A stretch of DNA of 13,657 nt, from contig CAMAPH010000058.1 in the NCBI GenBank assembly GCA_945859975.1, positions 1-13,657 of the forward strand, read 5' to 3'. This document shows, piece after piece, positions 1 through 13,657 of this stretch. The first letter of the stretch is position 1, and every line of letters starts with the position of its first letter. The DNA is from Chthonomonas calidirosea (GTDB lineage: Bacteria; Armatimonadota; Fimbriimonadia; Fimbriimonadales; Fimbriimonadaceae). Both the position numbers and the translations under genes were made by a program. The notes below the pieces were generated by a model. That model was not told where the DNA came from. It did no database searches and saw nothing but the letters and a program-made list of their open reading frames with translations.

Positions 1-96
1 AAAGCGCAGCAGTGCGAAGCCATTGGATTCGAGGATGACCGCACGGTGCTCATCTCGAACGAGCAGCGCGAAATCTTCCGGGTCCGCGTCGACTAG
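1..96 (+). CDS. 3' end of a hypothetical protein (5'-truncated by the window)
   Basis: Frame 1 is open from base 1 with GC-rich third positions: KAQQCEAIGFEDDRTVLISNEQREIFRVRVD*. The TAG at 94-96 overlaps the stop of the convergent gene (CTAG). Confidence 0.65.
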   Translation, partial: KAQQCEAIGFEDDRTVLISNEQREIFRVRVD

Positions 97-830
97 TTGA
101 CGTTGATCGATTCGATGGTCAGGGTTCCGCTGGCGTCGCGTGGGTTGACGTAGACGCCGGTTTGAACTTGCAGAACATCAATCCGGTCGGGCTTGCCGAA
201 GCCGAGATTCGTGTTGCCGCCGTTACTGGGGCGGGTGTGCTGCAGTTGGCTGAGCGGGAACTCGTATTGTCTGGTGACGGGATTGAGGGTGAACGGCGGC
301 GTGAGATAGCTGTCGGTGCCTTGCATGAGGCGGAGCCGGAATTTCGGCAACGTTCCGCGAGCCTTGACCACGACCTTGCTTAGGCCGCGGGTTTCGATCG
401 GCTCGGACGGATATCTAAGCGTCGCAAAGTACCGTTCTTCCTTGCCAAACTTGACGACTTGGAGTTCGGTGAATCCTTGGGCATCAACGGAGGTAGTCGC
501 CTCGGCCCCGGGGCTGGTCTCTAGCAACCAGGCGGTTTGCTTCGGAATCACGACGGGCGGCGCGGGTGCGGGAGGCTGCCCAATGAGCAGGATAGACGTT
601 AGGGCGAGGGCAATTGCGAACGCGATCAAGATCGCGATGACAATTTGGTTTTTGTTTCCAGCCTTTTTGGCGGCGATCTGCGTCCGCGCCTTTTGCAAGT
701 ATTCAACCGGAACCTCGATTTCGGCGAAGGCTGCTTCCTCGGCCTGCTTCTGCTGCGCCGCTTCGCGGTCTTGCTCGTACAGCTTTAGGGCCAGCTCCTC
801 CGCAGATTCTTCCTTCTTTGTTCGCAGCAT
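93..830 (-). CDS. Single-pass membrane protein with a C-terminal beta-sandwich (CIA30/CBM11-like) domain
   Basis: The ORF track starts at 971, which overlaps osmC. ATG at 830 (MLRTKKEESAEEL) is more plausible. It encodes a charged helical N-terminus, a TM segment IVIAILIAFAIALALTSILLIG, a Pro linker and a beta-rich domain (GLSKVVVKARG...FTLNPVTRQYEFPLSQL). The domain call is by resemblance only. Confidence 0.7.
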   Translation of the reverse strand: MLRTKKEESAEELALKLYEQDREAAQQKQAEEAAFAEIEVPVEYLQKARTQIAAKKAGNKNQIVIAILIAFAIALALTSILLIGQPPAPAPPVVIPKQTAWLLETSPGAEATTSVDAQGFTELQVVKFGKEERYFATLRYPSEPIETRGLSKVVVKARGTLPKFRLRLMQGTDSYLTPPFTLNPVTRQYEFPLSQLQHTRPSNGGNTNLGFGKPDRIDVLQVQTGVYVNPRDASGTLTIESINVN

Positions 831-867
831 AAGATTCAGTACGGAGGAGAGGCGAGCTAGGTTCGGA

Positions 868-1281
868 TCAGACCTGAACGGTGAGGTCGAGGGTGATGTC
901 GAGGTCGAGCACGCGGCTGATGGGGCAGCCTTCTTCGGCGGCCTTTGCGGCTTCTTGAATGAGGGCTTCATCGGCGCCGGTTGCGACCACGGTGCAGGTG
1001 AGCACGCTTCGGGTGAGGGTGAGCTCTTCCATGGTGACGGCGGCAGTGGTGGAGATGGACTCTGGGGTGATTCCGCGCTCGCCGAGTTGGGCGGAGAAGG
1101 CCATGCTGAAGCAGCCCGCGTGGGCGGCGGCGATCAGCTCTTCCGGATTCGTGCCGGGAGCGTCTTCAAATCGGGTTTTGAACGAGTAAGGCGTGCCGTT
1201 GAGAATGGTGGATGGGGACGTGAGCGTGCCGTGGCCTTCTTTTAGGTTGCCGTTCCAAACGGCCGATGCGGTTCTAATCAT
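868..1281 (-). CDS. osmC: OsmC family peroxiredoxin
   Basis: MIRTASAVWNGNLKEGHG, YSFKTRFE..PGTNPEELIAAAHAGCFSMA and GCPISR (both catalytic Cys). SD GGAGAG lies upstream of ATG 1281. Confidence 0.95.
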   Translation of the reverse strand: MIRTASAVWNGNLKEGHGTLTSPSTILNGTPYSFKTRFEDAPGTNPEELIAAAHAGCFSMAFSAQLGERGITPESISTTAAVTMEELTLTRSVLTCTVVATGADEALIQEAAKAAEEGCPISRVLDLDITLDLTVQV

Positions 1282-1343
1282 GTTGCTCTCCAAAACGCGT
1301 ATGCGCAACTCAGTCTTACCCGCCGTTTCTGTAGAATGACGGC

Positions 1344-2357
1344 ATGAGTCCCGAATTTCTGGCGAGAATCCCGAAGGTAGAGCTCCACGTACACCTCGAG
1401 GGGTCGATTCGGCCAGAAACCGTCTTACAACTCGCGGCGCGCAACGGCATCTCGCTCCCGGCCGACACGGTGGAAGGGCTCCAGGCGTGGTATGCCTTTC
1501 GAGATTTCCCCCACTTTGTCGAGGTGTACGTGGAGGTTTCGAAGTGCATTCGGACGGCCGATGATTTGGAGCTTCTCGCGCGTGAATTTTTGGAAGAACA
1601 AGCGCGGCAGAACGTGCTGTACTCGGAGTTCACCTACACGGTCTCGACCATCGAAAAGTATGCCGGGCTCGCCTGGAAAGATCAGTTTGCCGCGTTGCAG
1701 CGGGGACTGGCGTATGGCGCGGACCTTGGGACGGAGGCGCAGATCATCATCGACATCGTGCGTGGCGACTCGCTGGAGCGCGCGCAGGAGGTTTTGGGCT
1801 GGGTGAAGGAAGGTTTGGGGCACGGGGTTTGTGCCCTCGGGATTGCGGGAGAGGAACGACTTGGGACGGAACTGTATGCGCCCGTGTTTGAAGAAGCCCA
1901 AGCGCTCGGGATTCCGGTGGTCGCCCACGCCGGGGAAACGGTCGGGCCGGAGTCGATTTGGGAAGCGCTTCGGTTAGCCCACGCCAAGCGCATTGGGCAC
2001 GGGGTCCGGTGTGTGGAAGACCCCGAGTTGGTGAAGTACTTGGTTCAAAACCAAACTCCGCTCGAAGTTTGCCCGTCCAGCAACGTTTGCCTCGGCGTCT
2101 ATCCGTCGCTTGCCGAGCACCCGCTTCCGCGAATGCTGGACGAGGGAATGAACGTCACGATCAACTCCGACGACCCGCCGATGTTCGGCACGTCGCTCAC
2201 GGAGGAGTGGATCCGCGTTTGCCGCGAGTTTGAGCTGACGGAAGACATGGTGTTTAGCCTCATGCAAAACGCCGTCAACGCCGCCCTGCTGCCAGCGGAG
2301 CGTAAGGCGGAGTTGCGAACCGCGTTGCGTGAAGGCTTCGCGGAAGCGGCGGAGTAG
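1344..2357 (+). CDS. add: Adenosine/adenine deaminase
   Basis: PKVELHVHLEGS, AHAGE, RIGHG, EVCPSSN and NSDDPPMFG motifs; 337 aa. Confidence 0.93.
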   Translation: MSPEFLARIPKVELHVHLEGSIRPETVLQLAARNGISLPADTVEGLQAWYAFRDFPHFVEVYVEVSKCIRTADDLELLAREFLEEQARQNVLYSEFTYTVSTIEKYAGLAWKDQFAALQRGLAYGADLGTEAQIIIDIVRGDSLERAQEVLGWVKEGLGHGVCALGIAGEERLGTELYAPVFEEAQALGIPVVAHAGETVGPESIWEALRLAHAKRIGHGVRCVEDPELVKYLVQNQTPLEVCPSSNVCLGVYPSLAEHPLPRMLDEGMNVTINSDDPPMFGTSLTEEWIRVCREFELTEDMVFSLMQNAVNAALLPAERKAELRTALREGFAEAAE

Positions 2358-2391
2358 ACCTTTGATGCAGAAACTCTTGCAAAGTTACTGC

Positions 2392-3078
2392 TCAACGATG
2401 ATCGAGGAAGATGGCGGCGTATGCTGTGCTGGACTGTAGCAGGATCGTTGTGCCGTCTTTTCGTTCAAGCTGAACCGTTTTGAAGAGGGTGTTTGCGGGT
2501 GAGCCGGGTCGGGTTGCCCAGATCACCCATTTGCCGGTCGCAGCAGAGAGGTTCTGGACGTAAGGCGTTTCCAATTGCAACGTTACGTTCGTGGCAAACG
2601 GCACGCCATCGGACGGGCGTTGTCCCGGCGGTAATAGATAGAGATCAATGGGTCCACGGTAATCACGGAGGGGCTCGGGAATTAACTCACCGTATGCAAA
2701 AAGTTGAACCCCGGAAGCTGCTGGGTTTGGCAACTGACGTATTACATAGCGTCGAGTAAAAGGAACAATGGAAGCCGCGTAGTTTGCATCAAAGAGGATG
2801 AATGTTCCGAACCCTGCCGGTATCGTTTGGTCTGCAGGTGTCGTTTCACTCACTCCTTGATAACTGATGCTCAAATCGTCCGGTTGCAGTGGAAATGGCC
2901 CGAACGGTTCGCTGACGTCTACATCGTCAAACCGAACTCCATCCAGAAAAAATCTTCTGTCGTCGCCACTACCATTGACCACGAACAGATCTCGTCTGGG
3001 GAGCGAAGTATCAGTGCTGCCGCCGCAGCCAGCAATTAGCAACAGAGTTAACGCGGGAATGGAGTGAGCACTTTTCAT
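2392..3078 (-). CDS. Putative lipoprotein (DUF4397-like beta-rich)
   Basis: Signal peptide with lipobox LIAG-C followed by GGS. Contains VVNGS and PIDLYL motifs. Visibly lower GC than the flanks. Confidence 0.7.
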   Translation of the reverse strand: MKSAHSIPALTLLLIAGCGGSTDTSLPRRDLFVVNGSGDDRRFFLDGVRFDDVDVSEPFGPFPLQPDDLSISYQGVSETTPADQTIPAGFGTFILFDANYAASIVPFTRRYVIRQLPNPAASGVQLFAYGELIPEPLRDYRGPIDLYLLPPGQRPSDGVPFATNVTLQLETPYVQNLSAATGKWVIWATRPGSPANTLFKTVQLERKDGTTILLQSSTAYAAIFLDHR

Positions 3079-3263
3079 AAGGAAATTCCGATTACGGTTG
3101 TGTTGACAGGAACGTATGTTGGCAATGGCCCCGGCACAGAGCCATCCGTGGTGTAGATGCGAGCGCCGTCTGGAGATGAAGGAAGCACAATGCCCTTTGG
3201 CCGAAGATTTCCGGTGTAAAGAAGAGCGACCCCACTCGGGCAGTAGAGTCTTAGCCCCGCCAC
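3075..3263 (-). CDS. Small hypothetical protein or gene remnant
   Basis: 62-aa GTG-start ORF whose stop overlaps the lipoprotein start (ATGA). No recognised motif. Confidence 0.3.
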   Translation of the reverse strand: MAGLRLYCPSGVALLYTGNLRPKGIVLPSSPDGARIYTTDGSVPGPLPTYVPVNTTVIGISL

Positions 3264-3358
3264 CTTTACATTACGCCGATTGTTGAATCATGCGCGAAGA
3301 AAGTGATTCTCGGATGTTAAGGTTTCGTTCCCACTAAGTTCTGCGTGCGGCCCAGAAT

Positions 3359-5179
3359 CTAGGAAGTTGCCTTCGAATGCTCCGTCCACAGTTCTTCGAA
3401 CGTGCTCACAAACCGCTCGATCACCGCGAAGCCGCCTTGCCAGAACTCGGGGGAGTGGAGGTCTACGCCGACAATCGCCATGAGCTCATCAGGCGATTTT
3501 GAACCTCCGAGACGCAGGACTTCGAGGTACTTCGCTTCGAAGCTCGGGCCCTCTTGCTTTGCTTTCTCGTAAAGAGAGAGCACGAGCAGTTCGCCGAACG
3601 AGTACGCGTAAACGTAAAACGGAGCGAAGAAGAAGTGGCCGACGTAGCTCCACCACTGCTTGTGCTGATCGCCCATGGTAACGCTGCTACCGAACATCGC
3701 CTGGAGCTCGGCTTGCCAGATTTCCCCGAATTGCTCGGATGACAGTTCGCCGGTTTCGCGTCGCGCTCGGTGGCACTTTTGCTCGAACGAGAACATCGCG
3801 GCTTGGCGGAAAACGGTAGCGAAAATCCCCTCGGCCTTATCGGCATAGAGGGCCAACTTATCCTCTAAGTTCGCCTTCGCAACCAACTTCTCAAAGACAA
3901 GCATTTCGCCAAAGGTGCTGGCGAGCTCGGCGAGGGGGAGGGTGCCGTGGAAGTTGAAATAGCTTTGCCCTCGGCTGAGCGAAGCGTGGACGCCATGGCC
4001 AAGCTCGTGGGCCAGGGTCATCACGTCATCCATCCGGTTCATGTAGCTTTGGAACACGAACGGGTGGGTGTCGGGGGTGACGTAGGAGCAGAACGCACCG
4101 CCCTGCTTGCCCTTGCGAGGCTCGGCATCGATCCAGTTTTTGTCGAAGAACTCAGCAGCGCGGTCCTTGAGGGTCGGGCTGAACTGGCCAAAGGCATCGA
4201 GGACGATCTCCTTTGCTTCGGGCCATTCCACCGGCGCTTCGGATTCAAACAACGGAGCGTAGCGGTCAACGTGGGTGAGTTCTTCGAGCCCAAGTGCGTC
4301 GCGCTTGACGAGGTAGTACCGCTCAACGAGGCCGTAATTTTCGCGGCAGAGCCGCATGACGAGGTTGACGGTTTCGGAGTCGAGCTCGTTGGAAAGGTGC
4401 CGACTAGTCTCGGGCTCTTCCATCTTTCGCAGCCGGTCGTCGACGGCCTTGTCTTGGAGCAGGTTGTTGTAGATAAACGTGATAGTCCGGTTCAGCTCAT
4501 GAAGTCCGGCGGTGAGGGATTCCGCAGCGGCGAGTCGCTTGCCGCGATCCGCATCGCGAAGGAGCGTTAAGACTTCCTGCTCGGTCGCCGATTTGGGCTC
4601 TTCGCCGGGCAGCTGAAGGGTGAAAACGTGGTTGGTGGTGACTTCTTCAAACAGACGCACCCACGCGCGGGAGCCGGTATTTGCCGTTTCTTCGAGGATG
4701 ACTTCTTCCGCTTCGGAAAGACGGTAGGGCTGGTAGCGTCGGCTGGCTTCGATAAAGTGGCGGTAAGGCGCAACCTCGGGATCACTGAGCAAAGGATCGA
4801 TGATCGCGGAATCGACCTTCTGAAGTTCGAGTTCGGCGAAGAGGGTGAGGACGCTCAGCTCGGTGGCGAGTTCGCGCTGCTTCTGCATGAACGCGCCAAT
4901 CTGGGCGTTTGCCGAATCGGTGCTGAACAGTAGGTTGGCGTAGGAAAGCGGCTTTGCGATTTCGTTGGAGATCGCTTCAAGCTCGCGGATGGATCCGGCG
5001 AGGGTTGCGGCGGTGAGGCTCGGGTCGTTGATCTTGCCGCGATACCGTTCGGCGTACGCTTCGCACTTGGTCCGGGCTTCGGTCCAGGTGGCTTGAATAG
5101 CAGGGTCTTCTAGGCCAGAAAAAAGCACCGATAGGTCCCAACGAACCTGTGGAAGCGGCAATGACGCAGCGTCGCTCAT
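3359..5179 (-). CDS. pepF: M3B family oligoendopeptidase F
   Basis: N-terminal WDLS, WID..PRKGKQGGAFC, zinc motif TLAHELGHGVH, LAELASTFGE and HFF.APFYVYAYSFG; 606 aa. Confidence 0.95.
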   Translation of the reverse strand: MSDAASLPLPQVRWDLSVLFSGLEDPAIQATWTEARTKCEAYAERYRGKINDPSLTAATLAGSIRELEAISNEIAKPLSYANLLFSTDSANAQIGAFMQKQRELATELSVLTLFAELELQKVDSAIIDPLLSDPEVAPYRHFIEASRRYQPYRLSEAEEVILEETANTGSRAWVRLFEEVTTNHVFTLQLPGEEPKSATEQEVLTLLRDADRGKRLAAAESLTAGLHELNRTITFIYNNLLQDKAVDDRLRKMEEPETSRHLSNELDSETVNLVMRLCRENYGLVERYYLVKRDALGLEELTHVDRYAPLFESEAPVEWPEAKEIVLDAFGQFSPTLKDRAAEFFDKNWIDAEPRKGKQGGAFCSYVTPDTHPFVFQSYMNRMDDVMTLAHELGHGVHASLSRGQSYFNFHGTLPLAELASTFGEMLVFEKLVAKANLEDKLALYADKAEGIFATVFRQAAMFSFEQKCHRARRETGELSSEQFGEIWQAELQAMFGSSVTMGDQHKQWWSYVGHFFFAPFYVYAYSFGELLVLSLYEKAKQEGPSFEAKYLEVLRLGGSKSPDELMAIVGVDLHSPEFWQGGFAVIERFVSTFEELWTEHSKATS

Positions 5180-5208
5180 TCCTGTATTAGACCCCAGCGA
5201 TTGGGCCG

Positions 5209-5826
5209 CTAAATGATGGACCCAGGGTGGCGATTGGAATAGTAGTCCACCGCGTCCATGGCATCCTTCAGCCCCAGACCCGTGATCTTCCGCAGGTAGG
5301 CGATGGTGTCGACTTTAGGCGCGGGCGTGTACTGAAGTTTGTAGGTGCTCACGAAATCGTCGATGACGGCTTCGACGTTGTGACTTACGTTGAGCTGATC
5401 AATCTTGGCGCGGGTTTTTCGCCAGTCTTGGAAGGCGGCTTCGACGGCAGGACCATTGCCCAAGGCGATTGCGGCGTGGCTCACAATGCCGATTCCCCAG
5501 CCAAACAGCGGAAACAGGAACCAAAAATCTCCCTTGCGAAGGCTGAGGAAGGCGAGAAAAAGGTTAACCAGTACGAACGGCAAGAGGTGCTGAAGGAAAC
5601 CGTTTCGTCGCTCGGCATCGAAGAGGGCGCGTTCTTCTTTCGAGCTCTTTGTTTGGGCGTACTCCAGCTCGGCCGCTTCTAAATCGGCGGGAGAAATCCC
5701 GAGCTCATCGGCCATGGCCAGCAAGCGCTGGCGATTGTCGGCTCCGGTGGCGGTGGGCATGCGGCGGGAGGCGATCTTTAGAATCTGCTCAAGATCATCT
5801 TCACCATATTGCTCAAGGCGTGACAC
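5209..5826 (-). CDS. 2TM-domain membrane protein with C-terminal ribosomal L7/L12-CTD-like motif
   Basis: YGEDDLEQIL..A and LLAMADELGISPADLEAAE N-terminus. 2TM signature HLLPFVLVNLFL...WFLFPLFGWGIGIVSHA. C-terminal KVDTIAYLRKITGLGLKDAMDAVD. Confidence 0.8.
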   Translation of the reverse strand: MSRLEQYGEDDLEQILKIASRRMPTATGADNRQRLLAMADELGISPADLEAAELEYAQTKSSKEERALFDAERRNGFLQHLLPFVLVNLFLAFLSLRKGDFWFLFPLFGWGIGIVSHAAIALGNGPAVEAAFQDWRKTRAKIDQLNVSHNVEAVIDDFVSTYKLQYTPAPKVDTIAYLRKITGLGLKDAMDAVDYYSNRHPGSII

Positions 5827-5872
5827 GGAGACATTTTAGCAAGGTCTGGTTCCGAGTCCAAGATTTTTGGGT

Positions 5873-6811
5873 CTATCGCGTCTCGGATAGGCTCAAATGG
5901 CGCCCGTGTCCTGGTCGATATCCGACTTCCCGATGAAAGGCGCGCGAGAACGCGGATTCGGATTCGTAGCCAACCTCGGCGGCGACGGCGCTCACGGTGA
6001 GGTTGCGCACTTGTAGGCGCTGAACGGCAACGTGCATTCGCCAACTGGTGAGGTAGCTCATCGGCGCTTGCCCGACCGTCTTTTTGAATCGGTCCGCGAA
6101 GGTGGAACGAGAAAGCCCCGCGAGCTTCGCCATGTTCACAAGCGTCCAATCGGCGCCAGGGTCGGCATGGATTCTCGCGACCACGCGGCCAATTTCCGGA
6201 TCGCCCAAGAACCCAGCCCATCCGCCATCGGATAGGGCATAGCTGCGGATGGCGTGCATGATGACGGCATCGAGAAGGCGGTTGACGATCGGCCGGCTGC
6301 CCGGGCGGATGCTTTCGGTCTCCTCCGTGATTCGCGCCAGGAGTTCGCGAATGGGTTCAGCGCCGGAATCTCGGCGGACGATGATGGCATCGGGCAAGCT
6401 GCGGATCAGCGGGTGGCTCTGCAGGTTCCGAACCTGGACCAGCCCGGTCAAATACTGGTGAGTCGGTACGGTGTTGCCCACTTGATACACGAGGCCCGAA
6501 CGGCACAGTTGATTGCTCTTGGCGAGTAATTCGGAGAACGGGATGGCGTCGATTCCCGGCTTCGTTCTGACGGAGGTGAAGATTGGCGCGAGGCAGAGGG
6601 CAAAGTCCCCTTCTTCTAGGACATGGAACCGGCCGGCGGCTTCTAGCAGCACCGAGCCCTGAAAGACAAACATGATCTTCGCCCGGTCGACTTTGGGGTC
6701 GAAGGCGATGCCGAGAGGTTCCGAAGTGATCACTCGACCGACGACTTCACTATCGATTTTGAGCGAGGTCATCAGTTGGTCGAGCAGAAACAAGTCCGGA
6801 TGATCGGCCAT
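5873..6811 (-). CDS. AraC family transcriptional regulator (Cupin_6 N-terminus, RclR-like architecture)
   Basis: C-terminal WTLVNMAKLAGLSRSTFADRFKKTVGQAPMSYLTSWRM...VAAEVGYESESAFSRAFHREVG. ATG 6811 is preferred over 6847. Confidence 0.93.
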   Translation of the reverse strand: MADHPDLFLLDQLMTSLKIDSEVVGRVITSEPLGIAFDPKVDRAKIMFVFQGSVLLEAAGRFHVLEEGDFALCLAPIFTSVRTKPGIDAIPFSELLAKSNQLCRSGLVYQVGNTVPTHQYLTGLVQVRNLQSHPLIRSLPDAIIVRRDSGAEPIRELLARITEETESIRPGSRPIVNRLLDAVIMHAIRSYALSDGGWAGFLGDPEIGRVVARIHADPGADWTLVNMAKLAGLSRSTFADRFKKTVGQAPMSYLTSWRMHVAVQRLQVRNLTVSAVAAEVGYESESAFSRAFHREVGYRPGHGRHLSLSETR

Positions 6812-6867
6812 GTTGTTCGGTTTATCCGACGTAGATCGTCCGGTCATGTGGGTTGATAATACTTGAG

Positions 6868-7743
6868 ATGAGTATTGTTGTCACCACCCCAACCGGCCAA
6901 ATTGGCAGTCAAGTTGTTCGCGGTTTGATCCGCGCGGGCGAGCGTCCGTCGGTCATCGTTCGCGATCCGTCCCGCCTCGCGGCCGACGTTTTGCCATACG
7001 TCCAAGTGTTCCAAGGTGCTTCGGATGACGTGGAAGTTGTCGCTCGGGCGATTGAGGGAGCTTCCTCTATCTTCTGGTTGACGCCGCCGAACTACGGCTC
7101 GCAAGACCCATTTGCAGACTACGCTCGGTTCGCCCAGACGCTCGTTGATGCGGCGAAACGGACGACTGCGCCGCACATCGTGCACTTGAGTTCGGACGGC
7201 GCCCAGTTCCGTCACGGCCTCGGGCTGATTGATGCCGTTGCGGCTTCGGAGCTTACTCTCGACACTCTAGGAGGAAACGTGCTCCACCTGCGCCCGGGCT
7301 TCTTCTATGAGAACTTCCTTTGGCAAGTCGAGCCGATTCGGAGCGGCCACATCTTCCAGGCCGTTCCGGGTGAAACGGTCACGAACTTTGTCGCAACGTC
7401 GGACATCGCAGAAGTTGCGGTGCTTCGATTGCTGGCGCGGAATTGGACTGGAACCGAGACGCAGTTGATTCACGGGCCGGAGCGGCTTTCGTTCCTTCAG
7501 GCAACGGCGGCTATTTCTTCAGGGATTGGTAAGTCGGTTCAGTTCGTCGAAGCTTCCGACGAAGATACGAAGGCGGGCTTCATGGCAACGGGTGGCAGCG
7601 AAGCCGTGGCCGAGCCTTACGTGCAGATGTTCCGCGCCATGCGCGGCGCGCCATCGATTCCCGACCCCCGGAATCCGTTTTCGACCGGGAAAACGACGCT
7701 TGCGGACTGGGCGTTCCGGGTTCTGCGGCCGATTGTTGGCTAG
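6868..7743 (+). CDS. NmrA-like / atypical SDR NAD(P)H-binding protein
   Basis: MSIVVTTPTGQIGSQVV Rossmann start, LRPGFFYEN, VATSDIAEVA and GPERLS motifs. Divergent from the AraC gene. Confidence 0.9.
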   Translation: MSIVVTTPTGQIGSQVVRGLIRAGERPSVIVRDPSRLAADVLPYVQVFQGASDDVEVVARAIEGASSIFWLTPPNYGSQDPFADYARFAQTLVDAAKRTTAPHIVHLSSDGAQFRHGLGLIDAVAASELTLDTLGGNVLHLRPGFFYENFLWQVEPIRSGHIFQAVPGETVTNFVATSDIAEVAVLRLLARNWTGTETQLIHGPERLSFLQATAAISSGIGKSVQFVEASDEDTKAGFMATGGSEAVAEPYVQMFRAMRGAPSIPDPRNPFSTGKTTLADWAFRVLRPIVG

Positions 7744-7750
7744 GATTCTG

Positions 7751-8377
7751 CTATAGCTTTTCTGGGCTTCGGTTGCGAAGCCCAGAGCGAATCCACTGCC
7801 CAATTTCGTCGGGATGGCGCATGCGGAACTGGGCGTAAAGTGTTTGAACCGTGATTCTAGGCAGACCCGTGGTCTCGCTGATTTCAGCGCAAGGGTCGGC
7901 TCGAAGATTTCCTCTGTTACGTGCGAACCAGTCGCTGAACAAAGCATCCGTTTGAAAAATATCTGCAACGAGCCAAAGTCGGAAGTCGGGCAGCTTCCAA
8001 CTTTCGAACTTTGATTGAGCCTGAAACTCCTTGTTTAGCAATGGCCAGACGCTCAACGCTGCGGCAACAAGAAGGAACTCCAAGAGCGCGAACTCTTTCC
8101 GTATGGCCCAAGAAATCCCGGCAATGGTTAGCAAAATTCCGGTGATGACGAAAGCTGCAATCTTGAGTGACTGGCGCTCTTCTCGGAATCGAGCGGCCAG
8201 GAGTTTTTGCATTTCCTCGGAGTCAAATTCCCGCTGCAAATCGACGCATCGATCGTAGTCGTGACCGAGAAGTACTGCGGTATGGATGGCGTAGCTGGGA
8301 CCGGCTTGTAAATCCTCGGCGGTCGGCTCGATCAGCCGATTCAGTTCCTTCCGGGAAAAGTCGTCCACGTGCGCCAC
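7751..8377 (-). CDS. Two-TM membrane protein, diverged paralog of 5209-5826
   Basis: Two hydrophobic helices, similar length (208 vs 205 aa) and a C-terminal TGL-x14-RHP motif shared with 5209-5826. Confidence 0.7.
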   Translation of the reverse strand: MAHVDDFSRKELNRLIEPTAEDLQAGPSYAIHTAVLLGHDYDRCVDLQREFDSEEMQKLLAARFREERQSLKIAAFVITGILLTIAGISWAIRKEFALLEFLLVAAALSVWPLLNKEFQAQSKFESWKLPDFRLWLVADIFQTDALFSDWFARNRGNLRADPCAEISETTGLPRITVQTLYAQFRMRHPDEIGQWIRSGLRNRSPEKL

Positions 8378-8409
8378 ACCGAATTCTAGCTCTGAACTAA
8401 ACTGAATTC

Positions 8410-9273
8410 ATGCGTTTTCAGGTGGCGTGTGCGCAGTTTGCACCCAAAAAGGCGGAGGTTTCGGCGAACCTCGATACGATCTCCGAGATCATTCTCCAAT
8501 GCCAGGACGAAAACGTTGACCTGGTGCTGTTCCCAGAAACGGCCACGAGCGGATACTTCCTTGAGGGTGGCGTCATCGAGGCGTCCCTCTCGGCCGAGGC
8601 CCTGGCCCGAGGGCTGCGAGAAAGGCTACAAGGCAAGCTGACCCGGCAAATCGACGTCGCGCTTGGCTTCTATGAGGCGGCGGAAGGGATTCTCTACAAC
8701 AGCGCCTGCTACCTTGAGATGACCAATTACGGAACCCGCCCGGTGGCGGTTTACCGAAAGTTCTTCTTGCCGACCTACGGCGTTTTTGATGAGGAACGCT
8801 TCGTCTCGCGAGGGCGTGACTTGTCGGTTTTTGAAACGCGATTTGGCAAAATGGCGATCCTCATTTGCGAGGACATTTGGCACTCGATCATGCCGACCCT
8901 TTGTGCGGTGAACGGCGCGCAGGTGATCTTGGTCCCGGCGGCGAGCCCGGCCCGAGGTTTCCGAGGCGAGCGGATTGAGAACCACGAGCGGTACGAGCGG
9001 CTCTTCCGAGGCGTGGCCGAAGAGCATTCGGTTTACGTCGTCAGCGCGCAACTTGTCGGGTTCGAGGGCGGGAAAGGATTCATAGGTGGCTCGATGGTCA
9101 TTGGCCCGTTTGGCGAGACGATTGGTGCCGCGCCGGTGGCCGATCCGCACCTTTTGATCGCGGATTTGGACCTCGATCAGGTGACGATCGCTCGGGCACA
9201 ATCGCCATTGGTGAGCGATTTGCAGGGCGCGTGGGAAGATGTGCGCCGCTTAGTAACCCGCGCCGCTCAGTGA
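8410..9273 (+). CDS. Carbon-nitrogen hydrolase (nitrilase superfamily)
   Basis: Glu-Lys-Cys triad in LVLFPE, YRKFFLPTYGVFDEERF and LICEDIWH. Confidence 0.92.
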   Translation: MRFQVACAQFAPKKAEVSANLDTISEIILQCQDENVDLVLFPETATSGYFLEGGVIEASLSAEALARGLRERLQGKLTRQIDVALGFYEAAEGILYNSACYLEMTNYGTRPVAVYRKFFLPTYGVFDEERFVSRGRDLSVFETRFGKMAILICEDIWHSIMPTLCAVNGAQVILVPAASPARGFRGERIENHERYERLFRGVAEEHSVYVVSAQLVGFEGGKGFIGGSMVIGPFGETIGAAPVADPHLLIADLDLDQVTIARAQSPLVSDLQGAWEDVRRLVTRAAQ

Positions 9274-9309
9274 CTTGCCATCCGGATTTGAATCGGTTAT
9301 AGTAGACGC

Positions 9310-9702
9310 ATGTCTATAAGACTTGACATGATTGGGATCGTCGTTCATGACATCGAGCGATCCGTTGCTTTTTACCGAGCGTTGGGATTAGAGATTCCGG
9401 ACGGCGATGGCAGTCCGTACCACGAAGTGACCTTAGACGGCGGAGTTCGGCTGAGTTGGAACCACATCGACATGGTCAAGCAGATCGATCCTGATTGGAC
9501 GGCGCCGACCGGATACCGAATGGGTCTGGCGTTCTTGTGCGATTCGGTTGCCGATGTTGACGCGCGGTTTGCGAGCGTGATCGCGGCGGGCTTTGAAGCG
9601 CACAAGCAACCTTGGGACGCGTTTTGGGGTCAGCGGTACGCGCAGGTTTTGGATCCAGACGGGAACATCGTCGACCTGTTCGCGCCATTGCCAGCGGAGT
9701 AG
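9310..9702 (+). CDS. VOC (glyoxalase/bleomycin resistance) family protein
   Basis: IGIVVHDIERSVAFYRALG and PWDAFWGQRYAQVLDPDGNIVDLF. Confidence 0.92.
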   Translation: MSIRLDMIGIVVHDIERSVAFYRALGLEIPDGDGSPYHEVTLDGGVRLSWNHIDMVKQIDPDWTAPTGYRMGLAFLCDSVADVDARFASVIAAGFEAHKQPWDAFWGQRYAQVLDPDGNIVDLFAPLPAE

Positions 9703-9705
9703 GCG

Positions 9706-9746
9706 CAAAAAAGCCCGGCAAAGATTGATCCTTGCCGGGCTTTTGG
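9706..9746. terminator. Bidirectional intrinsic terminator
   Basis: AAAAAAGCCCGGCAA...TTGCCGGGCTTTT between the convergent VOC and rplA genes, with a T-tract on both strands. Confidence 0.88.
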
Positions 9747-9754
9747 ATTTCGAA

Positions 9755-10483
9755 TTAGGCGGCGAGCTTGCCGGCGAGGGTTGGGTCCATTGGGACGCCT
9801 GGGCCCATCGTGCTGCTCATCGTGAGCGTTCGGATGTAGCGACCCTTTGCGGACGAAGGCTTAGCCTTGATGAGCGCACCGAGGGCGGCCTTGAAGTTCT
9901 CAAGAAGCTGCTCGTCGGTGAAGTTCACCTTTCCTATGGCCATGTGGACAACGCCGGCTTTGTCGGCTCGGTATTCAACACGGGTAGCGGCTTTGATTTC
10001 GCGAACGGCGGCAGCGATGTTGTTCGTAACCGTTCCGTTTCGCTTGTTCGGCGTTCGGGGGCCGAGGATTCGTCCGACCTTACCGATCTGCGGAGCCATT
10101 TCTTCCGTTGCGAGAAGGACATCGAAGTCGCGGAATCCGCCCTGGATCTTAGCGATCAGGTCTTCGTCTCCAACGGTGTCGGCGCCTGCGTCTTCCGCAG
10201 CCTTGGCGAGGTCTCCCTTAGCGAGGACGGCAACCTTTCGGACCTTTCCGGTTCCGTGTGGCAAGTTGGTGATACCGCGCACGTTCTGGTCGCTCTTCTT
10301 CGGGTCAATTCCGAGGACGACGCTGATGTCGATGGTTTCGACGAACTTGGCGGTTGCGGTCTGCTTTACCAGGCCGAGGGCAGCGGTGAAATCGAGCTGC
10401 GTATCTTTGTCGACCTTTTCGGCGACGGCGAGGTAACGAGGCGAATGAGGGTTTGTGCGAATGTTCTGCTTTGCTTTTGGCAT
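9755..10483 (-). CDS. rplA: 50S ribosomal protein L1
   Basis: AKFVETIDISVVLGIDPKKSDQNVRG..LPHGTGK, GRILGPR, EYRADKAGVVH..IGK and KGRYI...SSTMGPG. Confidence 0.98.
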   Translation of the reverse strand: MPKAKQNIRTNPHSPRYLAVAEKVDKDTQLDFTAALGLVKQTATAKFVETIDISVVLGIDPKKSDQNVRGITNLPHGTGKVRKVAVLAKGDLAKAAEDAGADTVGDEDLIAKIQGGFRDFDVLLATEEMAPQIGKVGRILGPRTPNKRNGTVTNNIAAAVREIKAATRVEYRADKAGVVHMAIGKVNFTDEQLLENFKAALGALIKAKPSSAKGRYIRTLTMSSTMGPGVPMDPTLAGKLAA

Positions 10484-10487
10484 TCTA

Positions 10488-10529
10488 AAATCGGTTCCAA
10501 CGTCCTGCCTCTGGCAAGACTCCCGACCT
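10488..10529 (-). promoter_or_regulatory. Putative L1-binding autoregulatory mRNA leader (23S rRNA L1-site mimic)
   Basis: The minus strand reads AGGUCGG-GA-GUCUUGCC-AGA-GGCAGGAC-GUUGGAA-CCGAUUU: two helices around an asymmetric internal loop containing GGGAG, ending 4 nt before the ATG. Confidence 0.75.
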
Positions 10530-10540
10530 CCGAACCTGAA

Positions 10541-10546
10541 ATGATA
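10541..10546 (-). promoter_or_regulatory. Candidate -10 element for rplA
   Basis: TATCAT on the minus strand ~11 nt upstream of the leader hairpin. Confidence 0.4.
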
Positions 10547-10601
10547 CCTTCTCGCGTGGTGAACGGGGTTCTCTTGCCGGCACTCCTTCAGAAAAAGAAC
10601 G

Positions 10602-10629
10602 GTCTTTGACCCCTCGATGGTCGAAGACT
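10602..10629. repeat. Relic REP end: two inverted terminal segments fused into one hairpin
   Basis: GTCTTTGACCCCTC-GAT-GGTCGAAGACT. Both arms match the repeat terminus AGTCTTCGACCCC. Confidence 0.65.
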
Positions 10630-10701
10630 AGAAGTAACGATTCGATAGAAATGAGCGGTCGAGGCATCAGGGGCACTTCTGCGATTACCCATGGCGTGTC
10701 G

Positions 10702-10787
10702 AGTCTTCGAGCCCTCCGGGGTCGGTTCCGATGCGAGCGTTCCAGGCATTTTCAATGCCTGGCTACCTTCTTGATCCCTCCGGGATC
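10702..10787 (-). repeat. Tripartite GTAG REP-like repeat, copy 1 (subtype alpha)
   Basis: AGTCTTCGAGCCCTCCGGGGTCG-N17-CCAGGCATTTTCAATGCCTGG-CTAC-CTTCTTGATCCCTCCGGGATC. Strand is given by the GTAG reading. Confidence 0.92.
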
Positions 10788-10907
10788 TGCTGCCGATTCG
10801 GCTAGGTATTGAGAGCATTTTTGCACCACAACTTGAGAGCGAAGGTTGTTCAGAACAAATAGATGGTTTTAGCGTGCGGCATCCCAATGCCTTCAGTCGC
10901 AACAATA

Positions 10908-11002
10908 AGTCTTCGACCCCTCCGGGGTCGGCGGTCACACTGCCCTATCCAGGCATTTTCAATGCCTGACTACCATCTTTAATCCCTCCGGGATACTCGA
11001 AA
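10908..11002 (-). repeat. Tripartite GTAG REP-like repeat, copy 2 (subtype beta)
   Basis: AGTCTTCGACCCCTCCGGGGTCG-N18-CCAGGCATTTTCAATGCCTGA-CTAC-CATCTTTAATCCCTCCGGGAT-ACTCGAAA. Confidence 0.92.
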
Positions 11003-11114
11003 TTTGGGCCGGTAGTGCAGGATGCGCACCGGAAAGGAGGGCGGTCCAATGAACCCCCCCTCTGTTCAGTTCTCACTAACGAGAAAGCCGGACTTCTGTA
11101 CCACGAACGGATGC

Positions 11115-11212
11115 ACACCCTCTCCCCGATCCCGGAGGGATCAAGAAGGTAGCCAGGCATTGAAAATGCCTGGTAGAGCGATTTCGCTTTCGACCCAGAC
11201 GGGTCGAAGACT
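11115..11212 (+). repeat. Tripartite GTAG REP-like repeat, copy 3 (subtype alpha)
   Basis: ACACCCTCTCCCC-GATCCCGGAGGGATCAAGAAG-GTAG-CCAGGCATTGAAAATGCCTGG-N17-CGACCCAGACGGGTCG-AAGACT. Confidence 0.92.
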
Positions 11213-11238
11213 CCAGAATCAATTTGTAATTCAGCTTG

Positions 11239-11274
11239 AAGTTTGGCGTTCGTCCGGAACTGAACGCCAAACTT
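11239..11274. promoter_or_regulatory. Perfect 13-bp inverted repeat upstream of the transposase
   Basis: AAGTTTGGCGTTC-N10-GAACGCCAAACTT, ending 26 nt before ATG 11301. Function unknown. Confidence 0.55.
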
Positions 11275-11300
11275 TGCATACTTTTCACGGGTACTGCTTC

Positions 11301-11741
11301 ATGCCAACAACGCATTCGAGCCTTCACGTTCACGTCATCTTTGCAACGAAAAATAGGGCACCGCTGTTAACGCCTGAACTCATTGAAGATGTCCACGGCT
11401 ATATCGGCGGCACCTTAAGGTCTTTAGATTGCAAGCCAGTAGCGGTTGGTGGGGTTGAAGATCACGTTCATCTTTTGCTTGGCATGAAGCCGGTGCATCG
11501 TCTTGCTGATGTGATACGCGAAACGAAAAAGACCTCATCCATTTGGATGAATGAGCGAACTCGAGGCTTTGCTTGGCAGCAGGGCTACAGTGCGTTTGGT
11601 GTTAGTGCGCACGAAATTCCGATGATGGTCAGATACATCAGTCACCAACAAGAGCACCATCGGAAAAAGACGCTCGTTGAGGAGTTGTCGGATGTGTATC
11701 GATTGGCTGGCATTCCCTTTGAGCCTGGTGATTTCGAATGA
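11301..11741 (+). CDS. tnpA: Y1 HUH transposase (IS200/IS605 TnpA / REP-associated tyrosine transposase-like)
   Basis: HVIFATKNR, GGVEDHVHLL (HUH), KKTSSIW, FAWQQGYSAF and the catalytic YISHQ (YxxxQ) followed by EHH. 146 aa, intact, no tnpB downstream. Confidence 0.93.
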   Translation: MPTTHSSLHVHVIFATKNRAPLLTPELIEDVHGYIGGTLRSLDCKPVAVGGVEDHVHLLLGMKPVHRLADVIRETKKTSSIWMNERTRGFAWQQGYSAFGVSAHEIPMMVRYISHQQEHHRKKTLVEELSDVYRLAGIPFEPGDFE

Positions 11742-11768
11742 CACTTGAGATTCACGATGTCGGCTGTA

Positions 11769-11868
11769 AGTCTTCGACCCCTCCGGGGTCGGGAGCGACG
11801 GGACCTCATCCAGGCATTTTCAATGCCTGGCTACCTTCTTGATCCCTCCGGGATCGGGGAAAGGGTGT
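11769..11868 (-). repeat. Tripartite GTAG REP-like repeat, copy 4 (subtype alpha)
   Basis: AGTCTTCGACCCCTCCGGGGTCG-N18-CCAGGCATTTTCAATGCCTGG-CTAC-CTTCTTGATCCCTCCGGGATC-GGGGAAAGGGTGT. Inverted partner of copy 3. Confidence 0.92.
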
Positions 11869-12057
11869 TCGCCAATCGGGTTCGTTACGTTGAATCGGGA
11901 CTAGCGAACCATAACTTGTATCGGGCCACATTCGATTTCAGCGACTACTTGCTGAACCGTCGATGTGGCAGGCTTGCCAGAATTGGACATGGGCCCGACT
12001 AGTGCGCTCAGTTCATTCCGGTTCGAAAAGAAGATCGTTAATTTCTGCGTATTTCAA

Positions 12058-12103
12058 AGCTTGAAACCACATCCAAAGCCTGCTTTCGAGTAACCCGAAG
12101 CGG
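12058..12103 (+). repeat. Degenerate direct duplicate of the copy-5 flank and first hairpin
   Basis: GAAACCACATCCAAAGCCTGCTTTCGAGTAACCCGAAG (12063) vs GAAACTACATCCAAAGCCTACTTTTGAGTATCCCGAAG (12176); period 113 bp. Confidence 0.8.
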
Positions 12104-12196
12104 CTCAGGATGGGAGTTCACTTCCCGAGTCAAGGTCGCATTGAACTGGAACCTTAGCCGCAATGCATTCGAGCTGAAACTACATCCAAAGCCTAC

Positions 12197-12292
12197 TTTT
12201 GAGTATCCCGAAGGGATTAAAGAAGGTAGCCAGGCATTGAAAATGCCTGGAAGCGCTGCCGTTGCTCCGACCCCGGGAGGGGTCGAAGACTT
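12197..12292 (+). repeat. Tripartite GTAG REP-like repeat, copy 5 (subtype beta)
   Basis: TTTTGAGT-ATCCCGAAGGGATTAAAGAAG-GTAG-CCAGGCATTGAAAATGCCTGG-N17-CGACCCCGGGAGGGGTCG-AAGACT. Confidence 0.92.
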
Positions 12293-12348
12293 CTGGCCGC
12301 AGGCGGTAGAGAACTGGAACGCGGAGAAACTCTCGTCTAACAAAGACC

Positions 12349-12900
12349 CTACGCCTCCGGCTGGAAGGCTTCGTCGAGGGGAGCGGGGCTGATGTGGTCT
12401 AGGTAGTTGCTGATCGTTTTTAGGGCGACGCCGAGGAGGATTTCCATCAGGTTGGCCGGCGTGTAGCCGGCGGCGAGGAAGGAATCTCGGGTTTCCGTCG
12501 AGAGGTAGCCGCGTTCTCGGACGATTTCCCGCACGGTGTTGATCAGGGCCTGATGCTTTTCGTTTGGAACCGGTTCGCCAGCGCGGACAGCGTTCACGAT
12601 TGCCGGGTCGACCTTCATCATGCTCTTCAAGATCGTGCTGTGCGCCGCGGTGCAATAACCGCACTCGTTCTCAAGGCTCACGGCGAGCAGGATGACCTGT
12701 CGCTCGACCGGGGAGAAGCCGGATTGGTTGTAGGCTTCGTCGAGAGCCAAGTAGCCGGTGATGACCGAAGGTGAGTTGGCAAAAGTTGCGAACAAGTTCG
12801 GGATGAAGCCGAGGCCGCCTTTGACTGCTTTCAGGGAATCAAGGCTCTTCTCGGGAGCGGTTTCAAGAGTGAGTGGTTGAAATAGGGTGGTTGACTGCAT
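12349..12900 (-). CDS. Carboxymuconolactone decarboxylase / AhpD-like peroxidase-related protein
   Basis: GFIPNLFATFANSP and ERQVILLAVSLENECGYCTAAH (CxxCxxxH), TISNY. SD GAGG lies upstream of ATG 12900. Confidence 0.92.
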   Translation of the reverse strand: MQSTTLFQPLTLETAPEKSLDSLKAVKGGLGFIPNLFATFANSPSVITGYLALDEAYNQSGFSPVERQVILLAVSLENECGYCTAAHSTILKSMMKVDPAIVNAVRAGEPVPNEKHQALINTVREIVRERGYLSTETRDSFLAAGYTPANLMEILLGVALKTISNYLDHISPAPLDEAFQPEA

Positions 12901-12938
12901 CTTCGTTTTCCTCTTCCTGTCGAGTGACAACGATTACA

Positions 12939-12952
12939 GTACTGATCGGTAC
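12939..12952. promoter_or_regulatory. Palindromic operator, TetR-family-like
   Basis: GTACTGATCGGTAC, a 14-bp near-perfect palindrome 38 bp upstream of the CMD start codon. Confidence 0.6.
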
Positions 12953-12986
12953 AAATGAGTTCCCACTAATTTCAGGAAACCCAGAC

Positions 12987-13019
12987 AAAAAAGCGCCCGA
13001 CCCAAGTTGGGTCGGGCGC
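12987..13019 (-). terminator. Intrinsic terminator of the PEP-CTERM gene
   Basis: Minus strand GCGCCCGACCCA-ACT-TGGGTCGGGCGC-TTTTTT. Confidence 0.92.
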
Positions 13020-13033
13020 AGAGGCTGGAGAGC

Positions 13034-13657
13034 TTAGTTCGAGCGTCGTCGGCGGATGAACGCCGCGACTCCTGCGCCGAGGGCGAGGAAGGTGGCTGGC
13101 TCTGGTACTGGTGCGGATGGAAGGTTTCCGTTGAACTTGTACTGGTTGCCGAAGTGCAGCTCAGCCGAATTTCGGTTGACCCACGACTTTGCGATCATCG
13201 TTCCCTGGATGTTCTGGGACTGGTTGACCGTAGCGTTCACGGCGAGCATTGAACCGTCGAAGTTGCGGTTCGCAACGGTGATGTTCGTGGCGTCGACGAA
13301 GTTCCAAACAAGCTTGTTCTTGTTTGCGTAGTTGACCTGCCAACCCCAGTTGACCGTGGTTCCGGTGACGTTGATGACCACGGTCTCGTTGCCGTTTCCA
13401 CCGCTGAGGTTCAGCGTGCTGAGGCTGCTGAGCTGGCTAGCGTTGACGTTGTAAACCTTCAGGTTTCCGTTGCCCGTGTTCGAGCTCAGGTTAACGTTGA
13501 TGTTGTTCGGATCGGAAATGTTGATTGCCTGACCGGTCAGCGACGCGAGGTAGCTGGACTGGTTGGTGCTGTAGTTGCGCTGCTGGTTGAAGATCGCCGC
13601 CGAAGCTCCGACCCCACCCGGGTTGAGCTGGCCGTTCTGGACGTCAAGGGTTCCCGT
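13034..13657 (-). CDS. PEP-CTERM sorting-domain surface protein, choice-of-anchor A-like (5'-truncated by the window)
   Basis: The frame is open to the window edge (TGTLDVQNGQLN...VYNVNASQL...TVVINVTG...LVWNFVDAT...GSMLA..A...IQGTMIA...ELH) and ends VPEPATFLALGAGVAAFIRRRRSN. Confidence 0.9.
   Translation of the reverse strand, partial: TGTLDVQNGQLNPGGVGASAAIFNQQRNYSTNQSSYLASLTGQAINISDPNNINVNLSSNTGNGNLKVYNVNASQLSSLSTLNLSGGNGNETVVINVTGTTVNWGWQVNYANKNKLVWNFVDATNITVANRNFDGSMLAVNATVNQSQNIQGTMIAKSWVNRNSAELHFGNQYKFNGNLPSAPVPEPATFLALGAGVAAFIRRRRSN

Follow-up and report, generated by a model that had tools for sequence, protein, structure and literature searches.

The textbook example of a transposase that persists in bacterial genomes together with its miniature repeats is the REP/RAYT system. 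To our knowledge, such partnerships have so far involved Y1 enzymes of class 2 and repeats that are short and consist of one hairpin, and they come mainly from Proteobacteria. Their repeats, of 20-40 nt, have a 5' GT[AG]G tetranucleotide at the hairpin foot and are dispersed between genes in many copies; a single gene copy with vertical inheritance is the pattern expected of domestication. The elements of the IS200/IS605 family carry hairpins at both ends, which lie on one strand and are subterminal; terminal inverted repeats are absent.

REPtrons, as set out in section 12 of the survey of Quentin 2018 (PMC6006769), consist of a Y1 gene flanked by its repeats. The survey enters TnpA-Y1 subclass 1.2 as being without REP; in its Table 1, this subclass is characterized by the motifs DH[IV]H, WQ and YIxNQxEHH (Y---Q--HH), a length of ~148 aa and a C-terminal domain of ~30 aa. 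Passages of Di Nocera, De Gregorio and Rocco 2013 (PMC3733652) describe TIRtrons, where a Y1 gene (TIRYT) has long terminal inverted repeats on either side, which in some cases are double palindromes; TIR repeats form moderate families and occur as dimers or clusters. The same passages report GTAG repeats in Planctomycetes and Verrucomicrobia. TIRYTs are equated with subclass 2.1: they have ~238 aa and a C-terminal HTH, and their TIRs contain GGGGWSAS. Finally, the Rfam family Acido-Lenti-1 (RF01687), rated a probable RNA by Weinberg 2010 (PMC2864571), is annotated as a probable sRNA.

The locus described here is probably REPtron-like in its organization and built on an IS200-like enzyme, with tnpA placed between two inverted doublets of a cognate ~88-nt repeat.

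The tnpA locus and its repeat units

The window, i.e. the whole stretch of 13,657 nucleotides that was analysed, contains a 1.86-kb intergenic region with tnpA and five three-hairpin units of 85-88 nt, in the order (-)(-)(+) tnpA (-)(+). The locus sits between rplA and a CMD-family gene both in this genome (G000) and in its sister genome (G014). Each unit starts with a small hairpin A of the CCC-GNA-GGG type, followed by a linker of 7-9 nt and by (N)TAG at the 5' foot of hairpin B; the latter is longer, lineage-specific and opens with CC...GG. About 20 variable nucleotides separate it from the small hairpin C, behind which stands (A/C)AGA. The similarity between units breaks off immediately 5' of hairpin A on one side and behind CAGA(A) on the other.

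Positions 10604..10629 (+) are a unit remnant, a 3' end with a degenerate hairpin C and AAGACT. It was identified through the inverted pairs I12, I16 and I17, in which units 1, 2 and 4 contribute their hairpin C (72-77% complementarity), and is missing from the sister genome. Unit 1 (10703..10788, -; 69.3 bits with the covariance model; z -2.65 for the ssDNA fold) is a solo copy with an exact core and a degraded hairpin C, ~97% conserved in the sister genome. Unit 2 (10909..10996, -; 70.6 bits; z -4.79) has one mismatch in the core (GTAGT) and forms the left half of the upstream doublet, [C-B-A] spacer [A-B-C]; the sister genome has no counterpart of it. Placed directly 5' of tnpA on the coding strand, unit 3 (11127..11211, +; 60.1 bits; z -6.18) has its hairpin C nearest the gene. 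The gene itself occupies positions 11301..11741 (+), and 28 nt past its stop codon comes unit 4 (11770..11856, -; 76.1 bits; z -3.69), inverted with respect to unit 3: in the inverted pair I2, which spans tnpA, positions 11115-11178 are 95% complementary to 11805-11868. A decayed partial unit, reduced to hairpin A and the flank on its 5' side, is found at 12062..12117 (+), through the direct repeat D4 (80% to 12175-12229) and the inverted pair I8. Unit 5 (12203..12290, +; 72.7 bits; z -4.78), the right half of the downstream doublet, is ~95% conserved in the sister genome; within it, positions 12204-12250 (-) give a subthreshold match to Rfam Acido-Lenti-1, at 25.5 bits against a gathering score of 37. 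Between G000 and G014, the units are ~95-97% conserved while the spacers between them are unalignable.

In IS200, a hairpin upstream of the transposase gene blocks read-through or limits translation. The terminator-like hairpin of 16 pairs predicted by folding at 11237..11276 (+), 25 nt before the tnpA start codon, may by analogy play either role. None of the six remaining ORFs tested in the intergenic region matches Pfam.

The covariance model places five full units in the window, at 60-76 bits. The 25-nt core (GTAG and hairpin B) occurs five times in it at one mismatch or less, with matches in 0/200 shuffles. Each of these units folds as ssDNA into three hairpins (z -2.65 to -6.2), and in 5/5 of them GTAG abuts the 9-bp stem of hairpin B on the 5' side. 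The tags of 37 aligned units of the family are 13 GTAG, 11 TTAG, 5 ATAG, 1 CTAG, 6 NCAG and 1 AAAG, so that 30/37 are NTAG. Stem cells are paired at a rate of 86.3%, versus 30-52% when the partners are slid. All three stems covary, with compensatory changes at 17 of the 19 stem pairs and an observed score that is reached by 0/500 shuffles. The structure used in this test was supplied by hand in place of that of RNAalifold; hairpins A and C being out of register in the MAFFT alignment, the program recovered hairpin B alone. One-sided changes of the G-U type affect 10 cells, compared with 120 for two-sided changes, which fits pairing required on both strands or in DNA; covariation alone does not distinguish DNA hairpins from RNA hairpins.

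The product of tnpA has 146 aa, with no stops in the reading frame. Y1_Tnp is its sole Pfam domain (E 4e-22), and its one NCBIfam match is transpos_IS200, named IS200/IS605 transposase (60.9 bits, cut-off 55). Residues HVH, Y112 and Q116 are invariant in 46/46 aligned homologs, and the Y motif reads YISHQQEHH. With DHVH, WQ and YIxxQxEHH, the signature motifs of subclass 1.2 are all present, and the protein appears to fit this subclass, membership being judged by motifs only. The best fold matches of its AF2 model (pLDDT 88) are the TnpA of ISDra2 and IS608 with DNA hairpins bound. TnpA is a far better match to IS200/IS605 TnpA than to the E. coli RAYT: the former is nearest both by sequence (profile E 5e-15 to 7e-10) and by fold (Foldseek E 4e-9), whereas E. 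coli TnpA-REP (4ER8) gives no match by sequence or family profile at E<=10 and ranks 30th by fold. The comparison with the sister allele (pN 0.17, pS 0.75) indicates purifying selection on tnpA. The 3.1-Mb assembly contains exactly one Y1_Tnp match, tnpA itself, and no match to OrfB_IS605 (TnpB).

Most of the preliminary description of this locus is borne out by these data. It had proposed a solo, intact HUH/YxxxQ transposase with no TnpB, in a REPtron-like cluster of its own repeats; a protein nearer IS200 TnpA than the E. coli RAYT; and five near-identical repeats, longer and more structured than classical REPs, with a hairpin A (ATCCC-GGA-GGGAT), GTAG with hairpin B, a hairpin C (CGACCCC-GGA-GGGGTCG) and AAGACT. 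The ssDNA folds agree with this layout, hairpin C of unit 1 being degraded. The GTAG that it placed at the hairpin foot holds for every unit of the window and is not universal, as it is present in 13/37 units of the family.

Repeat units at homologous transposase genes

Homologs of TnpA are abundant in Planctomycetota, Verrucomicrobiota, Acidobacteriota and Armatimonadota. A strict scan for GTAG with a perfect hairpin gave candidates at just 18 of 80 homolog loci, and it was set aside because it missed TTAG/CAG tags and imperfect stems; flank-versus-flank BLAST and the covariance model succeeded it. At 95 of the 106 homolog loci with usable flanks, the 300 nt upstream and the 300 nt downstream of the gene contain an inverted match, absent at the other 11. 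The covariance model R1, seeded in part from loci later scanned with it and hence partially circular, finds 252 units in 100 homolog loci, with at least one unit at 97 of them and none at 3. The nearest upstream unit is on the + strand and the nearest downstream unit on the - strand at 60/96 loci, the other 36 deviating from this pattern; median gaps are 23 nt from the upstream unit to the start codon and 9 nt from the stop codon to the downstream unit. Stem sequences are specific to the individual paralog (20 paralogs in three genomes), each of which has a matched unit pair. These comparative data show that the protein family as a whole is characterized by the partnership of gene and repeat.

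Gene and repeat also co-occur among 40 relatives, in each of which up to 108 candidates were scored. A strong tnpA match is present in 18 genomes, all of them with two units or more, and 16 of the 22 without one have no units. In six genomes there are only weak tnpA matches (E 1e-7 to 1e-3), 5/6 in longer open frames of 248-277 aa, and 0 units. The exceptions are G021 (15 units), G011 (16) and G012 (8), in which no tnpA at all was found, and G023, with 20 tnpA-like matches yet 4 units.

Dispersed units, duplicated cassettes and a probable allele replacement

There are 15 units in G000, of which 10 lie outside the window. These have a different third hairpin and are embedded in a larger composite repeat, which forms ~281-nt tandem arrays in the sister genome; an Rfam search on three loci with such arrays returned nothing at E<=1. 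The dispersed units of G000 are mostly at loci orthologous between G000 and G014, and thus give no evidence of recent transposition in G000. The system is quiet in G000, where it amounts to 15 units and a single gene whose locus is shared with the sister genome. In G014, the dispersed cores number 12 and are without exception on the + strand, dnaA being at position ~0. A lagging-strand orientation bias was considered and rejected as too weak, the G014 cores being at only 5 loci, two of them beyond the chromosome midpoint, and the listed units of G024 having both orientations.

The complete genome of a relative, G024, contains at least 95 dispersed units for 6 tnpA. Solos as well as doublets occur, and tnpA remnants are absent from them. 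An inside-out order, [C-B-A] spacer [A-B-C], is seen in many of the dispersed doublets; at locus L134 of G024 there is an element [A-B-C] 152-nt [C-B-A] that lacks tnpA.

In G024, the cassette [unit-tnpA-unit] exists in two 98%-identical copies, whose homology is confined to the stretch between and including the two outer hairpins A; the duplicate shows no visible target duplication. In the paralog pair L115/L116 of this genome, the downstream unit overlaps the stop codon. Members of the genus have 0 to 20 matches to TnpA, full paralogs and fragments counted together; many of those in G023 are fragments limited to residues 1-40 or 91-142, and stop codons interrupt several of them. Paralogs within each of three relatives are mostly 45-67% identical and only 1 of 57 pairs reaches 98% identity, so that there have been no recent bursts.

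tnpA is single-copy in G000 and in the complete genome G014. The two alleles, at the same locus, show saturated synonymous divergence, and dS in the flanks is 0.18-0.37. Lake-water contigs from three further runs carry the G000 allele at 2.7-7.1% divergence, with flanks at 5-7%. Taken together, these values point to a replacement of the tnpA allele, by transfer or recombination. In-situ hypermutation of tnpA was rejected, as the contigs from the three other runs carry the G000 allele at flank-like divergence. Logan contigs of X1-X4 contain four joints (10787>12220, 10998>11065, 11001>12265 and 11863>12197), with 5 of the 8 endpoints no more than 7 nt away from a unit's hairpin-A edge. We do not retain them as evidence: each is present in one contig, with 30-91 letters on the shorter side and at 85% likeness, the metagenomes abound in this repeat, and the joints may be other loci or fold-back assembly artefacts.

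Two expectations of the preliminary description fare less well here. Many dispersed intergenic repeats were predicted for a single tnpA; the gene is indeed single, but the dispersed units of this genome number only 10, differ in their third hairpin and belong to a composite repeat. The word domesticated goes beyond what is demonstrated, given the 98%-identical cassettes in G024, the 0 to 20 matches across the genus and the divergent sister allele.

Interpretation and relation to known systems

The anatomy of the unit, the family-wide association of gene and repeat with lineage-specific covarying stems, and the duplications that end at unit edges were observed directly. By analogy with E. coli TnpA-REP and with the TnpA of IS608 and ISDra2, the enzyme would act as a dimer that recognises the tagged hairpin B on single-stranded DNA. 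It would then cut and rejoin at either edge of the unit, immediately 5' of hairpin A and directly behind the (A/C)AGA that follows hairpin C, so that single units, doublets or the whole [unit-tnpA-unit] cassette could be moved or copied with no target duplications. We infer this binding, the cleavage sites and the strand used, the sites being drawn from homology boundaries only.

Another view takes the 730 bp that begin with unit 3, include tnpA and end with unit 4 (11127-11856) for an autonomous IS200-like element, an ordinary selfish IS with ~88-nt structured terminal inverted repeats and nothing domesticated about it, the extra units being solo ends or miniature derivatives (MITEs). We hold it to be unlikely, even though the duplicated cassettes of G024 are bounded exactly by units, match numbers vary widely within the genus, the fragments and stop codons of G023 are as expected of gutted copies, and both the tnpA-less element at L134 and the allele replacement go in the same direction. 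Against it stand a single tnpA at one and the same rplA/CMD-family locus in G000 and G014, the low identity of most paralogs, and the many inside-out doublets, which cannot be plain deletion derivatives of a tnpA element. It differs from the REPtron-like explanation in the selfish or domesticated label alone, and not in mechanism.

Two further explanations have very little probability in our estimation. One holds that the units are primarily RNA elements (Acido-Lenti-1 sRNA, terminators or regulatory structures), into or beside which a transposase gene inserts. The covariation of the stems would suit it, as would the units at 3/20 tested homolog loci that reach at least the Acido-Lenti-1 gathering threshold; an IS that targets REPs is moreover known, namely ISPpu9, which inserts into REPs (PMC8450116). 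Such elements hardly account for units on both strands, in inverted pairs and at a near-constant distance from the gene, for the overlap with the stop codon in L115/L116, for a matched unit pair at each paralog, for G024 units that are inside the duplicated segment and not in the target, or for the rarity of one-sided G-U-type changes. The other sees in the locus a decaying relic, a former IS now inactive, whose gene and repeats drift with no present activity. The two unit remnants, the degraded hairpin C of unit 1 and a small family mostly at loci orthologous with the sister genome are in its favour; an intact reading frame with all catalytic residues kept, the low pN/pS, units that are conserved between G000 and G014 next to unalignable spacers, and the same allele kept in the lake-water contigs are hard to reconcile with drift.

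Returning to the REPtron-like explanation, we lean, by a small degree, towards its extension to the whole subclass: the enzymes of subclass 1.2, catalogued as having neither IS ends nor REPs, would represent the protein side of a REP/RAYT-like partnership, the third of its kind and one that spans phyla, with the composite three-hairpin module as its DNA half. If so, Acido-Lenti-1 would be part of a DNA module and not an RNA gene, and the units would also be recombination points for swapping tnpA cassettes between lineages; such a swap would explain the near-identical flanks and units, yet saturated tnpA divergence, between G000 and G014. The same kind of partnership appears in a second enzyme lineage, the IS200-like one with subclass 1.2 motifs, which is repeat-less in the only survey that we found (PMC6006769); it is present in Planctomycetota, Verrucomicrobiota, Acidobacteriota and others. 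A three-hairpin unit with a conserved tag and lineage-specific stems provides natural specificity variants for the reading of hairpins by Y1 enzymes. The case also suggests that the Rfam Acido-Lenti-1 "sRNA" be re-annotated as belonging to a DNA repeat of transposon type. Because it combines single copies that stay in place with a duplicated cassette and an allele replacement, the family is useful for the study of the continuum between selfish IS and domesticated RAYT.

The Acido-Lenti-1 model corresponds to hairpin B, CUA, the linker and hairpin A of the unit read on the opposite strand, and units flanking tnpA homologs in Thermoanaerobaculia and Pyrinomonadaceae score 37-46.6 bits against it. 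It spans two of the three hairpins, its Rfam entry makes no link to a transposase, and the units of the window peak below its threshold. With TIRtrons, the locus shares a Y1 gene between long inverted repeats, and repeats in dimers or clusters. Unlike a TIRYT, TnpA is 146 aa long with Y1_Tnp as its sole Pfam domain, and the unit consensus lacks GGGGWSAS.

As in IS608, ISDra2 and IS200, the enzyme is an IS200-type Y1/HUH TnpA and DNA hairpins are present at the ends. These ends are inverted copies of each other, unlike those of IS200/IS605, and the known Y1 mechanism is therefore not transferable unchanged; tnpB is missing, G000 has one copy rather than several near-identical ones, and extra units and doublets occur without the gene. 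The motifs, the length of ~148 aa with a C-terminal tail of ~30 aa, the low copy number and the low within-genome identity all resemble subclass 1.2 (PMC6006769), but contrary to the subclass as catalogued there, the present lineage is regularly flanked by structured repeats.

The layout resembles that of REPtrons and REP-RAYT systems, such as TnpA-REP and REP/BIME of E. coli K-12 (PDB 4ER8) or REPIN-RAYT of Pseudomonas. The enzyme here is not of class 2, its Y motif being YxxxQxxHH instead of YxxxNP; the repeat is a ~88-nt module of three hairpins instead of a single hairpin of 20-40 nt, in 15 copies in G000 instead of hundreds. The locus is a REPtron-like system in a new enzyme lineage; the Planctomycetes/Verrucomicrobia GTAG repeats in the passages of Di Nocera 2013 (PMC3733652) may bear on this newness. 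In common with REPtrons, it has a solo, low-copy Y1/HUH gene with its own palindromic repeat on both sides in inverted orientation; the repeat has a hairpin with a GC foot, 5' of which stands a GTAG-type tag. Inverted repeat doublets away from the gene and a separate repeat type for each paralog are further shared traits.

A transposase gene between inverted hairpin repeats

The gene of the Y1/HUH transposase, tnpA (11301-11741, plus strand), is the sole gene in an otherwise non-coding stretch of 1.86 kb, which separates the start of the ribosomal protein L1 gene (9755-10483, minus strand) from the end of a carboxymuconolactone-decarboxylase-family (CMD) gene (12349-12930, minus strand). Its frame is open throughout, and the 146-residue product matches Pfam Y1_Tnp (E 4e-22) and the NCBIfam equivalog for IS200/IS605 transposases (60.9 bits, cut-off 55); the other six ORFs of the stretch (71-208 aa) have no Pfam match. 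The repeat cluster lies directly upstream of the L1 gene, with no adjacent gene there; the 115 nt 5' of the L1 start (region 10484-10600) are ~90-95% conserved in the sister genome. A terminator-like hairpin of 16 pairs with a T-rich tail (11237-11276) precedes the tnpA start codon by 25 nt and may stop read-through or block translation. In a contig of run X3, a 12-nt insertion follows position 11272, at the 3' edge of this hairpin.

The 25-nt core of the repeat, GTAG plus hairpin B, occurs five times in the window, as the preliminary description had it, and never in 200 shuffles. Full units were positioned by a covariance model built afterwards: u1 (10703-10788), u2 (10909-10996) and u4 (11770-11856) on the minus strand, u3 (11127-11211) and u5 (12203-12290) on the plus strand, with unit remnants at 10604-10629 and 12062-12117. 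Folding of u1-u5 as ssDNA bears out the three hairpins described for each unit (z-scores -2.65 to -6.2), hairpin C being degraded in u1 only. The layout reads [C-B-A] ... [C-B-A] 130 nt [A-B-C] tnpA [C-B-A] 346 nt [A-B-C], so that tnpA stands between two inside-out doublets. The nearest units on either side of the gene are inverted, with hairpin C toward it, and are 95% complementary over 64 nt.

The residues HVH, W92-Q93, Y112, Q116 and H120 are invariant in all 46 aligned homologs. The DHVH, WQ and YIxxQxEHH motifs, the length and the tail of ~30 aa after the catalytic tyrosine fit the description of subclass 1.2 in the TnpA-Y1 classification (PMC6006769). Both the protein and its family profile match the solved structures of ISDra2, IS608 and archaeal IS200 transposases (E 5e-15 to 7e-10 for the profile); E. 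coli TnpA-REP (4ER8) is matched by neither, even at E<=10. The AlphaFold model (pLDDT 88.2) finds its best fold match in ISDra2/IS608 TnpA (E 4e-9), with 4ER8 at rank 30 (E 1.8e-5). Sequence, profile and fold thus agree with the earlier view that the protein is nearer to IS200 TnpA than to RAYTs.

Units accompany the gene across phyla

When one genome was scanned for each species, 501 relatives were found, of which the best 80 (38-51% identical) came from Planctomycetota, Verrucomicrobiota, Acidobacteriota, Armatimonadota and others. With 9 loci from relatives of the window and 20 paralogs of three same-genus genomes (G003, G004 and G024), they make a set of 109. Three were excluded from the flank comparison, their flanks being too short. 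At 95 of 106 loci, the 300 nt on the upstream side significantly match those on the downstream side in inverted orientation (over at least 40 nt in 71, at least 75 nt in 43); no such match is present at 11. Each of the 20 paralogs has stem sequences of its own, carried by its two flanking units.

The consensus of 37 aligned units runs hairpin A, linker, NTAG-CC, hairpin B ending in GG, variable stretch, hairpin C and (A/C)AGA; the tag is GTAG in 13, TTAG in 11, NCAG in 6, ATAG in 5, and CTAG and AAAG in one each. Covariation was assessed on this alignment, which had not been adjusted to a structure. Paired cells amount to 86.3%, versus 30-52% with the partners slid, and compensatory changes are seen at 17 of 19 pairs; none of 500 shuffles reaches these values. 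A model made from the alignment returns 252 units in 100 homolog loci, with at least one at 97, counts that lean towards the model because part of its seed was drawn from those loci. Where at least 200 nt were available on both sides (96 loci), the nearest upstream unit is on the plus strand and the nearest downstream one on the minus strand in 60, and the other 36 have different combinations or one side without a unit; the median distance is 23 nt before the start codon and 9 nt after the stop.

Among 40 relatives surveyed, with no more than 108 candidates scored in any genome so that unit counts are minima, all 18 with a strong tnpA match contain at least two units, and 16 of the 22 without one have no unit among the candidates scored. 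The remaining six hold at least 16 (G011), 15 (G021), 8 (G012) and one each (G001, G019, G040). In G021, which is 99% complete, at least 15 units score highly with no tnpA match, so these repeats may be orphans. In G023, most of the 20 tnpA-like matches are fragmentary, covering residues 1-40 or 91-142, and several contain stop codons; they may be gutted miniature copies.

Dispersal, mobility and probable allele replacement

The assembly of the window's genome (3.12 Mb, 101 contigs, 95.8% complete) contains a single Y1_Tnp gene by tblastn and Pfam search, and no OrfB_IS605 was found in it. The core occurs 15 times at <=4 mismatches, in the same 15 places returned by the covariance model. The expectation of many dispersed repeats for one tnpA thus holds for the gene, and weakly for the repeats. 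The ten units outside the window have hairpin A, linker, GTAG and hairpin B in common; hairpin B is fully compensated in two, and the third hairpin is different and longer in all ten. They form part of a larger mosaic repeat that also has a second GTAG-tagged hairpin, of stem CTCACCCG... (C8:55870-56270; C14:660-810 and 3060-3270; C66:4110-5350; C10:68460-68730). In the complete sister genome, G014, the modules of this mosaic form tandem arrays of ~281 nt period at five loci, with dispersed units at L096, L098, L100 and L102. One strand of the tandem repeat is C/A-rich, with runs of CCGAAC-like words, and an Rfam search of three array-bearing loci gave no match at E<=1. Unique flanks are shared between contigs of the window's genome and three of the five array loci, and the arrays at orthologous loci differ in length. 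All 12 dispersed cores of G014 lie on the plus strand (C1, 0.82-1.86 Mb; dnaA at position ~0). A replication-strand bias as in IS608 could be behind this, but the cores occupy just five loci, two of them past the midpoint.

Stability of the locus is favoured by the sister genome, where tnpA and four units keep the same arrangement and place, and the flanking proteins are 100% (L1) and 96% (CMD) identical. Simple vertical descent is opposed by the gene itself and its spacers. The two tnpA alleles (11301-11741 and L082:1498-1938) are 73% identical, with synonymous sites saturated (pS 0.75, pN 0.17; flanks dS 0.18-0.37), and the inter-unit spacers cannot be aligned; the units are ~95-97% conserved, about like the flanks. 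Hypermutation of tnpA was rejected, since in lake-water contigs from three other runs the window's allele diverges by 2.7-7.1%, similar to its flanks (5-7%). The sister allele is best explained by cassette replacement, probably through recombination in the conserved units.

In the complete same-genus genome G024, two [unit-tnpA-unit] copies are 98% identical. Their homology spans ~650 bp and is delimited exactly by the outer feet of the two hairpins A, with no target duplication visible. At least 95 units were counted in G024, against six tnpA genes. Some stand alone, some form inside-out doublets that recur, spacer included, at several loci, and one is an [A-B-C] spacer [C-B-A] element without tnpA; no tnpA remnants were found in any of these. 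Similarity between units breaks off directly before hairpin A at one end and behind CAGA(A) at the other. Together, the duplicate, the dispersed units and these homology limits show that unit-bounded DNA has moved or been copied within the family. The term "domesticated", proposed earlier, is not earned, given where the duplicate ends and how deeply the alleles have diverged. A further GTAG-tagged hairpin is contained in the spacer of one G024 doublet that is repeated at several loci (L132:314-482, L136), so composite elements may bring together several types of tagged hairpin.

Proposed mechanism and relation to known systems

IS608/ISDra2 TnpA and TnpA-REP bind a ssDNA hairpin, and the bases at its 5' foot locate the cleavage site. 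PDB titles of the fold matches name TnpA-DNA hairpin complexes. By analogy, a TnpA dimer would bind the tagged hairpin B and cleave at the unit edges; the placing or marking of these edges would fall to hairpins A and C, and the inverted symmetry would permit the same reaction on either strand. The observations establish the anatomy, the association and the homology limits; binding, chemistry and strand choice are inferences. We consider this partnership of gene and repeats, mechanism included, to be likely. A plain selfish IS, which differs from it in label alone, is a clearly less probable description.

The units are also linked to an Rfam family, Acido-Lenti-1 (RF01687), whose model reads hairpin B, CUA, linker and hairpin A on the opposite strand. 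Unit u5 reaches 25.5 bits, below the gathering score of 37, and units beside the gene score 37-46.6 bits at 3 of 20 homolog loci tested; at L068 the gene is bracketed by two such matches, inverted relative to each other. Weinberg 2010 (PMC2864571) lists Acido-Lenti-1 among probable RNAs, from Acidobacteria and Lentisphaerae, and our literature search found no paper tying it to a transposase. Two further readings, of the units as RNA elements and of the locus as a dead relic, are both very improbable.

The window system resembles a REPtron in its way of working and differs from it in enzyme class, repeat size and repeat number. Its enzyme is IS200-like, whereas the end architecture and copy number of the element are not those of IS200/IS605. 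The long inverted ends recall TIRtrons, but TIRYT proteins belong to another subclass. In the TnpA-Y1 survey, subclass 1.2 is described as low in copy number, without typical IS200 end structures and without REP, in hosts that are mostly Cyanobacteria and Bacteroidetes (PMC6006769). Here, an enzyme with the motifs of this subclass, listed there as repeat-less, is accompanied by structured repeats.

Follow-up and report, generated by a model that had tools for sequence, protein, structure and literature searches.

Inverted hairpin modules around a Y1/HUH transposase gene of Chthonomonas calidirosea: a probable REPtron-like locus with an inherited, drifting linker

In this work, we describe five repeats of about 88 nt, three on the + strand and two on the − strand, which bracket a Y1/HUH transposase gene of Chthonomonas calidirosea. 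They lie in the stretch of 13,657 nt that was analysed as a whole (contig CAMAPH010000058.1), referred to below as the window. Gene and repeats together probably form a REPtron-like locus, in which the repeats are the enzyme's cognate DNA hairpins and the insert that varies from copy to copy is a linker, inherited and slowly drifting. That this insert is passively inherited with its repeat, and is not a cassette, we hold to be very probable.

Each unit begins with the tag AGTCTT, followed by a small GC hairpin (HP1), the insert, a 21-nt central hairpin (HP2), the linker CTACCTTCTT and a third hairpin (HP3), the 10-nt linker separating HP2 from HP3. The features of the window are listed below; parts of the − strand copies are given in + coordinates and marked with a prime.

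10608 to 10632, − strand: decayed relic resembling HP1' and tag' (GACCCCTCGATGGTCGAAGACT...), inverted pair I18, with no adjoining central hairpin
10702 to 10787, + strand: repeat copy 1; tag 10702-10707, HP1 10708-10724, insert 10725-10741 (17 nt), HP2 10742-10762, linker CTACCTTCTT 10763-10772, HP3 10773-10787
10908 to 10995, + strand: repeat copy 2; tag 10908-10913, HP1 10914-10930, insert 10931-10948 (18 nt), HP2 10949-10969, linker 10970-10979, HP3 region 10980-10995, the latter of a subtype with a TAATCCC...GGGATA hairpin and a conserved tail
11128 to 11212, − strand: repeat copy 3, just upstream of the transposase gene, HP1 gene-proximal; HP3' 11128-11142, linker' 11143-11152 (ends GTAG), HP2' 11153-11173, insert' 11174-11190 (17 nt), HP1' 11191-11206, tag' 11207-11212
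11301 to 11741, + strand: Y1/HUH transposase gene, 146 aa, Pfam Y1_Tnp
11769 to 11855, + strand: repeat copy 4, just downstream of the transposase gene, HP1 gene-proximal; tag 11769-11774, HP1 11775-11791, insert 11792-11809 (18 nt), HP2 11810-11830, linker 11831-11840, HP3 11841-11855
12062 to 12116, − strand: decayed relic of a unit of the copy 5 type, comprising tail and HP3; identity to 12175-12229 is 80% (direct family D4)
12204 to 12291, − strand: repeat copy 5; HP3' region 12204-12219, linker' 12220-12229, HP2' 12230-12250, insert' 12251-12267 (17 nt), HP1' 12268-12285, tag' 12286-12291

The original prediction, made from the window alone, had placed a unique insert of fixed length between two conserved hairpins. 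All five inserts were found where it had put them and in the same orientation (10725-10741, 10931-10948, 11174-11190 as reverse complement, 11792-11809, and 12251-12267 as reverse complement); copies 1 to 5 carry 17, 18, 17, 18 and 17 nt, with a different sequence in each. The flanks are conserved as claimed, but each unit has three hairpins, not two. Sequence families formed by the flanks (direct D1-D3 and D7, inverted pairs I1-I6) extend up to 80 nt at 85-100%, far above chance. Single-strand folding returned the same hairpins in all five copies (z from −3.25 to −6.39, with at most 1 of 200 shuffles folding equally well) and left the insert mostly unpaired in each of them. Across 33 distinct copies 94.5% of 690 cells were paired, and four pairs had changed on both sides; compensatory variants of HP2 include CA..TG to GG..CC, and T..A to G..C as well as to C..G. 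G-T and A-C mismatches in HP2, counted to tell which strand folds, amounted to 2 and 4 of 531 cells, respectively, numbers too few to discriminate. CTAC stands directly 3' of HP2 in 32 of the 34 copies; read on the opposite strand, this is a GTAG preceding the hairpin, and a GTAG in this position belongs to the definition of REPs (PMC8266576, PMC3733652). Separately, HP1 was considered as an independent target palindrome with an insertion beside it. None of the seven genomic GACCCC-N3-5-GGGGTC sites was solitary, and this candidate was rejected for the Chthonomonas calidirosea genome.

The protein encoded between copies 3 and 4 matches Pfam PF01797 (Y1_Tnp, E 4.1e-22, 79 bits) and the NCBIfam model transpos_IS200 (60.9 bits, cut-off 55), and is accordingly named an IS200/IS605 family transposase. 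Its HUH motif is HVH (55-57) and its tyrosine lies in the arrangement Y112-x3-Q116-x2-H119-H120; HVH 55-57, Y112, Q116, H119 and H120 are invariant in four orthologues or paralogues. The nearest solved structures by sequence are 2fyx (E 3e-8) and 2xm3, while E. coli TnpA-REP is absent from the PDB matches at E up to 0.01. Judged by its sequence, the transposase looks like an IS200-type enzyme and not like a classical RAYT. Y-x3-Q-x2-HH is the Y motif signature of TnpA-Y1 subclass 1.2 (PMC6006769), and the window gene has both this Y---Q--HH signature and the low copy number of the subclass, being single-copy in its genome (G000, 95.8% complete). Enzymes of subclass 1.2 have been described, in the sections of PMC6006769 considered here, as having no cognate end structures. 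In the window and in a Verrucomicrobiales relative, the gene of such an enzyme has an inverted three-hairpin module on either side, the central hairpin of which is tagged with GTAG. A minus copy upstream and a plus copy downstream, both with HP1 gene-proximal, were found in the window, in the sister species G021 and around both transposase genes of the sister species G028, whose second copy is in tandem. The same bracketing recurs at the Verrucomicrobiales gene, which is only 48% identical, and there too the inserts, of 19 and 20 nt, are unlike each other.

How the insert is transmitted can be followed at orthologous loci. The same flanking genes surround the locus in three species (window, G021, G028), with flanks 88-94% identical, and both sister species carry the same inserts at the same positions with 0-3 changes, apart from one 8-nt deletion. 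The claimed uniqueness of the inserts is therefore true within the window but not beyond it, since each insert has its counterparts at orthologous places in the two sister genomes and in metagenome contigs. In 11 orthologous pairs, insert identity was 83.8% (160/191 columns), compared with 91.1% for tag plus HP1, 95.5% for HP2-linker-HP3 and 79.7% for the upstream unique flank. Inserts 3 and 4 differ by single bases and 1-nt indels in contigs from other lake samples, much as the surrounding DNA does, and the duplicated copies in L050 and L051 retain the same insert. The inserts are thus inherited together with their copies and diverge gradually, at about the rate of the neighbouring unique non-coding DNA, which supports the linker explanation that had been put forward as the simpler one.

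We also noticed that the lake-sample contigs break at the repeats, and that in a variant contig, present in two runs, position 11001 is joined to 12265 by 215 other letters. A segment of 512-856 nt, holding two or three units in G028 and two metagenome contigs, is missing from G000:C1; its edges do not coincide with unit ends.

The sequence of the insert is less free than it appears from five copies. For 12 insert groups, similarity in the 3' 8 nt was 0.381 against 0.264 in shuffles (none of 1000 reached the observed value), and in the 5' 8 nt 0.277 against 0.263 (reached by 249 of 1000), so that only the 5' half is random-like. Free variation between copies, as first proposed, consequently applies to the 5' half, while the 3' half is semi-conserved.

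This distinction bears on the more ambitious proposal, according to which the 17-18 nt are a guide, barcode or captured cassette, written or diversified by the HUH enzyme or some other system, that directs target recognition in the manner of CRISPR spacers, IS200/IS605 guides or bridge-RNA loops. Within the window the pattern fits, for the conserved structures enclose inserts of nearly constant length, no two of which are the same. Moreover, short guides 5' of the hairpin foot pair with cleavage sites in IS200/IS605 elements (PMC3597680, PMC8266576), and the semi-conserved 3' end of the insert occupies this guide position on the + strand; it is, however, the conserved and not the variable part of the insert which sits there. 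The repeats do not form a regular same-strand array either. When the inserts were compared with the 3.1-Mb genome, allowing up to 2 mismatches, each had at most 2 extra matches, the same as shuffles, and neither identity nor complementarity to the flanking 50 nt, left or right, rose above shuffles. For phage and plasmid collections, sequences of 17-18 nt carry in our judgement too little information, exact 17-mer matches among viral contigs being expected by chance. Orthologous inserts are kept between species and diverge no faster than flanking DNA, duplicates share theirs, and gradual divergence along the repeat phylogeny is an outcome that the original prediction had itself named as speaking against a cassette. 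Such slow drift along with the repeat copy is the behaviour of an ordinary linker, and we consider a guide or cassette that is captured or actively diversified extremely improbable. The variable 17-18 nt being neither guide, barcode nor acquired cassette, no new programmable system is indicated.

The locus as a whole is best compared with REPtrons, which consist of a RAYT and GTAG-tagged REPs in BIME or REPIN clusters (PMC2817692, PMC8266576, PMC3733652, PMC6006769). Both have a Y1/HUH gene that is single-copy and vertically inherited, bracketed by palindromic repeats which are inverted and carry GTAG at the hairpin foot, and in both further copies adjoin the gene as convergent pairs. A composite unit has a counterpart in Pseudomonas, where REPs joined to unrelated stem-loops form long inverted repeats, as described in the REP/tyrosine-transposase literature. 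The window enzyme, on the other hand, carries the subclass 1.2 signature and is not a class-2 RAYT (TnpA-REP), whereas canonical REPs are reported, in the sections of PMC6006769 considered here, only for subclasses 2.2, 2.4, 2.5, 2.7 and 2.8. The unit in the window also differs from a bare REP or REP doublet in being a fixed three-hairpin module. Only 15 cores, five of them at the gene, were found in the window's genome, far below typical REP families, as REPs usually occur in a hundred or more copies per genome. The ten further cores are spread over six other contigs of this 101-contig assembly, in which repeats may be under-assembled, and all of them lie within a second, longer conserved element.

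For the REPtron-like locus, we propose that a single-copy, vertically inherited gene of a Y1/HUH single-strand-DNA transposase has become domesticated between inverted copies of the ~88-nt unit. This unit comprises the small HP1, a linker of 16-18 nt, the central HP2 (GTAG plus hairpin on the opposite strand), a 10-nt linker and the small HP3. The insert would serve as the linker from HP1 to HP2 and be duplicated and passed on as part of its repeat. No particular sequence would be required of its 5' 9-10 nt, which would change at close to the neutral rate; its 3' ~8 nt, adjoining the HP2 foot, are semi-conserved. The enzyme may recognise the folded single strand (HP2 and GTAG), in which case nothing more would be asked of the linker than a suitable spacing of HP1 or a cleavage site, in analogy to the linkers of IS608.

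The likeness to the IS200/IS605 elements (IS608, ISDra2) extends beyond the NCBIfam family name and the closest solved relatives of the window protein, 2fyx and 2xm3. In both cases a longer 5' linker adjoins the hairpin (16-18 nt in the window, 19 nt in IS608, 15-16 nt family-wide), as does a shorter 3' linker (10 nt in the window, against 10 nt in IS608 and 8 nt family-wide). In IS608 the length of the linkers is critical, while most of their sequence does not matter (PMC3597680). There are three differences: the window gene is single-copy and syntenic in three species, unlike a multi-copy mobile unit; the same module flanks it on both sides in inverted orientation, in place of asymmetric left and right ends; and the strongly conserved GTAG precedes the hairpin on one strand, the IS608-like linker asymmetry being that of the other. 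A more specific reading is possible, though rather doubtful, namely that the three-hairpin unit is the complete single-strand substrate of the subclass 1.2 enzyme and the insert a molecular ruler which sets the cut site. The long, sequence-free linker (16-18 nt) and the short one (10 nt) would then be arranged in IS200/IS605 style around one GTAG-tagged hairpin, each ending in a clamp hairpin.

Whether the length of the insert is selected is a separate matter. The original claim of a constant 17-18 nt has to be relaxed to a near-constant length, as the 34 copies span 16 nt (n = 9), 17 nt (n = 14) and 18 nt (n = 10), with one of 10 nt; they are not independent, since three or four close relatives supplied them all and they sort into 13 insert groups. 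The single 10-nt insert belongs to an orthologue in which the hairpins are intact. In a metagenome scan that permitted gaps of 5-35 nt, all 11 type A matches had a gap of 16-18 nt. Farther away the linker varies by lineage, with 19-20 nt in L045, about 21 nt in G175:C3 and about 23 nt in G299, so that there is no universal ruler.

If all copies descend from one unit and indels are rare, these similar lengths could be explained with no length constraint at all, the insert being a purely neutral spacer. In a crude neutral simulation, run at the indel rate measured locally (995 aligned intergenic nt with 117 mismatches and 5 indel events), the probability that at least 12 of 13 lineages stay at 16-18 nt was 0.43, 0.22 and 0.09 at 0.5, 0.75 and 1.0 substitutions per site, respectively, and gave no rejection; this rate is, however, a lower bound, because BLAST alignments under-count large indels. 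The intact 10-nt variant and the spread of lengths among distant lineages agree with a neutral spacer, and so does the residual similarity of some paralogous inserts, e.g. 4 and 5: insert groups merge at 70% identity, which suggests that the copies may not be very old. Against it stands the observation that the lengths of 12 of the 13 groups lie within 2 nt, although their 5' halves are at random-level identity, as does the critical linker length in the related IS608 system (PMC3597680). On balance a spacer under no length constraint seems unlikely to us. Length-only selection, which the original prediction had suggested, gains plausibility from the IS608 analogy, while the simulated range of 0.09-0.43 is compatible with neutrality; we put selection on insert length at slightly short of an even chance. 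In any case, the linker lends itself to experiments that cleanly separate the effects of length and sequence on a domesticated enzyme of single-stranded DNA.

The outer part of the module resembles Acido-Lenti-1, an orphan Rfam motif whose function, to our knowledge, has been unknown since 2010. HP2-linker-HP3 of copy 5 (12204-12250) aligned end to end with RF01687 (model positions 1-46) at 25.5 bits and E 0.003, the best score obtained; three more copies, in relatives, scored 21.5-25 bits. Both share a two-hairpin layout, in which an 8-9-bp hairpin CC...GG, CUA and a linker of about 10-12 nt are followed by a 5-bp hairpin with a UUCG-like loop; the Rfam model, unlike the window unit, has no HP1 and no variable linker. 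Our searches on the motif and on RAYT/REP turned up no paper that connects this motif with Y1 enzyme modules, a point on which supplementary tables may still bear.

Taken at face value, the alignment would make the unit a small RNA of the Acido-Lenti-1 kind, with the variable stretch as a single-stranded seed or protein-binding platform. The second conserved element mentioned above, of about 115 nt and with 10 genomic copies, ends in the same HP2-linker-HP3 module, and a TACAAT-like hexamer lies just upstream of some copies, which is in line with an RNA. It matched no Rfam family, and its RNAalifold consensus contained only HP2 and HP3, on either strand. All RF01687 scores, however, fall below the gathering score of 37 bits; just one of the five window copies reached E under 1. 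Furthermore, the copies stand in both orientations around the gene, like inverted repeats acting at the DNA level, and the genome contains no target complementary to the inserts. In three of the six Verrucomicrobiota genomes inspected, Y1 transposase genes are flanked by genuine Acido-Lenti-1 matches, which points to a DNA role for the motif, and an RNA-level element is in our opinion very unlikely. Should the unit indeed be a complete single-strand substrate with a ruler, the same design would explain Acido-Lenti-1 as DNA, not RNA, across several phyla.

The window is one whole contig (C58, 13,657 nt) of the 101 contigs that make up the 3.12-Mb genome G000, and between rplA and a gene of the CMD family it contains a 1.86-kb non-coding island with a single open reading frame of 146 aa and five copies of a repeat unit of about 88 nt:

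9755-10483, minus strand, rplA, one border of the island
10702-10787, plus strand, copy 1
10908-10995, plus strand, copy 2
11128-11212, minus strand, copy 3
11301-11741, open reading frame of 146 aa, Y1_Tnp (Pfam Y1_Tnp, E 4.1e-22)
11769-11855, plus strand, copy 4
12204-12291, minus strand, copy 5
12349-12930, minus strand, CMD-family gene, the other border

Each unit consists, in this order, of the tag AGTCTT, hairpin HP1 (CGACCCC-loop-GGGGTCG), an insert of 17-18 nt in the five window copies, HP2 (CCAGGCATT-TTC-AATGCCTGG), a linker (CTACCTTCTT) and HP3 (GATCCC-TCC-GGGATC or a close variant). The five inserts quoted in the original prediction were all found exactly where it had placed them. 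The hairpins between which it set them are indeed conserved, only their number is three and not two, since in single-strand folding all five copies form three hairpins with the insert mostly unpaired (z from -3.25 to -6.39, with at most 1 of 200 shuffles folding equally well). Decayed relics of two further units are also present in the window: HP1 plus tag at 10608-10632, about 125 nt upstream of rplA (inverted-pair repeat comparison), and tail plus HP3 at 12062-12116 (direct-repeat comparison).

The 146-aa protein scores 60.9 bits against NCBIfam transpos_IS200 (cut-off 55), among solved structures it is closest to 2fyx and 2xm3, IS200-type transposases of Deinococcus, and its gene is the sole Y1_Tnp gene of G000 (assembly 95.8% complete). 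Two motifs, HVH at 55-57 and Y112-x3-Q116-x2-H119-H120, are invariant in four relatives. The second one is shared with TnpA-Y1 subclass 1.2, for which Quentin et al. 2018 (PMC6006769) give the signature Y---Q--HH; these enzymes are described there as low-copy and generally devoid of IS200-type terminal structures, and in the same account canonical REPs are reported only for subclasses 2.2, 2.4, 2.5, 2.7 and 2.8. REP sequences and REPtrons are defined by a GTAG-preceded palindrome and clustering around a Y1 gene (PMC8266576, PMC3733652), and the window units match this definition: GTAG lies directly 5' of HP2 on the strand opposite to the unit as written, 32 of the 34 collected copies have CTAC directly after HP2, and the Y1 gene sits between copy 3 (minus), immediately upstream, and copy 4 (plus), immediately downstream, each with HP1 nearest the gene. 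The same layout surrounds the Y1 gene of G021 and both genes of G028, two sister-species genomes. A Verrucomicrobiales gene merely 48% identical (locus L045) likewise lies between two such units, with HP1 of GCACCCC-loop-GGGGTGC, a stretch of 19 or 20 nt that differs on the two sides of the gene, a GTAG-tagged hairpin, 9 nt, and HP3 nearly identical to that of the window; the Y1 genes of the Verrucomicrobiota genomes G299 and G175 have similar surroundings. Given these like layouts, a variable linker within a three-hairpin design is a conserved property of this Y1 enzyme clade. With its Y1 enzyme of the subclass-1.2 type, the system represents a REPtron-like variant.

The number of Y1 genes differs between relatives. 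In G028 (L039, G028:C3:244144-247581) there are two in tandem, 91% and 71% identical to the window protein and each lying inside a separate inverted pair of units, while the single gene of G021 (73% identity) resembles the second of them. In two lake-water runs (X3 and X13, one contig each) position 11001 is joined to 12265 through 215 other letters, and this variant of the locus has neither the transposase gene nor copies 3 and 4.

By anchoring only on HP2 plus linker, we collected 34 distinct units: 5 from the window, 4 from G021, 10 from G028 and 15 from metagenomes (five loci on four contigs, L047-L051). Their inserts measured 16 nt in 9, 17 nt in 14, 18 nt in 10 and 10 nt in one, so that the constant length of 17-18 nt originally noticed holds within the window but relaxes across the whole collection to 16-18 nt in 33 copies. 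A metagenome scan permitting gaps of 5-35 nt gave 16-18 nt in 11 of 11 unit matches; another four matches, in which the gap was 34 nt, belonged to a second repeat element and not to units. The repeat locus is syntenic in three species, with flanks 88-94% identical, and the 34 inserts fall into 13 groups which track position.

Occurrence of the five window inserts elsewhere
Insert 1: also in G021, G028, L050 (twice) and L051 (twice), 1-3 changes
Insert 2: identical in L051; in G028 with an 8-nt deletion
Insert 3: also in G028 and L051, 3 changes each
Insert 4: 1 change in G028, none in L051
Insert 5: also in G021, 1 change

Comparison of orthologous copies revealed co-inheritance of insert and repeat copy in three species and the metagenome. 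In 11 orthologous pairs the inserts were 83.8% identical (160/191 columns), near the level of the upstream unique flank (79.7%), with 91.1% for tag plus HP1, 95.5% for HP2-linker-HP3 and 60.7% for the downstream flank, which is often rearranged. In one pair, copy 5 and its G028 orthologue, 8 of the 17 insert positions disagree. Contigs of further lake-water samples carry, inside inserts, changes of one base (11176, 11186) and 1-nt deletions (11794, 11799), and the non-coding DNA around the inserts shows the same kind of change. Some conservation remains in the 3' 8 nt of the insert (similarity 0.381 vs 0.264 shuffled, reached by 0 of 1000 shuffles; 12 groups with inserts of at least 16 nt), and the 5' 8 nt are close to shuffled (0.277 vs 0.263; 249 of 1000). 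Searched against the 3.1-Mb G000 genome, the inserts gave no extra matches above the level of shuffled inserts, and neither identity nor complementarity to the 50 nt on each side of the unit exceeded shuffles (mean longest direct match 4.97 vs 4.84, complementary 5.03 vs 4.87). An actively diversified or captured cassette, possibly acting as a guide, had been proposed as one explanation; inheritance by position, gradual variation between strains, lack of genome or flank targets and the residual conservation together lead us to reject it. Co-inheritance with the repeat and divergence near that of flanking DNA support the simpler proposal, and the insert is very probably an inherited, drifting linker. 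In itself it is ordinary.

In G028 (L019 1352-2207) and metagenome contigs L047 and L048 an intergenic segment of 512-856 nt bears 2-3 three-hairpin units; G000:C1:30113-30122 has 8 nt (CCGGTAGA) in its place, a presence/absence polymorphism whose segment ends do not match unit ends.

As for selection on linker length, in IS608 the distance from hairpin foot to cleavage site is described as 19 nt at the left end and 10 nt at the right end, and in its family as 15-16 vs 8 nt, with length critical (PMC3597680); HP2 here offers an attractive parallel, as its two sides have linkers of 16-18 nt and 10 nt. The neutral indel rate at the same locus was 5 events per 117 mismatches in 995 aligned intergenic nt; as BLAST breaks off an alignment where a gap is large, this rate is a minimum. 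In a crude neutral simulation based on it, at least 12 of 13 lineages stayed at 16-18 nt with P 0.43, 0.22 and 0.09 at 0.5, 0.75 and 1.0 substitutions per site, respectively. The data of this analysis do not demand selection on insert length, and in distant lineages (L045, G299, G175) the linker varies from about 19 to 23 nt. In view of these P values and of the length differing between lineages, we give only about even chances to the notion that the insert, by analogy with IS608, might act as a length ruler.

The HP2-linker-HP3 module also terminates a second conserved element of about 115 nt, present in 10 copies on other G000 contigs (loci L002-L008):

C1 161769
C8 55919, 56196
C10 68580
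C14 713, 3108
C34 28943
C57 2680
C66 4158, 5256

It is often tandem with a spacing of about 280 nt, and arrays of the same period occur in G021. Upstream of the module lies a sequence-conserved block of about 70 nt (..GTGGTCGGTGGTTTCAGTCCGCGCGGGGGTCGC..GGACTTTTGCGGGTCGGGTTGGC..), preceded in some copies by a TACAAT-like hexamer just 5' of it. The element had no match in Rfam, and consensus folding gave no structure beyond the shared HP2 and HP3. Possible identities are a family of small-RNA genes and a non-autonomous passenger element. An exact 11-mer (TCGCTGCGCTC) with a G run before it is common to the L045 GTAG-tagged hairpin (1383-1412) and the 5' block of this second family, which could reflect shared descent or a coincidence in GC-rich DNA.

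HP2-linker-HP3 of copy 5 aligns with all 46 positions of Rfam RF01687 (Acido-Lenti-1), treated in literature on the motif as an RNA of unknown function. Membership was rejected, as its 25.5 bits fall short of the gathering score of 37 bits; in relatives, three copies reached 21.5-25 bits. RF01687 matches occur in 17 of 151 sampled Verrucomicrobiota genomes, above threshold in 9 and often in many copies. In G180, G303 and G323, the listed matches all keep a distance of more than about 4.6 kb from any Y1_Tnp gene; in the other three of the six position-compared genomes matches directly adjoin such genes, some of them exceeding the gathering score.

Acido-Lenti-1 matches beside Y1_Tnp genes (Rfam search)
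G299:C1:36378-37013 and G299:C33:348080-348687
G183:C8:54658-58796, arrays with a period of about 153 nt
G175:C3:15985-16989
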